A stretch of DNA of 64,000 bases. Origin: a candidate division TM6 bacterium GW2011_GWF2_38_10 (GTDB lineage Bacteria; Babelota; Babeliae; Babelales; RVW-14). Numbering within the stretch: the first letter of the stretch is position 1; the number at the start of each line of letters is the position of its first letter. The notes under the pieces were generated by a model. It made no database searches. It saw nothing but the letters and a program-made list of their open reading frames with translations, and had not been told where the DNA came from. The stretch covers positions 37,490 through 101,489 of the forward strand of contig LBTY01000002.1 of assembly GCA_000992305.1 (NCBI GenBank), read 5' to 3'. Below are positions 1 to 64,000 of the stretch, piece after piece. Made by a program: the position numbers and the translations under genes.

Positions 1-156
1 AAGTGGTGAAATGTGTTCAAATGCGTGGATACTTACCGGTGGCGAAATAAAAAGAGGAAGCGAGTGGGCACGTAGTTCTGAAAAATGTGTTTTTTTAGGG
101 GTGCATGCAGGAAATAGACATGCACCTAATAACAATAAAAAAAGAGTATGTATCAT
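1..156 (-). CDS. Partial (runs off window) putative lipoprotein
   Basis: Read manually: ATG at 156 gives MIHTLFLLLLGACLFPACTPKK..., open to base 1; hydrophobic leader plus lipobox-like FPAC; starts 8 nt after the rph stop. Confidence 0.6.
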   Translation of the reverse strand, partial: MIHTLFLLLLGACLFPACTPKKTHFSELRAHSLPLFISPPVSIHAFEHISPL

Positions 157-164
157 GTTTGGTT

Positions 165-1010
165 TTATGATTCCTTTTTTACAATTCTATTTCCAAGGCT
201 AAACAAAGCTGGTTTAATTGCGGCATTTTGAAAAGATTTTTTTTCGGGTGATGTTGCATGGTTAAATGAAAAGGAGGAATTTTGTTGATGATTTTGTGTA
301 TTATGTGCAAAAAGAGCATCAATACCTTTGCCTGCAAGTGTTTTCAGTTGTTCAAACTGTTGCCAAGTTACCGGTGTTTGTTCTGCGGTACCTTGTATTT
401 CAATAATGTGTTTTTCTTTGGTCATAATGATATTAAAGTCAGCATGAGCTTTGCTATCTTCTTCATAGTTGAGGTCTAACAGAGCTTGATCTTCAATAAA
501 ACCTACAGAGACTGCTGCTATTGCATGTTTAAAAACACCTTCTGGAATAAGGCGAGCTTGGGTCCAGCGAAAGATTGCTTTTTCAAGCGCAAGACTGGCG
601 GCGGTAATGGCGGCAACGCGTGTGCTTCCATCTGCTTGTAAAACGTCACAATCAATTTGAATAGTACGTTCACCAATTTTTGTTAAATCAACTGTAGTTC
701 GTAAACATCGACCAATAAGGCGAGATATTTCAACACTGCGAGAGTTGCGTTGAGTTTGTGATGATTCACGCATGGTACGTTGATGGGTTGCGCATGGAAG
801 CATTGCATATTCTGCGCTTAGCCATCCTGTTTTTTGCCCTTTTAAAAAAGGAGGAACACTTTGTTGTAAATTGACGGATGCAAGAACTTTGGTATTTCCA
901 AGTTCAATAAGCACGGATGCATCAGCAAAGCCAAGGGCATCATAAAAGATTTTAATTGATCTGATTTCATCAAAGGGGCGATTTTGATGTCGAGTAAATG
1001 ATGAGGTCAT
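165..1010 (-). CDS. rph: Ribonuclease PH
   Basis: GWLSAEYAMLP, EISRLIGR, IDCDVLQADGSTR, IEIQGTAE motifs. Confidence 0.97.
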   Translation of the reverse strand: MTSSFTRHQNRPFDEIRSIKIFYDALGFADASVLIELGNTKVLASVNLQQSVPPFLKGQKTGWLSAEYAMLPCATHQRTMRESSQTQRNSRSVEISRLIGRCLRTTVDLTKIGERTIQIDCDVLQADGSTRVAAITAASLALEKAIFRWTQARLIPEGVFKHAIAAVSVGFIEDQALLDLNYEEDSKAHADFNIIMTKEKHIIEIQGTAEQTPVTWQQFEQLKTLAGKGIDALFAHNTQNHQQNSSFSFNHATSPEKKSFQNAAIKPALFSLGNRIVKKES

Positions 1011-1032
1011 AGAAAATCCTTTTTAAATCTTT

Positions 1033-1068
1033 TAAAGAAAGGCCCGCTCATGAGCGGGCCTTTCTTTA
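1033..1068. terminator. Perfect 36-bp palindrome, likely intrinsic terminator after pnp
   Basis: TAAAGAAAGGCCCGCTCA/TGAGCGGGCCTTTCTTTA, T-rich tail on both strands. Confidence 0.75.
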
Positions 1069-1134
1069 TCAGTGAGCTTTTTACATTGTTTTCTTAAATT
1101 TTCGAGAAAACAAATTGATGACAAAAGATGTGAT

Positions 1135-3219
1135 TTATTCAAGCTCAGGAGCGACTAAGCGGATTCGATCCGTTTCTTTGTCATAAGCGGTAATCTTTAC
1201 CTGAAGTGTATCGCCAAGTTTGTAGTGATCATCAAAGGTGCGTTGTTTTGCTTTTGCTATAGTGGAGACATGAACAAGTCCTTCTTTGCCGGGAACAAGT
1301 TCTACGAAAATACCAAAATCGGTTACTCGGCGAATAATACCGGCATGGGTTGAGCCAACTTGAATATCGCCAGCAAGCATACGAACCCAGTTTTCTGCTT
1401 GAGTTGCTTGAGCGCCTTCTTTGGAGTAAATACGTACGCCACCATCGTCAGAGATATCAATTTGGGTACTGGTTTTTGCAATAATTTCTTTAATAACTTT
1501 ACCAGCAGGTCCAATAATGGCACCAATTTTATCAACAGGAACTTTAAAGAAAAGTACACGCGGTGCGTTCATTGAAAGTTCTTTACGTGGGGCGGTTAGT
1601 GTTTTGCGCATTTCATTGAGAATATGAAGTCGTCCTCTTTTTGCTTGTTCCAAAGCTTGAATAAAGACTTCGCGTGGTAATCCATATTTGTCTTTGATGT
1701 CAAGCTGGAATGCCATAATACCCGTTTCAGTTCCCGTAACTTTGAAATCCATGAGACCAAACGCATCTTCATCACCTAAAATATCGGTGAGGATGTAATA
1801 TTTTTTATTTTCATCTCTAAGCAATCCCATCGCAACACCAGCGACAATATTTTTAATTGGCACGCCAGCATCCATAAGCGCAAGGGATGTTGAGCATACG
1901 CTAGCCATTGATGAAGAACCATTGGATTCAAGAATGTCAACTACGGAGCGAATGGTGTAAGGAAATTCGTCTTGTTTAGGAAGAACATTGATAAATGATG
2001 TTTCGGCAAGGTAGCCATGACCGATTTCTCGACGTCCAGCGCCGCGTAACGGTTTAACTTCGCCTGTTGCAAATGGGGGAAAGTTGTAGTGAAGCATGAA
2101 TGATCGTTCTTGCAACCCGCCTAAAAAGTGTTCAACCTTTTGAGCATCTTGTGCTGTACCAAGCGTTAAACTTGCCATTGCATGGGTTTCTCCACGACGA
2201 AATGACGCAGACCCGTGGGTGCATGGAAGTAGTGAAACTTCAGATTCAATTTGGCGGACTTGTTCAAAGCCACGAAGGTCAAGGCGAGCATTTTTTTGTG
2301 CAACTGTTTCAGCGAGTTGTTCTTTGATTAATGATTCAAACAAAAAGTCGATAGCTTTTTTTGATATTTTTTCTTCTTCTATGGCTAGTTTGTGCTGTTC
2401 ATAAAGTTGTTCTTGTAAAGACGCCATAGTGTTACGACGAATGTCTTTTGATGGGTCAAAAAGTTGTGTAACGAAGTTTTTAGGAAGTGATTTTTTGATT
2501 GTTTCTTTCCAGGATTCCCAATCATAAGGAGCTGCTGGTTCATTTTTTACAACATTCAATGCTTTTTGAATATCAAGTTGCCATTGAATTTGTTGTTTAA
2601 TGATTTCATGAGCATTAAAAAGAAGATCAACGAGTTCTTCTTCTTGTACTTCATTACAGTGACCTTCTACCATGCAAATACCGTTGATTGTTCCAGCTAT
2701 GGTAATATCAGAATCTGATTGTGCGATTTCTTCGTGGGTAAGGTTAAATTTCCATTCGCCATTGATTTTACTTGCTTGGACTGCGCCGACAGGTCCCATA
2801 AAAGGAATTGGCGATATGGTGAGCGCAAGTGATGCACCAATGATTGAGAGAATGCTTGCGGGAAATTTTCCATCAGAAGAAAATACCGAACACATAACTT
2901 GAACTTCATTAAAGTAGTATGGAGGAAATAAAGGGCGAATAGGGCGGTCAATGTTACGAGAGGAAAGAACTTCAGCATCACTGAGTTTACCTTCTCTTTT
3001 AACATAACCACCAGGAATTCTTCCAGCGGCAGTAGGGCGTTCGCGATATTCAACGGTCAACGGAAAAAAGCCACCAAATTCTTTTGCATCTTTGGTAGCA
3101 ACGGCAGTGGCCAAAACAATGGTATTTCCGGCTTTAATCCACGCAGAACCATCAGCCTGGCGTGCAAACTTGCCTATCTCAACTTCTAAACCCAATTCAG
3201 GTAAACGAAAAACTTTCAT
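1135..3219 (-). CDS. pnp: Polyribonucleotide nucleotidyltransferase (PNPase)
   Basis: FFPLTVEYRE, RREIGHG, LESNGSSSMAS, KH (IGPAGKVIK) and S1 domains; start ATG 3219 chosen after GAGG SD. Confidence 0.98.
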   Translation of the reverse strand: MKVFRLPELGLEVEIGKFARQADGSAWIKAGNTIVLATAVATKDAKEFGGFFPLTVEYRERPTAAGRIPGGYVKREGKLSDAEVLSSRNIDRPIRPLFPPYYFNEVQVMCSVFSSDGKFPASILSIIGASLALTISPIPFMGPVGAVQASKINGEWKFNLTHEEIAQSDSDITIAGTINGICMVEGHCNEVQEEELVDLLFNAHEIIKQQIQWQLDIQKALNVVKNEPAAPYDWESWKETIKKSLPKNFVTQLFDPSKDIRRNTMASLQEQLYEQHKLAIEEEKISKKAIDFLFESLIKEQLAETVAQKNARLDLRGFEQVRQIESEVSLLPCTHGSASFRRGETHAMASLTLGTAQDAQKVEHFLGGLQERSFMLHYNFPPFATGEVKPLRGAGRREIGHGYLAETSFINVLPKQDEFPYTIRSVVDILESNGSSSMASVCSTSLALMDAGVPIKNIVAGVAMGLLRDENKKYYILTDILGDEDAFGLMDFKVTGTETGIMAFQLDIKDKYGLPREVFIQALEQAKRGRLHILNEMRKTLTAPRKELSMNAPRVLFFKVPVDKIGAIIGPAGKVIKEIIAKTSTQIDISDDGGVRIYSKEGAQATQAENWVRMLAGDIQVGSTHAGIIRRVTDFGIFVELVPGKEGLVHVSTIAKAKQRTFDDHYKLGDTLQVKITAYDKETDRIRLVAPELE

Positions 3220-3476
3220 AAAGAGCCTCACTTTGACGATATTAAATAAAAAGTTTGCAAAACATCAGGTACTGTGTATTTCACATCTTTCAACAACCAA
3301 ATTGGTGTTGAAATTTGGATTCAAGCAACGAGGGTCAAAATGTATTGACGTCACGTTGCTTAGCCCAATTGTTAATGCCTCAATTATATGTTGAAAAAAC
3401 ACTATATTTCCCAAAACAAAATCAGAGATTACCATTGTTGTGATTTTGCCTTTAAAAAAATAATAAATGCTTTGTA

Positions 3477-3734
3477 TTAACGAATTAATTGAGAAACCTT
3501 TTCAAAACTTTGACGATCATTTAGTTTAAGATAATTCATCAACGCTTTTCTTTTGCCAACCAATTTTACAAGGCCAAGCTGTGAATGTTTATCTTTAGGA
3601 AATGATTTAAGATGATCAGAAATACTGTTAATTCTTTCTGATAAAAGACCAATTTGTACCTCGCACGAACCAACATCTTGTGCGTTTTTTTTGAACTGAT
3701 CAATGATCTGACTTTTTTGTTCTTTTGTTAACAT
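3477..3734 (-). CDS. rpsO: 30S ribosomal protein S15
   Basis: DVGSCEVQIGLLSERI..HLK..PKDKHS..GL..LVGKRK; true start ATG 3734 (ORF-track extension overlaps tRNA-Val). Confidence 0.96.
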   Translation of the reverse strand: MLTKEQKSQIIDQFKKNAQDVGSCEVQIGLLSERINSISDHLKSFPKDKHSQLGLVKLVGKRKALMNYLKLNDRQSFEKVSQLIR

Positions 3735-3784
3735 GTATATGCTCCGAGCAATTAGTAATATTTTAAACGTTTTTTTCAAATAAA

Positions 3785-3857
3785 TAGGCGCGAGCGGATT
3801 CGAACCGCTGACCCTTGCTACGTCAAAGCAATGCTCTGCCAACTGAGCTACGCGCCT
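3785..3857 (-). tRNA. tRNA-Val(GAC), CCA not encoded
   Basis: AGGCGCG acceptor stem, TTGCT-TTGACGT-AGCAA anticodon arm, GGTTCGAATCC T-arm. Confidence 0.95.
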
Positions 3858-3870
3858 GATTAGAAAGAAT

Positions 3871-6800
3871 TTAGTTATTTAAAGAAATATTGTCAAGCAT
3901 AACTTCCATTTGTTCTTCCTCTCGGGCTTTTTTTTCTAAATCAGAAATTGATTCGCCCAAGTGTTTTTTATTGAAAGATGGAATGCCTGTTCCAGCTGGA
4001 ATTAGTTTACCAATAACTATATTTTCTTTCAAGCCATATAAATAATCAATTTGTCCGGCGAGTGATGCTTCAGTCAATACTCGTGTTGTTTCTTGGAATG
4101 AAGCAGCAGAGATGAAGCTTTCAGTGCCGAGCGATGCTTTTGTTATACCCATCAAAATAGGACGAGCAATAGCAACGCGACGACCTTCCTTTGCCATTAA
4201 TCGATTAACAGCTTGTAAATGTATTTTGTCGATACGATCGCCCACGACAAAATTTGTGTCACCAGAATCAGTGATACGAACTTTGCGTAACATTTGTCGA
4301 ACAATAACTTCAATATGCTTATCGTTAATATCTACACCCTGTAAGGTATAAATGGCTTGCACTTCGCGGACAATGTATGCTTGTGCTTGGTCTGGACCAA
4401 GGATGCGTAAAATATCGTGTACGTTAGGCATTCCTGAGGAAAGTGCGTCACCAGCTTTTACTTTTTCACCGTCTTCAATATTGAGATGGCGATTACGTGG
4501 AACGTTATATTCAAAGACTTCGCCCTCATCGGTTGTGATGGTTATTCTGCGTTGTCCACGATGTACGCCTCCAAAGTTTACCACACCATCAGCATCCGCC
4601 AATATTGCAATATCTTTAGGCATACGGGCTTCAAATAATTCAGTAATACGAGGCAAACCACCGGTGATATCACGGGCCTTCTTTTCTTCACGTGGAAGAC
4701 GAGCTAACACGTCACCCGGTTGCACAATGCTTTTATCTTCGATGGAGATAATTGTTCCTGTTGGCAAGAAATAACGTCCAAGTTCGCCGCCGTCTTTGTC
4801 AATAATTGCAATACATGGTTGACGTTTTTCATCACGACGTTCAAGTACAATTTTTCGTGATTTACCAACGGCTTCATCAAACTGTTCTTGATAGGTAACG
4901 TTTTCAACTAAGTCGACAAATTGTACAAAGCCTGATTTTTCCGTAAGAATTACTTTAAATGGATCCCATTCTGCTAGTTTAGTTCCAGCTTCAATCTGTA
5001 CGCCATCTTCAACAAGCAAAATTGTTCCGTATTCAAGCCTAAATTCTTCAAGCTCGCGACCATCATCAGATACAATAACTAATTTTGATCGGCGGTTCAT
5101 AACAACGTTTTGGTTGTTACGATTTTTCATGGTGTGAATACCTTTAAATAAAGTTTTACCGCTTGTTTTTGACTTAAAGTATGCTTCCTCGGCAAGTCCA
5201 CTGGCGGCACCACCAACGTGGAACGTTCTCATGGTAAGCTGTGTTCCAGGTTCACCAATCGATTGTGCTGCAATAATACCAGCGGCCGTACCAATATCAA
5301 CAAGGTTAAGTGTTGATAGGTCCATACCATAACATTGTGCGCAGATACCGCGTTTTGCCGCACATGTCAACGCTGAACGCACGGCTATTTCGTTGACAGC
5401 AGAATCACGAAGTTGTTCTACAATAGCATGAGTTATCATTTCTCCTTGCTTGATAATAAGTTTACCAGAGAAGGGGTCGATAACGTCTTCTGCTGTTATC
5501 CTTCCAAATACGCGATCTGCTAGTGGAATAATGGTTTCACCAGCTTCCTTTAAGCTTGTTAATCTAACGCTGCCGAGAGTTTGACAATCGGCTTGAGTTA
5601 CCACAACGTCTTGAGCAACGTCCACAAGACGACGTGTTAAGTAACCAGAGTCGGCAGTTTTAAGTGCTGTATCAGCAAGACCTTTACGTGCACCGTGTGT
5701 AGAAACGAAATATTCGAATACACTTAAACCTTCTTTAAAGTTTGCCAAAACGGGTGTTTCCATAATTTCGCCTGTTGGCTTTGCCATGAGACCTCTCATT
5801 GCGGCCAGCTGACGGATTTGTTGGCGTGAACCACGAGCTCCTGAATCAAGCATCATAAATACCGGATTAAAAGGCATTGTTGAGCTATCTTCGTTGAGCG
5901 AAGCTTTTTGATCCTCTTTTTCAAGGATCGAAATCATTTCTTTAGTAACGTCTTCAGTCGTATGTGCCCAAATTTGAATAACTTTATTATAACGTTCACC
6001 ATTGGTAATGGCACCATCAAGATACAATGCTTCGGCTTTTTCAACTTCTTTTTTACGTTCGGCAATAATTTTTGCTTTTGATTCTGGAATAATTAAGTTT
6101 TCAATAGAAAGTGATATACCACCTCGTGTTGCATAACTAAAACCCAGGTGTTTAATGTTATCAAGAGCAATAACTGTTTTTTCTGGTCCACAAACCTTGT
6201 ACATTCTTTCAACAAGTTTAACAAGATCTTTTTTCTTAACCACCTTGTTAACCCAATTAAAATCGGCTGATTCGGGGAGTGATTCATAAATAATAACACG
6301 TCCAACAGTGGTTTCTACAATCGTGTTGTTTGGTAGGCGAACTTTTATAGGAGCTTGAATATGAAGTTTGCCGTGTTGATAAGCATAAATAACTTCTTCA
6401 ATGCTTGAAAATGCGAGGCCTTGCCCAGCAACATTTTTGCGTCCCTTGGTCATGTAATACAAACCAAGAACCATATCCTGGGATGGAACGGTAATTGGAC
6501 GACCACTTGATGGAGACAAAATATTGTTTGTTGAAAGCATAAGTCGTTCAGCTTCAAGACGTGATTTTTTGCTCAATAAAACGTGAACTGCCATTTGGTC
6601 ACCGTCAAAGTCTGCGTTAAATGCAGAACAGACAAGTGGGTGTAGTTTTATGGCTTTACCTTCAACAAGCATTGGATAAAATGCTTGAATACCAAGACGG
6701 TGAAGCGTTGGTGCACGGTTTAATAATACCGGGCGATTGTGAACAACAGCTTCAAGTGCGCCCCATACTTCTGGTGTCATTTCTTCAACCATTCGCTTTG

Positions 6801-7998
6801 CAACACGAAGATTGAGTGCATCTTCTCGTCTTTGCAATTCAACGTAAATATAAGGTTTGAATAACTCAAGAGCCATCAATTTAGGCAATCCGCATTGATG
6901 CATTTTAAGTTCAGGATCAACAACAATAACCGAACGACCTGAATAGTCGACACGTTTACCCAATAAGTTTTGACGGAAACGACCTTGTTTACCACGAAGC
7001 ATTTCACTTAATGATTTTAATGGGCGACGATTTGATCCACGAACAGGTTGTCCTCGACGACCATTATCAATGAGGGCGTCAACCGATTCTTGAAGCATTC
7101 GTTTTTCATTTTTGATGATAACGTCGGGAGCTTCAAGTTCTATAAGCCTTTTTAAACGTATGTTTCTGTTTAAAACACGGCGGTACAAATCATTTAGGTC
7201 TGAACTTGCAAAACGGCCACCTTCCAATGGTACTAATGGACGTAGTCCTGGAGGAAGTACGGGAAGAACTTCCATAATAATCCATTCAGGACGAATGTTT
7301 GCTTGTGCAAGTTCTGTGAGAACCTTGTATCGTTTTGCTAATCTGTGTTTTAGTGAAACAGAGGTGTTTTGTTCATATTCATCTTGTACTTTGCGTGCTT
7401 CAAATTGCAAATCAATCATAGCAAGAATGCTGCGAATAGCTTCTGCACCCATTTCAGCTTTAAAGGTAATATCATCTTGGTGAGTGTATTGATATTCCTC
7501 TTTTTCCTGCGTGCTGATGAGTGTTTTGTATGGATATGGGGAGCTTCCCTGATTGATAACAATGTAACTATCAAAATAAATAACTCGTTCTAAGTCACGA
7601 ACAGTCATTCCTGTTATTAAACTTAAATAACTAGGAATACCTTTGAGGTACCAAATATGACATACGGGTGACACGAGATTAATGTGGCCCATACGTTCAC
7701 GACGTACACGAGCTTGAATTACTTCGACACCACATTTTTCACAGGTTACACCACGATGCTTCATTCGTTTATATTTTCCGCAGTTACATTCCCAGTTTTT
7801 AACTGGACCGAATATGCGTGCGCAAAACAAACCGTCACGCTCAGGTTTGAGCGTGCGGTAGTTTATTGTTTCTATCTTTTTTACTTCACCATATGAAAGT
7901 GAACGAATTTTTTCTGGCGAAGCAATTCCGATTCGCATTGCGTTAAACTGAGTTGAATGAATATATTCTCGAAATCTTTCAAGCATTTTATTATTCAC
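3871..7998 (-). CDS. rpoC: RNA polymerase beta' subunit
   Basis: NADFDGD catalytic motif, N-terminal Zn ribbon, proteobacterial-type trigger-loop insertion. Confidence 0.99.
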
Positions 7999-10900
7999 CG
8001 AACTGCTCCTTACTGGTCTTAATAAGATCGACTTCTAACCCTAAACTTTGAAGTTCTTTTACCAATACGTTAAATGATTCTGGAACTCCGGCCTCTGGAA
8101 CTTCATCCCCGCGTACAATCGATTCATAAGCTTTTATACGACCATTGGTATCGTCTGATTTAAGCGTAAGCATTTCTTGTAACGTGTAGGCGGCACCATA
8201 AGCATACAATGCCCACACTTCCATTTCTCCAAGACGTTGTCCACCAAATTGAGCTTTACCACCGAGCGGTTGTTGTGTAATTAATGAGTATGGACCAACT
8301 GAACGTGCGTGAAGTTTATCATCTGCTAAGTGATTAAGTTTCATCATATAAATTTTACCAACAGTAACAGGTTGATCAAATTGTTCACCTGTTCGACCAT
8401 CAAAAAGCCTGTACATACCATTAACTGGCAGATCAAGACTTTTAAGCAGTGGTTGTATCTCTTTATGATAATCAGCGCCTGCAAAGATAGGTGTTTTAAT
8501 AGCGACACCTTTTTGTGCAGTTTGTTTTGCGAGCTCTAAAACTTCATCTTTACCATATGTTTTTTCAAGTGTTTTTATAAGTTCCGAGTCGTAAAATGCA
8601 ATAAGTTGTTTTTTAATTTCATCGTAACTTTGATCAACAATTTTTTGTGCAAATTCTCGACCAAGTTTTTCGCCGGCCATTCCCATAATTGTTTCAAGGA
8701 GCTGGCCAAGGTTCATACGACCAGGTATACCGAGCGGATTAAGCACGATATCAACAGGTTGGCCTGATTCAAGATATGGCATATCTTCAAGATTTAAAAT
8801 ACGAGAGACCACACCTTTGTTACCGTGACGACCTGCAACTTTATCACCAACCGAAATACGACGTTTATTGGCAACATAAACTTTGATCATTTTAATAACG
8901 CCTGATGGAAGTTCGTCACCTTTTCTTAATTGGCTAATACGATCTTCTTTTAGTGCGTTAAGTACGTGTATTTGATTGTTATAAATTTCTTTGTAATGTG
9001 CTATTTGAGCATCAATATCTTTATCTTTGGTGATAAGATCTAGGAGTTTTTCTAATTGATCTTTATCGGATGCTCCTTTGATTTTACCAGCGGCAAGAAT
9101 AGCGAGTACCTTGTCTTTCATTCCTTGGCGGAGAATATGGATGTGGAATTCATGAAGCTCTTCAATTGTTGCTGTTTCTTTTTGTACATATTCTTTATAA
9201 CGCTTGTCTTTTCGGATACCACTTCTTGAGAATATTTTTACGTCTACAACTGTACCCTCTATTCCAGGTGGTACACGCAACGATGTATCACGAATTTCTC
9301 GTGATTTTTCTCCAAATATTGCTCGTAAAAGTTTTTCTTCTGGTGATACTTGAATATCTCCCTTGAGTGTTACCTTACCAGTAAGAATATCTCCAGGTTT
9401 TACACGGGTTCCAATTTTTACAACACCATCATCATCAAGTGCTGCAAGTTCTTTTTCTGATACGTTTGGAATATCGCGTGTAATTTCTTCTGCACCAAGT
9501 TTGGTTTCACGTGCTTCGACAATAAATTCTTCAACGTGAACAGAGGTGAAAACATCATCAGCGACAAGGCGTTTACTCATTAATACCGAATCTTCAAAGT
9601 TGTAACCTTGCCATGGCATAAAGGCAACAAGGACATCGTTACCAAGTGCAAGCTCACCATTCTTTGTTGCAGCTCCATCAGCGATAACATCGCCGCGTTC
9701 AACAACATCACCAACCCTAACAATTGGATTATAATGAATCCAGGTATTGTGACTTGAACGACCAAACTTTTTGAGATTGTAAATCTCAATAGGTTTGGCA
9801 AACCAAGAATCTTGAGTTGCTGAAGCATCGTCTATGCGAATAATAATTTTATCGCTTGAGACGTATTCAACGCGTCCACCTTCTTTAGCTTTGATAACAG
9901 CACCTTCAAGAGAACCAACTTCAAGCTCCATACCTGTTCCTACCATTGGAGCTGTACATCGAATAAGAGGTACTGATTGACGTTGCATGTTTGATCCCAT
10001 AAGGGCACGGTTTGCGTCATCGTGTTCCAAGAATGGAATTAATGCGGTTGGAACTGAGAATATTTGTCGAGGAGATGCGTCAACGTAAGTAATCGTTGAT
10101 GAATCAACAAGCAAAATATTACCATTTTTTCGGGCAAGAACTTTTTCTGTAGCTATCTTGTTGTTTTTATCAAGAGGAATTGCTGCTTGAGCTATTGTCT
10201 CTCCTTGTTCTTGAAAGGCATCAAGGTAGAGAACTTCATCTTGTACTACGCCATTTTTCACTGGGCGATATGGAGTTTCAATAAAACCAAGTTCGTTAAC
10301 CTTGGCATAGGTTGATAATGAGGAAATCAAACCAATGTTTTGTCCTTCTGGTGTTTCAATAGGACAAATTCTTCCATAGTGTGATGTATGAACGTCACGA
10401 ACTTCGAAGGTAACGCGCTCTCGAGTAATACCTCCAGGTCCGAGTGCAGAAAGTCTTCTTTTATGCGCCATCTCTGCAAGTGGATTTGTTTGATCCATAA
10501 ATTGAGATAATTGCCCTGTCCCAAAAAATTCTCGAAGTACTGCGGCGAGAGGTTTAACGTTTAAAAAGTCGTAAGGCATTAACGCAACATAATTTTCTTG
10601 TAATCTAAAGCGTTCTTTTACAATACGTTCAAGACGCGCAAACCCGATATATAATTGGCTTTGCAAGAGTTCACCGACAAGACGAATGCCTCGGTTTCCA
10701 AGATGATCGATATCGTCAAGTTCGCCTTCACCGCGTTCTTTAAGCATAACAAGGTATTTGACTGTTGCAATAATATCTTCCTTGGTCAAATGAGTAATAT
10801 CTTCGCTGACATTTAAACCAAGTTTACGGTTAGTACGTATTCTTCCAACGATCGTAAGATCGTACATACGAGGATTAAAGAATAAGCTTTGAATGTATTC

Positions 10901-12271
10901 TTCCATTGCAGCTTGATTTGGAACATCTCCAGGTTTGAGCTTGCTATAAAGATCTTTTAATGCATCTTCATAGGTTGAAATAGGATCTTGAGCAAAGGTT
11001 AATGCTAAGGATGGTTGGAATGTATAACCCGCCGATTGTATAATTTTAAATGATGAACAACTGGTAAGAATAATATCAAGGACATCTTCTGTGATAATGG
11101 TTCCTTGTGATGCAACTACTTCTCCTGTTGTTTTATCGATAATATCTTGAGCCAATACTTTATTGATAAGTGCTGCTTTACGTACAAAAAGTGATGTTAC
11201 GTTAGCCTTTTTAATTTTGTCCAAGGTAACTTTGGTAAAGCGTTGGCCAATGGTAAATTGAGCTTCAATTTCTTTAGGAAGGGCCTCAGCTTCAAGTCGT
11301 TGACCAATTAATGATTCATTGATTGGTTTGACAAATTTGCCACCTTTAATGTCAATGGTTTCAAAATCATAAAAAAGCGACAAGAGAGATCGTTTTTCAA
11401 TGCCAAGGGCCTGTAAAAAAGTTGTTGCGAGAATTTTCTTTTTCTTATCTATGCGTACATAGAGTATGTCATTATGATCAAACTCAAAATCGAGCCATGA
11501 TCCACGGCTTGGAATAATACGTGCGATATGATATGGTTGTCCGCGAAAATCTTTGGTTTTTTTACTTAATGTAAAAATAACGCCAGGGGCGCGATGTATT
11601 TGGCTCACAACAACACGGTCAACGCCATTAATGACGAAAATACCCTGGCTGCCAAGTTTAAATAAACCATTTGAGTCTTCATGCAAATCAACCATTACGG
11701 GGAGATCGCAGAAAAATACATCTTGTTCTTTAATATCACGAATTACACGAGTTTCGGTTTCTTGGTCGATATCCCATGTAATTAATTGTAATTTGACTTT
11801 TAATGGCATTGTATATGACTGGCCACTGTAACGGCAAGCGTCTACAGGTGCCGGAACTTTTATACTAACGCGAGAAAAACATTTTTTACAATGAGTATAT
11901 GAGGCAGTCGGTTTACCACAGTGTGGGCACGTATTATTGTTGAGCGAGTTGAATCCACTTTTTTTGCAAGAAGTACAGCTCCATTTATATCTGTTTTGAA
12001 TGCCTGTAGTTTGACCACAAATGCAAGACCATTCGCCCAATTCATAATTGACGTATTCAAGCGAAATCTTTTCATTATGCTTTATTGGAAAGGTGTCTCT
12101 AAACACTTTTTCCAATCCTATGTTTCTTCGCTCAGAAGGCAGGCAGTCCAGTTGTACAAAATTATTGAATGACTTTGATTGAATTTCTATAAGATTGGGC
12201 AGCGAAACAACTTCTTTTATCTTACTAAACGACTTCCTTATAACTCCCTTACCTCTTCCAATGTGAGACAT
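7991..12271 (-). CDS. rpoB: RNA polymerase beta subunit with Cys-rich N-terminal insert
   Basis: GQLSQFMDQTNP, GDKVAGRHGNKG, GGQRLGEME motifs. Confidence 0.99.
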   Translation of the reverse strand: MSHIGRGKGVIRKSFSKIKEVVSLPNLIEIQSKSFNNFVQLDCLPSERRNIGLEKVFRDTFPIKHNEKISLEYVNYELGEWSCICGQTTGIQNRYKWSCTSCKKSGFNSLNNNTCPHCGKPTASYTHCKKCFSRVSIKVPAPVDACRYSGQSYTMPLKVKLQLITWDIDQETETRVIRDIKEQDVFFCDLPVMVDLHEDSNGLFKLGSQGIFVINGVDRVVVSQIHRAPGVIFTLSKKTKDFRGQPYHIARIIPSRGSWLDFEFDHNDILYVRIDKKKKILATTFLQALGIEKRSLLSLFYDFETIDIKGGKFVKPINESLIGQRLEAEALPKEIEAQFTIGQRFTKVTLDKIKKANVTSLFVRKAALINKVLAQDIIDKTTGEVVASQGTIITEDVLDIILTSCSSFKIIQSAGYTFQPSLALTFAQDPISTYEDALKDLYSKLKPGDVPNQAAMEEYIQSLFFNPRMYDLTIVGRIRTNRKLGLNVSEDITHLTKEDIIATVKYLVMLKERGEGELDDIDHLGNRGIRLVGELLQSQLYIGFARLERIVKERFRLQENYVALMPYDFLNVKPLAAVLREFFGTGQLSQFMDQTNPLAEMAHKRRLSALGPGGITRERVTFEVRDVHTSHYGRICPIETPEGQNIGLISSLSTYAKVNELGFIETPYRPVKNGVVQDEVLYLDAFQEQGETIAQAAIPLDKNNKIATEKVLARKNGNILLVDSSTITYVDASPRQIFSVPTALIPFLEHDDANRALMGSNMQRQSVPLIRCTAPMVGTGMELEVGSLEGAVIKAKEGGRVEYVSSDKIIIRIDDASATQDSWFAKPIEIYNLKKFGRSSHNTWIHYNPIVRVGDVVERGDVIADGAATKNGELALGNDVLVAFMPWQGYNFEDSVLMSKRLVADDVFTSVHVEEFIVEARETKLGAEEITRDIPNVSEKELAALDDDGVVKIGTRVKPGDILTGKVTLKGDIQVSPEEKLLRAIFGEKSREIRDTSLRVPPGIEGTVVDVKIFSRSGIRKDKRYKEYVQKETATIEELHEFHIHILRQGMKDKVLAILAAGKIKGASDKDQLEKLLDLITKDKDIDAQIAHYKEIYNNQIHVLNALKEDRISQLRKGDELPSGVIKMIKVYVANKRRISVGDKVAGRHGNKGVVSRILNLEDMPYLESGQPVDIVLNPLGIPGRMNLGQLLETIMGMAGEKLGREFAQKIVDQSYDEIKKQLIAFYDSELIKTLEKTYGKDEVLELAKQTAQKGVAIKTPIFAGADYHKEIQPLLKSLDLPVNGMYRLFDGRTGEQFDQPVTVGKIYMMKLNHLADDKLHARSVGPYSLITQQPLGGKAQFGGQRLGEMEVWALYAYGAAYTLQEMLTLKSDDTNGRIKAYESIVRGDEVPEAGVPESFNVLVKELQSLGLEVDLIKTSKEQFGE

Positions 12272-12341
12272 TCAAGCGCTCCTACCCTAAAAAAAGACTA
12301 ATTTTTTACCAGACTTGCATCATGTTATTAATGCATAAAGA

Positions 12342-12393
12342 CAAAAACGGGAGCCCGTTTTAAATGCACTAAGGCACTTAAAACGGTATCCCC
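12342..12393 (-). terminator. Imperfect hairpin, probable terminator/attenuator between rplL and rpoB
   Basis: GGGA..CCGTTT(TT)AA..TGC pairs with GCA..TTAAACGG..TCCC; followed by TTTTG on the minus strand. Confidence 0.45.
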
Positions 12394-12419
12394 TGTAAAT
12401 TTCATTATGCAATAATGAA

Positions 12420-12797
12420 TTAAGAAAGCTCGACTTTTGCGCCAGCTTCTTCAAGTGTCTTTTTGATTTTTTGAGCTTCATCTTTTGGTGCTGATTCTGC
12501 AACAACAAAAGGAGTTCCTTCAACTGCTTCTTTGGCTGCACCAAGAGAAAGAGTTGAAACGGTTCTCAATGCTTTAATAACTTTAATTTTATCTGAACCG
12601 GCGTCTTTCATGGTCACTTTGTATTCACTTTTTTCTTCAGCTGCTGGAGCTGCTGCCGCCGCCGCTGGAGCTGCTGCTACTGCTACAGGTGCTGCTGCTG
12701 AAACACCAAACTTTTCTTCTAAAGCTTTTACCAATTCTGCAAGTTCCATAACGGACAATTTGCTGATTTCATCAACAATTTTTACTGTGGCTGACAT
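12420..12797 (-). CDS. rplL: 50S ribosomal protein L7/L12
   Basis: [29 protein letters not shown]. Confidence 0.99.
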
Positions 12798-12944
12798 AGA
12801 AATAACTCCCTATATTGTAAAAAATAACTTAACTTTATTTGTTTTTATTATGTAATAACACTAATAATCCATTGTACACGCAATTTTAGTATACTCTAGA
12901 TTTCAAAAAAGGTTTCTAGAGTATACCATAAAAAGCATATTCAG

Positions 12945-13460
12945 CTACTGTTTTTCTGCAATTTGTTTAATAGCATACACAGGTTTACAAAGAATTTGAT
13001 TAAGTGCAACCGCCAAGCCTTTAATAGGCGCTTGGATAGTAGCAGCAACTTGAGCCAACAATACCTCTCTTGATGGAAGTGATGCAAGTGTTGAAATATC
13101 TGTTGTGCTTAAAACTTTTGATTCAAAAAATCCAGATAGTATTTTTAATGATTCATTGTTTTTTGAAAATTCAGAAAGCTTTTTTGCTACCGAAGGAACA
13201 TCATTTTTTGCAAAAACAATGCCCACTTGGTCTTTAAGTAATTCTTTGAATGATGTAATGCCATCAAGGTCGCTTACTGCTATTCTGATGAGACTTGCTT
13301 TTGTAATTTTAAAAGAACCATCTGCTTCTCTAAGATTTTTTCTCAAATCTTGGAGCTTAGCAACATCAAGTCCTTTGTAGTGTACAAGGAATGCAGCTTG
13401 TGCATCAGAGAACATTTGTCTAAATTGCGATATAGCAACTTCCTTTTGTTGACGATTCAT
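12945..13460 (-). CDS. rplJ: 50S ribosomal protein L10
   Basis: YKGLDV..LRKNLR, LASLPSREVLLAQ; position between rplA and rplL. Confidence 0.96.
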   Translation of the reverse strand: MNRQQKEVAISQFRQMFSDAQAAFLVHYKGLDVAKLQDLRKNLREADGSFKITKASLIRIAVSDLDGITSFKELLKDQVGIVFAKNDVPSVAKKLSEFSKNNESLKILSGFFESKVLSTTDISTLASLPSREVLLAQVAATIQAPIKGLAVALNQILCKPVYAIKQIAEKQ

Positions 13461-13490
13461 CTTAAAATTCCTTCTGTTTATTGGTCTTTA

Positions 13491-14183
13491 TTAAGGCATT
13501 TCATCAGGATTTAAGACAATCCCAACACCCATTGTTGATGAGGCAACAAGCTTTTTGAGATATTTACCCTTAGAGGTTCCAGGCTTGCTGGATTGAATGG
13601 CTTTTACAAGAGCCTTCAAGTTTTCTAAAAGTTTATCCGCGCCAAAAGAAACTTTGCCAAATGGGGCATGGACAATTCCTGTTTTATCGTTTCTGAAAGA
13701 TACACGACCTTTTTTAAGGTCTGAAACTATTTCAGCGACGTCAAACGTGACTGTGCCAACTTTCTTATTGGGGAGGAGTCCTCGAGGACCTAATATTTTT
13801 GCCACTTTACCCACAAGACCCATCATATCAGGCGTTGCGACGGCTGCTTCGAAATCAGACCATCCGCCTTCAATCTTTTCAACAAGATCTTCTGCTCCAA
13901 CAAAATCAGCACCAGCCTTTTTTGCCGCTTCTTCATGTTCACCTTTAGCAAACACGAGAACGCGAACTTTTTTACCTGTGCCATGAGGGAGTAGAACTGA
14001 ACCTCTAACCGTTTGTTCACCCTTGGAAGCATCAATGCCTAAAACAACATCAACGTCGACTGATTCATCAAACTTTGTGTGTGCATTTTTTACGATAAAA
14101 TCTAATGCTGACTTCCATGTCGTAACATCGGTAGTGGTGAGCTTTTCTTGTACCTTTACGTGTTTTTTTCCTGCCTTACTCAT
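13491..14183 (-). CDS. rplA: 50S ribosomal protein L1
   Basis: KFDESVD, LPHGTGK, LGPRGLLPN, SSTMG. Confidence 0.99.
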   Translation of the reverse strand: MSKAGKKHVKVQEKLTTTDVTTWKSALDFIVKNAHTKFDESVDVDVVLGIDASKGEQTVRGSVLLPHGTGKKVRVLVFAKGEHEEAAKKAGADFVGAEDLVEKIEGGWSDFEAAVATPDMMGLVGKVAKILGPRGLLPNKKVGTVTFDVAEIVSDLKKGRVSFRNDKTGIVHAPFGKVSFGADKLLENLKALVKAIQSSKPGTSKGKYLKKLVASSTMGVGIVLNPDEMP

Positions 14184-14246
14184 TGCTTTTATCCACCGTT
14201 AACGAACTTGTATTTTCAACTTTACCTAACATAAACCATGTGCAAA

Positions 14247-14672
14247 TTAATCTACTACCAAAAGCCCCATGCTACGAGCGCTACCAGCAATAATTTTTTT
14301 TGCGGCTTCAATATCGCAAGCATTCAAATCTGGCATTTTTACTTTTGCAATCTCTTCAATGTCTTTTATCTTAATTGTTCCGCATTGTTCCTTACCAGGA
14401 TTTTTGGCACCAGATTTGATATTTGCGCGTTTTTTTAGCAATTCTGTTACCGGCGGTGTTTTGAGTGTAAAATCAAATGTTTTGTCGGTATAAATATTGA
14501 TCAAAACAGGTACTGTTTCACCTTTACGGCTTGCAGTTGCGGCATTGAATTTTTTGCAAAAATCCATGATGTTTACCCCATGTTGACCCAAAGAAGATCC
14601 AACAGGAGGAGCTGGCGTAGCGCTAGCTGCTTGAATTTGAAGCTTTAGCGTTGCTTTTATTTTTTTTGACAT
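14247..14672 (-). CDS. rplK: 50S ribosomal protein L11
   Basis: ATPAPPVG, FCKKFNA, IAGSARSMG. Confidence 0.99.
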   Translation of the reverse strand: MSKKIKATLKLQIQAASATPAPPVGSSLGQHGVNIMDFCKKFNAATASRKGETVPVLINIYTDKTFDFTLKTPPVTELLKKRANIKSGAKNPGKEQCGTIKIKDIEEIAKVKMPDLNACDIEAAKKIIAGSARSMGLLVVD

Positions 14673-14705
14673 ATGACCACCTACTTAATGTGTCGTTTTT
14701 ACTTT

Positions 14706-15224
14706 TTACTTTTTAACTTGATCAAAACCTAATTCGACGGGGGTTAAGCGCCCAAAAATACTTACCATAACCGTTAGGCGTTCTTTTTCTTTATCAACTT
14801 TTTCAATAATACCTACAAAGCCAGAAAAAGGTCCACCGCTTATGTGTACCTCGTTGCCTGCTGCAAAGGTTGTTTTTTCGTCTGATACAACGAGCTTGCC
14901 TTCCATCTGAGCAAAAATACGCTCAACTTCTTTTTGGGATAGGGGAGCTGGGCTTTCGCCACCAAGAAATCTAGAGATACGAGGATTGGATGCCACAAGT
15001 CTAAAAGTATCGCCAGTCATTTCCATGTTGATGAGTAGGTACCCTGGAAAAATTTTTTCTTTCTTGTTTTTGTTTTCAGTAAAAAAGCTCATAACCTCAC
15101 CGGCAGGAACTAAGATTTCTCCAAACAATTCCTGCAAGCCCTCTTCCTGGATCCTTTTTTCCAAATCAACTTTTACAAGATCTTCAAAGCCTGTAAAAAC
15201 TTGTACTACATACCAACGTTTCAT
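14706..15224 (-). CDS. nusG: Transcription factor NusG
   Basis: WYVVQV, FPGYLL, KOW GPFSGFVG, IFGRLTPVEL. Confidence 0.98.
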   Translation of the reverse strand: MKRWYVVQVFTGFEDLVKVDLEKRIQEEGLQELFGEILVPAGEVMSFFTENKNKKEKIFPGYLLINMEMTGDTFRLVASNPRISRFLGGESPAPLSQKEVERIFAQMEGKLVVSDEKTTFAAGNEVHISGGPFSGFVGIIEKVDKEKERLTVMVSIFGRLTPVELGFDQVKK

Positions 15225-15273
15225 CGTTTCATTTCACCTGTTTTAGACAACGCTTATTGAGTTGCGGTTGTGC

Positions 15274-15456
15274 TTAACCAACAATGTTTTTTATTAAAAG
15301 AGTAAAAACCGCATCCATTGCACCGAGGATGGCGGCAAATATAATAACAAGAATACAAACAACAGTTGTTGCTCCAACAAGCTCATCGCGTGTCGGCCAA
15401 GAAACTCTTTTGAGTTCCGCTCTTACCTCGTTGACAAAGCCCATGATTTTACTCAT
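15274..15456 (-). CDS. secE: Preprotein translocase SecE
   Basis: ELKRVSWPTR plus single TM helix, upstream of nusG. Confidence 0.96.
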   Translation of the reverse strand: MSKIMGFVNEVRAELKRVSWPTRDELVGATTVVCILVIIFAAILGAMDAVFTLLIKNIVG

Positions 15457-15487
15457 ATCAACATCCTAACAATAAACATACGGATTT

Positions 15488-15564
15488 TGGCAGGCCAGGA
15501 GGGATTCGAACCCCCAACCCGCAGATTTGGAGTCTGCCGCTCTACCAATTAGAGCTACTGGCCC
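15488..15564 (-). tRNA. tRNA-Trp(CCA)
   Basis: GGGCCAG..GCAGA-CTCCAAA-TCTGC..GGTTCGAATCC..GCCA. Confidence 0.96.
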
Positions 15565-15569
15565 GCGGT

Positions 15570-15728
15570 TTACTTCGTTTCTTTATGAGCAACGTGTTTT
15601 CTGCATTTTCCGCAGTATTTGCTCAAATTTAATTTGCCATACGCTCTTTTTTTAGACACGCGTTTATTGTAGTTTCTCAAACCACATTCTTCGCATGCTA
15701 AGTGTATGATAATTCTATTTTTTGCCAT
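15570..15728 (-). CDS. rpmG: 50S ribosomal protein L33 (Zn-binding C+ form), 52 aa, below ORF-track cutoff
   Basis: Manual translation MAKNRIIIHLACEECGLRNYNKRVSKKRAYGKLNLSKYCGKCRKHVAHKETK. Confidence 0.96.
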   Translation of the reverse strand: MAKNRIIIHLACEECGLRNYNKRVSKKRAYGKLNLSKYCGKCRKHVAHKETK

Positions 15729-15762
15729 AATATTAACTCTCGTGTGTTTTTTAGTTCTTTAA

Positions 15763-15838
15763 TGGAGCCCGCGACCGGAATTGAACCGGTGACCTTTCCC
15801 TTACCATGGGAATGCTCTACCAACTGAGCTACGTGGGC
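15763..15838 (-). tRNA. tRNA-Thr(GGT)
   Basis: TTCCC-ATGGTAA-GGGAA anticodon arm, CCA end. Confidence 0.95.
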
Positions 15839-15944
15839 TCAATATACGTCTCATTCTTAATTTTAAGCCCGTTGTCACTATAAAATAGATATGGTGACAT
15901 GTGCTAGTATAGCGATCGCGCCAAATTTGAAAAGAAAAAACATA

Positions 15945-15976
15945 AAAAAATCACCTGTATTTCAAGGTGTATTTTT
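15945..15976 (-). terminator. Probable terminator after tRNA-Thr(TGT)
   Basis: Minus strand CACCT-TGAAATAC-AGGTG then ATTTTTTT. Confidence 0.55.
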
Positions 15977-15977
15977 A

Positions 15978-16053
15978 TGGAGCTGGCAACTGGACTTGAA
16001 CCAGCGACCTGCTGATTACAAATCAGCTGCTCTACCAACTGAGCTATGCCAGC
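15978..16053 (-). tRNA. tRNA-Thr(TGT)
   Basis: CTGAT-TTGTAA-TCAG anticodon arm, CCA end. Confidence 0.96.
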
Positions 16054-16069
16054 ACACTTTTCTTTTAAC

Positions 16070-16146
16070 TGGAGCGGGAAACGGGGCTCGAACCCGCAAC
16101 CTACAGCTTGGAAGGCTGTCGCTCTAGCCAATTGAGCTATTCCCGC
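16070..16146 (-). tRNA. tRNA-Gly(TCC)
   Basis: GCGGGAA stem, CAGC-CTTCCAA-GCTG, TCCA end. Confidence 0.96.
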
Positions 16147-16206
16147 AATTATGGCTGCACCGATTAAGTGCATTGTGTTTTTTTTAATGTAGATGTGCAA
16201 CTTAAA

Positions 16207-16291
16207 TGGTGGGGAGAGTAGGATTCGAACCTACGAAGGCTGTGCCAACGGATTTACAGTCCGTCCCCTTTGGCCGCTCGGGAATCTCCCC
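16207..16291 (-). tRNA. tRNA-Tyr(GTA)
   Basis: ACGGA-CTGTAAA-TCCGT, long variable arm, ACCA end. Confidence 0.96.
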
Positions 16292-16422
16292 TCTAATGCC
16301 ATTTTGGCTAATTATTTTGTGTAAGTCAAAGTTCTTTATACTTGCTATAGGTGAAACGTACCTAAAAGGATAGAGGGTTTATCAAAGATTTCAACTTTTT
16401 TTTACGTTTTTTTAAAAAAATA

Positions 16423-16866
16423 TTAAATAGATGGGGTTTTTATAGTAAAAAAGCGTGCATTTGGTTCGTCGATTATGTGAGAAATGATTATTTGCAAGGT
16501 GTTTAGCATATGTGGTTTTTGGGAGAGAAGCGGGGCAATGATTTCGGGCCACTCTATAAAGCTAATGCTGTTGGGTTGAACGATATATTCATCAAAGCCA
16601 GCATCAAAAAATTCATCGATGCTTGAAAGTCTATAGAGATCAAAATGATGAATAGTCAAGTTATTGGGGGTTGTGTACGTTTTAACATATCCAAATGTTG
16701 GGCTTGTTACTGCTTGTTTGATGCCCAGCGTTTTCATAATTTTTCCCATGAGTGTTGTTTTGCCTGCTCCAAGATCTCCTGAGAGTGTTATGATCGAATA
16801 ATGTTTGGTCAGTGGAATGATGATATTTTTTATAAAAGTATCTAATTGATTTTTATATATTTTCAT
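16423..16866 (-). CDS. tsaE: t6A biosynthesis ATPase TsaE
   Basis: GDLGAGKTT, SPTF, HFDLYRL, IEW. Confidence 0.96.
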   Translation of the reverse strand: MKIYKNQLDTFIKNIIIPLTKHYSIITLSGDLGAGKTTLMGKIMKTLGIKQAVTSPTFGYVKTYTTPNNLTIHHFDLYRLSSIDEFFDAGFDEYIVQPNSISFIEWPEIIAPLLSQKPHMLNTLQIIISHIIDEPNARFFTIKTPSI

Positions 16867-16905
16867 TGATGGCTTGGGATGTGTGGTTACATTAAATCTG
16901 ATTAA

Positions 16906-17559
16906 TTAATACAATTTTTTTATTGTAGTATATATTTTTTTTTCTTTTTTGGATAGTGCAGGACTTTTTTTGTGTATCGTTGATGATGGCGCTTGCTCTT
17001 GGTATTTTTCAGGAGGGATGGAAAGACTTGCTTGTTCCATAAGAAGATCAAGCCCTTGTTGGTCGATGCTTTGTGGCATGGCGTCTAAGTATTCAGTGTC
17101 TTGGGTGGTATATTTTTGGATTGTTGGGGATTGCGTGGGGAGGGGTATGTGATGGCCTGTTGTTATGTTATTGAGTATAACCGATTGCATGATGATGTAA
17201 AAAGCTTCGCTTTCTAGTGTGGCAATTGTTTGTCGTTTGCAGAGTTCAATGAGTTTGCGATCCATGGTTACCAGGGTTATTTCTTCTTGCTTTTTGCGTT
17301 GGACAAAATCGATAATCCAATCATCGGCGCTTTGTTTTTTACCTGAAAAAATGACGGTAATTGAGTGTTTTATTTCCCGCGTTGCGTGGTTAAAAAGTCC
17401 TCCATCAAAAACGATAATTATTTCTTTGAGTTTTGAATCCTTTTTTTTGTTGTAAAGACCAAGTTCTTGGATGAATAAATTGCGTTGTTTTTCAAGTGGG
17501 CCTTTTATGTGCGGGTAAATAAGTTTTAGTACATTATAGCCATCGATAAGGAGGATCAT
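16906..17559 (-). CDS. NYN/YacP (Rae1-like) PIN-fold ribonuclease
   Basis: IDGYN, IVFDG, SADDWI, VTMDRKL motifs. Confidence 0.88.
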   Translation of the reverse strand: MILLIDGYNVLKLIYPHIKGPLEKQRNLFIQELGLYNKKKDSKLKEIIIVFDGGLFNHATREIKHSITVIFSGKKQSADDWIIDFVQRKKQEEITLVTMDRKLIELCKRQTIATLESEAFYIIMQSVILNNITTGHHIPLPTQSPTIQKYTTQDTEYLDAMPQSIDQQGLDLLMEQASLSIPPEKYQEQAPSSTIHKKSPALSKKEKKIYTTIKKLY

Positions 17560-17664
17560 TTCTTTGGGCCCTTAGGGTTATATGGTAGATCATTGTTTAT
17601 TTTTTTAAATTGCGTTAGGCTTGGTGTTGTTATCTTAACTTAACTGTTTTTGGCAGAGGGTATT

Positions 17665-18555
17665 ATGTCTCAACTTGCTCATCTTAGACAAAAAATAAGG
17701 TCTATTCAAACCACTAAAAAGGTTACTCATGCAATACGCTTGGTGTCAATGTCTTTATATGGAAAACTTGAAAAACAAGCAAATCATTTGCATTATTACA
17801 CAAAAACGGTGCGCAGTTTCTTTTTTGAGCATTTATGCCAGATTGCGTCATGGAAGCATCCAGTTCTTATGCCGGAGCATGAAGAGCGTGGACGACGCCT
17901 TGTTGTTCTTGTTGCAACATCACGTGGTCTTTGTGGCAGTTTGAATACTAATTTATTTCGTCATTTTTCTGAGCATATTTTGCCTTCTTTGGATCTTGAG
18001 CGTTGTTCTTTTATTACGGTTGGTGCTAAGGCATATAAATTTGTAAAAGAGCAGTTGCATCAAGAGGTTTCATTTAATTATCAAGAGCTTAATTCAAATA
18101 ATTTTATTACGATAGCTGATGCTTTATTGGAGAAAATCATACATGCCCAAAATCCTTATGCTGCTGTTTCTTTTGTAACAACAGAGCGAAAATCTTTTTT
18201 TTGCCAGATGCCAAAAGCGACGCAATTAATCCCTTTTAAAGCCCCTCTTATGGGTGAGCAGGTTGGTGAGGGGCAATGCGCTACGCATGGTGCTGGGGCT
18301 CTTATTTGGGAGCAATCTGCCGAAAAAATTTTGGATAGTTTGGCAATTGGGTATGTGCGAAGTTCTATTATAGAAATTTTATTTCAGGCTTTATTATCTG
18401 AGTATGCGGCGCGCTTTCTTGCTATGGATGGGTCCACCACTAATGCTGAAAAATATTTAGAACGCCTAACGTTACAGTATAATAAAGCCCGTCAAGCAGC
18501 AATTACCAAAGAGGTTTCAGAGCTTACCTCGGGCTTTATAGGAAATGGCTCATAA
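17665..18555 (+). CDS. atpG: ATP synthase F1 gamma subunit (stand-alone)
   Basis: KIRSIQTTKKVT, RGLCGSLN, SEYAARFLAM, YNKARQAAITKE. Confidence 0.95.
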   Translation: MSQLAHLRQKIRSIQTTKKVTHAIRLVSMSLYGKLEKQANHLHYYTKTVRSFFFEHLCQIASWKHPVLMPEHEERGRRLVVLVATSRGLCGSLNTNLFRHFSEHILPSLDLERCSFITVGAKAYKFVKEQLHQEVSFNYQELNSNNFITIADALLEKIIHAQNPYAAVSFVTTERKSFFCQMPKATQLIPFKAPLMGEQVGEGQCATHGAGALIWEQSAEKILDSLAIGYVRSSIIEILFQALLSEYAARFLAMDGSTTNAEKYLERLTLQYNKARQAAITKEVSELTSGFIGNGS

Positions 18556-18556
18556 G

Positions 18557-19864
18557 TTATTGTTGAATGATTTCTTCGATTAGTGCGCCCATTGCTGCTA
18601 ATTTTTCTTCTAATTTTTCGTATCCTCGTCGCCAATGATGAATGCCTGTCATTTTTGTTTGACCTTGAGCTACTAGACCGGCAAGAACAAGGGCACAAGA
18701 TGCTCGGATGTCAGTTGCGATGACATCTGCACCGTAAAGGGATTCAACACCTCGAATGGTTGCTTTTTGTTGATCATGTTGTGTAATTTGAGCACCCATT
18801 TTCTGAAGCTCTTTAACGTGTAAAAGGCGGTTTTCAAACACCGTTTCTTCAATCGTGCTTGTTCCAGATGTTACGCAGAGCATAGCCATGGTTGGAGCTT
18901 GAAGGTCGGTTGGGAAGCAGGGATACGGGCCTGTTTTAAAAGGAATAGCAATTGGATTTTGTGTTGCCGTTAGTTGTATGCCTTGGTGAGGGTATTGTAA
19001 TGTTTTATTTGTTCCCGTTTTTATATTGTGTCCCATTGCGGATAATTTATCTAAAAAAACATCCATATGATCAGCTCGTGCTTGTGGTAGATGTACACTT
19101 CCTTTTGTTATTGCTGCGGCTAAGAGGAGCGCGCCTGCTTCAAGTCGGTCTGGAATAATGCGATGGCTAATGGGTTGAAGTTTTTCAACGGCTTTTATTT
19201 CTATTACTTGTCCTTCTTTGCAGGTTATTTGAGCACCCATTTTAGTAAGGCATTCTATAAGATCAAGAACTTCGGGTTCGATGGCTGCATTGATAATTTC
19301 AGTTGTGCCTTTGCCGATTGCTGCGAACATCATGATATTTTCTGTAGCCCCAACGCTTGGATATTCAAGGATAAAACGTGTGTAGACAGGTCGCTCTGCA
19401 TATGGTTTGAGGGTAATGTTAACACTTGTTTCTTGAGTGTCAACAAGGGCACCCATTTTCTTAAATCCTTGAATATGGTAATCTATTGGTCGAGCACCCA
19501 AAAGGCATCCTCCAGGGAATGCGACTTTGGCTTTTCCAAAACGTCCTAGGAGTGGTCCAACGGCTAGAATTGAGGCGCGCATTTTATTCATTATGTCGGG
19601 CTTTACCTCGTAGGCATTGAGTGCTGTGGTGTCGATGGTTAGTTTATTATTATGGTGGTCAAAATGTACCAGGGCTCCAAGGTCTTTGAGCAGGATAATC
19701 ATGTGCATAACATCGGCAGATTGTGGAACATTTTCAAGTACAGATACTCCATTGGTGAGTATTACCGATGCCATAATGACCAAAACGGCATTTTTTGCGC
19801 CAACTAATTGGACAGTTCCATGGAGCGGCGGGGATTGTTTTACAAGAAGATAGTGTTGTGACAT
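18557..19864 (-). CDS. murA: UDP-N-acetylglucosamine 1-carboxyvinyltransferase
   Basis: GAKNA, PGGCLLGARP (catalytic Cys), FPTDLQ, ETVFENR. Confidence 0.98.
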   Translation of the reverse strand: MSQHYLLVKQSPPLHGTVQLVGAKNAVLVIMASVILTNGVSVLENVPQSADVMHMIILLKDLGALVHFDHHNNKLTIDTTALNAYEVKPDIMNKMRASILAVGPLLGRFGKAKVAFPGGCLLGARPIDYHIQGFKKMGALVDTQETSVNITLKPYAERPVYTRFILEYPSVGATENIMMFAAIGKGTTEIINAAIEPEVLDLIECLTKMGAQITCKEGQVIEIKAVEKLQPISHRIIPDRLEAGALLLAAAITKGSVHLPQARADHMDVFLDKLSAMGHNIKTGTNKTLQYPHQGIQLTATQNPIAIPFKTGPYPCFPTDLQAPTMAMLCVTSGTSTIEETVFENRLLHVKELQKMGAQITQHDQQKATIRGVESLYGADVIATDIRASCALVLAGLVAQGQTKMTGIHHWRRGYEKLEEKLAAMGALIEEIIQQ

Positions 19865-20043
19865 AGATCCTCAAAATGTTTTATTTGTAAATTTTTCTAA
19901 AATAAAAAGTATAAACAGCGTAACAACAATTTTAATTTTATTAAACAAAAAAATGTGCTACAACAATAATCGTTGTTTTATCCGCAAGGTGATGTACAAT
20001 AACGACATGTTTGGAGTATTAATTTTTTAAAATATAGGGATAT

Positions 20044-20805
20044 ATGATTTCAGGTAAAAAAATTATATGTGTTATTCCGGCACGGCTTTCTTCAACGCGC
20101 TTTCCTCGTAAAATGTTAGCAACGCTTGCCAACCGTCCATTGTTACAGTGGGTGTGGGATGCGGCTTCTCGAGTACTGTGTTTTGATGATGTTGTTTTTG
20201 CGGTAGATGCGCCAGAAATTGCAGATGTTATTAAGCAGTTTGGTGGCAAATTTATTATGACTTCAACGGCATGCAAAAGTGGAACAGATCGGTTAATTGA
20301 GGTTGCAAGCTCGGGGGCTTATTCAGCCGATATTTGGGTTAATTGGCAGGGCGATGAGCCGTTTATTAATGAGCTTATGATCAATGATTTATTACAAACA
20401 TGTGCCACTGATGGGGCTTCGGCTTGGACTCTTAAGAAGAAAATAACAGAGATAGAACAGGTAACAAGTTCAAATGTTGCAAAGGTTGTTTGTGACCATC
20501 AAGGAAATGCTCTTTTCTTTTCCCGTAGTCCGATTCCTTTTTATCGTGATTGTGCTCATACATCAGAAGGTGTTTATTTTAAGCATGTAGGGCTTTATGC
20601 TTTTACTAATGATGCGTTACAAAAAATTTCTCGTATGGGTGTGAGTGCCTTGGAGGAGGCTGAAAAACTTGAACAATTACGTTGGCTGCAGCATGGGCTT
20701 ATGGTTCGAGTGCATGAAACGGCTTTTGAGGTGCGTGGTATTGATACATTGGATGATTTGGTTTTTGCGCATTCATATATTAAAAATATTCAACAACAAG
20801 TATAG
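20044..20805 (+). CDS. kdsB: CMP-Kdo synthetase
   Basis: IPARLSSTRFPRK, SGTDR, QGDEP, EKLEQLR. Confidence 0.96.
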   Translation: MISGKKIICVIPARLSSTRFPRKMLATLANRPLLQWVWDAASRVLCFDDVVFAVDAPEIADVIKQFGGKFIMTSTACKSGTDRLIEVASSGAYSADIWVNWQGDEPFINELMINDLLQTCATDGASAWTLKKKITEIEQVTSSNVAKVVCDHQGNALFFSRSPIPFYRDCAHTSEGVYFKHVGLYAFTNDALQKISRMGVSALEEAEKLEQLRWLQHGLMVRVHETAFEVRGIDTLDDLVFAHSYIKNIQQQV

Positions 20806-20827
20806 TAGTATTAGTACAGGGGGCTGT

Positions 20828-22141
20828 ATGATTTTTTCTATGTTACAACAAGGAGATTGTCGAGTGCAAAAGGTTAGGGATTTTGTAGCGTGTATTCAAA
20901 GGAGTTTATTTATTGTAGTGATAATGGTGACCACATCATCGATGAGTGCACAGACCTTTTTAGGGAGCTTTTTGACCATTGATAAACGTCTTGAGTCAGT
21001 TGCATCTTCTTGTAATGCTTTGCATAATCATATGAGTGACCAGAATATTGCTACATTACTAGGTTATGATGCTGCGTGCGTTAATTTTGTGCTCAAGGAT
21101 ATTCAGAATGCTATTCAAAAACCTGTTGTTTTTTTAAAAGCATTGCATGTGCTTGCTATGCAGAGCACTCAAGATCCGTTGATTAAAAAAATGAAAAAAA
21201 CGATAGAAAAATATTGTTATATATCATTTTTACAATTTATTGGCGCGCGTGATGAATCGTATCGTCTTCACAATGGATTTTTGTACCATATTCGAATGAT
21301 GTATAAGCATACTTGTTGTGAACATGAAACGAGATTTAGGCCTTTTACAACGACAATCGCATATGCATATATTGTTATGCGGATTATTGAAAAGGCTCAT
21401 CTAGAACCTAAAGATTGTTTTTATGCTGTTTTTTATTATGGAGAGATGCTAAAAAAACAATTATGTGCAATTAATACATGCTTAGAATATCAGGCTTTGA
21501 ATTATGATGTAATAGAGTGTTTTGTCCAGATGTTTCAGGATTTTGTAGAAAAAGAATGTTCCAAACAACCTGGAAAAACTTTTATAGTGGTCAAAAAAAG
21601 TTTACTTGGAGTAGTGGTTCTTGCATCTGTATGGGGAGCATATTATATGCTTAAAAAAGGAGCCTATGAAGTGACGTCTGCTGCTTCAAGTGGCATCACT
21701 CAGGGAGCGCTTACGACGTTAGGGAGCCCTGAAAGTCAACGCATTTTGCAGCAAGCAACAGCGGAGCTTCGCAAGGCGGCTACTGAAGTGACGGCTGCAG
21801 CTTCAAGTGGGTTAACCCAAGGGGTGCTTACAGCGTTGGGGAGTCCGGAAAATCAAAGCATATTACAACAAACGACAACGGGTATTTGTAGCGCGGCTAC
21901 TGACCAGGTTCTGGACCTTGTTGTGGATGAGCGGGTGCATGCATCGATTGCATCGCTTGGACAGCGTGCTATTGCTTGCTCTATAGATACGCTTGAGCGT
22001 GAACAAGACCGTCTTAATGCGATTGCAAAGGCAGCTGGTCAGGCAGCATCTGAGCCTATATTGCCGGGTGTGGCTAAGGGTGCTTTAAATTCAGTAAGTG
22101 ATGCAGTAAAACATGCTCTTATGTGGGTTCATGGGGAATAG
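20828..22141 (+). CDS. Hypothetical membrane protein with 39-aa tandem repeat
   Basis: Start ATG 20828 after AGGGGG; hydrophobic segments; duplicated EVTxAASSGxTQGxLTxLGSPExQxILQQ. Confidence 0.7.
   Translation: MIFSMLQQGDCRVQKVRDFVACIQRSLFIVVIMVTTSSMSAQTFLGSFLTIDKRLESVASSCNALHNHMSDQNIATLLGYDAACVNFVLKDIQNAIQKPVVFLKALHVLAMQSTQDPLIKKMKKTIEKYCYISFLQFIGARDESYRLHNGFLYHIRMMYKHTCCEHETRFRPFTTTIAYAYIVMRIIEKAHLEPKDCFYAVFYYGEMLKKQLCAINTCLEYQALNYDVIECFVQMFQDFVEKECSKQPGKTFIVVKKSLLGVVVLASVWGAYYMLKKGAYEVTSAASSGITQGALTTLGSPESQRILQQATAELRKAATEVTAAASSGLTQGVLTALGSPENQSILQQTTTGICSAATDQVLDLVVDERVHASIASLGQRAIACSIDTLEREQDRLNAIAKAAGQAASEPILPGVAKGALNSVSDAVKHALMWVHGE
21662..21904 (+). repeat. 117-nt intragenic tandem repeat (about 2 copies)
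   Basis: GAAGTGACG at 21668 and 21785; GCGGCTACTGA recurs one period later. Confidence 0.85.
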
Positions 22142-22196
22142 GGATATGAATATTATTGAATAGGTAATCATTTTTTACATTAAGAAAGGATACATT

Positions 22197-22862
22197 GTGA
22201 TACCAGGTTGCAAAGAGAAGAAAAAACGTGGGCGCTTAGAGGTTGTTTGTGGGTCGATGTTTTCTGGAAAAACAGAAGAACTTATTCGACGTTTAAAACG
22301 TGCTGATTTTGCACATCAAAAAGTTTTGGCACTTAAACACCATCTTGATGAGCGTCGTTGTGTCATTCCGTCTCATATCACATCACATCAAGGAAATGAA
22401 CGTTTTGCATTTATGGTTGGTGATAACGCACTTGGCATTGATAAAATTCTTGAGATGGCTACCGATGATGTTCATGTGGTGGGTATTGATGAAGTACAAT
22501 TTTTTTCTCCTGAGATTGTTCCTGTAATTGTTGAGCTTGTTGAACGTGGAAAACGTGTTATTGTTGCGGGCTTGGATCTTGATTTTAGAGGCGAGCCATT
22601 TGGTGTTATGCCAGTGTTGATGGCTGTTGCTGATGAGGTTACAAAGTTTAAAGCAATTTGCACGTGTTGTGGCAAAGATGCTCACTATACACAGCGCTTG
22701 GTAAATGGGCAACCAGCCCGTTATGATGATCCGATTATTCTTATTGGGGCCGCAGAGTGTTATGAAGCTCGTTGCCGTGATTGTTTTTCGATTGATGCGC
22801 CGGCCCAAATTTTTGCGTTTACGCAAGCGGCTGTTGGCTGGAAAGAAAAATTAGCGGAATAA
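22197..22862 (+). CDS. tdk: Thymidine kinase
   Basis: GSMFSGKTEELIRR, IDEVQFF, AGLDLDFRGEPF, YEARCR. Confidence 0.97.
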   Translation: MIPGCKEKKKRGRLEVVCGSMFSGKTEELIRRLKRADFAHQKVLALKHHLDERRCVIPSHITSHQGNERFAFMVGDNALGIDKILEMATDDVHVVGIDEVQFFSPEIVPVIVELVERGKRVIVAGLDLDFRGEPFGVMPVLMAVADEVTKFKAICTCCGKDAHYTQRLVNGQPARYDDPIILIGAAECYEARCRDCFSIDAPAQIFAFTQAAVGWKEKLAE

Positions 22863-22869
22863 GCTTGTT

Positions 22870-24258
22870 ATGGCAAAAAATAAAACATGCTATCGATGTT
22901 CAAATTGTGCGCATGAAAGTATTAAATGGGTAGGCTGTTGCCCTTCATGTGGAGAATGGAATAGTTTCATACAGGAGCAACAGCATACTGCTCTCAAGCT
23001 GCCGTCATTTTCAAAGACAAAATGCAGCAATTTTTTGTCTGCAGTAGGGAACGATCAAACATATGCAATGAGTTTATTGCAGGATATTGTTATTGAAGAT
23101 CAGGATCGAATGTGTTCTTCGCTCAAAGAGTGGGATAGAGTTTTGGGTGGTGGCATTTTACCTGGTTCTTTTATTATTTTAACAGGTGATCCTGGCATTG
23201 GAAAGTCAACATTGTTATTGCAAGTTGCAGATCTTATTGCTCAAAATAATTATGCGGTTGTTTATTTTTCTTCTGAAGAATCGTTACAACAGGTGAAAGG
23301 ACGCGCTTTACGTTTAGGAATTGGTGATACTCGCGTTAGATTTTCCGATCAAGCTTGTTTAGAGCATATCGTTGCTTTGTGCGAAAAAGAAAAACCCAAC
23401 CTTGTTATTCTTGATTCTATTCAAAATTGTTACTTGTCTGAACAGGCCCAACTTTTTCCTGGAACGGTTGCACAGTTGCGAGAAGCGGCATTTTTTTTAA
23501 TGCGTTTTGCTAAAATTAATAAAATAGCTGTGTTAGTAACTGGTCACATTACCAAAGAAGGGCAGATGGCTGGGCCAAAGGTTTTGGAGCATATGGTTGA
23601 TGCTGTTTTTTATCTACAATGTGAAGATCGTTGGCAAACGCGCATTTTACGATCGGTTAAAAATCGTTTTGGTGCCATTAACGAAGTTGGCTTTTTTGAA
23701 ATGCAAGAAGAAGGCATGGTTGAAATTGCCAATATTAATCAGCAGCTTTTGAGTGAGGTGAGTGTAAGTTCTGGATCGGTATTGGTTTCAGCAGTTGAAG
23801 GGTCACGCCCTTTATTATTGGAATTGCAGGCCCTTTGTGTAGATTCGCGCTTTGGTATGCCGCAGCGTGTGGTGACGGGGCTTGATCCTAAGCGCGTTGT
23901 TTTGGTTGCGGCAATTTTAGAAAAATATTTGCACATTCGGTTTAGTTCCCAGGATATTTTCTTTAAGGTAAGTGGTGGATTTAAAATAAAGGAAAGTTCA
24001 TCTGATTTAGGAATTGCTTTAGCTTTACTTTCCAGTTATTTTCAAATGCCGTTACCTCAAAAATCGGTTGCAATAGGTGAAATTAGTTTGACGGGACAGA
24101 TTAAGCCGGCAAATCAAATAGGTATTTGCATAAAAGAAGTTGAAAAGTTTGGGCTTGAAAATGTTTTTATTGCAAAGACACAACAGGTTAAAACATCTTG
24201 TAAATTGATTGGTCTTGGCTCGGTGTATGATCTTTTAACGCTTTTTCCGGAAAAATAA
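22870..24258 (+). CDS. radA: DNA repair protein RadA/Sms
   Basis: C4 Zn finger, GDPGIGKST, KNRFG, Lon-like C-terminus. Confidence 0.98.
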   Translation: MAKNKTCYRCSNCAHESIKWVGCCPSCGEWNSFIQEQQHTALKLPSFSKTKCSNFLSAVGNDQTYAMSLLQDIVIEDQDRMCSSLKEWDRVLGGGILPGSFIILTGDPGIGKSTLLLQVADLIAQNNYAVVYFSSEESLQQVKGRALRLGIGDTRVRFSDQACLEHIVALCEKEKPNLVILDSIQNCYLSEQAQLFPGTVAQLREAAFFLMRFAKINKIAVLVTGHITKEGQMAGPKVLEHMVDAVFYLQCEDRWQTRILRSVKNRFGAINEVGFFEMQEEGMVEIANINQQLLSEVSVSSGSVLVSAVEGSRPLLLELQALCVDSRFGMPQRVVTGLDPKRVVLVAAILEKYLHIRFSSQDIFFKVSGGFKIKESSSDLGIALALLSSYFQMPLPQKSVAIGEISLTGQIKPANQIGICIKEVEKFGLENVFIAKTQQVKTSCKLIGLGSVYDLLTLFPEK

Positions 24259-24267
24259 AATATTCGT

Positions 24268-24299
24268 AAAAAAAGGCCTTGAATTTCAAGGCCTTTTTT
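24268..24299. terminator. Bidirectional intrinsic terminator between convergent radA and glmS
   Basis: A7-GGCCTTGAA-T-TTCAAGGCC-T6. Confidence 0.85.
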
Positions 24300-26216
24300 C
24301 TATTCAACAGTTACTGATTTAGCAAGATTTCTTGGTTTATCTGGTGGGCGATCTAATTCTCGTGCCATTTGATAAACAAAAAATTGCATAATTCCAGACA
24401 TGGCGATTGGTGCAAGGAGTGGATTAACGCGAGGGATAATAAATGCAACATCGGCTGCATCTATTAACTCTGTTTGCCCTTCAAATGCAAAAGCTATAAC
24501 ATGTCCTCTTCTTGTCTTTACTTCGTGAGCGTTTGAGACCAGTTTATTATAAATAAGTTCATCAAGAACTGAAAAAATGACAACTGGGGTATGCTCATCT
24601 ACAAGAGCTATCGGACCATGCTTGAGTTCGCCAGCAGGATAGCATTGTGCAAAAATATACGAAACTTCTTTGAGCTTAAGTGCCGCTTCGAGAGCAAATG
24701 GATAGTTGATATGTCTACTTAAGAATATAAACTTATCAAATTTTGCATAATATGGTGCGAGCTCTTGAGTTATTCTGAGTTTATTTGTTTCGAGGGTTGT
24801 TTCAAGTATTTCTGCTGCAATAAATAAATCGTCTTGAGCTATTTTGAGTTGGTCTAAGTTTATCATTCCACGTTCATATGCCATGCGATTTGCTAACCAG
24901 TAGAGCGATGCTACTTGGCTTGTAAATGTTTTTGTTGCGGCAACTGAAATCTCAGGTCCCGCTTGCATAGGCAAGAAACCAGAGGCTTCTCGGACGATGG
25001 AGCTTGATGGAACATTGGTGATTGCAATTGTTTGCATATCAAGCGAATTAACCAATCGTAAAGCTTCTAATGTATCAGCGGTTTCTCCAGATTGAGAAAG
25101 CATAATAAAGAGAGAGTCTTTATTAACAAAAAGAGGCATATAGCGAAACTCTGATGCCAAATAAACATGCGTTGGAATTTTAGCAATCATCTCAAAGAAA
25201 AATTGTGCGATACGCGCAGCATGCCAGGATGTTCCTGCGGCAACGAGATTAATCGTTTTGAGCGTACTTATCTGATCTGCTGTAACACCCAGTTGTCGCC
25301 AAAGGCTTAGATTGTTTTCCGCATGCGTAATTAGTGGATTTTTTTTGTTTGATTCATTTAAATTGTCAGTGGAAACCATGCTGCCTATTGTATTAAAGAA
25401 GTTTATGGTTCGCATAATAGCATGCTTTTGTTCATAGATTTCTTTAATCATAAAGTGTTCAAAGTTTTGCTTATCAACGGTGGCATATGTTGCATTAATA
25501 GTGTCAATTTTTACATTGAGTAAGTTGCCTTGAAAATCATAGATTGCGACATTATCTTTTGTAACAATTGCAAACGAATCATCTGGAACAAAAATAATTT
25601 GGTTTGTTTTATCCGAGAATGCAAGAAAATCTGAGGCAACAAACATTTCATTATTTCCAACCCCAATAACCATTGGTGATTTTCGACGAATAACAATAAG
25701 CTTATCTGGATGGCTTTCAAGCATATAGATCAAAGCATACGCGCCATCGAGTTTTTGTGTAAGTGCAATAACAGCGGATGAGATGCTTTTATTTTTTTCA
25801 AGGAGTGTACTGAACAGATGTGCAGCAACTTCTGAATCGGTAGATGAACAAAATTCGTGACCTTCTTTTATAAGCGATGCGCGAATTTTTTCAAATCCTT
25901 CTATAATGCCGTTATGAACGACCGCAATAGTCCTACTACAATTAAAGTGAGGGTGTGCGTTAACTTGATTTACAATGCCATGCGTTGCCCAACGGGTATG
26001 CCCCATGCCAATAGAGCCATCACAGGTTACGGTTTCGGACATTTTTTTTACGATATCAACCATTCCTGCTTCTTTGTGACAGCAAAATCTTTTGGACTTA
26101 TTGTCTACACAAACAAAACCAGCTGAATCATAGCCACGATATTCTAGTCTTAGTAGACCATCAAAGATATGTTGGCGACAGGGTTTGTCACCAACATATG
26201 CAACAATTCCACACAT
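24300..26216 (-). CDS. glmS: Glutamine--fructose-6-phosphate aminotransferase
   Basis: MCGIV, GHTRWATHG, SQSGETADT, PRNLAKSVTVE. Confidence 0.99.
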   Translation of the reverse strand: MCGIVAYVGDKPCRQHIFDGLLRLEYRGYDSAGFVCVDNKSKRFCCHKEAGMVDIVKKMSETVTCDGSIGMGHTRWATHGIVNQVNAHPHFNCSRTIAVVHNGIIEGFEKIRASLIKEGHEFCSSTDSEVAAHLFSTLLEKNKSISSAVIALTQKLDGAYALIYMLESHPDKLIVIRRKSPMVIGVGNNEMFVASDFLAFSDKTNQIIFVPDDSFAIVTKDNVAIYDFQGNLLNVKIDTINATYATVDKQNFEHFMIKEIYEQKHAIMRTINFFNTIGSMVSTDNLNESNKKNPLITHAENNLSLWRQLGVTADQISTLKTINLVAAGTSWHAARIAQFFFEMIAKIPTHVYLASEFRYMPLFVNKDSLFIMLSQSGETADTLEALRLVNSLDMQTIAITNVPSSSIVREASGFLPMQAGPEISVAATKTFTSQVASLYWLANRMAYERGMINLDQLKIAQDDLFIAAEILETTLETNKLRITQELAPYYAKFDKFIFLSRHINYPFALEAALKLKEVSYIFAQCYPAGELKHGPIALVDEHTPVVIFSVLDELIYNKLVSNAHEVKTRRGHVIAFAFEGQTELIDAADVAFIIPRVNPLLAPIAMSGIMQFFVYQMARELDRPPDKPRNLAKSVTVE

Positions 26217-26281
26217 CAGAGTGTCCTTGATTTTTTAAAAAAGAATAATAAAAGATGACGCGCGGATTGGCGTTCGGATTA

Positions 26282-26695
26282 TTATCTTTTTACGAATTGG
26301 AACTTGCGACGAGCAGCTTTTTGCCCATATTTTTTACGTTCTTTAACGCGAGAGTCAACTGTTAAAAGATCATTTTGACGTAATACTTTGCGAAAATCTT
26401 CATTCGAGGCCAATAATGCTCTTGCAATACCTAATTGTGTTGCGCCTGCTTGGCTTTTCAAGCCACCGCCAAAAATATTTACCATAATATCAGTTGAAGA
26501 GGTCAATCCGGTAACCTTAAGAGGAAGCAATACTTTTTGCAAAGAAAGTTCTGTATCAAAGTATTGTTTGAAGTCTTTTCCATTGACGGTGATTGAACCT
26601 TTACCAGGTTTTGCCCAAACACGAGCAACGGATGATTTACGACGACCTACGCCATGAGTAGCATTGCTTGAATATGATGCTTTTTGTGTTGCCAT
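26282..26695 (-). CDS. rpsI: 30S ribosomal protein S9
   Basis: GRRKSSVARV, GGG..QAGA, ERKKYG..ARRKFQFVKR; start ATG 26695. Confidence 0.98.
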   Translation of the reverse strand: MATQKASYSSNATHGVGRRKSSVARVWAKPGKGSITVNGKDFKQYFDTELSLQKVLLPLKVTGLTSSTDIMVNIFGGGLKSQAGATQLGIARALLASNEDFRKVLRQNDLLTVDSRVKERKKYGQKAARRKFQFVKR

Positions 26696-26769
26696 AAAAA
26701 TTACAAACCTAATTTTTTGAGTTGATACCATTCTCACCTGTATCTAAGGTGAGCTTAATACGACACGAA

Positions 26770-26798
26770 ATCTTACCGTAGCTTAAAAAATTTGTCAA
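26770..26798 (-). promoter_or_regulatory. Sigma70-type promoter for rpsI(-glmS)
   Basis: TTGACA-17 nt-TAAGAT on the minus strand. Confidence 0.7.
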
Positions 26799-26841
26799 AA
26801 ATAACCCAAAAAACTTCTGTTAAAACAGAAATTTAATTTGA

Positions 26842-26916
<75 letters not shown>

Positions 26917-26959
26917 TTGGCATTATTTTCAATTAGACTAGAGTATGCCAGATGATTTC

Positions 26960-27304
26960 TTACTTTTCAAGAGCTTCTTGGCAGGAAATACATCGTGCGG
27001 CATAGGGAAAGTGCTCTAAGCGTCGCTCTGATATTGGTTCTCCGCAGTCAATGCAAACGCCGTATTCGCCATTTTCAATCCTCATAAGAGCGTTGTTAAT
27101 GAGATTAAGTTCGTCAATTTCGCTCTTTTGTAAAGAATTTTGAAGTGTTTCCATCGTGAGCGAAAGTGCTTCGTCTCCACTGTCTTGCACTTGTCCATCT
27201 GATACCTTGTCATTGGCGATATCAAGGAGTTGTGCTGTCATATCATTTTTTCTTTCGACAAGAAGTTTCTTAATTTTTTCGATGAATTCTGCTCTCAATT
27301 TCAC
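26960..27304 (-). CDS. dksA: DksA/TraR C4 zinc-finger protein
   Basis: DSGDEA coiled-coil tip, YGVCIDCGEPI..RL..P.A.RCISCQ. Confidence 0.88.
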   Translation of the reverse strand: MKLRAEFIEKIKKLLVERKNDMTAQLLDIANDKVSDGQVQDSGDEALSLTMETLQNSLQKSEIDELNLINNALMRIENGEYGVCIDCGEPISERRLEHFPYAARCISCQEALEK

Positions 27305-27773
27305 GGCAAGCCTTTCTCTTTTTGCGTTTGTCGGAAAAAAATAACTTTAACAGTTCTATGCTTTCTTCTTTTTTAACACCAGCTTCTATTGTTAACTGTT
27401 TTGCAAAGCTTGGGGGTTGCAAGTTTGCCCATGCTGAAGGTCCAAAAAGCGTAGAAGGGGCCCCGTAAACAACGCGAGCAATTCTACTTAATTGGATAAG
27501 TCCAAGACACATGAGGCATGGTTCTAGTGTTACGTATAAGGTGCAGTCTAATAGTCGCCAATTTTTTATTTTTTTACATGCTCGCTGGATGGCACGCGCT
27601 TCAGCGTGTGCGCTGTGACATTGTGTTTTTTCAATAAGGTTGTGGGCTCGTGCTATAATAACTCCTTCCTTATTGACAATGACGGCGCCTACCGGGACCT
27701 CATTTTTTTTGAGAGCCACTTTGGCTTGTGCTAAGGCTTTATTCATGTAAAAAAAATCTTTATTATTTTTCAT
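27270..27773 (-). CDS. tadA: tRNA adenosine(34) deaminase
   Basis: EVPVGAV, HAE, NWRL, TLEPCLMC. Confidence 0.95.
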   Translation of the reverse strand: MKNNKDFFYMNKALAQAKVALKKNEVPVGAVIVNKEGVIIARAHNLIEKTQCHSAHAEARAIQRACKKIKNWRLLDCTLYVTLEPCLMCLGLIQLSRIARVVYGAPSTLFGPSAWANLQPPSFAKQLTIEAGVKKEESIELLKLFFSDKRKKRKACREIESRIHRKN

Positions 27774-28010
27774 AAAATTTCAATGCCATATATCCTACAC
27801 TAAAGCGATCTTTTTGTGCAAGGTATTTTATCGTATTTTTACATTTTTAATAAATATTTTTTAAAATTCCCCATTTGTTGAATAATTTGGTATGCTTTTG
27901 CAACATTTGTATGAAAAATATGTATGCGTAAAAATCATAAAGAATAGGTGTTCTTAATGCAAGTTTTTGGGCACATAATTATTGGATGGTCGTGATATTG
28001 AGGGGTTGTT

Positions 28011-30435
<2,425 letters not shown>

Positions 30436-30445
30436 TTAAAAAGAA

Positions 30446-30949
30446 ATGAATTGTATGATAATAAAAGTTATGAAAAAAAGCATGGCGGTGTTGATTCTTA
30501 TGGTTGCAGGATGTAGTAATCATCATCATCATGAACATTGTGGATGTCATGGTCATCACGGTGATCCTGTTTTTGAAAAGAATGGTTTATATAAAATTAT
30601 CACATTAGATGAGATAGATAGTGTTACTCATCCAACGATTATACGCTTTTCAAGCTTAGATGAGCGGTCTGGATTTGTGCATCTTTCTTTTGGTTATCAG
30701 GTTATGCGTACCATAAAATCTTTTTTTAAAAACGATACAAAGGTTTATGTTATTGCGTTAGACCAGGAAGGGCTTGAATCGGCTGGTGCATCAATTTGCA
30801 AAGAAGCTAATAAGCCAGGGGGGGATATTTTCCCCCATGTGTATAATCTCACGACTATTCCTGTTTTGGCAATAAAAGAAATACGTATTTTTGAGCGTGA
30901 TGCTCAAGGCCATTGGAAGGAGTCTCACGAGGCTTTATCTGATTTATAA
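30446..30949 (+). CDS. DUF952-family lipoprotein with His-rich N-terminus
   Basis: Lipobox VAGC, NHHHHEHCGCHGHHG, LYKI..SSLD..GFVHLS..Q..FPHVY DUF952 pattern. Confidence 0.8.
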   Translation: MNCMIIKVMKKSMAVLILMVAGCSNHHHHEHCGCHGHHGDPVFEKNGLYKIITLDEIDSVTHPTIIRFSSLDERSGFVHLSFGYQVMRTIKSFFKNDTKVYVIALDQEGLESAGASICKEANKPGGDIFPHVYNLTTIPVLAIKEIRIFERDAQGHWKESHEALSDL

Positions 30950-32283
30950 GGGCTCCATTGGCGTACATTATTTTGCACCTCTTTAAAGAAATCTTTAGGG
31001 AGGTGCATTGTTGTTTGTAGTTGATTTTTATCCCATGGAGAAACTTGAATTTTAAAAAAGTTTCTTGTTAGTTTTATATTAATGTCAAGATCAGTATTAT
31101 CTACTTTTTGTGCTTGAATTGCTGCTATAATCATTGGCGATATAACGCTGATAGGTAACGGAGATAGTGGGTTTTTGGTGTGTTTCCATGAAATGCTCCA
31201 TAGTTCTTTGTGTCCTATGCGATAGTGTTTATCAAATTCTTTTTTTCGTTTTTTTTTGTGGTAATTAATAATAAGTCTGCCTTGGAATATATTTGGTATT
31301 GGTTTAACAAAAATAAGTTGATCTTTGGTGATGGTAATTTTTCTATTACTTTTTTCTTTGGTGCTGATAAAATCTAGGTTTTGAATTGAGTCGTGTTCTG
31401 AGTAAAAACTATATACATTTTTAAAAATGGGCGATGTTATTACATGGATGGTTTCAACTTGAATGGGGGTTCCAAGCATGATAAGCTCATCAATAGTGAG
31501 ATTGCTATTTGGAACGTAGTCATACCTTTTGAATTTTTTGTTTTTATACGCGCCTTCTTGATTTTTTAGTGTTTTCATATATGCAAACATATGAAAGAGT
31601 GATTGGTCTTGATAATCGCACTTGTTCTTTTTTTCTTCTAATAGTGAGATTTTGGGTGTGAGGAGGATTTCTTTAATTGTGGCAAGGTTGAGACAGAGGT
31701 TGCCGCCGTGGCTGTGTGCAATTAATCGAATTTTTGGATTTTTTCCAAGGCAATGGTAGCGATCAATTTCTTCAGCCAGAAGATTATATAATCTAATTGC
31801 TTCTTTACGACGTTGTTTTTGACTCAAAAGGCCACTCCATCCAAACGTGTAAACATGGTGTTCTTGAGGGCTTTGCGTGCATTGTTCTGCAAAATTGATA
31901 AACGCTTTGGCAAGGGGATAAGCTAAATATTTTTTTCCGTTGGTTGTGTCGATGTTATAACTTGGTTTAACTTCGATAAGTCCTTTGCCAAGCATTGGTT
32001 GATCTTGGTAAAATTCATCATTTTTTCGTTTTGAGTTAATCATTGATTTATACAGTGTTTTGTTGACCTCATCATTAATTACTGATGGGAGGCTAAAAAA
32101 TGCGAATAAACAATTAAATGTTCCATGGATAAAAACATCGATCCAGCATTCGGATTGTTCGGTTTTTAGTACGTGTTGCGTGTGGTGGACATGCTGTGAT
32201 GTTACTTGTTGCAGGTGGTAGCCATATATGAGTATGCTGGTGATTATGCCGATAATGCTTGTACTATATATCCATTTTTTCAT
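30925..32283 (-). CDS. Membrane-anchored alpha/beta hydrolase (lipase-like)
   Basis: N-terminal TM, FIHGT, FGWSG, AHSHGG nucleophile elbow, LGTP. Confidence 0.75.
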   Translation of the reverse strand: MKKWIYSTSIIGIITSILIYGYHLQQVTSQHVHHTQHVLKTEQSECWIDVFIHGTFNCLFAFFSLPSVINDEVNKTLYKSMINSKRKNDEFYQDQPMLGKGLIEVKPSYNIDTTNGKKYLAYPLAKAFINFAEQCTQSPQEHHVYTFGWSGLLSQKQRRKEAIRLYNLLAEEIDRYHCLGKNPKIRLIAHSHGGNLCLNLATIKEILLTPKISLLEEKKNKCDYQDQSLFHMFAYMKTLKNQEGAYKNKKFKRYDYVPNSNLTIDELIMLGTPIQVETIHVITSPIFKNVYSFYSEHDSIQNLDFISTKEKSNRKITITKDQLIFVKPIPNIFQGRLIINYHKKKRKKEFDKHYRIGHKELWSISWKHTKNPLSPLPISVISPMIIAAIQAQKVDNTDLDINIKLTRNFFKIQVSPWDKNQLQTTMHLPKDFFKEVQNNVRQWSPYKSDKAS

Positions 32284-32529
32284 ACAATTCCTTTCTCTTT
32301 TTTATAACTTTAAAGCAAGTAGGTTGTGTGGAGCAATATTTTTAAAAAATTGATTTTTGTTTTTTTGATGGTGTTGCTTTTTTGGAATGTGCAATGATGG
32401 TTTTAACAGCATAATGGAAGAAAATGTGGTTTTTGTTGAATTTCTATTGTGATTTTTTTTACACTAAAATTAATAAAGAGGCTTGGGCGAATTATAAGGG
32501 GGCCTTTCATAAACGTGTTGGGTGGGGAT

Positions 32530-34767
32530 ATGAAGATAATTCGAAAAAATATAGGCGTTGGCTTGATACGTGCTCTGACCACTGGGATATTTATAGCAGG
32601 ATTATGTTGCTTGTGGTGTGTTATACCAAGTTCTACGGTTGAAGCAAAATCAAAAAAACATAAAAAAAAGCATGAGACTGAGTTATCATTTTCTGTTTTG
32701 CAAGACCTAGGGCTTCAGGTTCCTGCGTATGATGATTCTATTGTGCGTCAAACAGAACATGTGTTAGGGAAGTTTGAGGCGCAGGTAAAAGAGCAGCTTG
32801 ATAAACTTAATGATCAAGCGCAGCGTTCTATTGAATCTATACAAGCTGAGATGGAACAAAAAGCCCATGAAATCAGAAAAGAGTCTAAGGTTGAAGCTGA
32901 TTTTGTATTGCAAGAGGCCGAAGAAAACGCTCAAGCATTATTACAAGAAGCTCAAGAACGGGCACATGAGGTTGCTCAAGAAGTTTACGAGCGTGCGCAG
33001 CAGTTAAAAAGGGATGCCGCACTTCAGGCGGTTGATCTTATTAATCAGGCCGAAGAACGTGCGATAAAAGAGCGGCAAGAAAAGCGTAAGCGCTCATTGC
33101 TTAAAAAAATTGAAGCTATTCAAACAGATCAGGGCGTTATTCACTATCATGAACCTATAGATACTACTCCTCTTGAGCGCTGGCGGAAAGAAATGGCTCA
33201 TGCGTTCAAAAACGATAATACATTTATGCAAGATATTATAGTTGCAGGTGAAGAGCCTATGCATGTGGATGATTTTATAAAACGCTTTCAAGATCAAGAG
33301 CATTGGTTTGATAAAACGTTGCGTGGAACTCAGGTTGAACATGATGAATCGTATAAAAAAATTGTAAAAAAACAAAGCCTTTTACATTCGGTTGTCGGTG
33401 CCCAGCGTAAGGCAGATTTGGTGTTACTTGATGTTGTACGGAAACTTTCGCTTGATGAGCAAAGCAGAAAAAAAATACGCTTGTTAATTTTATATGAATT
33501 AAATGCTGCAATTCAAAAGGCGTTGGTTGAGCCGGCGGCTGCACATCATTCATTGGTTCGAATGGATGATGGTTATGATCACATTATTTTGCACGATGGG
33601 TTTATACGAAATATCGTACTAAATATTGCACATGAGGCTACGGGAAGGATTTTGGCTGCTTATCCGGATTTTGTTTCTCAGGTGCCTGTCAGTAAGCCAA
33701 GCGAAAGTGTTGAAGCTTCGGCTTCTGTTGCTGCTGCGCCTGAAAAACCTTTGCAACCACAGGCAGTTGCTGCCGTGGCGGCAGAGGATAAAAAAAATCA
33801 GGAAATTGTAGCTCAATACGATGATTTAGTAAAGGCGACTAAATCGCTTAAAAAAGAAGTTAAAAGTCAACTGCGTGATAAGAGCCAGCAGGAATTAGAA
33901 GCAAAGTTAATGGTTAGGGAATTAACCGCCACGTTGGAACATCAAAAAAAGAGTGCCGAGATTGATAAGCAGGTAGCTATAGCACATGTTCGCGATCATT
34001 ATATTCCTCAGCTTGAGGCCAAAGACAAAGAAGCGTTAGATTTGAAATTACAAGTTACATCAGCCAACCAGCATGTTGATCGCTTGGATGAAGAGGTAAA
34101 ACAGGCTGAAAAAAAACTAGGTATGATGCATGGAGATTTACAGGCGGCCCAAAAAGAAGCTGCGCGAGCAAAAGAATTAGTGGAACGTTTTGAAAAAGAT
34201 TTGCGTCATGAGCGTTCTGCAAAAGTGGTTGCAGAGCAGCGCGCTGGGCTTGTAGAAGATTTGTCATCGCAGGCTATTAGTGAATATGCTCGCTTGGTGC
34301 ATGAGCGCATTGCCGCAATGCATGCAAAAGTTGACCACATTGAGCTTTCGTATAAAGACAAGGAAGCTGTATTAAAAAATATGGAACGTGATATGCGTGC
34401 CAAAGAATCTGAATTGCAGCTTAAACAGCGGGCAATAGAAGACCAAAAAACGCTCGTTGAGCAATTACGCAATGCTGTGAGCCTTAACCAAAAAGAACTT
34501 GACGAAATACGGCATGATGTTCGTGGATTATTGCAAACACAAAAGGATTTTGTACGTAGAGAACGTGAATCTCTGAACAAAGAAAGTGTTGTTGTTGACT
34601 TGAAAAAGTTGACTAATGAATATCAGGAACATGAGCAACGTAGTATTGCTCATAATGTTGAGAAGCTAACTGCTGCAGAGCAAGAAAACCAAAATAGGCG
34701 TAAATTGGAACATGAATTATCATGCTTAATTGATTTGCAAGATAGTTTACTTGCTATGGATAAGTAA
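32530..34767 (+). CDS. Large exported or anchored coiled-coil protein
   Basis: Signal/TM region, long E/K/Q/A heptad stretches; start ATG 32530 after GGTGGGG. Confidence 0.75.
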   Translation: MKIIRKNIGVGLIRALTTGIFIAGLCCLWCVIPSSTVEAKSKKHKKKHETELSFSVLQDLGLQVPAYDDSIVRQTEHVLGKFEAQVKEQLDKLNDQAQRSIESIQAEMEQKAHEIRKESKVEADFVLQEAEENAQALLQEAQERAHEVAQEVYERAQQLKRDAALQAVDLINQAEERAIKERQEKRKRSLLKKIEAIQTDQGVIHYHEPIDTTPLERWRKEMAHAFKNDNTFMQDIIVAGEEPMHVDDFIKRFQDQEHWFDKTLRGTQVEHDESYKKIVKKQSLLHSVVGAQRKADLVLLDVVRKLSLDEQSRKKIRLLILYELNAAIQKALVEPAAAHHSLVRMDDGYDHIILHDGFIRNIVLNIAHEATGRILAAYPDFVSQVPVSKPSESVEASASVAAAPEKPLQPQAVAAVAAEDKKNQEIVAQYDDLVKATKSLKKEVKSQLRDKSQQELEAKLMVRELTATLEHQKKSAEIDKQVAIAHVRDHYIPQLEAKDKEALDLKLQVTSANQHVDRLDEEVKQAEKKLGMMHGDLQAAQKEAARAKELVERFEKDLRHERSAKVVAEQRAGLVEDLSSQAISEYARLVHERIAAMHAKVDHIELSYKDKEAVLKNMERDMRAKESELQLKQRAIEDQKTLVEQLRNAVSLNQKELDEIRHDVRGLLQTQKDFVRRERESLNKESVVVDLKKLTNEYQEHEQRSIAHNVEKLTAAEQENQNRRKLEHELSCLIDLQDSLLAMDK

Positions 34768-34932
34768 TATTGATTGAATGTGTTCTTTTTATTACAATAC
34801 AAAAAATACTATTTTATAGTAGTTTATAAAATTATTTTGTATTTATTATTAGTGTGGTATCCTTTGTAAAAAGGAGTGTGTGTTATACGTGTTGATAAAA
34901 CAACGTATCAAAAAATGAAGGAGGAACGGTAG

Positions 34933-35115
34933 ATGAAGTGTCCAAAGTGCGGAGGCTTGCTTGTTTTACAGTCATTCTTTGACCACTTTATCAACTTTGA
35001 GGGTTGGAAATGTCTTAATTGTGGTAAGGTGATTGAAAAGCGAGAAAATACAATTAAGGACGATGCGTTTAGCTTATTTTATCAACGTCAAAAGAACAAA
35101 AGGCAAACTGATTGA
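34933..35115 (+). CDS. Small zinc-ribbon protein
   Basis: CPKC..WKCLNCG; strong SD AAGGAGG; stop overlaps tsaB start. Confidence 0.8.
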   Translation: MKCPKCGGLLVLQSFFDHFINFEGWKCLNCGKVIEKRENTIKDDAFSLFYQRQKNKRQTD

Positions 35116-35819
35116 AACCAGCACCAGTTACATTTATAAGTGTTCAGGGAACATACAATAAAATTGAATTAGCATTGTTTTGTAATGATCATTGTCTTGA
35201 TCATGTTGTTCAGATTGATGTTAAAGCAAGTTCACATCTTATTCCATTACTTCAGAACATGCTTGAAAAACATTCATTAACACTTTCCAATCTTTCTTTT
35301 ATTGCAGTTGATCACGGTCCAGGAGCGTTTACTTCATTACGAGTGACGCTATCTACGGTTAATGGTATCGCTTTTGCGGCAGGGATTCCTGTTGTCGGGG
35401 TGAGTGGTCTTCATGCGTTACTTTATCAAGCCCAACAGCATATCCTTACTGAATCTTCTAAAAAACGTTGCTTTATTGCTTTGCTTAATGCTTTTAACGC
35501 AGATGTTTATTACCTGATTGCATCCGAAGGGGCAACGCCGTGGATTGGGTGTAAAAATAGCGATGTATTACTCGATGAGCTCGTTGATCTTAAATCTACT
35601 TATGATTTTGTATGGATAGGAAATGGTGTTCGTTTGAGTATCAAAGAGACTGATGTGCGATTTGATATAACATCGCTGCAGATAGTTTCAACGGTGTGCG
35701 ATGTTGCGTGTGCAACTGCCATTGGGCATCTTGCGTATCAACGTTGGCAGCAGGATGGTGGGAGTACTCAGGTTGAACCATACTATTTAAAAACTCAGTT
35801 GTTTGCTGTAAAAAAATAA
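35112..35819 (+). CDS. tsaB: t6A biosynthesis protein TsaB
   Basis: IAVDHGPGAFTSLRV, EPYYLK. Confidence 0.9.
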   Translation: MKPAPVTFISVQGTYNKIELALFCNDHCLDHVVQIDVKASSHLIPLLQNMLEKHSLTLSNLSFIAVDHGPGAFTSLRVTLSTVNGIAFAAGIPVVGVSGLHALLYQAQQHILTESSKKRCFIALLNAFNADVYYLIASEGATPWIGCKNSDVLLDELVDLKSTYDFVWIGNGVRLSIKETDVRFDITSLQIVSTVCDVACATAIGHLAYQRWQQDGGSTQVEPYYLKTQLFAVKK

Positions 35820-36566
35820 TTATCGAATCAGGCTGGCAATAGATCCAAGTCCCACAGCTACGGCCTCTTGGGCCCGCAATATGGTTGAGGTTAGGCTACA
35901 ACTGATAAATCCTTTTTCCTTAAGCATACATTCTTCTTGTTCAGTAATGCCCCCTTCTGGGCCAAAAAATAAAGAAATAGAAGATGGCTTTTGATTTTTT
36001 AGCGTTGTTGCAATTTCAAAAAGTGATTGTCTTGTGTCTTCAAAATAAAGTCCAACACTTTCACTCTGCACGTAGGGAACCGCTTCAAGTTTAAGGGGTT
36101 GGCGCAGCTCGGGAATGGTAAATGATTTTGCTTGTTCACATGCGGCAATCATGATGTTAAAAAGACGTTCATGGTCTTTTTCTGCATTCCATGCACGTTG
36201 TGTTTTTTGTGTGAGAATAGGTTGAAGCGAATATGCTCCCATCTGCGCGGCGTAATATGCTACATGTTCAAATGCTTCTTTTTTTAACAGTGTTGGCATA
36301 AGGAATAGTGGTGTGGATGGGGGGTGTGGTTTTTGTATGTCGCAAATGGCACCAAAGACATAATCTTTTTTTGCAAGGGTTTGTTCATCGATGGTTATGT
36401 TGTATACCATGGTTCCATCAAATAGAATTAATGGTTCTTGTGGTTTTAGACGCAAGATATTTGTTATACGGTGGCGAAGTTGTTTATCTTTGATGATGAG
36501 AACGTCTTTTTCATGGTAGTTATGCAGATTGGGGTGGTACAGGGCAAAAATATGAGCATTATTCAT
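35820..36566 (-). CDS. rsmE: 16S rRNA m3U1498 methyltransferase
   Basis: LRL, AACEQA, FGPEGG, ILRAQEA. Confidence 0.9.
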   Translation of the reverse strand: MNNAHIFALYHPNLHNYHEKDVLIIKDKQLRHRITNILRLKPQEPLILFDGTMVYNITIDEQTLAKKDYVFGAICDIQKPHPPSTPLFLMPTLLKKEAFEHVAYYAAQMGAYSLQPILTQKTQRAWNAEKDHERLFNIMIAACEQAKSFTIPELRQPLKLEAVPYVQSESVGLYFEDTRQSLFEIATTLKNQKPSSISLFFGPEGGITEQEECMLKEKGFISCSLTSTILRAQEAVAVGLGSIASLIR

Positions 36567-36583
36567 AAGGATAATTTTTGGGG

Positions 36584-36976
36584 TTATGTATTTTTTTTAA
36601 GAAGTTTATAAACATATGCAGAAACACCGCCAAGAAAAGCAATAGCCGCGCAGGCTTTATACAATGTTTGATGATTTTTGATATGTTCTTGGGCTTCAAG
36701 TTGTTTAAGATAGAGTGCTTCTTTAAGCAGTTGCATTTTGTACGTTATGGAAGATGATTCTTCGGTTGCATCTTCGAGAGAGCTTAGATCATCAAGATCA
36801 ATTTCAAGAATTTCTTCATCAAAATTGCAAGGCAAGGTATTTTTATCAAGTATCGTGTGTTCTGTGCATGGGTGTTGTTGTGAAAGATGTTCGTGTCCGC
36901 TGCAGATACTATACAAAAATAGGTTAAGGCAGAGGGTGTATGGTACAATACGTTTGGTGGTGATACAATTAATCAT
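36584..36976 (-). CDS. Hypothetical protein with signal peptide and C-terminal TM anchor
   Basis: AAGGAA SD; acidic core; terminal hydrophobic helix followed by KLLKK. Confidence 0.65.
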   Translation of the reverse strand: MINCITTKRIVPYTLCLNLFLYSICSGHEHLSQQHPCTEHTILDKNTLPCNFDEEILEIDLDDLSSLEDATEESSSITYKMQLLKEALYLKQLEAQEHIKNHQTLYKACAAIAFLGGVSAYVYKLLKKNT

Positions 36977-37088
36977 AAAATTCCTTTAATGTATGTTGAG
37001 ACTTTTGGTGGGTTGTTATGGTTTGTTTTGGTTTATTGTACTAAAAAAAAACGGGAATAAAAACTTTTTTTAAGGAAGGGTGGTTTTT

Positions 37089-38642
37089 ATGGACATTGTT
37101 AAGACGCCTCCAACATTGTTGGTTATTTTGGATGGCTTTGGGTATAAAAAAGAACGTGAAGGAAATGCCATAGCGCATGCTCATATGCCTCATTGGAAAA
37201 ATGTGTGGGCGCATTATCCTCGCGTGTTGTTGCATGCAAGTGGTGAGCATGTAGGGCTGCTGCCGGGGTTTATTGGAAATTCAGAAGTTGGTCATTTGAC
37301 CCTTGGCGCAGGAAAAGTTGTGCAATCTGTTTTAAAAAAGTTTCATGATGCGATTGCGAATAAACAATTTTTTTCCCATGCAGTTTTGCTCCGGCGGTTT
37401 GAGCAAATTCGTCAATCGGGTGGCGCTTTGCATCTTATGGGGTTACTTTCTGATGGGGGCGTGCATAGCCATGAAGAACATCTTCATGCCCTTATTACAT
37501 TAGCTTGTCAGTGCGGGCTTTCTAACGTTTTTATTCATGCTTTTTTAGATGGGCGGGATGTGCCGCAGCAGAGTGCTGCTGACTATTTACGTCGACTTGA
37601 TCGTGTGTGTGCAGATGTTGGATGTGGCAAGTTGGCAAGTATGCATGGGCGTTTTTTTGCTATGGATCGTGATAAAAATTGGCAGCGTACGCAAAAAACA
37701 TTTGATTGTTTAACGGGTGTTTCTGCCCAGACTGCTCAATCATGGAATGATTATCTTATGGCATCATATGCTCAAGGCGTTTATGATGAATTTGTAGAGC
37801 CTGTTCAGTTTTTACCTGATGCTTTTGTTAAACCTGGTGATGGGGTGGTATTTTTTAATTTTAGACCTGATAGGGCGCGGCAGCTTACCCGGGCTTTTAT
37901 TGATCCTGCTTTGCATGAGATTCGGCGGGAAGGGGTGGTTCCGAGTGATCTTGCATTTTTTGTGACAACTACCAGTTACCAAGATGATTTTGCGGCGATG
38001 GGTAATGAAATATTATTTGAGCGTGATACGGCAGGAGAAACGCTGATTGATTGCATTCATCACGCTCGGCCAGAAGAAAAAATAGTTGTTATTGCAGAGA
38101 CTGAAAAATATGCTCATGTTACGTATTTTTTTCATGGCATGAATGAGCAGCAGGGGGAGTATGAAACACGTATTTTAGTGCCATCTATCAAAACAAAGAC
38201 GTATGTAGACTATCCTGAAATGTCGGCGTTGGAAATAACGTCTCATGTTATTTCATCACTGCGTAATGATCCTGCTTTTTTTTATCTTATTAATTATGCC
38301 AATCTTGATATGGTTGGGCATTCTGGTGATTTTAATGCAGTGGTCAAAGCTTGTAATTTTATAGATCAGCAGATTGGCGTGTTGTACGATCTTGTTGTAA
38401 AGCACATGGGTGGAACTATTTTTTTTGTTGGTGATCATGGAAATGCTGAAGAAATGATTGGTGAGCATATGACGTCACACACGACAAATCCAGTTCCGTT
38501 TGTAAAAGTTCAGCAACATACGCAACAACAAGATGCTTTATTGCGTGAGCCTTGTTATGGTTTATCGCATGTTGCTGGAACTATTTTACATCATTTAGAA
38601 ATTCCCATTCCTCAAGCGATGGATGATGCTCTTAAGATTTAG
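37089..38642 (+). CDS. gpmI: 2,3-BPG-independent phosphoglycerate mutase
   Basis: LDGFG, GNSEVGH, SDGGVHSH, AETEKYAHVT, DMVGH, DHGNAE. Confidence 0.98.
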   Translation: MDIVKTPPTLLVILDGFGYKKEREGNAIAHAHMPHWKNVWAHYPRVLLHASGEHVGLLPGFIGNSEVGHLTLGAGKVVQSVLKKFHDAIANKQFFSHAVLLRRFEQIRQSGGALHLMGLLSDGGVHSHEEHLHALITLACQCGLSNVFIHAFLDGRDVPQQSAADYLRRLDRVCADVGCGKLASMHGRFFAMDRDKNWQRTQKTFDCLTGVSAQTAQSWNDYLMASYAQGVYDEFVEPVQFLPDAFVKPGDGVVFFNFRPDRARQLTRAFIDPALHEIRREGVVPSDLAFFVTTTSYQDDFAAMGNEILFERDTAGETLIDCIHHARPEEKIVVIAETEKYAHVTYFFHGMNEQQGEYETRILVPSIKTKTYVDYPEMSALEITSHVISSLRNDPAFFYLINYANLDMVGHSGDFNAVVKACNFIDQQIGVLYDLVVKHMGGTIFFVGDHGNAEEMIGEHMTSHTTNPVPFVKVQQHTQQQDALLREPCYGLSHVAGTILHHLEIPIPQAMDDALKI

Positions 38643-39930
38643 GATTATAAGAAGGATTTGGGCCTTTAGTTCCCTTAACCCATGCAGCAATAATGCCACT
38701 TAAAAAAAGAGCTAAGATGGAAAAGGAGATGCCTGCTTGTATAATGCGAATGAACGAAATGGTCATAAGAATTGTGCATGAGGCAAAACCAGCAAGCGGG
38801 ATCCATCGGTTCAGTTTTATATTAGTGATAATTTTAGTTGCTTGATAGGCGGCTGTAACATTAAGAAAAAGGGCAAATGCTTGGGGAAAAATCGACATGT
38901 TTTGCAATATTGTTTGTTCGCTTGTTATGGTTATGACAAAGGCACACAAGCTTCCTTCGACGATGAGACTTGCCCAAGGGACGTTAGTTTTACTTATTTT
39001 AGCAAGTGTTTTAGAAAAAGGGAGGTGGTTATTTTTTGCCATGGCATGCAAATTCCAACAGTTACTTGTCATAAGTGAATAAAAACCGCCGAAAACGGCC
39101 GCATATGCTGCGCCATTAATGATGTGAGCGATGGTTGGATATGATGGTAAAAATGAAAGTCCCATTGCTAAAACAGAATATTTTGTAGTTGTGAGTGTAG
39201 CGCCAAGACTTGCATACGAAAGCATTTGAAAAAGAATATTGATACTTGCAACAATGAGAAATGCCGAGATAATGACTCGTTTGATGTTTTTTGCAGAATC
39301 TTGAATGAGATGTCCTACGGCGCAAATAACTTCAAATCCCATTAATGCAAAAGCAGCAATTGATATGGTCCAGACGCTGTTTGCAACGTGAGCTTGGGTG
39401 AACATATAATAAGAAGGATTAAAGCTTTTGATGCCAACAAAAAATGCAAATAAGATGGGAATAGCTTTGAGAATGGTAAAAAGATATTGTATTTTTCCGC
39501 CGATAAAAACACCAGCAATGTTTATGGTAACAAAAAATGCAATCATTACATATTCAAGCGTTAGCGTTGGATATTGTGCAAGAAATGGTGAGTACCCTTG
39601 AAAAAATTCGAGAGCTTTAAAAAGCAGGAGTGATATTGCAATTGTTTTTCCAATAAAATAAAACCAGATAGCGCAAAATCCCCACGCTCTGCCAAGATAG
39701 GATGTTACATATGCATAAAACCCTCCAGAAACAGGGTGTAACTGGGCAAGGGTTGCAATACTTAAAATAATGGGCAAAAAGAGTAATGCTGAAAAAACAT
39801 ATCCCATAAATCCTAGTGGGCCTGCAATTTGTGAAAGCGGTTGAGGATTTATAAATAATCCTGCTCCAATCATGGAGTTAATGCAAATAAGAATAGCAAT
39901 CGAAATAGGTATTTTTTTTATCATGGCCAT
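38632..39930 (-). CDS. APC-family amino acid permease
   Basis: MIGAGLF, GGFYAY, GFE motifs, about 12 TM helices. Confidence 0.9.
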   Translation of the reverse strand: MAMIKKIPISIAILICINSMIGAGLFINPQPLSQIAGPLGFMGYVFSALLFLPIILSIATLAQLHPVSGGFYAYVTSYLGRAWGFCAIWFYFIGKTIAISLLLFKALEFFQGYSPFLAQYPTLTLEYVMIAFFVTINIAGVFIGGKIQYLFTILKAIPILFAFFVGIKSFNPSYYMFTQAHVANSVWTISIAAFALMGFEVICAVGHLIQDSAKNIKRVIISAFLIVASINILFQMLSYASLGATLTTTKYSVLAMGLSFLPSYPTIAHIINGAAYAAVFGGFYSLMTSNCWNLHAMAKNNHLPFSKTLAKISKTNVPWASLIVEGSLCAFVITITSEQTILQNMSIFPQAFALFLNVTAAYQATKIITNIKLNRWIPLAGFASCTILMTISFIRIIQAGISFSILALFLSGIIAAWVKGTKGPNPSYNPKS

Positions 39931-40003
39931 AATAAGCCCTCCTTTTTAGGAAAAAAACAAGATAAAACAACAAATGGGGCCGTATGGCCTAATGGGGCAT
40001 GAT

Positions 40004-40561
40004 TTAACGCTTTTTATGCGTTACGCCCACGATGTATAACAATGGTTTAAGTATAAAATCGCCAATAATAAAAGGATATAATCCACAAGCATAGAGGGTT
40101 GCGCTGGGAACAAACCAAGACAGTTGAAAAAGTCCGCACCCAAAGTAGATACCAGCGGAAATCCAAAAGCGTGCGATATGGGTGATCCAAGATTTTTTAT
40201 GGTATGTATACGATAACTTCATAAAAATTGCGGCGAGTAAAAATCCCCAAAGGTATCCTCCCGTTGGGCCCAAAAGACATATAAGTCCACCATGTGCTTG
40301 CGCAAAAAAAGGTGCACCGCAAGATCCTTGAAGAAGGTAGGCGCCATATGCAGAGATTGCTGTCCAGCCAAAGTAGTGGATGCAAATAAAGATGGGAACA
40401 GGATGAATACTGAGTGGCACAAGGTTAAAGGGAAGAGGGATGCTTATTTGTGCGCAAAGAGCATATATCCATGAGAGAATGAGAGTCATTGCTATTGGTG
40501 ATAAAAAATCTTTACGAGTAATTATCGAGCCTTGGTGGCTTTCTTTTTTTATAATGTTCAT
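40004..40561 (-). CDS. bioY: Biotin transporter BioY
   Basis: AQISIPLPF..VP, GPTGGYLWGF, PFIIGD. Confidence 0.92.
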   Translation of the reverse strand: MNIIKKESHQGSIITRKDFLSPIAMTLILSWIYALCAQISIPLPFNLVPLSIHPVPIFICIHYFGWTAISAYGAYLLQGSCGAPFFAQAHGGLICLLGPTGGYLWGFLLAAIFMKLSYTYHKKSWITHIARFWISAGIYFGCGLFQLSWFVPSATLYACGLYPFIIGDFILKPLLYIVGVTHKKR

Positions 40562-40665
40562 GATAATAATTTATTTTCTTTTAAAAACCGAAGAGGAGCA
40601 TTACACGATTTATTTATTGCATAATAGCGTAATTTAATTTTTTATACAAGTAAACAGCGCGTAAT

Positions 40666-41355
40666 TTATAATGCGGGGATGTCAATACACATTGAGTATG
40701 CCAATACGGTGATCATGGTTTTTAGATTATTACATTTTTGTATGTTATGAGGTGAAGGGTTTTTTATTGTTTTTAAGATGTTGTAAGTATTCATTGCAAT
40801 ATCTAGAGCATTTTGGTTGAATTCATTTTTTTCATGAATTAAGTTTGGTTGGGCGATTGAGCGTAATAAAAAACTTACAAGATCATTATTGTAAATGTCG
40901 TAATGAAGAGGGTTGTTAACGGTATATTGTGAATTATGTTTTTTGGGTTGAGTTTTTTTATGAGATTTTGTGGTTTGAGGTGATGTAGGGAGTAATGTAT
41001 TTTGGATGGCTTTTGGTGCTAAGTTTAATGGGGCTTGGGATCGTTTTTTCGTTGTATTGGTATTTGTGTTAGACTTATTTTTTGCTTCTATATTTGCTTC
41101 GTTGTCTATAAGAAGTTTGCATATTCGGGGGTTGTTATATTGAATCGCAAGGGTTAAAGGCATTATGTTGTCGAATATTGGTTGATTTACGTTTGCTCCA
41201 TGGTTAATGCAAGCTCTACATTTTTTTAGATTTCTGGTTATTATGGCATCAATGAAATGTTCTTGTATGCTTTGTTGGGTTGCTGCGTTATAGTTCATAG
41301 CGCAGCATGATGTTGTGATAAAGCTAAGGATGAGAATATAATTTTTTAAAAACAT
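40666..41355 (-). CDS. Secreted ankyrin-repeat protein
   Basis: Signal peptide; HGANVN..PLTLAI..ICKLLIDNEANIE; NPLH..NALDIA. Confidence 0.8.
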   Translation of the reverse strand: MFLKNYILILSFITTSCCAMNYNAATQQSIQEHFIDAIITRNLKKCRACINHGANVNQPIFDNIMPLTLAIQYNNPRICKLLIDNEANIEAKNKSNTNTNTTKKRSQAPLNLAPKAIQNTLLPTSPQTTKSHKKTQPKKHNSQYTVNNPLHYDIYNNDLVSFLLRSIAQPNLIHEKNEFNQNALDIAMNTYNILKTIKNPSPHNIQKCNNLKTMITVLAYSMCIDIPAL

Positions 41356-41624
41356 AATAAATTCCTTAAAAAAAACTTTTTATAGTACTTTTTTGATGTA
41401 AGTAGAACGAGTTCCAATTTTTATGGGGATTGTGATTATACGGATCTTTATTTTTTTGTAAAACACCCTTGGTTTTTTGTGTATTATTATTATTTCTTAT
41501 GAGCACAAAGGGTATTTTGATTGGCTTTTTGCTGAATTGTTTAATTTATATTTAAGATGCAAATTGAAAATTTAATAGATTATCCAGGTGTTGTAGATTG
41601 TGATCTGGGTTGATTTGTACGGTC

Positions 41625-41659
41625 TTTTATGTGATAAAAAAAAATTATATCACATAAAA
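41625..41659. promoter_or_regulatory. 12-bp perfect inverted repeat upstream of hppA
   Basis: TTTTATGTGATA-11 nt-TATCACATAAAA. Confidence 0.5.
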
Positions 41660-41744
41660 CTTTACTTTATTTGTTTTGATTTTTAAAATCTCTAGTACTT
41701 TGTTTAATTGTAACAAACTAACATGTGTAACCTTTAGGAGTTTT

Positions 41745-43727
41745 ATGGAGCAATTAAGTTATTTATTGCTGTTTTCTTCGACCGGTTTGCTCGGTCTTTT
41801 GTTGACTGCACTTATTTATTCTCGTGTTTCACGTCGGAAAAATACCGATGCGAAATCGGCTCACATTGCATTGCTTATTCGCAATGGGGCTATGACTTTT
41901 TTGCGCAAAGAATATTCCGTATTAGCTGTTGTTTTGTTGGTTGTTTCAGGTATTTTGTTTTTCACTTTTGGCAGTATTTGTGCTGTCGCCTATGCGGTTG
42001 GCGCTGTTTCTTCGATGCTTGCAGGATTTGTAGGTATGAAGGCCGCAACCTATGCAAATGAATCAACAACCATTGATGCTCGAGATAAGGGTGAACGTTC
42101 AGCCTTTTTGACAGCATTGCTTGGTGGATCGGTTATGGGATTTGTGGTAGCAAGTCTTGGTCTTTTGTGTATGGGCGCATTGTTTTATTTGTATGGACAA
42201 GATTTAAGCTTTGCTAATATAATTACATGCTTTGGATTTGGAGCTAGCTCGCTTGCGTTTTTTGCTCGTGTTGGTGGTGGTATCTATACTAAATCAGCTG
42301 ACGTTGGAGCAGACTTGGTAGGTAAAGTTGAAATGGGCATACCTGAGGATGATCCTCGTAATCCAGCTGTTATTGCAGATAACGTTGGTGATTGTGTTGG
42401 CGATACTGCTGGTATGGGCGCAGATATTTACGAATCTTATGTTGGCTCTATGGTTGGTGCTATGGTTTTGGCGGTAGCCCAATTTGCGGGTGATATTCGT
42501 TATATGGCATTGCCAATTGGTCTTTGCGCTGTTGGTTTATTGGCTTCTATTCTTGGTCTTTGTTCTGCTTTTATTTTAAAATCAAAAATTTCATCATTGT
42601 TACACCATACAACAACGATAGCAATTGGCTTTTTTATTGTTGGCGCTTATGTGTACATGTCCGCATTGAACATTGATATGGTGTATCTTGGCTCAATTAT
42701 TCTTGGCGCGGCATCAGGCCTTATTATTGGTGCGGCGACTGATTACTATACCAGCAAGGCTCCAATTAAGCGTTTGGCCGAAGCGTCAAATTCTGGTGCT
42801 GGTACAAACTTAATTTATGGCTTGGCTATTGGATTTGAATCGGTAGTTATTCCAGTTTCTGCAATTGCGTTGATTGTTTTTGTTGCTTACAATAATTTTG
42901 GTGGTGTTTTTGGCGTTTCGCTTGCCGCTATTTCATTGCTTTCAACAGTTGCAATAACCATGACGGTTGATGCGTATGGTCCTATTGCTGATAATGCTGG
43001 TGGTATTTCTGAAATGTCTGGTTTTGGTCCAGAGGTTCGTAAAATTACAGATAAGCTTGACTCACTTGGTAATATGACAGCTGCTCTTGGTAAAGGTTTT
43101 GCGATTGGTTCTGCTGCCTTTGCAGCGCTTTCTTTGTTTGTAGCGTATAGCCAAGAAGCTCATATTACAACGTTAGATTTGTTACATCCTGCGGTTATTA
43201 CAGGACTCTTTTTGGGAAGCATTTTGCCATTTTTGATTTCTGCTTTGACTATGAAGTCGGTAGGTAACGCTGCTTGGAAAATGGTTATGGAAGTTCGTCG
43301 ACAATTTAAAGAAATTCCAGGACTTATGGAAGGTAAAGCTGAAGCCGATTATAACCGTTGCATTGACATTAGCACTCGTGCCGCATTGATAGAAATGATT
43401 CTTCCTGGGGTTCTTTTGCTTGCGGCTCCTGTTGTTATCCGTTTTGGTTTTGGCGTGCAAGGTAAAATGGCGCTTGGCGGATTTTTAGCTGGTTCAACCT
43501 TGTGTGGTATCGTTTTAGCGTTAACGATGGCTAACGCTGGTGGTGCATGGGATAATGCTAAAAAGTATATTGAAGCTGGCAATTTTGGCGGCAAGGGTTC
43601 TCCTGCACATAAGGCGGCCGTTGTTGGTGATACGGTAGGCGATCCATTTAAAGATACATCCGGACCTTCTTTGAATATTTTGATTAAGTTAATGTCAATT
43701 TTGTCATTGTTACTTGCGATGATTTAA
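41745..43727 (+). CDS. hppA: Membrane-bound K+-stimulated (likely Na+) pyrophosphatase
   Basis: GGGIYTKSADVGADLVGKVE, EDDPRNP, GNMTAA, GGAWDNAKK, GDPFKDTSGP; SD AGGAG. Confidence 0.96.
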   Translation: MEQLSYLLLFSSTGLLGLLLTALIYSRVSRRKNTDAKSAHIALLIRNGAMTFLRKEYSVLAVVLLVVSGILFFTFGSICAVAYAVGAVSSMLAGFVGMKAATYANESTTIDARDKGERSAFLTALLGGSVMGFVVASLGLLCMGALFYLYGQDLSFANIITCFGFGASSLAFFARVGGGIYTKSADVGADLVGKVEMGIPEDDPRNPAVIADNVGDCVGDTAGMGADIYESYVGSMVGAMVLAVAQFAGDIRYMALPIGLCAVGLLASILGLCSAFILKSKISSLLHHTTTIAIGFFIVGAYVYMSALNIDMVYLGSIILGAASGLIIGAATDYYTSKAPIKRLAEASNSGAGTNLIYGLAIGFESVVIPVSAIALIVFVAYNNFGGVFGVSLAAISLLSTVAITMTVDAYGPIADNAGGISEMSGFGPEVRKITDKLDSLGNMTAALGKGFAIGSAAFAALSLFVAYSQEAHITTLDLLHPAVITGLFLGSILPFLISALTMKSVGNAAWKMVMEVRRQFKEIPGLMEGKAEADYNRCIDISTRAALIEMILPGVLLLAAPVVIRFGFGVQGKMALGGFLAGSTLCGIVLALTMANAGGAWDNAKKYIEAGNFGGKGSPAHKAAVVGDTVGDPFKDTSGPSLNILIKLMSILSLLLAMI

Positions 43728-43748
43728 ATTTGATTCTGAAATACTATG

Positions 43749-43785
43749 AAAAAAGGACCCGCATAAGCTGCGGGTCCTTTTTTTT
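43749..43785. terminator. Bidirectional intrinsic terminator
   Basis: A6-GGACCCGCA-TAAGC-TGCGGGTCC-T8 between convergent genes. Confidence 0.88.
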
Positions 43786-43794
43786 ATGCTAAGA

Positions 43795-45093
43795 TTATAA
43801 AGCGTTATTGTAATCAAGGGCGCCCGAAATAACATCAATGCATGCGTCGGGCATAACAATGATGGCAATATTGTCAGCGACGGTTCCATTTCCAAGCGCT
43901 ATAGCTTCTTCTTTTGTTGTTCCGCTGCCTGAGATATAATTTTTGTGATCAAAAAAGAGTGATCCTTTGGTAAAGCGCAGTCCGGTCGAGGAGGAGTAAA
44001 TAGTATTTCCGTTAAAAAAGATTTGCGATGTTACGTCGTGCATGGTAATAAGATCGCGATCATTGACTCCCGGGTTATAGTAAAAATTACTTCCCGTATC
44101 AAAAAAACAGCGAGCAAAGCGCTCAATAATCATGGGCTTTTCTGCTTGGAATTTGAAGGAATTATTTCCTTGTATGCAAACATTTTTTTCAATGAAAAGC
44201 TTGCCGGTGTTAAATTCTATATCGCTTGTCAAGTTGAGTGTGACATTTTCAAGCGTTAGCGTGGCATCATTTGCTTGCGGCAGAATATTGTTTGGATTGG
44301 TAATAACAATAGTCATATTCTTTAAGGTTAATGAGACGGTGGAGTCAATAAGGAGTTGTGCTCCATTCTCAAATGATAATGTTGTATTGTTACCGTCAAT
44401 GATGGTGTTGCCAACAAAGGTTAAGCCTCCGCCGGCCTGAGGTATGGCAAGGTTGTGTGAGAAGTTGATGGTATACTCATCTCCATTAATGTTGCCACCC
44501 GTGGAGAATTGTGCATTGCTTGCAAGGGTAAGGTCATGGGCAAGGGTGAGTGTACCAAGTCCCGAGTCTCCAAGATTTATAGATCCATTTACTGCAAGGG
44601 GCGAATGTAAAATAAGTTCTTTGTTGTCGGGGATAACGATGCCATTTTGTAGTTGTCGAAGCGATTTATATGTTTGTACATCCTGGGTTACAATCAGCGG
44701 CTCATCTTGTGTTGTTAATCCATACACAATGGCATTGCTGTTATGGCGAATGCGGTTTTCAAGGTTGTTCAAGCTTTGTGAGTTTAGAGTAACGAGTGCA
44801 TTACTTGTGCTTGTTACTAAATCGGTTGCGGGTGTTACCCCTCCCTGGCCGATAACAATACCAGAGGAGTATCCTTCTTTCCAATTGCCAGCATGTGTTT
44901 CGCCAAGATTTTTTATGATGGATAATTCGCTCCACCCGGAAACTTTTTCGACGTTGTCAATGCGTAGCGCCGATTTTTCGTGGTTTAGTGTGATGGTTGA
45001 GCTTTTGTTGCAGAATATTAAATTTTTAGCAGTGGCTTCAGAGTAACATCCTATTATGGTACTCAAGAGCATTATGTTACGAAAATAATTCAT
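43795..45093 (-). CDS. Exported beta-strand-rich (beta-helix/adhesin-like) hypothetical protein
   Basis: Signal peptide; xSNAxV repeats; G/N/T/L-rich beta repeats; SD GGAGGGG before ATG 45093. Confidence 0.7.
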   Translation of the reverse strand: MNYFRNIMLLSTIIGCYSEATAKNLIFCNKSSTITLNHEKSALRIDNVEKVSGWSELSIIKNLGETHAGNWKEGYSSGIVIGQGGVTPATDLVTSTSNALVTLNSQSLNNLENRIRHNSNAIVYGLTTQDEPLIVTQDVQTYKSLRQLQNGIVIPDNKELILHSPLAVNGSINLGDSGLGTLTLAHDLTLASNAQFSTGGNINGDEYTINFSHNLAIPQAGGGLTFVGNTIIDGNNTTLSFENGAQLLIDSTVSLTLKNMTIVITNPNNILPQANDATLTLENVTLNLTSDIEFNTGKLFIEKNVCIQGNNSFKFQAEKPMIIERFARCFFDTGSNFYYNPGVNDRDLITMHDVTSQIFFNGNTIYSSSTGLRFTKGSLFFDHKNYISGSGTTKEEAIALGNGTVADNIAIIVMPDACIDVISGALDYNNAL

Positions 45094-45280
45094 AGTCCCC
45101 TCCCCTTTATGCGGTTTAGTGTGCCGCACATTTACTATAAAAACTACAGACATTTTTCTAATGGCATTACTTTTTTAAAAAAACATTCTGGGAGGGGCTA
45201 GTTTTACTATAGAAAGATTTTCGCTTTAGAATCAATAAAAGAGAAAAAAGGTCTTTTTTGTTGCAACGATAAGCCTTTAT

Positions 45281-45733
45281 TTATTTTACCGTTTGTAAAA
45301 GTTTTTTCTCTTGTTCCTGCATGAGTGCCCAATCGTTATCTTGTAGGTGATCATAGCCTAAAAGATGGGCAATCCCATGGGCAACGAGGGCTACCAAATG
45401 TTCTCTAAATGGTCGAGCCCATGTGGCGGGGGCGTCTTTGAGTGCGTATTCAAGCGAAATAATAAGGTCACCAAGATATTTTTCGTCATCCGATAATGGT
45501 TTTATTTTTTGCCCTGGTTTGAGTTTAGGATAGTAAGGGAACGAGAGGATATCGGTTGGCTTATCTTTTCCTCGAAATTTTTTATTAAAAACACGAATGC
45601 TTTTGTTGGTTGTAAGCAAGATACTTAGATCAAAATCTGGATAGCCGGCTGCCAGCAGCATTGCGCTGGCAGCGTCGGCAAGTTGTTGCGTATTAACTGG
45701 TATTTTTCGTTGTCTGTTTTTGATGTTAATCAT
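45281..45733 (-). CDS. ybeY: rRNA maturation endoribonuclease YbeY
   Basis: RGKDKPTDILSF, LGDLIIS, HGIAHLLGYDH. Confidence 0.96.
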   Translation of the reverse strand: MINIKNRQRKIPVNTQQLADAASAMLLAAGYPDFDLSILLTTNKSIRVFNKKFRGKDKPTDILSFPYYPKLKPGQKIKPLSDDEKYLGDLIISLEYALKDAPATWARPFREHLVALVAHGIAHLLGYDHLQDNDWALMQEQEKKLLQTVK

Positions 45734-45750
45734 AGGGGCTTTTTTCTTTC

Positions 45751-48198
45751 TTAAACGTTAAGATGGACATCAAGACCTTCGGTAGTTTGTGAGCAGTGTG
45801 CGGCTTGTAGTTTTTCGTTGTGGTACGAAAGTGTTGATGCTTTGGTTATTCCTTTGATGATTTGTTCAAGATTTTGGATATTTTTTAAAAGGTCGCTGTT
45901 GTCCGAATAGAGCGCAAGTTCTTTAATATCAGCTTTGAGTGATAATTGATTTTCACTTTTAATTTTTCGAATATTGCCGACCAGTTCAACAATAGTATCG
46001 CCAAGCGTGGTGCCGTATTCAAAGTTGCTTGTGTAGCGCGTGGTGTCGATGATGGTTGTGTGAATTGAAACATTTTTTTCTTTGCTGCGATAAAGTTGTT
46101 GGTAGAGTGTTTCCGTGATGTGAGGTAAAAATGGTGAGAATAGTTGTAAAATACCAAATCCAACGGTGTAGAGTGTGGAGCGCGTTCCATTAATTTCATC
46201 ATTAGTGTAATTTTGTGGATTGAAAAATTGATCTTTTACCAGTTCAAGATAATTGTCGCAAAAAATACTCCAAAAAAATTGTTCAACACATTCAAGTGCA
46301 CTTGAATATTCATAAGCGTCAAATCGTTGAATATACTGTTTAACGGTGGCATCAAGGTGTTGTAGCACCCATTGGTTGATTGCGTTTAGTGCTGGAGTTG
46401 TTTGTGTTGGTTGATAATCGGTGATGTGTTGTGCGCAAAAACGTAAGGCATTCCACATTTTTGTAATCAAGCGCTGGCCTATTTTGAGTTGGTTATCGCT
46501 AAATGCAGTATCGGTTCCTAAGCGTGCACTTGCTGACCAATAGCGAATAACATCGGCTGGATAGGTTTGCAAAAGTGCTTCAGGAGAAGTTTTGCTGTTT
46601 TCTTTTGATTTTGAAATTTTTTCTTTGCCTGCAAGCACATGGCCTGAAATAACAATGTCATTCCATGGGATTGTATTGTGGTGATAGTGTGCTTTGACAA
46701 TCGTGTTAAATGCCCAGGTTCGTATAATATCGTGAGCTTGAGGGCGGATAGACATAGGCATAGAAAGATTTTCTGGCGATTGCTCTGGCCAGTTAAGATT
46801 GATTTGCGGCGTGAGTGATGATGTATTCCAGGTGTCCATAACGTCAGTGTCGGGTGTTATGTTTTTGCTTGCGCAATGAGGGCAGGCTCCGCCAGGAAAT
46901 GGTTCTTCTTGGGGGTCAATAGGCAGTTGTTCTGGCTGCGCGAGCAAAATAGCGTGACAATCATTGCAGTGCCAAGCAGGGAAAGGGATTCCAAAAAAAC
47001 GTTGGCGTGATATGCACCAATCCCAATTTAGGTGTTCAACCCAGTCTTTATAACGTGCTTTCATAAATGATGGATACCAGTTGATTTGTTCGCCACGGTC
47101 TAAAAATGCTTGTTTATACTCCAATATTTTTACAAACCATTGTGAAAGGATTTGGTATTCAATTTCTTGTTTGCAGCGTTCATGGGTGCTCACGGCATGG
47201 GTTATGGTTCGTTGGCAAACAAGCGCGCCGCATGCTTGTAAAAGCTCGATTATTTTTTTTCGTGCTTCGTGAACCGTGCAGCCGGAAAGCGGTCCTGTTA
47301 TGTCGGTCCATTTACCATCAAGGCCTATAGCTTGAATAAAGGGTAATTTGTGTTGTTTGAACCAGTAAATATCAGTTTGATCACCAAAGGTACAGCACAT
47401 AACAAGGCCGGTTCCTTTTTCAGGATCAACTTTACTGTCGGCAAGCACGGGAACTGTTGTGTTGAAAACGGGTATTGTAGCTTTTTTTCCAATAAGGTTG
47501 TGATAACGAGTATCATCTGGATGGCAAAATACTGCCACGCATGCAGGCAACAATTCTGGGCGCGTGGTTGCTATGATTACTGGTTTTCCATCGACCATAA
47601 AGGTGATATCATTGAATGTTGAGGTAACATCAGCACTATCAAGTTCAGCTTGAGAAACGGATGTGCGGCACGTGGTGCAATAGAGTGCTGGCTCATGCTT
47701 TCTATAAATAAAATCTTTTTTATAAAGGTCTAAAAACGAGTGTTGCGAAATTTTTCGGGCTTTGTCTGAAATGGTTGAGTAGAGTTTTGTCCAGTCAATT
47801 GAAAGACCCAGGCTGCGCCAAAGTTTTTCAAATTCTTTTTCGACTAAGGCAGTTTCTTCAAGGCATATGTTGATAAATTCTGATCGTTTGAGCATATGTG
47901 CTTTGAACCCGCGTTTTTTTTCAACAAAGCGCTCGGTAGGTAATCCGTTATCGTCAAAACCCATTGGGTAGAAAACATTAAAACCGCGCATACGTTTATA
48001 CCGTGCAATAACGTCCTGGTGGGTATATGAAAATACGTGTCCAATATGGAGGGAGCCCGAAACAGTTGGGGGAGGTGTGTCGATGCTTACGGTTTGCTTG
48101 GTGGGATGAGGGGTGAAAAGATAAATTTTTTCATCATCCCAGAGTTGCTGGGCATTTTTTTCACATGTTTGACTGTCATAAATTTTATTCATTTCCAT
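45751..48198 (-). CDS. valS: Valine--tRNA ligase (short, archaeal/type-2)
   Basis: DTPPPTVSGSLHIGH, WDWCISRQR, PQAHDIIRTW, KISKS. Confidence 0.95.
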   Translation of the reverse strand: MEMNKIYDSQTCEKNAQQLWDDEKIYLFTPHPTKQTVSIDTPPPTVSGSLHIGHVFSYTHQDVIARYKRMRGFNVFYPMGFDDNGLPTERFVEKKRGFKAHMLKRSEFINICLEETALVEKEFEKLWRSLGLSIDWTKLYSTISDKARKISQHSFLDLYKKDFIYRKHEPALYCTTCRTSVSQAELDSADVTSTFNDITFMVDGKPVIIATTRPELLPACVAVFCHPDDTRYHNLIGKKATIPVFNTTVPVLADSKVDPEKGTGLVMCCTFGDQTDIYWFKQHKLPFIQAIGLDGKWTDITGPLSGCTVHEARKKIIELLQACGALVCQRTITHAVSTHERCKQEIEYQILSQWFVKILEYKQAFLDRGEQINWYPSFMKARYKDWVEHLNWDWCISRQRFFGIPFPAWHCNDCHAILLAQPEQLPIDPQEEPFPGGACPHCASKNITPDTDVMDTWNTSSLTPQINLNWPEQSPENLSMPMSIRPQAHDIIRTWAFNTIVKAHYHHNTIPWNDIVISGHVLAGKEKISKSKENSKTSPEALLQTYPADVIRYWSASARLGTDTAFSDNQLKIGQRLITKMWNALRFCAQHITDYQPTQTTPALNAINQWVLQHLDATVKQYIQRFDAYEYSSALECVEQFFWSIFCDNYLELVKDQFFNPQNYTNDEINGTRSTLYTVGFGILQLFSPFLPHITETLYQQLYRSKEKNVSIHTTIIDTTRYTSNFEYGTTLGDTIVELVGNIRKIKSENQLSLKADIKELALYSDNSDLLKNIQNLEQIIKGITKASTLSYHNEKLQAAHCSQTTEGLDVHLNV

Positions 48199-48477
48199 AA
48201 TGTTACCTTTTTCTACGCACATATAATGTTTCCATCTGCTGAAAATGTAGCAAAAAAGTTTTTCTTTGTCGTTGTTAATTTTTGGTATTAATCTAAAAGA
48301 TTGTTTTTTGTTTCAATATGTAAATATAGGTAGTACGGGAGCATAAAAAATGTTGGTTGATAACGCTATTTTATGAAGCTTTTGATATTTATTATAAATT
48401 ATGGTTAGCTTAGCTCCTGCTTTTTAAAAAGGCATAGTAAAAGTGTGTTGAGTTCTTCTTTGTCAAGGAGTGTTTTT

Positions 48478-50835
48478 ATGTTTTTTAATAATAACCGAAT
48501 TTTTTTAGGTTTTGTGCTTGTACTAAGCTTTTTTGGGTATCATGTGAATGCGATGCTAAGCTCTGAAGGAATGATTGATAAGCAAACATCATTGAGCTGC
48601 GCAGCTGATAGCCTACTTGGGAGGTTTGACGAATTTAATTATATCTGTAAAAAATTTTCTGAGTATCCGGAAAAATCAATGATTACCTGGCAGGGTTTTG
48701 TTGATCTGCTTGATACCGTTTGTATGATAATGAGAAATGAAATTACTCATTCTTCTTGGGTGGCGCATCATGCTCAAGATCCTTTGCAGAGACTTTCTAA
48801 TGGGCGACGGCATGTCTATGCACAAGCTCGTGTTGTGCCTTCTAACACAAGAATTGTTGTTATGAGTGATTATCACGGGAGTGTGCATTCACTTATTCGC
48901 AATATTGAGTATATGAAATATGATGAGTTATTGGGTAAAAGTAATTGTATTTCATCTTCTGGTATTTTGGCGCCGAATGTTATTCTTGTTTTTTTGGGCG
49001 ATTTGGCAGATCGTGGACATTACGGATTAGAAATGTGGGTTTTGGCATTACTTTTGAAATTGAAAAATCCACATAATGTTTTTTTGTTACGTGGTAATCA
49101 TGAAGATTTAGATTATGTTGCATCCAATAAGCCTAGTGGATTTAATCATGAATTAGCTTACAAGTTATCTTCAACGGAATTTGGAATGATTGCTCCAGCG
49201 CTTGATCAATCTATCAAATCACTTTGTGATGCTTACTTTCCTTGTTTGTTTGGTTATTTACCCCAAGTTTTATTTTTAGGTACCCATGGTGAAGCCAATG
49301 ATCCTATTTCATTTTTGATGTTTTGTCATGGAGGATTGGCATTAAGGTCATCAGAGTCCATTTTGGATAATGCCTATAGTGGTGGTGTTGCGGTAGGACC
49401 TTATTTGAGCCCTATGGATTTTCATCCACTTTTAGATCAAGCGTGTCAGCAGCCGGGAAAAAATGTTTCTTGTTTGTCAAAAGAGGAGTTATACCCATCA
49501 GGTTTTTTATGGGATGGGTTTGTTGCAGATGCTTGCGAGCCTTTTCCTACCGATATTGATGGATATCGTGGTTGTGATAAGCTTGTGCAAGGTTCGTGTG
49601 CTATGCATTATTTGCAAACACTGGGCAAAGAGGGGTGTTATTCGGTTGCTGGCATTGTTCGCGGGCATGATCATTTTGATTATGGTGTGAGTGTGTTAAG
49701 GGCTTTTGATTCGTTGGGGGAATATCGCGATTTAAAAAAATTTTGGAATACCGTTTATCGTCCTGTAGATTGTTGTTATGATGAGTGGCTTAAGCAATTT
49801 CCTATTTTTACGGTAACGAGTTTTGCAGAACAGACTCATGTTGATGCTTATGCGCTTGCATCATTTAATCCAACAACCAAAATATGGCAAATTTCGCCTC
49901 GTATTAATAAAGTGCCGGTTCAATTATGTGAAGTAGCACCCATTCAATCGATTGATACGTGTTGGAAAAATAAAAAGTATAACGTTCCATTGACCAAGGA
50001 AGGTTCTACAAAGCCAGTATTTATCCCGTATGATTTTTCGGTTAATAATATCAACAATATTATTAACAAGGAAGTGCGTGGGGTTCCTATTCCAGGGGTA
50101 TTTTTGTTAGATAAATCTGGGCGAACTATTTTTTCTCCTCAATGGCAAATTGCGTTAAACACAAGTTTAGTTGAATGTGAATTTGGGTTTTTAGGTGAGG
50201 CAGAATATGAATCAGGTTTATTAAATCAGGCGGAGACGGTAAAATGCTATGGCATTTGTAATTGCGATATGGTTGCGCTTGTTAGTGCTGCCCAGCATGT
50301 AAAAAATCTTTATCTTTTTGATGCGTATAAGGAGCTTACCGATTCTGCCTTTGGCTTGCTTTTTTTTATGCAAGAATTGTCTTATTTGTATATTGGAAAG
50401 GGCAACTTTTCTGATGCAACATTATTTTTTTTAGAAAAAGCACCCGTATTAAAATCTTTGGTTCTTGATGGGAGAGTAATGTCGGAAAAATCTTTGCAGT
50501 GGCTTGTTGAAAGTCCCTCATTAGAGGATGTTACTATTCGTGGATTTGGTTCACTTTCATCTAACGCTGTGGCGCTATTGTTGCATATGAAGCATATTAA
50601 AAAAATAACGATTGAATCTTGTCCGTTAGTTAAAAAAGATTTTTTTTCCCATGACCAAGAAATAGCATCATGTTGTCCTACCCTTGAAGAAATTATTATG
50701 GATGGAGAAACCATTTATCCAAAATCATTCATACGAGAATCGGTTCGCAATAGTGTTGCTCCTTCAACCAGGCAGCATGTTTCCCAAGGTGTCCCGTCGG
50801 GAGCTGGTTCGAGTAATTGTTGCTTGTTGATATAA
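48478..50835 (+). CDS. Secreted PPP-family Ser/Thr phosphatase with LRR region and C-terminal CaaX box
   Basis: Signal peptide; SDYHG, GDLADRG, RGNHE, HGG, RGHD; LRR-like repeats; ends SSNCCLLI; SD AAGGAG. Confidence 0.85.
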   Translation: MFFNNNRIFLGFVLVLSFFGYHVNAMLSSEGMIDKQTSLSCAADSLLGRFDEFNYICKKFSEYPEKSMITWQGFVDLLDTVCMIMRNEITHSSWVAHHAQDPLQRLSNGRRHVYAQARVVPSNTRIVVMSDYHGSVHSLIRNIEYMKYDELLGKSNCISSSGILAPNVILVFLGDLADRGHYGLEMWVLALLLKLKNPHNVFLLRGNHEDLDYVASNKPSGFNHELAYKLSSTEFGMIAPALDQSIKSLCDAYFPCLFGYLPQVLFLGTHGEANDPISFLMFCHGGLALRSSESILDNAYSGGVAVGPYLSPMDFHPLLDQACQQPGKNVSCLSKEELYPSGFLWDGFVADACEPFPTDIDGYRGCDKLVQGSCAMHYLQTLGKEGCYSVAGIVRGHDHFDYGVSVLRAFDSLGEYRDLKKFWNTVYRPVDCCYDEWLKQFPIFTVTSFAEQTHVDAYALASFNPTTKIWQISPRINKVPVQLCEVAPIQSIDTCWKNKKYNVPLTKEGSTKPVFIPYDFSVNNINNIINKEVRGVPIPGVFLLDKSGRTIFSPQWQIALNTSLVECEFGFLGEAEYESGLLNQAETVKCYGICNCDMVALVSAAQHVKNLYLFDAYKELTDSAFGLLFFMQELSYLYIGKGNFSDATLFFLEKAPVLKSLVLDGRVMSEKSLQWLVESPSLEDVTIRGFGSLSSNAVALLLHMKHIKKITIESCPLVKKDFFSHDQEIASCCPTLEEIIMDGETIYPKSFIRESVRNSVAPSTRQHVSQGVPSGAGSSNCCLLI

Positions 50836-50948
50836 CCAGTTACGTGTGCAGCGTGTTGCAAAATGTTCTTGTTTAAAATAATGGTTTTGGTATAACCAAA
50901 CAAATAGTTAGTTAATAGATAGTTACATTTTTTTATAGGATTTAAAAC

Positions 50949-51581
50949 ATGATAAAAAATATACGGTATACGTGGGTGCTTTTTATTACCGTCGTTAGTG
51001 TATTGTTGAGCGGGTGTGCTCATTATACGTCTCGTCCGTTTAGACAAGCAGGAAGGGATGGGCGTATACCATCGCTTATTGGGCAAGGTGACGATAAGGT
51101 TTCTGTGCATGCTCATGCATTAAGTAAGTCTGAGGTTTCCCATTATTTTGGAAGCCGTGTTGCGTCGCGCAAAAAGGCTACTCCCGTATTGCTTACGGTT
51201 AATAATCCCACCAAAAAAGTGGTTGTTCTTGATGCATGGGATATTGGATTGCATCTTCGCCATGTTGATGACGTGTTGCGTGATGTTAAGTATAATGCTG
51301 CTCAGCGCATCATAACATGGAGTGTTTTGGGGCTCTTTATTCCATTCTTTTTCATTTCTGCTGTTGTTGATGGGGTAAATTCTACTGAAGCAAATCAAAG
51401 CATGCAGCAAGATTTTTATGACCGAGTTCTTTCGTGTGATTCATACATCAAGATCTATCCTCATTCAACGATGAGTAGGGTTATGTTTGTACAAGATTCA
51501 TCATGGCAAAAAGAATTTAATGTTAAAATTGCTGATCGAAAAACAGGGCAAAAAACGACGATCAACGTTACAATTGCGTAA
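50949..51581 (+). CDS. Hypothetical lipoprotein
   Basis: Lipobox LSGC; internal hydrophobic segment. Confidence 0.75.
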   Translation: MIKNIRYTWVLFITVVSVLLSGCAHYTSRPFRQAGRDGRIPSLIGQGDDKVSVHAHALSKSEVSHYFGSRVASRKKATPVLLTVNNPTKKVVVLDAWDIGLHLRHVDDVLRDVKYNAAQRIITWSVLGLFIPFFFISAVVDGVNSTEANQSMQQDFYDRVLSCDSYIKIYPHSTMSRVMFVQDSSWQKEFNVKIADRKTGQKTTINVTIA

Positions 51582-51590
51582 AAGGTATCA

Positions 51591-51817
51591 GGTTCTGTTG
51601 ACTTTTGTGGTTTTATGTAAAAAAATGGATGGATCCTCGGGTTGCGGCCCTACGGGCTAAAGCCCTAATGTCCCGCCCCCAAGGATGACAGACTATAAAA
51701 CGGTTGTCATTCTCGGCTTTGGCCGTTAGGCCTCTTGACCGAGAATCCATTTCTGATGTATCTAAAAGGCAATATTATCATGTTAAAAATTAGTTACGTT
51801 AAAAAGTAAACAGAGCC
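51591..51817. mobile_element. Composite MITE-like element copy 1 (terminal inverted repeats enclosing a REP/RPE-type doublet)
   Basis: Left end GGTTCTGTTGACTTTT, right end AAAAGTAAACAGAGCC; internal TGGATCCTCGG..GGATGAC / GTCATTCTCGG..GAGAATCCA. Confidence 0.8.
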
Positions 51818-51853
51818 TAGTTGTTTATGAATTTATAAAAAAAAGGGCGAGCT

Positions 51854-52459
51854 GTGATTGATGTGCTTATTGGTCGAGTAAAAAATATTCGTGAAAAAAC
51901 GATAACGATTATGGTTGCAGGAGTAGGGTTTTCGGTTGCTGTTGCGCGGCCGTCCGACTTTGTTGTTGATCAAGATGTTCAGGTGTATACGCATTTGCAC
52001 TGGAATGCAGAGCATGGATTTTCGCTTCTTGGCTTTGCAACTGAATTGGAACGTTCTGTTTTTTTGATGATTATTGATTGCCCTAAAATTGGTCCATCGA
52101 TTGGGCTCTCCATTTTATCAAGTGTAAGTGCTGGAGAGTTTTTGAAATTAATACATGCTCAAAATACTAAAGGGTTAAGTGCATTGCAGGGAATTGGGCC
52201 TAAAAAGGCTGAACAGCTTATTGTTGCATTAAAACATAAAGTTTCAAAATTATTATCGTCTGGGATACTCAGTGGTGACGAGCAAGCCTCGTGTATTGAG
52301 TGGCATGAGGTAAGTGAGGTGCTTACTTCATTGAATTATTCAAAACCCGAGATATCCCAGGCGATGTTATATCTTTCGGCCAAATATGCCCAGCAGGATG
52401 TTGCACTTGATGTGCTTATCCGTTCGGCGCTGGCGTTTTTGTCGGCGCGGACGGTGTAA
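51854..52459 (+). CDS. ruvA: Holliday junction branch migration protein RuvA
   Basis: GVGF, IGP, GIGPKKAEQLIVALK, LTSLNYS. Confidence 0.93.
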   Translation: MIDVLIGRVKNIREKTITIMVAGVGFSVAVARPSDFVVDQDVQVYTHLHWNAEHGFSLLGFATELERSVFLMIIDCPKIGPSIGLSILSSVSAGEFLKLIHAQNTKGLSALQGIGPKKAEQLIVALKHKVSKLLSSGILSGDEQASCIEWHEVSEVLTSLNYSKPEISQAMLYLSAKYAQQDVALDVLIRSALAFLSARTV

Positions 52460-52464
52460 CGGGG

Positions 52465-52998
52465 ATGAGCCTAAAGCGACGTGTTTCATTTACGTTGGTT
52501 GAGTTAATGGTGGCCATGGTTCTTGTGTGTACGATTGTTATGGTTTCGTTGCCACGTGTTTCATGGTATCGTTATTTTTTATTACGATCTGAAATTAATA
52601 ATTTACATGCGCTTTTTGTTTGCTTGCAGCAGCGTGCGATTGTGAGTCATGCGATGTATGAACTTTTTTTTGATGTTGATCATAATACGTATCACTACTT
52701 GGCGCCTTCTGGAAAAAAAATGGTGTGCGCGTTGAATAAGTATGTGCAATTTGGCTGGGTTACAGGGGTCAAAGGTCCGCCGGGCGATCCTGAAAAAGTT
52801 ATTGATCGGTCAATAACGTTTCCTTTAACCAAGCAAGGGCATTGTGTTCAATTTTTTCCGGATGGTAAATTTTCAACTGGTACTATTTATATCGTTGATA
52901 AAGAAAAAACGAGGGTAGGCGCTTTAACTTGTCCAATATCTCAGGTATCATATATGCGACGTTATGTGTATGATGGATGCACGTGGAAGTTGTTGTAA
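52465..52998 (+). CDS. Minor pilin/pseudopilin (GspH/FimT-like)
   Basis: S-FTLVELMV class III signal; FFPDG..GTIYI. Confidence 0.8.
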   Translation: MSLKRRVSFTLVELMVAMVLVCTIVMVSLPRVSWYRYFLLRSEINNLHALFVCLQQRAIVSHAMYELFFDVDHNTYHYLAPSGKKMVCALNKYVQFGWVTGVKGPPGDPEKVIDRSITFPLTKQGHCVQFFPDGKFSTGTIYIVDKEKTRVGALTCPISQVSYMRRYVYDGCTWKLL

Positions 52999-53025
52999 CC
53001 AAGATACCTTATCGATTGATAATAC

Positions 53026-55817
53026 ATGTTAAAATTTATGTATCGTTTATTCCTTGCTTTATTGGTGGGTTTTTTTGTTGCCTTATGGATTGTTCAAAAT
53101 AATCCGTTGGTTGAACAAAAAATTTCATCCTCGGTGCTCTCTGCGTTGAACAAGGCGTGGGGTGCATCTATTCATGTTAAGCGTGTGCGGCTTAATTTGT
53201 TTACATGTACGCTTTTTTTGGAGCAAGGAATCATTGTAGACAATGACAAACAAACAACACAATGGTCGTTTGATCGTGCTCGTATTTATATATCTCCCTT
53301 TGCGTATTGGTATAAAAAAAAGGCTCATTTATACATTACCATTGATAATGTAACAGCTTCAACAGGGGTTTGCAGTGATGGGATTGATGTTGTGGGCCAT
53401 GTAAAAAAAATTATAAGGCCTCCTATTGAAAAACAACCAATTTCATTGCGTTCAATAATGTTACGTAATTTTGATGTTACGGCGCTGGTGGGTAGCACTC
53501 CTGTGCGTGTTCTTTTACATGGTTTTTTAGAATTTAAAAAAACTGACCCGTTGGGCGATTACGTAAAAAAATCTTCTCGTGTGGGGACCCTAGCTATTAC
53601 AAATATGGATGTTTTTGTTGGTCAGCGGATTTGTATCAAACAGGCGCGTGGCTTATGTCATTTTAAAAAAAATGTGTTGACGCATCGATGGGGTTTTACG
53701 TGTGAGCATGAAATTCCTTTTTGCATTCTAGATCCCGTCAAATCTTTTATTGTTAAGGGGCAGTGGGATGACGCACTTAAGGAAGTGCAGCTTAAAGAAT
53801 CGGGGAGTGATGCTCCATTGTTAACGTGTTCAGTGTTAAAAGATGCTTACCTTTCACTTAAGGGTTCCTTGGCAGCTTCTCGATTGGTGGCACTTTATTC
53901 TTTTTTAACTGAATCTACGTATTGCTCAACGATTAATGTAAACGAATGTTACAGCATTATAGATGTACGTTATCCTTTGCAGCCTGTTGGGGGCGGAGTT
54001 TCGGGGTTGTTAGGACATTTTTTGATGCTTTTGATTGCACCATTACTTCGTGTGAGCAGGGGATTGTGAGGGCGGCACTTTCGGGAAGCCGAGATGGCAA
54101 AATGATAGCAAGTGGTGCGTTGGTATGGGATTTTATGCAACACCAAGGAAGTTTGGTTGCCAAAAATGCTGCGCCTATTTCATCCAAAGAGGCTCATAGT
54201 GGGACATCAAATGCTATGGTTTCAGGAGTGGTTATCAAGCCTGAGCAGTGTAAAATTGCTCTTCATGTTTCCAAAGATGGTGGCGTGCATGGTAATTATG
54301 CTTTGGCTGTAGCGCATGTGTATAAGGGTATTGCATTGAGCACGCAAGGGTCGTTTGAGCAGCGTAATAAGGAATTTTTAATACAAGGAAAAACAGGGGC
54401 GGGGACGTATCATGCTACGCTTGCGCTTGATCCGCATCTTCATATTCGCTCAATTGATTATTGTGAACAAGATCAGCGTGTTATTGATCTTGCAGTTGAT
54501 GAGCAGGATGATTATACGTTGCGGGGAAATATTTATTTTTCTTGTTTTCGTTCCTTTTTGGATCAGTCAATGTCTCGACTGATGTTGGGTGGTGATAAGG
54601 TTTGTATGCACGTTACGCTTGATCAAAAAGATCTTATGCATATGCGAGGGTCGTGTGTTTTGCACGGAGGAAAAATATATATTCCTGACACACGAAATTT
54701 AATTGAAGGATGTTCAACCGCCTTTGAATATGATTATGCGCAGCGCTTGTTTATGTTGAATAATTTTATGCTGACATTTTGCAAGGGATCTATTGATAGC
54801 CAGCGTGTAACATTGCGCTTTGATGATGCATGGAATCTTTCGATGGTTCATGCTCCCTTTTCGATTAATAATCTTTTTATCAATTGGAAACGTGATTTTT
54901 TTGGTGTTTTTTATGGAAATTTTTTATTCAATAAATTACCCGATAATGATATGCATGTAACAGGATTGGCTGTTGTGAAAAAAGCATTATTAAAAGATAA
55001 TATTTTTTCTCAAGGTGCATCGATTGGTTTTTCGGGGGCTGTAGGGAGAGTGTTACCCATTAAGGAAAATATTAAAGTAGATGTGCGGATTATCAGTGAG
55101 CAGCCGATTAAAGCCCGGACTGATACACTCGAAACATATGCTTCACTTGATTTGCGAGTTCGTTATGCGCAAGGCAATAATGTTATGCAGTTGCCCTCTA
55201 TTGCGGGAACTGTTTCGCTTGATCGTGGGCAATTAAAATTTTTACGCAATACACTCACTATTGAGTATGGCAAAATTCATTTTATCGAAAATCAATTTAA
55301 TGATCCTATGATTGATTTAATTGCAAGTAATCGTATCAATAAATACATTGTTACATTACAGGCAACAGGTTCATTGGAAAAACCAACAATTATGCTTGAA
55401 TCAAATCCTGCGCTTACTGAAGAACAGGTTGTTGGGCTTTTGCTTTCTGGGAGTGAAAATGCACGTCTGCAGACAGACTTGTTTGCTATGCTTGAACAAA
55501 ATTTGCACAACATTGTGTTGGGAAGTAAAGATAAATTACCCAAAGCAACGACATTTTTGCAGACCTTAACGCGTCCCTTTAAATACGTACAAATTACGCC
55601 AGATTTTACCGACCAATCAGGTCGCGGCGGCATTAAAGGGACGCTATCGGTTAATGTGAGCGACCAGGTTTATGCACAAATTCAAAAGAATTTTAACTTG
55701 CAGGAAGATTTTTCGGCGCAAGTAGAATATTTCTTAGCTGATGATGTGAGCCTTAAGGCGGTAAAAGATCAGCGTGGTGAACTTGGGGCCGAAGTTGAAG
55801 TAAGACTTAAGTTTTGA
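53026..55817 (+). CDS. tamB: TamB/AsmA-like translocation-assembly protein split into two overlapping frames (53026-54069 and ~54000-55817)
   Basis: N-terminal TM anchor in ORF1; DUF490-like DPMIDL..GSLEKP.I.LESNPALTEEQVVGLLL in ORF2; 124-nt overlap. Confidence 0.7.
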
Positions 55818-56374
55818 GCAGCTGCAAGGTTTTGTAATTGTGCGGCAACTTCAGCTTCAACACTTTTACTTACTTTTTCATTAAGTTCCTGATGAAGGTT
55901 TTTAGTTGAAAGATCACGTTCAATTTGGGTAATTTTTCCTTGAAGATTTTTACATTCTTGAGATCTGCTTTTTGCTCGATTTTTTTCTTTGATGAGTTTT
56001 TCGCTGGCTTGCTCAAGAACGCGTGTGGTAATTTCAAGCTTTTGCTTAAGGGAATCAATTTCACCTTTGAGTGTTTGGTTTTCTTGCTCGAGCGCATGCA
56101 TTTGTTTTGAGGCTTCGGCGGCTGATTGTTCGAGCTTTTGTTTTTTTTGATACATTGTTTTGCTCAAGGTGTTCATGCGATCTACTTGATCAAGAATAGC
56201 ATAAACGCGGGGTTGTGTTGCTTTGTGTTCTTTGCGGATAGTGACAAGCTCATTTGTGATTTGCTTATAAACGGCTTGCATCGTTGTTGGTGTATTTGAA
56301 CGTTGCATGGCATTTGCGGCGGTTGCAATGCATAGTAAAAAAACTGAAAACACAAAAAATACTTGATTTTTCAT
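55769..56374 (-). CDS. Secreted coiled-coil hypothetical protein
   Basis: Signal peptide ending ANA; heptad repeats; SD GGGAG. Confidence 0.75.
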   Translation of the reverse strand: MKNQVFFVFSVFLLCIATAANAMQRSNTPTTMQAVYKQITNELVTIRKEHKATQPRVYAILDQVDRMNTLSKTMYQKKQKLEQSAAEASKQMHALEQENQTLKGEIDSLKQKLEITTRVLEQASEKLIKEKNRAKSRSQECKNLQGKITQIERDLSTKNLHQELNEKVSKSVEAEVAAQLQNLAAAQNLSLTSTSAPSSPR

Positions 56375-56596
56375 AAAAATCTCCCTTTTCCTTTTTTCAA
56401 ATTTTCAGACATTTTATTTTTATCTTCTATTTTTTATGATGTTATTTTTTTTTGCAAGCATTTGTAAAAAAACGAAAAGAGCGTGGTATTTATTGATTTT
56501 TTATAGGGTGGTTTTTGGATATGACTACAAAAAGTGCTTGTTAAATGTATAATGGTTAAGATCAAGCAGTAGAAAAAAAAATAGAAAGGAGAGTTC

Positions 56597-58102
56597 ATGA
56601 TAAAAAGAATAGGACTTTTGGTTTGTTTGTATTGTGGAATTTATTCCTTTGCGTGTGGAATGGTTACGGATAACCGCAATCCTCTTGTTGATTTGTGCCA
56701 AACCATTTTGCAGCAATGTGATGAGTTTAATTATAGTTGTATGCCTTTAAAAGACGTTTACTGTGTTCAAGATTATGCGGGTGAAATTACGAGAAATAAA
56801 ATCACGTGTCCAGTGTCAGCCCAGATGTTTTTGTCTGCGATGGACGATGTCATTAATATGCTAAAGTATAATCTTTCTGATAACACGACGTGGGTTAGTT
56901 CAAACGATCAAGACCCCATCCCCCAGCCGGCAGCGATTATTTCTACTTTAGAACAACCGCAGCAGGGAATTTATGTAGTGGCGCTTGAGGCTGCGCCGAC
57001 TACAAAGGTTATTGTAACCAGCGATTATCACGGTAATGTCCACGCATTTATACGAAATTTGTATCGCTATCGTAATGCCGGGTTGATGAATGGTGATTTT
57101 GTTTTGCGTGATGATGTTGTGCTTATTATTAACGGTGACATTGCTGATCGTGGGCATTATGGTGTTGAATTGTGGGCGGTATTGTTTTTGCTCATGATCC
57201 AAAATCCGCACAATGTGATTCTTGTTCAAGGAAATCACGAAGAAGATTCTGTAGCTCAGGATTATGGTTTTTATGCAGAACTTGAAGCTAAGTTATTTGC
57301 TTCCTATGATGGGCAAGCGTTGCGTAAGCGTATACGATCGCATATTTTGTCGTTGTGGGGATTGCTTCCGCAGGCTGTTTTTGTGGGGGTGCGTGATTAT
57401 AAAGGCATTCTTAATTTTGCACAATGTAATCACGGTGGGTTGCCGGGGCCGCTTTTGGGGCAGTCGTTTGCGCCTGGGTATGATGGTTTTTGTATGTTGC
57501 TTGAAAAAGTGGCTGAGGATCATCGTCCTTATAAAAAATATGCCTTTTTGCAGTCAAGAGTTCCCAAACGTAATGGTTTAACATGGAATGGTTTTTTTGC
57601 TGGAGCAGGTTCAACGACGGTTAAGCAAGGCAAGCGGCGGGATGATTTTTTACACCATGGGTGTACGGTTTCTGATTATTTTGGGCGCTTACGATCACGT
57701 GATGTACGAGTTTCGTGTATTGTGCGCGGACACGAACATTTGGACCATGGAATAAATCAACTGCAAGATGTTGTTCCGGAATCTATTGATCATCGAAAGT
57801 GTTGTCCGGGGTGGGCACCTTTTTTTAAAAAAATTCCTTTGTGTTATGGGGATAATAGTTATCCTGTTTTGACCATAACAAGCATGGCTGAAGATTTTTT
57901 TAAGGATGCCTATGTTGTGCTTTCATTTGTTCCTGAGGCACGTGTTTGGATCGCAACTCCATGCGTTTATGAATCCTTGTTTGCAGGCGATCGGCAGGGG
58001 GATTTGTTTTTGCGGTGGAAGGTTACGTATAATGAAAGTACCCATTCATTTGATTGGAGTGCCCTTGTTGAGCGCGCAAATGCTGTGGCTGATGATGACT
58101 AA
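56597..58102 (+). CDS. Secreted PPP-family Ser/Thr phosphatase (paralog of 48478)
   Basis: Signal peptide; SDYHG, GDIADRG, GNHE, HGG, RGHE; SD AAGGAG. Confidence 0.85.
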   Translation: MIKRIGLLVCLYCGIYSFACGMVTDNRNPLVDLCQTILQQCDEFNYSCMPLKDVYCVQDYAGEITRNKITCPVSAQMFLSAMDDVINMLKYNLSDNTTWVSSNDQDPIPQPAAIISTLEQPQQGIYVVALEAAPTTKVIVTSDYHGNVHAFIRNLYRYRNAGLMNGDFVLRDDVVLIINGDIADRGHYGVELWAVLFLLMIQNPHNVILVQGNHEEDSVAQDYGFYAELEAKLFASYDGQALRKRIRSHILSLWGLLPQAVFVGVRDYKGILNFAQCNHGGLPGPLLGQSFAPGYDGFCMLLEKVAEDHRPYKKYAFLQSRVPKRNGLTWNGFFAGAGSTTVKQGKRRDDFLHHGCTVSDYFGRLRSRDVRVSCIVRGHEHLDHGINQLQDVVPESIDHRKCCPGWAPFFKKIPLCYGDNSYPVLTITSMAEDFFKDAYVVLSFVPEARVWIATPCVYESLFAGDRQGDLFLRWKVTYNESTHSFDWSALVERANAVADDD

Positions 58103-58207
58103 CAACAGGCCGAAGGCGTATATTCTAGTTGTAGCACATTGCTTATTGCGCTACACTATAAAGCATCATAATTATGGTATTGAATCATTGTAGTGTAAGG
58201 AGTAGTA

Positions 58208-58852
58208 GTGAAAAAAATTGTTTTTGGATTGATGCTCAGCCTTGGTTTTTTGATACCGGCCCATGCGGTAAAAGAAGTTTTATTTGCGCCGGATGATCGG
58301 CCAAAAACTCGATTACTTGAGTATATTGCGGCGGCAAAAAAAAGGATCCATGTTGCCATGTATACGTTTACCGAAAAAGATTTTGCGGATGCCCTTGTCC
58401 TTGCGTCGCAACGAGGGGTGCATGTTCAAGTCATTCTTGATCTTTCATCGGTATTGTCTCCATACGCAAAAGTTTATTTGTTGTCGCCGATGGTTGAAGT
58501 TTTTGCGTTTGTAACTAAGCAGCATTATTCAAGTGATCCACAGGCCCGCACATTTGCGCCGCTTATGCATAATAAATTTGCTGTTATTGATGATGTTGTT
58601 TGGACAGGGTCTTTTAATTGGACGCAAAGTGCAAACTCGCGTAATCAAGAAAACGTTGTGGTGATCAAGGATGCACAAGCGGTAAAAAAATATGAGGAGC
58701 GATTTCAGATCATTAGGGAAAAATGTTCCAAGGTAGAAGCTGTTCTTCAAAGTATGCATGTGCGCAATAAAAAAAGTATTACAACAAAAAGAGTGCAAAA
58801 GGCTCGGCGCTTACTTAAGCGTTATCATAAAAATACTTGTAAATCGGCATAA
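58208..58852 (+). CDS. Secreted single-HKD phospholipase D-fold protein (Nuc/Zucchini-like)
   Basis: Signal peptide AHA; FAP, MYTFT, HNKFAVID..WTGSFNWT..N.EN. Confidence 0.88.
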   Translation: MKKIVFGLMLSLGFLIPAHAVKEVLFAPDDRPKTRLLEYIAAAKKRIHVAMYTFTEKDFADALVLASQRGVHVQVILDLSSVLSPYAKVYLLSPMVEVFAFVTKQHYSSDPQARTFAPLMHNKFAVIDDVVWTGSFNWTQSANSRNQENVVVIKDAQAVKKYEERFQIIREKCSKVEAVLQSMHVRNKKSITTKRVQKARRLLKRYHKNTCKSA

Positions 58853-58873
58853 AAAAACTTTTTGCAAATCTCC

Positions 58874-58903
58874 TTGACGAGCAAGGAGGCCCCATGGTAT
58901 AAC
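58874..58903 (+). promoter_or_regulatory. Sigma70-type promoter with extended -10
   Basis: TTGACG-18 nt-TATAAC with TGn. Confidence 0.6.
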
Positions 58904-58918
58904 ACGAAAAGTTTACCT

Positions 58919-59088
58919 GGCTCTGTTGACTTTGTGTTTTATGTAAAAAATGGATGGATCCTCGGGTTGCGGTCCTAGTGTCCCGCCCCCAAGGATGACA
59001 CACTACAAAACGTTTGTCATTCTCGGCTTTGGCCGTCAGGCCTCTTGACCGAGAATCCATAATTTTAGTTTTTAAAAGCAATAGAGTA
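58919..59088. mobile_element. Composite MITE-like element copy 2 (shorter, degenerate right end)
   Basis: GGCTCTGTTGACTTT.. and REP doublet nearly identical to 51591-51750; right end AAAAGCAATAGAG. Confidence 0.78.
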
Positions 59089-59190
59089 GCAGAAAAAGAA
59101 TGCGTGTGTAGTTGTGTGTGGTATGCAACTGCAGGCCCAATAGAAGTTACTGTGAATATAACTAAAATATAACGTGGCAAGGGAGATAGA

Positions 59191-60699
59191 ATGGTTCGTT
59201 TTTCGATAACAAATACCGCTGCGCGCGGGACAACCTCTCGTTTTTTAGTGTGTGCTGCTCTTGTTGCTGTGGGGGCGTTTTTTCGTGTAACGGCAACACC
59301 AATCAATAATTACAACGATACCAATGCGGTTTATTCTCCGCAAGGGTCAGATCGTTTTTACATAAAACCTGATGAAAAAAAGACCAGCAAAGGCGGCTTG
59401 CGGTTGCAGATTTCGCCTTTTTATCAACATGCGGGCCGCGCGCGTAACGGCGCCGGCAGAAGTGTTCCTATGGGTGAACGCTTGGGTAAGTGGAATATGA
59501 CAGGGTTGTTTTTTGGACAAGCGGCGGCGCCAAAGGCCTTTGCTAGCTACACAGAGTTGAATAAAGTTTTTACGACGTATTTTAATTCTGGGAATGGTAT
59601 TAATGATGGAAGTGATGATATTACCGGCTTTTCCACACCATTGCAAAACCTTGCCAAAGAAGCAGATTATGACCTTGACGTTAACGTAGCTTCGTTGTTT
59701 GGAGGGTTTAATGGTGAAGGAGATCCTAAGGATACTGGCGCGCTTGGCATTACTTATGAAAAATATGGGTTGCGCGGGCAGGTTGCGGTGAGTTTTGTGC
59801 ATGGACTGAGCTTGTCGGTAAAAGGTGGGTTGGTTGATTATAAAATGGCACCTAATTTTAATGTTGGTGAAACGTTGAAGTCACAAAGGGATTTAACCGA
59901 TGACGATCAAAAAGCAAAAAAAGTGGTATACGATCATCTTTTTGCTCCTACTGCGCGTGCAAAATTATTTGGCGAAATAGGACTTGACCTTGATAGCGTG
60001 CGCAAGACGGCAATGGAAGATATGCACATTCAGCTGCAGTGGCACTTGCCGCAAGATTTTCGTGAAAACGATGAGCTTGCTGTGACGGTGATTCCAAGTC
60101 TTGCGGCGGGGATGTGGTTGCCAACTGGTAAGAAAAAAGATCAAGATCGTGCATTTTCGTTGGATACTGGCAATGGTGGTTTTTATGGATTTACGCTTGA
60201 GGGTGCGCTTGCTTTTGATTTTCCTCAGCTTATGCAAACTAATTTTGGTGGCGGGGCTATTGTTTCGGCAAGCAAAGACCAAAGTGGGTACCGAGTGCCG
60301 TCGGCTAATCCAACGGTTGGCGTGATTAAGCAACAAGGTTTTTATCCTTGGAAAACCAGCGTGAATATTAAACCTGGGTTAACATGGTTTGCACAAGCAT
60401 CGCTCAAGTCTGAAGGGTTTAGTGGCGATCTTTCGTTGTTTTTTGATTATGTGTATACCTATCACCAAAGAGATTCAATTACGTTAAAAGAGACAAGTGT
60501 TACTCGTCAGGAAGCATTTGCCCCTGGCGTGAAGTATCTTGAAAATGAGTCAAATTGGAAGAGTCAGTTGTGCAATATTGGGCTTGATTACCGCATAACC
60601 AAAAACCTTGCGTTTGGTGGTCTTGTGCAGGGAATGATTGGCGGCTCGCATGTGTTGAAGTCTACGCTTGTGATGGGAACTGTAACATTTTCATTCTAA
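59191..60699 (+). CDS. Putative outer-membrane beta-barrel protein
   Basis: Signal peptide, alternating aromatic beta strands, C-terminal VTFSF. Confidence 0.65.
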   Translation: MVRFSITNTAARGTTSRFLVCAALVAVGAFFRVTATPINNYNDTNAVYSPQGSDRFYIKPDEKKTSKGGLRLQISPFYQHAGRARNGAGRSVPMGERLGKWNMTGLFFGQAAAPKAFASYTELNKVFTTYFNSGNGINDGSDDITGFSTPLQNLAKEADYDLDVNVASLFGGFNGEGDPKDTGALGITYEKYGLRGQVAVSFVHGLSLSVKGGLVDYKMAPNFNVGETLKSQRDLTDDDQKAKKVVYDHLFAPTARAKLFGEIGLDLDSVRKTAMEDMHIQLQWHLPQDFRENDELAVTVIPSLAAGMWLPTGKKKDQDRAFSLDTGNGGFYGFTLEGALAFDFPQLMQTNFGGGAIVSASKDQSGYRVPSANPTVGVIKQQGFYPWKTSVNIKPGLTWFAQASLKSEGFSGDLSLFFDYVYTYHQRDSITLKETSVTRQEAFAPGVKYLENESNWKSQLCNIGLDYRITKNLAFGGLVQGMIGGSHVLKSTLVMGTVTFSF

Positions 60700-60742
60700 A
60701 AAGTGGTTTTTGGAAGTTATTTTAAAGATTGTTGGTCATTTT

Positions 60743-60771
60743 TTGACAAATGTACGCAATTTTCTTAGAAT
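60743..60771 (+). promoter_or_regulatory. Sigma70-type promoter for rpsU-rbfA-kdsD-pilD
   Basis: TTGACA-17 nt-TAGAAT. Confidence 0.72.
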
Positions 60772-60833
60772 GTAGCATGTGTGTTCGAATTGGTTTTAAC
60801 GTTTAAATTATTTTGAAACGGGGTTTTTCTATA

Positions 60834-61043
60834 ATGTCAAAAGCCTATAATATTGAGATTAACGTAACAGGAAATATCGAAAAAAGTCTCAAACAATTGA
60901 AAAAAAAGATTGAGCGTGAAGGTGTTATTCGCGATATGAAGCGTCAGGTGTATTATGAACCTCCAACGCAGAAAAAAAGAAAAAGACTTTTACGAGCAAT
61001 TAAAAACAATATTATTAAAAACATGGAAAGCGAGTCTTTGTAG
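60834..61043 (+). CDS. rpsU: 30S ribosomal protein S21
   Basis: IEKSLKQLKKKIEREG..YYEPPT.KK. Confidence 0.9.
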   Translation: MSKAYNIEINVTGNIEKSLKQLKKKIEREGVIRDMKRQVYYEPPTQKKRKRLLRAIKNNIIKNMESESL

Positions 61044-61073
61044 TCTCGTTTGGTCTATGGAAAGGGTGCGTTG

Positions 61074-61475
61074 ATGGTTAATCCTCGATATCACAATGTC
61101 AAACGAGAGAAAAAAAAGTCTCTCTACATGCGTGAGATTACTTCGTTGATTCAGGAGATTGCGCAAGACGAACCTGTGGTGGCACAAGTGTATGTGACCC
61201 GGGTAGATTTTTCGGCGGATTGTGGCATTTGCTATGTTTATTTTTCAACATTCGGTGAATTTTCTGAGGAGCTGTTTGAACAGGTTCTTGAACGTTTAAA
61301 GCTGTATCGACCATCAATGCGCAGCGCATTGGCAAGGAGTATCAAATCTCGTTACACGCCAGATCTTGCCTTCTTTTATGATAAAACCAAAGAAAAAGAA
61401 TTTAAAATCAATCAGTTACTTGATAAAGTGGTCGAAGATTTGCGCGAGAACGAACAACAGGATGAGCACGATTAA
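61074..61475 (+). CDS. rbfA: Ribosome-binding factor A
   Basis: VTRVDFSAD..VYF, RYTPDLAFFYD. Confidence 0.9.
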   Translation: MVNPRYHNVKREKKKSLYMREITSLIQEIAQDEPVVAQVYVTRVDFSADCGICYVYFSTFGEFSEELFEQVLERLKLYRPSMRSALARSIKSRYTPDLAFFYDKTKEKEFKINQLLDKVVEDLRENEQQDEHD

Positions 61476-61527
61476 GATCGACTAAACTTTGCTTGTGCTG
61501 AGCATGAAGGCTTTGAAAGGTTTTTTT

Positions 61528-62541
61528 ATGCAAACGCAAGAGATAAAAATCCTGGAGGGGCAGCGGGCTTTGGGGTTTTCTCAGGAAAAAATGCGTGCCT
61601 TGCGTGATGCTGTGGCACAAGAAGTTGGGGCGATGGCCCTTTTGGAACGCGATATGCCCGAAAGTGCTGTTGTGTTACTCGACGCTCTTATGGCCACAAC
61701 CGGAAAAATCGTTTTTTCTGGGATTGGCAAGTCATGGTTGATCGCACAAAAATTGGTAGGAACCTTTTGTGGGGTTGGCGTATCTGCCGTTGGCCTCCAT
61801 GGTTGTGATGCTTTGCACGGCGACCTTGGGTTGGTGCAACAGCAAGATCTTGTCATTGTTATTTCCAAAAGTGCTACCGGAATAGAATTTGAGTATGTTT
61901 TGTCGTCGCTGCGCTTGCAGGGTGTTCGCACCGCGCTTTTGTGCTGCAACAATGGTCCGTTGTGCGGGTATGCTGATATTGTTGTTCAAATTCCTTTTGA
62001 ACGTGAATCATGTCCTTTAAATTTGGCTCCAACAACGAGTTCAACAGTAACAATGGCTCTTGGCCATGCACTTGCGGTTGCGGTGAGTTCTGCTCGTGGT
62101 TTTGATAAAGCAGATTTTGCTCGTTTTCATCCCGCTGGGGCGCTAGGTCGCAAATTACTGTTAACGGTTGATGCGATTATGCACAAAGGTGATACGCTTC
62201 CGTTTGTGGGAGTTAACGCACCGTTTACCGATATCATGTACACTATTTCTTCTAAAAAACTTGGCTTTTGTATTGTGCGGGATGAGCAGAACGCTTTTGT
62301 TGGTGTGATTACCGATGGTGACTTGCGCCGTGCGTGCAACGTTGGTCCAGCGGTTTTTGAACAATGCGCCGCCGATTTTGTGAATACCAATCCAAAAACA
62401 ATAGAGCCGCGCGCGATGGCTATTCAGGCTTTGGAAGTTATGGAAAAATACAGCATTACCAATCTTGTGGTTGTTCATGATGGCGACATTGTTGGTGCTG
62501 TGCATATTCATGATTTGGTTAAGGCTGGTATTAAGGGGTAG
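61528..62541 (+). CDS. kdsD: Arabinose-5-phosphate isomerase (KpsF/GutQ)
   Basis: GIGKS, HGDLG, APTTS, FHPAGALG, TDGDLRR, CBS pair. Confidence 0.92.
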   Translation: MQTQEIKILEGQRALGFSQEKMRALRDAVAQEVGAMALLERDMPESAVVLLDALMATTGKIVFSGIGKSWLIAQKLVGTFCGVGVSAVGLHGCDALHGDLGLVQQQDLVIVISKSATGIEFEYVLSSLRLQGVRTALLCCNNGPLCGYADIVVQIPFERESCPLNLAPTTSSTVTMALGHALAVAVSSARGFDKADFARFHPAGALGRKLLLTVDAIMHKGDTLPFVGVNAPFTDIMYTISSKKLGFCIVRDEQNAFVGVITDGDLRRACNVGPAVFEQCAADFVNTNPKTIEPRAMAIQALEVMEKYSITNLVVVHDGDIVGAVHIHDLVKAGIKG

Positions 62542-62559
62542 TTCTTAAAAAAGGGAGCA

Positions 62560-63432
62560 ATGAGTATATTTTTTGCCCTGGTATATAGTATTATTTTTCT
62601 TTTTGGGATTTGTTGGGGGTCGTTTTTAAATGTTGTTGCGTATCGTATTGCATTTGAACGACCTTTTTTTACTGCTCGATCAATGTGTCCATTATGTGGA
62701 CAGGTGATTGCGTGGTATGACAATCTTCCGGTCATTTCGTGGCTTTTGCTGCGCGGTCGGTGTCGCCATTGTCGCAAACCAATCAGTTTTTTGTATCCTT
62801 TATTTGAGTTTTTGAGCGGTGTTATCTTTGTGTTGGTAGCGATGAAATTATTGCCTCGCTTTTTTCCTTCATATTATGTTACAAGTTTTGCTCCTTATTC
62901 GCTTGATATTGGACAATTTTATGAAAGCGTTTGTGGGAGTTTGTTTGCATATGCCGTAGGCTCAACATGTTCAGCCGTTGTGTTTTTTAGTGCACTTATT
63001 GTTGCAACTATTACCGATATTCGAGCCATGATTATTCCTCAGATTGCTTCTTTGTGGCTTGTACCGGCAGGAATTATTTTTTCTTTTATGGGGCTTACGG
63101 GAATATCGTATGGCGAAAGTGCTCTTGGTGCTTTTTTGGGCTATGGAGTTTTGTGGCTTGTGGCGAGTGTGTTTAAAGCGCTGACCAAAAAAGAGGGACT
63201 TGGGGTGGGGGATATGGAATTTTTGAGTATGATTGGGGCGTTTATTGGCCCTATTGGAATCTGGTTTACCGTTATGGTAGGATCAGTGTTGGGAATGATT
63301 ATTGGCGGTGCTTATATTGCGTTGCGGGGCCAGAATCGTATGACGCGCATACCATTTGGCCCATTTTTAGCGCTTGGCGCTGCCGCTTATTATTTGGGTG
63401 AGCCTCTTGTGATGAGGTTGTTTACGTTGTAG
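62560..63432 (+). CDS. pilD: Prepilin peptidase
   Basis: GSFLNVVAYR, SMCPLC..RGRCRHC, GLGVGD, IPFGPFL. Confidence 0.94.
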   Translation: MSIFFALVYSIIFLFGICWGSFLNVVAYRIAFERPFFTARSMCPLCGQVIAWYDNLPVISWLLLRGRCRHCRKPISFLYPLFEFLSGVIFVLVAMKLLPRFFPSYYVTSFAPYSLDIGQFYESVCGSLFAYAVGSTCSAVVFFSALIVATITDIRAMIIPQIASLWLVPAGIIFSFMGLTGISYGESALGAFLGYGVLWLVASVFKALTKKEGLGVGDMEFLSMIGAFIGPIGIWFTVMVGSVLGMIIGGAYIALRGQNRMTRIPFGPFLALGAAAYYLGEPLVMRLFTL

Positions 63433-63434
63433 GC

Positions 63435-63914
63435 TTACGCAAGCCCGTCTTGTTCGTGACGCAAATTTTTTTCGTCGTTTATACTCCATATATCATTTTT
63501 TTCGTTTTTGAGTGTTCCTGCAGCTTTTATAATAAAGTTGTGTTGGTCTGCTTGTGCTCCTGAAAGTTGTTGGGCTGGCGTATTGAGTTTGCCGGTAAAA
63601 TAATGCACGCCTTCTTGCGCGCCAGAAAAATAAAAACCATAGGTGTAATTAAATTTTTCTTGAGCGCCGCCGCCTTTGTAGCCTTCGGGTTTCCATCCTA
63701 TGCCGTGTTCTCCGTTAAGAACATTGGTGTAGGTTCCGTGTTCGGTGTAATATGCTTGCATAGCAGTGTGAAGCGAGGCTAGCATAATGGCGACTTCGGC
63801 TTGCTTTGCTTTTGCTTGATATGAAAAAAATTGAGGGACTGAGAGCGTTGCCAAAAAAGCAATAATAGCAACGGCTATCATTAATTCAATTAAGGTAAAT
63901 GCTGATTGCTTCAT
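63435..63914 (-). CDS. Type IV pilin
   Basis: A-FTLIELMIAVAIIAFLA..P, KAKQAE; SD GAAAGG. Confidence 0.88.
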   Translation of the reverse strand: MKQSAFTLIELMIAVAIIAFLATLSVPQFFSYQAKAKQAEVAIMLASLHTAMQAYYTEHGTYTNVLNGEHGIGWKPEGYKGGGAQEKFNYTYGFYFSGAQEGVHYFTGKLNTPAQQLSGAQADQHNFIIKAAGTLKNEKNDIWSINDEKNLRHEQDGLA

Positions 63915-64000
63915 ACGTTCCTTTCGTAAAAAAAAATTAACATTAGCTTGAGCATAAAAAGCTCACTTGTCTTAGGTCAAGATGTTTTATTTTTTTGCAA

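Follow-up and report, generated by a model that had tools for sequence, protein, structure and literature searches.

Can an intracellular bacterium export a phosphatase through its general secretory pathway and leave it to the host to attach the membrane anchor? The question is raised by one gene in a 64,000-nucleotide stretch of DNA (the window) from a Babelota/Dependentiae genome, in which the best named relatives of RuvA are TM6, Babeliales and Dependentiae sequences. The ORF at 48478..50835 (+ strand) is a single open frame of 785 aa, and its product (P0001) ends in GSSNCCLLI-stop, exactly as an earlier note on this DNA had read it. The domain order is a signal peptide-like start, a PPP phosphatase domain, a linker, an F-box-type LRR domain, a tail linker and CCLLI. 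P0001 matches no family in NCBIfam. A Shine-Dalgarno-like AAGGAG (48465..48470, +) is located 7 nt upstream of the ATG. A GTG start at 48445 (796 aa) was ruled out: the Shine-Dalgarno sequence, the database proteins and the paralogue all point to the ATG at 48478. Residues 1 to 25 (48478..48552, +) form a predicted Sec signal peptide with cleavage between HVNA and M. By eye and by a hydropathy rule this segment has a basic residue and a hydrophobic core, and the structure model places a helix at residues 6 to 26, in agreement with the Sec-type signal ending in HVNA that had been proposed before. The hydrophobic N-terminal start is kept in the paralogues.

The PPP-family (PP1/rdgC-like) phosphatase domain covers about residues 37 to 481 (48586..49920, +). 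Pfam Metallophos (PF00149) matches residues 125 to 227 (E 1.7e-10); the family profile searched against PDB found rdgC (1.9e-31), and also calcineurin, BSU1 and PP1; and the top Foldseek matches are PP1 and rdgC (E 1e-14, TM about 0.7 by target length), indicating a PP1-like fold. The metal motifs DxH, GDxxD, GNHE, HGG and RGH are all present, and the earlier claim of a complete PPP motif set held once each motif had been located (DYHG at 131, GDLADRG at 174, GNHE at 206, HGG at 284, YRG at 363 and RGHDH at 395). By motif position the candidate metal/phosphate residues are D131, H133, D175, D178, R179, N207, H208, H284, R364 and H397. Both clamp arginines, assigned from sequence position, are found (R179 and R364-G365), and they and the metal ligands are all kept in P0001 and in P0004, its closest homologue. 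Conservation within the protein is highest in the PPP domain (86% to P0004; dN/dS 0.26 versus the paralogue). Judged by its sequence, the domain is nevertheless atypical: the DP doublet (Asp208 equivalent) is absent, with WDGF at 345-348 (WxDF in the wider family), and the SAPNY motif with the Tyr272 equivalent is absent, with FTVTSFAE at 444. In the C19 paralogue group the first clamp Arg is lost (GDLADYG; GDLADYA in one member), yet this group is conserved. An unfused paralogue of the same exported family (501 aa, 56597..58102, +) has neither LRR nor CaaX and ends in ADDD. The exported PP1-like family is present in 183 of 261 genomes of the phylum. A quick tree places these PPPs in a separate Babelota-centred clade with signal peptides and the fusion inside an expansion of exported PPPs that is specific to this lineage. 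A search for related loci with the PPP alignment gave 219 pattern matches, none of which was confirmed; with ValRS it gave 3 loci, which did not help the taxonomy.

Residues 482 to 586 (49921..50235, +) form a variable inter-domain linker with indels in relatives; pLDDT is below 50 over residues 482 to 601 of the model. The F-box-type (RNI-like) LRR domain follows at residues 587 to 747 (50236..50718, +). The RNI-like LRR solenoid characteristic of FBXL proteins was found by profile, model and fold search alike. Profile matches include Skp2 (1.2e-8) and FBXL17 (2.2e-8), Pfam LRR_At5g56370 matches residues 603 to 722 (E 1.6e-5, under the family's cut-off), and Foldseek rank 1 is FBXL2 (6o60_C, E 1.3e-4), with the next LRRs barely behind at 1.6e-4. 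The F-box/LRR resemblance noted previously is thus of the right type, while in the model the domain is built of seven repeat strands and a capping strand (pLDDT about 76 to 92 across most repeats) instead of about six repeats. Even at E values as high as 1, Pfam yielded no F-box match. A search with the LRR profile through 1.84 billion representatives listed two close matches, P0076 and P0005, and 148 others that are generic long LRR proteins. Within the phylum the cassette is strong in the present genome only; 5 of 260 other genomes have weak generic LRR matches. The S/G/P-rich tail linker (residues 748 to 780; 50719..50817, +) is predicted to be disordered (pLDDT below 50 over residues 762 to 785), consistent with the flexibility suggested earlier, but it seems to be dispensable, since the C19 paralogue lacks 28 of its residues. 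Fused relatives with linker indels are seen in contigs from four sequencing runs; no RNA run is among the runs listed for the sequence.

The CaaX box C781-C782-L-L-I-stop lies at 50818..50835 (+). C782 is predicted to be geranylgeranylated, following the X-residue rule for X=I in the available text of PMC9141697, and C781 to be palmitoylated. Loss of the CaaX end in homologs, which the earlier note had named as evidence against its proposal, was not observed: all 11 sequences found with the LRR cassette end in CCLL[I/T]. These carriers represent three gene lineages, namely two fused paralogue groups (P0001, P0003, P0004, P0005, P0226-P0228) and a stand-alone exported LRR (P0076, P0077, P0229, P0230). 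Fused and stand-alone LRRs are 21 to 22% identical, and S-x-CCLL is invariant throughout. Between the gene and its paralogue the CCLLI codons have three synonymous and no replacement changes (dN/dS of the whole gene 0.29), although 21% of five-residue windows are identical between the two paralogues anyway. CCLLI is exactly terminal in the paralogue despite 28 fewer linker residues. Cys at position -4 was found in none of 13 unfused PPP paralogues of the present genome and none of 26 PPPs from relatives' loci, and hence the motif travels with the LRR. One stand-alone exported LRR-CCLLT gene is convergent with an adjoining unfused PPP of the same clade. The protein is rich in Cys (3.3% versus 1.5%), so that a CC arising by chance or forming a disulfide is a priori more likely. 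On this sequence conservation, together with the enrichment reported next, we consider the CCLLI tail to be more than chance.

We examined ankyrin, WD40 and LRR proteins of four Babelota genomes, three of them covered in part. A first test (11/208) was set aside because its HMM seeds were CaaX-bearing; the repeat proteins were then collected with HMMs trained solely on proteins without Cys at -4. A Cx[VILMF]x end occurs in 10 of 199 repeat proteins versus 0.94 expected (p 5.5e-8) and in 21 of 3034 other proteins (Fisher p 8.9e-6). The excess persists with the present genome left out (6/149 versus 0.39 expected, p 3.2e-6) and for ankyrin and WD40 proteins alone (7/193 versus 0.86). CaaX tails are therefore about ten times commoner than chance on eukaryote-like repeat proteins in the four genomes pooled; each genome contributes 1 to 4 of them, and the genomes are related to one another. 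The signal is specific to position -4 (10 to 11 repeat proteins, compared to 0 to 4 at adjacent offsets) and is carried by ankyrin, WD40, LRR and RING proteins rather than by proteins at large. All 12 repeat proteins with Cys at -4 are signal-peptide-like, and textbook-type tails such as KKKKCVIL, KRCTIL, KKCHIM, CMIS and CTIS are present. The genome-wide test recommended by the earlier note, Cys at -4 in signal-peptide-like proteins, gave 14 of 319 in the present genome versus 5.1 expected, in the predicted direction. This raw excess is modest and uneven between genomes: the direct comparison of signal-peptide with other proteins was not significant (18/1483 versus 13/1750, p 0.12), G040 showed no excess among signal-peptide proteins (4/369 versus 5.7), and off-target peaks of similar size were seen for Cys at -1 in G009 (16/434) and at -6 in G034 (12/363).

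Protein prenyltransferases are cytosolic, and selection for CaaX tails is thus sequence-level evidence of access to the host cytosol. Type II secretion brings proteins no further than the outside of the bacterium. The present genome (89% complete) encodes Sec/type II-type parts, namely SecY, three secretins, two T2SSF genes and two T2SSE matches over cut-off. Type III, IVA and VI markers were not found in it; for FlhA/SctV and VirB4 control genomes did match, whereas a DotA search matched in no control. The Babelota literature consulted reports type II as the only secretion system and describes the isolates as intracellular parasites of protists. In the present genome an NTP/NDP exchanger-like gene scored under cut-off. 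Babela is reported to grow inside a vacuole and Chromulinavorax to lie in the host cytoplasm. Extracellular type II release and the vacuolar growth of Babela weigh against passage to the cytosolic prenyltransferases. It is assumed in Babelota papers that the host cytoplasm is the destination of their many proteins with signal peptides, which make up 44% of genes in Chromulinavorax; the available text of the literature searched holds no direct evidence for such delivery. The prenyltransferase family PF00432 was matched in none of 41 genomes, which is not proof of absence because no control genome matched either.

Taken together, the best reading of the sequence data, to which we give a probability of about 0.58, is an exported PP1-like phosphatase that would be geranylgeranylated and palmitoylated by the host and whose LRR-CCaaX module copies FBXL2. 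The protein would leave the bacterium by Sec and then probably by a type II system into the protist host, where host enzymes are likely to geranylgeranylate C782 and palmitoylate C781. The lipids would pin the phosphatase to a host membrane, and the membrane-held enzyme would probably dephosphorylate host proteins picked by the LRR. A catalytic domain, an LRR scaffold and a lipid anchor may thus be united in one chain as a targeted holophosphatase, and the fusion may have arisen when an LRR-CCaaX targeting cassette was captured. The earlier picture of a host-lipidated phosphatase effector with an LRR is partly supported, namely by CaaX conservation, the Cys-4 enrichment and the membership in a phylum of protist parasites.

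It is unlikely, in our estimate, that the tail is host-lipidated on a protein that is no substrate-directed Ser/Thr phosphatase. The domain might then be a weak or altered enzyme (a substrate trap, or one with a non-protein substrate), or the LRR-CCaaX might be the working part, an FBXL mimic lacking the F-box, which would bind host targets or aid the recognition of its own prenyltransferase. The missing SAPNY Tyr and DP doublet, the conserved C19 group without the first clamp Arg and the occurrence of the LRR-CCLLT module alone all fit this idea, as does the docking of GGTase-III on the LRR face of FBXL2 (PMC9141697). Retention of every metal ligand and both clamp arginines in P0001 and P0004, the PP1 fold and the strongest conservation within the PPP domain argue for a working phosphatase. 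About as unlikely is a protein kept in the periplasm or vacuole lumen and never prenylated, in which CC and the hydrophobic end serve folding, a disulfide or export and the CaaX likeness is incidental. The Cys-rich composition, vacuolar growth in Babela, the modest raw Cys-4 excess (missing in G040) and the failure to find an injection system in the 89% complete genome would suit such a fate; it accounts poorly for an enrichment confined to -4 and to eukaryote-like proteins, for polybasic K-Ras-type tails among the CaaX ends, and for a motif that stays strictly terminal through linker indels.

A bacterial sorting tag of MYXO-CTERM type, cut by the bacterium's own CaaX-protease-like enzyme, is highly improbable. 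Such tags do contain a conserved Cys and leave through type II secretion, but after the Cys they need a TM helix and an Arg-rich terminus (PMC11980579), where only three residues follow it here; the missing helix largely refutes the tag explanation. The Rce1-like, CPBP-type family PF02517 was not found in the 89% complete genome, whereas 11 of 14 controls matched. A broader proposal extends the host-lipidated phosphatase reading to the phylum, and we hold its chances to be about even: Babelota may need no injection system to bring Sec-signal proteins into the host cytosol and may regularly rely on host prenylation to position them, with CaaX tails gained separately by ankyrin, WD40, RING, LRR and phosphatase proteins. 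The present gene would then encode a single-chain lipid-anchored PP1-like holophosphatase, a phylum-wide exported PPP fused to an FBXL2-like LRR-CCaaX cassette, and the CaaX tail would report from within the protein itself that members of the phylum's large, uncharacterised secretome are delivered to the cytosol.

PP1 has SDS22 and SHOC2, both LRR proteins, as partners, and by analogy the fusion may act like PP1 with SHOC2 and MRAS, or with SDS22; PP1-SHOC2-MRAS and SDS22 complexes are among the PDB titles in the fold-search matches. Yeast Ras2 (CCIIS) is an example of CaaX with an adjacent Cys. Host prenylation of effectors is already known. Legionella AnkB, the Pel/CMP proteins and Salmonella SifA (PMC2916131, PMC13081727), two of which the earlier note had rightly cited as precedents (AnkB and SifA), are proteins of intracellular bacteria in which a eukaryote-like repeat domain is combined with a terminal CaaX that anchors them to membranes in a protist or animal host; a repeat domain of this kind and the conserved terminal CaaX are present here too, and the phylum assignment suggests an intracellular life. 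A bacterial CaaX effector is farnesylated by amoebae, and SifA is additionally S-acylated (PMC2916131). These effectors enter the host through type III or IV injection systems, in contrast to the Sec signal and type II-type parts found here, and the available texts of both papers describe a PPP phosphatase for no Pel. Legionella WipA and WipB (PMC12363953) are translocated effectors that also have a PPP fold and extra domains beyond the core, and they act on host phosphoproteins, as the present protein may; LRR or CaaX is not mentioned for them in the available text, and Wip chains are absent from the 60 best sequence matches and from the fold matches listed. Eukaryotic PPPs and the "EukaryoticPPP-Like" prokaryotic sequences of Kerk 2021 (PMC8249667, PMC10214084) share the fold, the metal motifs and both clamp arginines, and PP5, rdgC and BSU1 likewise carry fused regulatory domains. 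The Babelota proteins differ from these in having signal peptides, in lacking the SAPNY Tyr and DP doublet and in forming their own clade; Dependentiae/TM6 are unnamed in the available main texts of the two papers. PMC4776705, PMC4378268 and PMC12172432 do not contain "CAAX" or "prenyl" in their main texts. Among the papers listed, our searches of openly available main texts found no prior account of CaaX proteins or prenylation in the phylum, no description of a PPP-LRR-CaaX fusion and no host-prenylated effector with a Sec route. A PPP phosphatase carrying its own LRR scaffold and a predicted double lipid anchor was not found described, and the finding also points to an exported PP1-like family across the phylum. 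The nearest model for the tail is the LRR protein FBXL2 (PDB 6o60; PMC9988375, PMC9141697), so that the earlier designation as a Ras/Rho-like CCaaX box is retained for the conserved CaaX with adjacent Cys and not for the Ras or Rho likeness. FBXL2 shares the F-box-type LRR with one further strand beyond its final repeat, and then a flexible tail and C-C-a-a-X, in which C419 is palmitoylated and C420 (tail C420-VIL) geranylgeranylated (PMC9988375). The present protein differs in having no F-box, 7 repeats instead of 13 and a phosphatase in place of the ubiquitin-ligase link, and identity of just 13% does not establish orthology. It was concluded that the LRR-tail part would work like the FBXL2 tail module in a protein that is itself not an FBXL.

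The gene at 48478-50835 (+) is a 785 aa frame with no internal stop, preceded 7 nt 5' of its start by AAGGAG (+). Residues 1-25 of its product, P0001, resemble a Sec signal ending HVNA|M, as judged by inspection and our own hydropathy rule. Residues 125-227 match Pfam Metallophos (E 1.7e-10), and the metallophosphatase motif set listed in the earlier note is present at residues 131, 174, 206, 284 and 395. Residues 603-722 match an F-box-associated LRR family under the cut-off (E 1.6e-5); the Pfam search found no F-box. The translation ends GSSNCCLLI-stop, as had been read before. The model built from a 43-sequence alignment has a mean pLDDT of 70.5, with high confidence in the catalytic domain and LRR and low confidence in residues 482-601 and the tail. 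The claimed resemblance to F-box/LRR proteins held, with profile matches to Skp2 and FBXL17 and with FBXL2 in the GGTase3 complex as top fold match of the LRR by a thin margin, but the C-terminal part modelled alone shows seven repeat strands plus a capping strand instead of about six repeats.

In a Foldseek search with the P0001 model, PP1 and rdgC are the top hits (E 1e-14); a profile of the family hits rdgC, calcineurin, BSU1, PP1 and PP5. By the clamp and doublet criteria in excerpts of PMC8249667, P0001 keeps both clamp arginines (R179 and R364) and has WDGF in place of the DP doublet and FTVTSFAE in place of SAPNY. These motifs suggest that phosphatase activity is likely, with specificity not callable. 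The predicted exported PPP family, which seems undescribed, is present in 183 of 261 phylum genomes, with 15 members in the genome holding the window (G000); relatives carrying names include Dependentiae/TM6 proteins and one Verrucomicrobia protein. A quick tree of 64 rows places on one side all 12 rows that we labeled eukaryote-type from source names and domain content. P0001 and a second fused gene form one clade (support 99), nested in a 14-row clade (support 99) with 10 G000 genes. The PPP-LRR fusion is thus recent and local; no donor is shown by the 64-row tree. The second fused gene (contig C19, L002:4621-6849) and its three cluster-mates carry GDLADYG, with the first phosphate-clamp Arg changed to Tyr (one has GDLADYA). 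The GDLADYG paralogue may be a pseudophosphatase, substrate trap or scaffold version under purifying selection. Babelota PPP domains are also found in open frames of 1100-2000 aa (G023, G150, G154, G156, G158, G164 and G014), and therefore other fusions of this family exist.

The C19 paralogue is 70% identical to P0001 and ends PSSCCLLI. A stand-alone predicted exported LRR on contig C10 ends QSSCCLLT; its gene is convergent to an unfused PPP belonging to the same clade, 47 bases apart, and further LRR genes are clustered with them. The island at L001:1785-6056 comprises LRR genes with predicted exported products, the unfused PPP and the convergent LRR-CCLLT gene; in it, the LRR gene at 2619-3477 runs across two overlapping frames, through a frameshift or an assembly error. 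Loss of the tail in homologs had been named as a refuting result. CCLL[I/T] is terminal in 11 of 11 sequences found with the LRR cassette. These come from three lineages in a single group of species, and the identity between fused and stand-alone LRRs is 21-22%. The C19 paralogue lacks 28 of the linker residues of P0001, and the five terminal codons of the two genes differ by 3 synonymous changes and no replacement; this is weak evidence alone, because 21% of all five-residue windows are the same in both proteins anyway. Cys at position -4 occurs in 0/13 unfused PPP paralogues of G000, in 0/26 PPPs read from relatives' loci (27 complete PPP frames, C19 among them, at 30 loci), and in 3/3 fused versus 2/70 unfused among 73 homologs. 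One of these two, P0041, a Babelota-type PPP from another source, ends KWCPCCTIL with three upstream-clustered cysteines; it lies on a long branch apart from the fused genes and its CaaX is apparently an independent gain. Among the 261 phylum genomes, strong cassette matches are found in G000 only.

ORFs of ≥100 aa were called in G000 (826 ORFs), in G009 from the same family (1.2/1.45 Mb), and in G040 (0.8/1.53 Mb) and G034 (0.8/~1.2 Mb) from other families; for each pattern, its occurrence at offsets -5 to -40 served as background. The proposed Cys enrichment at -4 in signal-peptide-like proteins was seen in G000 (14/319 vs 5.1 expected) but not in G040 (4/369 vs 5.7); G009 gave 9/434 vs 5.8 and G034 11/361 vs 4.8. 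No residue is more enriched than Cys at -4 in this class. The pattern Cx[VILMF]x was found in 18/1483 signal-peptide-like proteins pooled (6.1 expected), in 13/1164 without G000 (4.6 expected, p 9e-4), and in 13/1750 other proteins (7.8 expected, p 0.05); direct comparison of the two classes in the four genomes was not significant (p 0.12). Since many CaaX carriers among 21 selected proteins proved to be ankyrin, WD40, LRR or RING proteins by Pfam, repeat proteins were tested separately, using HMMs trained only on proteins without Cys at -4. The pattern ends 10/199 of them (0.94 expected; without G000, 6/149 vs 0.39), distributed as 4/50 in G000 and 3/73, 2/60 and 1/16 in the other three. Against 21/3034 other proteins the Fisher p is 8.9e-6, and such p values overstate the case because the class was chosen after seeing matches, few proteins are counted and the genomes are related. 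The excess is specific to position -4, which together with tails such as KKKKCVIL and KRTKKCHIM makes a chance origin unlikely.

Other carriers include two adjoining small predicted exported proteins without Pfam match (L130:6949-7703), ending TTKKKKCVIL and ETKRCTIL (K-Ras4B-like polybasic CaaX), and a predicted exported ankyrin-RING protein (L012:5540-7345), a candidate E3 ligase with Ser-rich linkers and terminus CMIS. Further G000 candidates lie outside the window at C13:13477-14103, C1:54589-56241 and C2:130791-132380: ankyrin proteins with the termini TCLLF and SCWCC, plus a coiled-coil-like one that terminates in NCYLL. The last residue is Cys in 16/434 signal-peptide-like proteins of G009 (L007-L066; 5.8 expected); the other three genomes show no such excess, and it may be chance. 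Near the PPP-LRR gene are a predicted exported ankyrin protein (40666-41355, -), a predicted exported protein labeled beta-helix-like by inspection (43795-45153, -) and, likewise by inspection, a probable outer-membrane barrel with no Pfam match (59191-60699, +). The ValRS at 45751-48222 (-) is archaeal-type by sequence (best score with PRK13208; 46% identity to a Woesearchaeota protein).

G000 (1.05 Mb, 89% complete) belongs to a phylum whose isolates are described, in parts of PMC6561590, PMC4378268 and PMC12172432, as intracellular protist parasites; RuvA search rows with a taxon below 'bacterium' are candidate division TM6, Ca. Babeliales or Ca. Dependentiae. It has SecY, 3 secretins (2-4 matches per genome in 41/41 genomes searched), 2 T2SSF genes and, above the cut-off, 2 T2SSE matches; these parts may belong to a type II secretion system or to a type IV pilus. 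Searches with positive controls gave no match to FlhA/SctV, VirB4 or VipB in this 89% complete genome; DotA and prenyltransferase searches gave 0 matches there and likewise in control genomes. Sections of PMC4378268 give type II as the sole secretion system detected, and parts of PMC4776705 list its components as core. P0001 would most likely leave the cell through Sec and a type II-type system, or packed in vesicles of the outer membrane (such vesicles have been seen in Chromulinavorax), and so reach the host cytosol. With Ile as X, the CaaX Cys would be geranylgeranylated (rule from a section of PMC9141697), and the adjacent Cys is predicted to be palmitoylated, by likeness to FBXL2, in which C419 next to C420-VIL is palmitoylated (PMC9988375, in part). 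Amoebae farnesylate a bacterial effector, according to part of PMC2916131. The protein would then probably anchor on a host membrane, of the vacuole or an organelle, where the choice of host partners for the tethered phosphatase would fall to the LRR. We infer every step of this mechanism; the weakest are the LRR role and exit from the vacuole, in which Babela is described, in part of one source, as growing.

Neither a PPP-LRR-CCaaX fusion nor Babelota CaaX proteins are described in the literature covered, which comprised listings, the openings of abstracts and the main texts of PMC4776705, PMC4378268 and PMC12172432; a chlamydial preprint, in part, treats symbiont-encoded prenyltransferases instead. 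P0001 is not a MYXO-CTERM substrate. It differs from canonical eukaryotic PPPs in lacking SAPNY and, having no F-box, is not an FBXL. Host prenylation of effectors is established for AnkB, seven Pels and SifA (parts of PMC2916131 and PMC13081727) and PPP-fold effectors for WipA and WipB (part of PMC12363953); in the proposed mechanism, P0001 would work like both.
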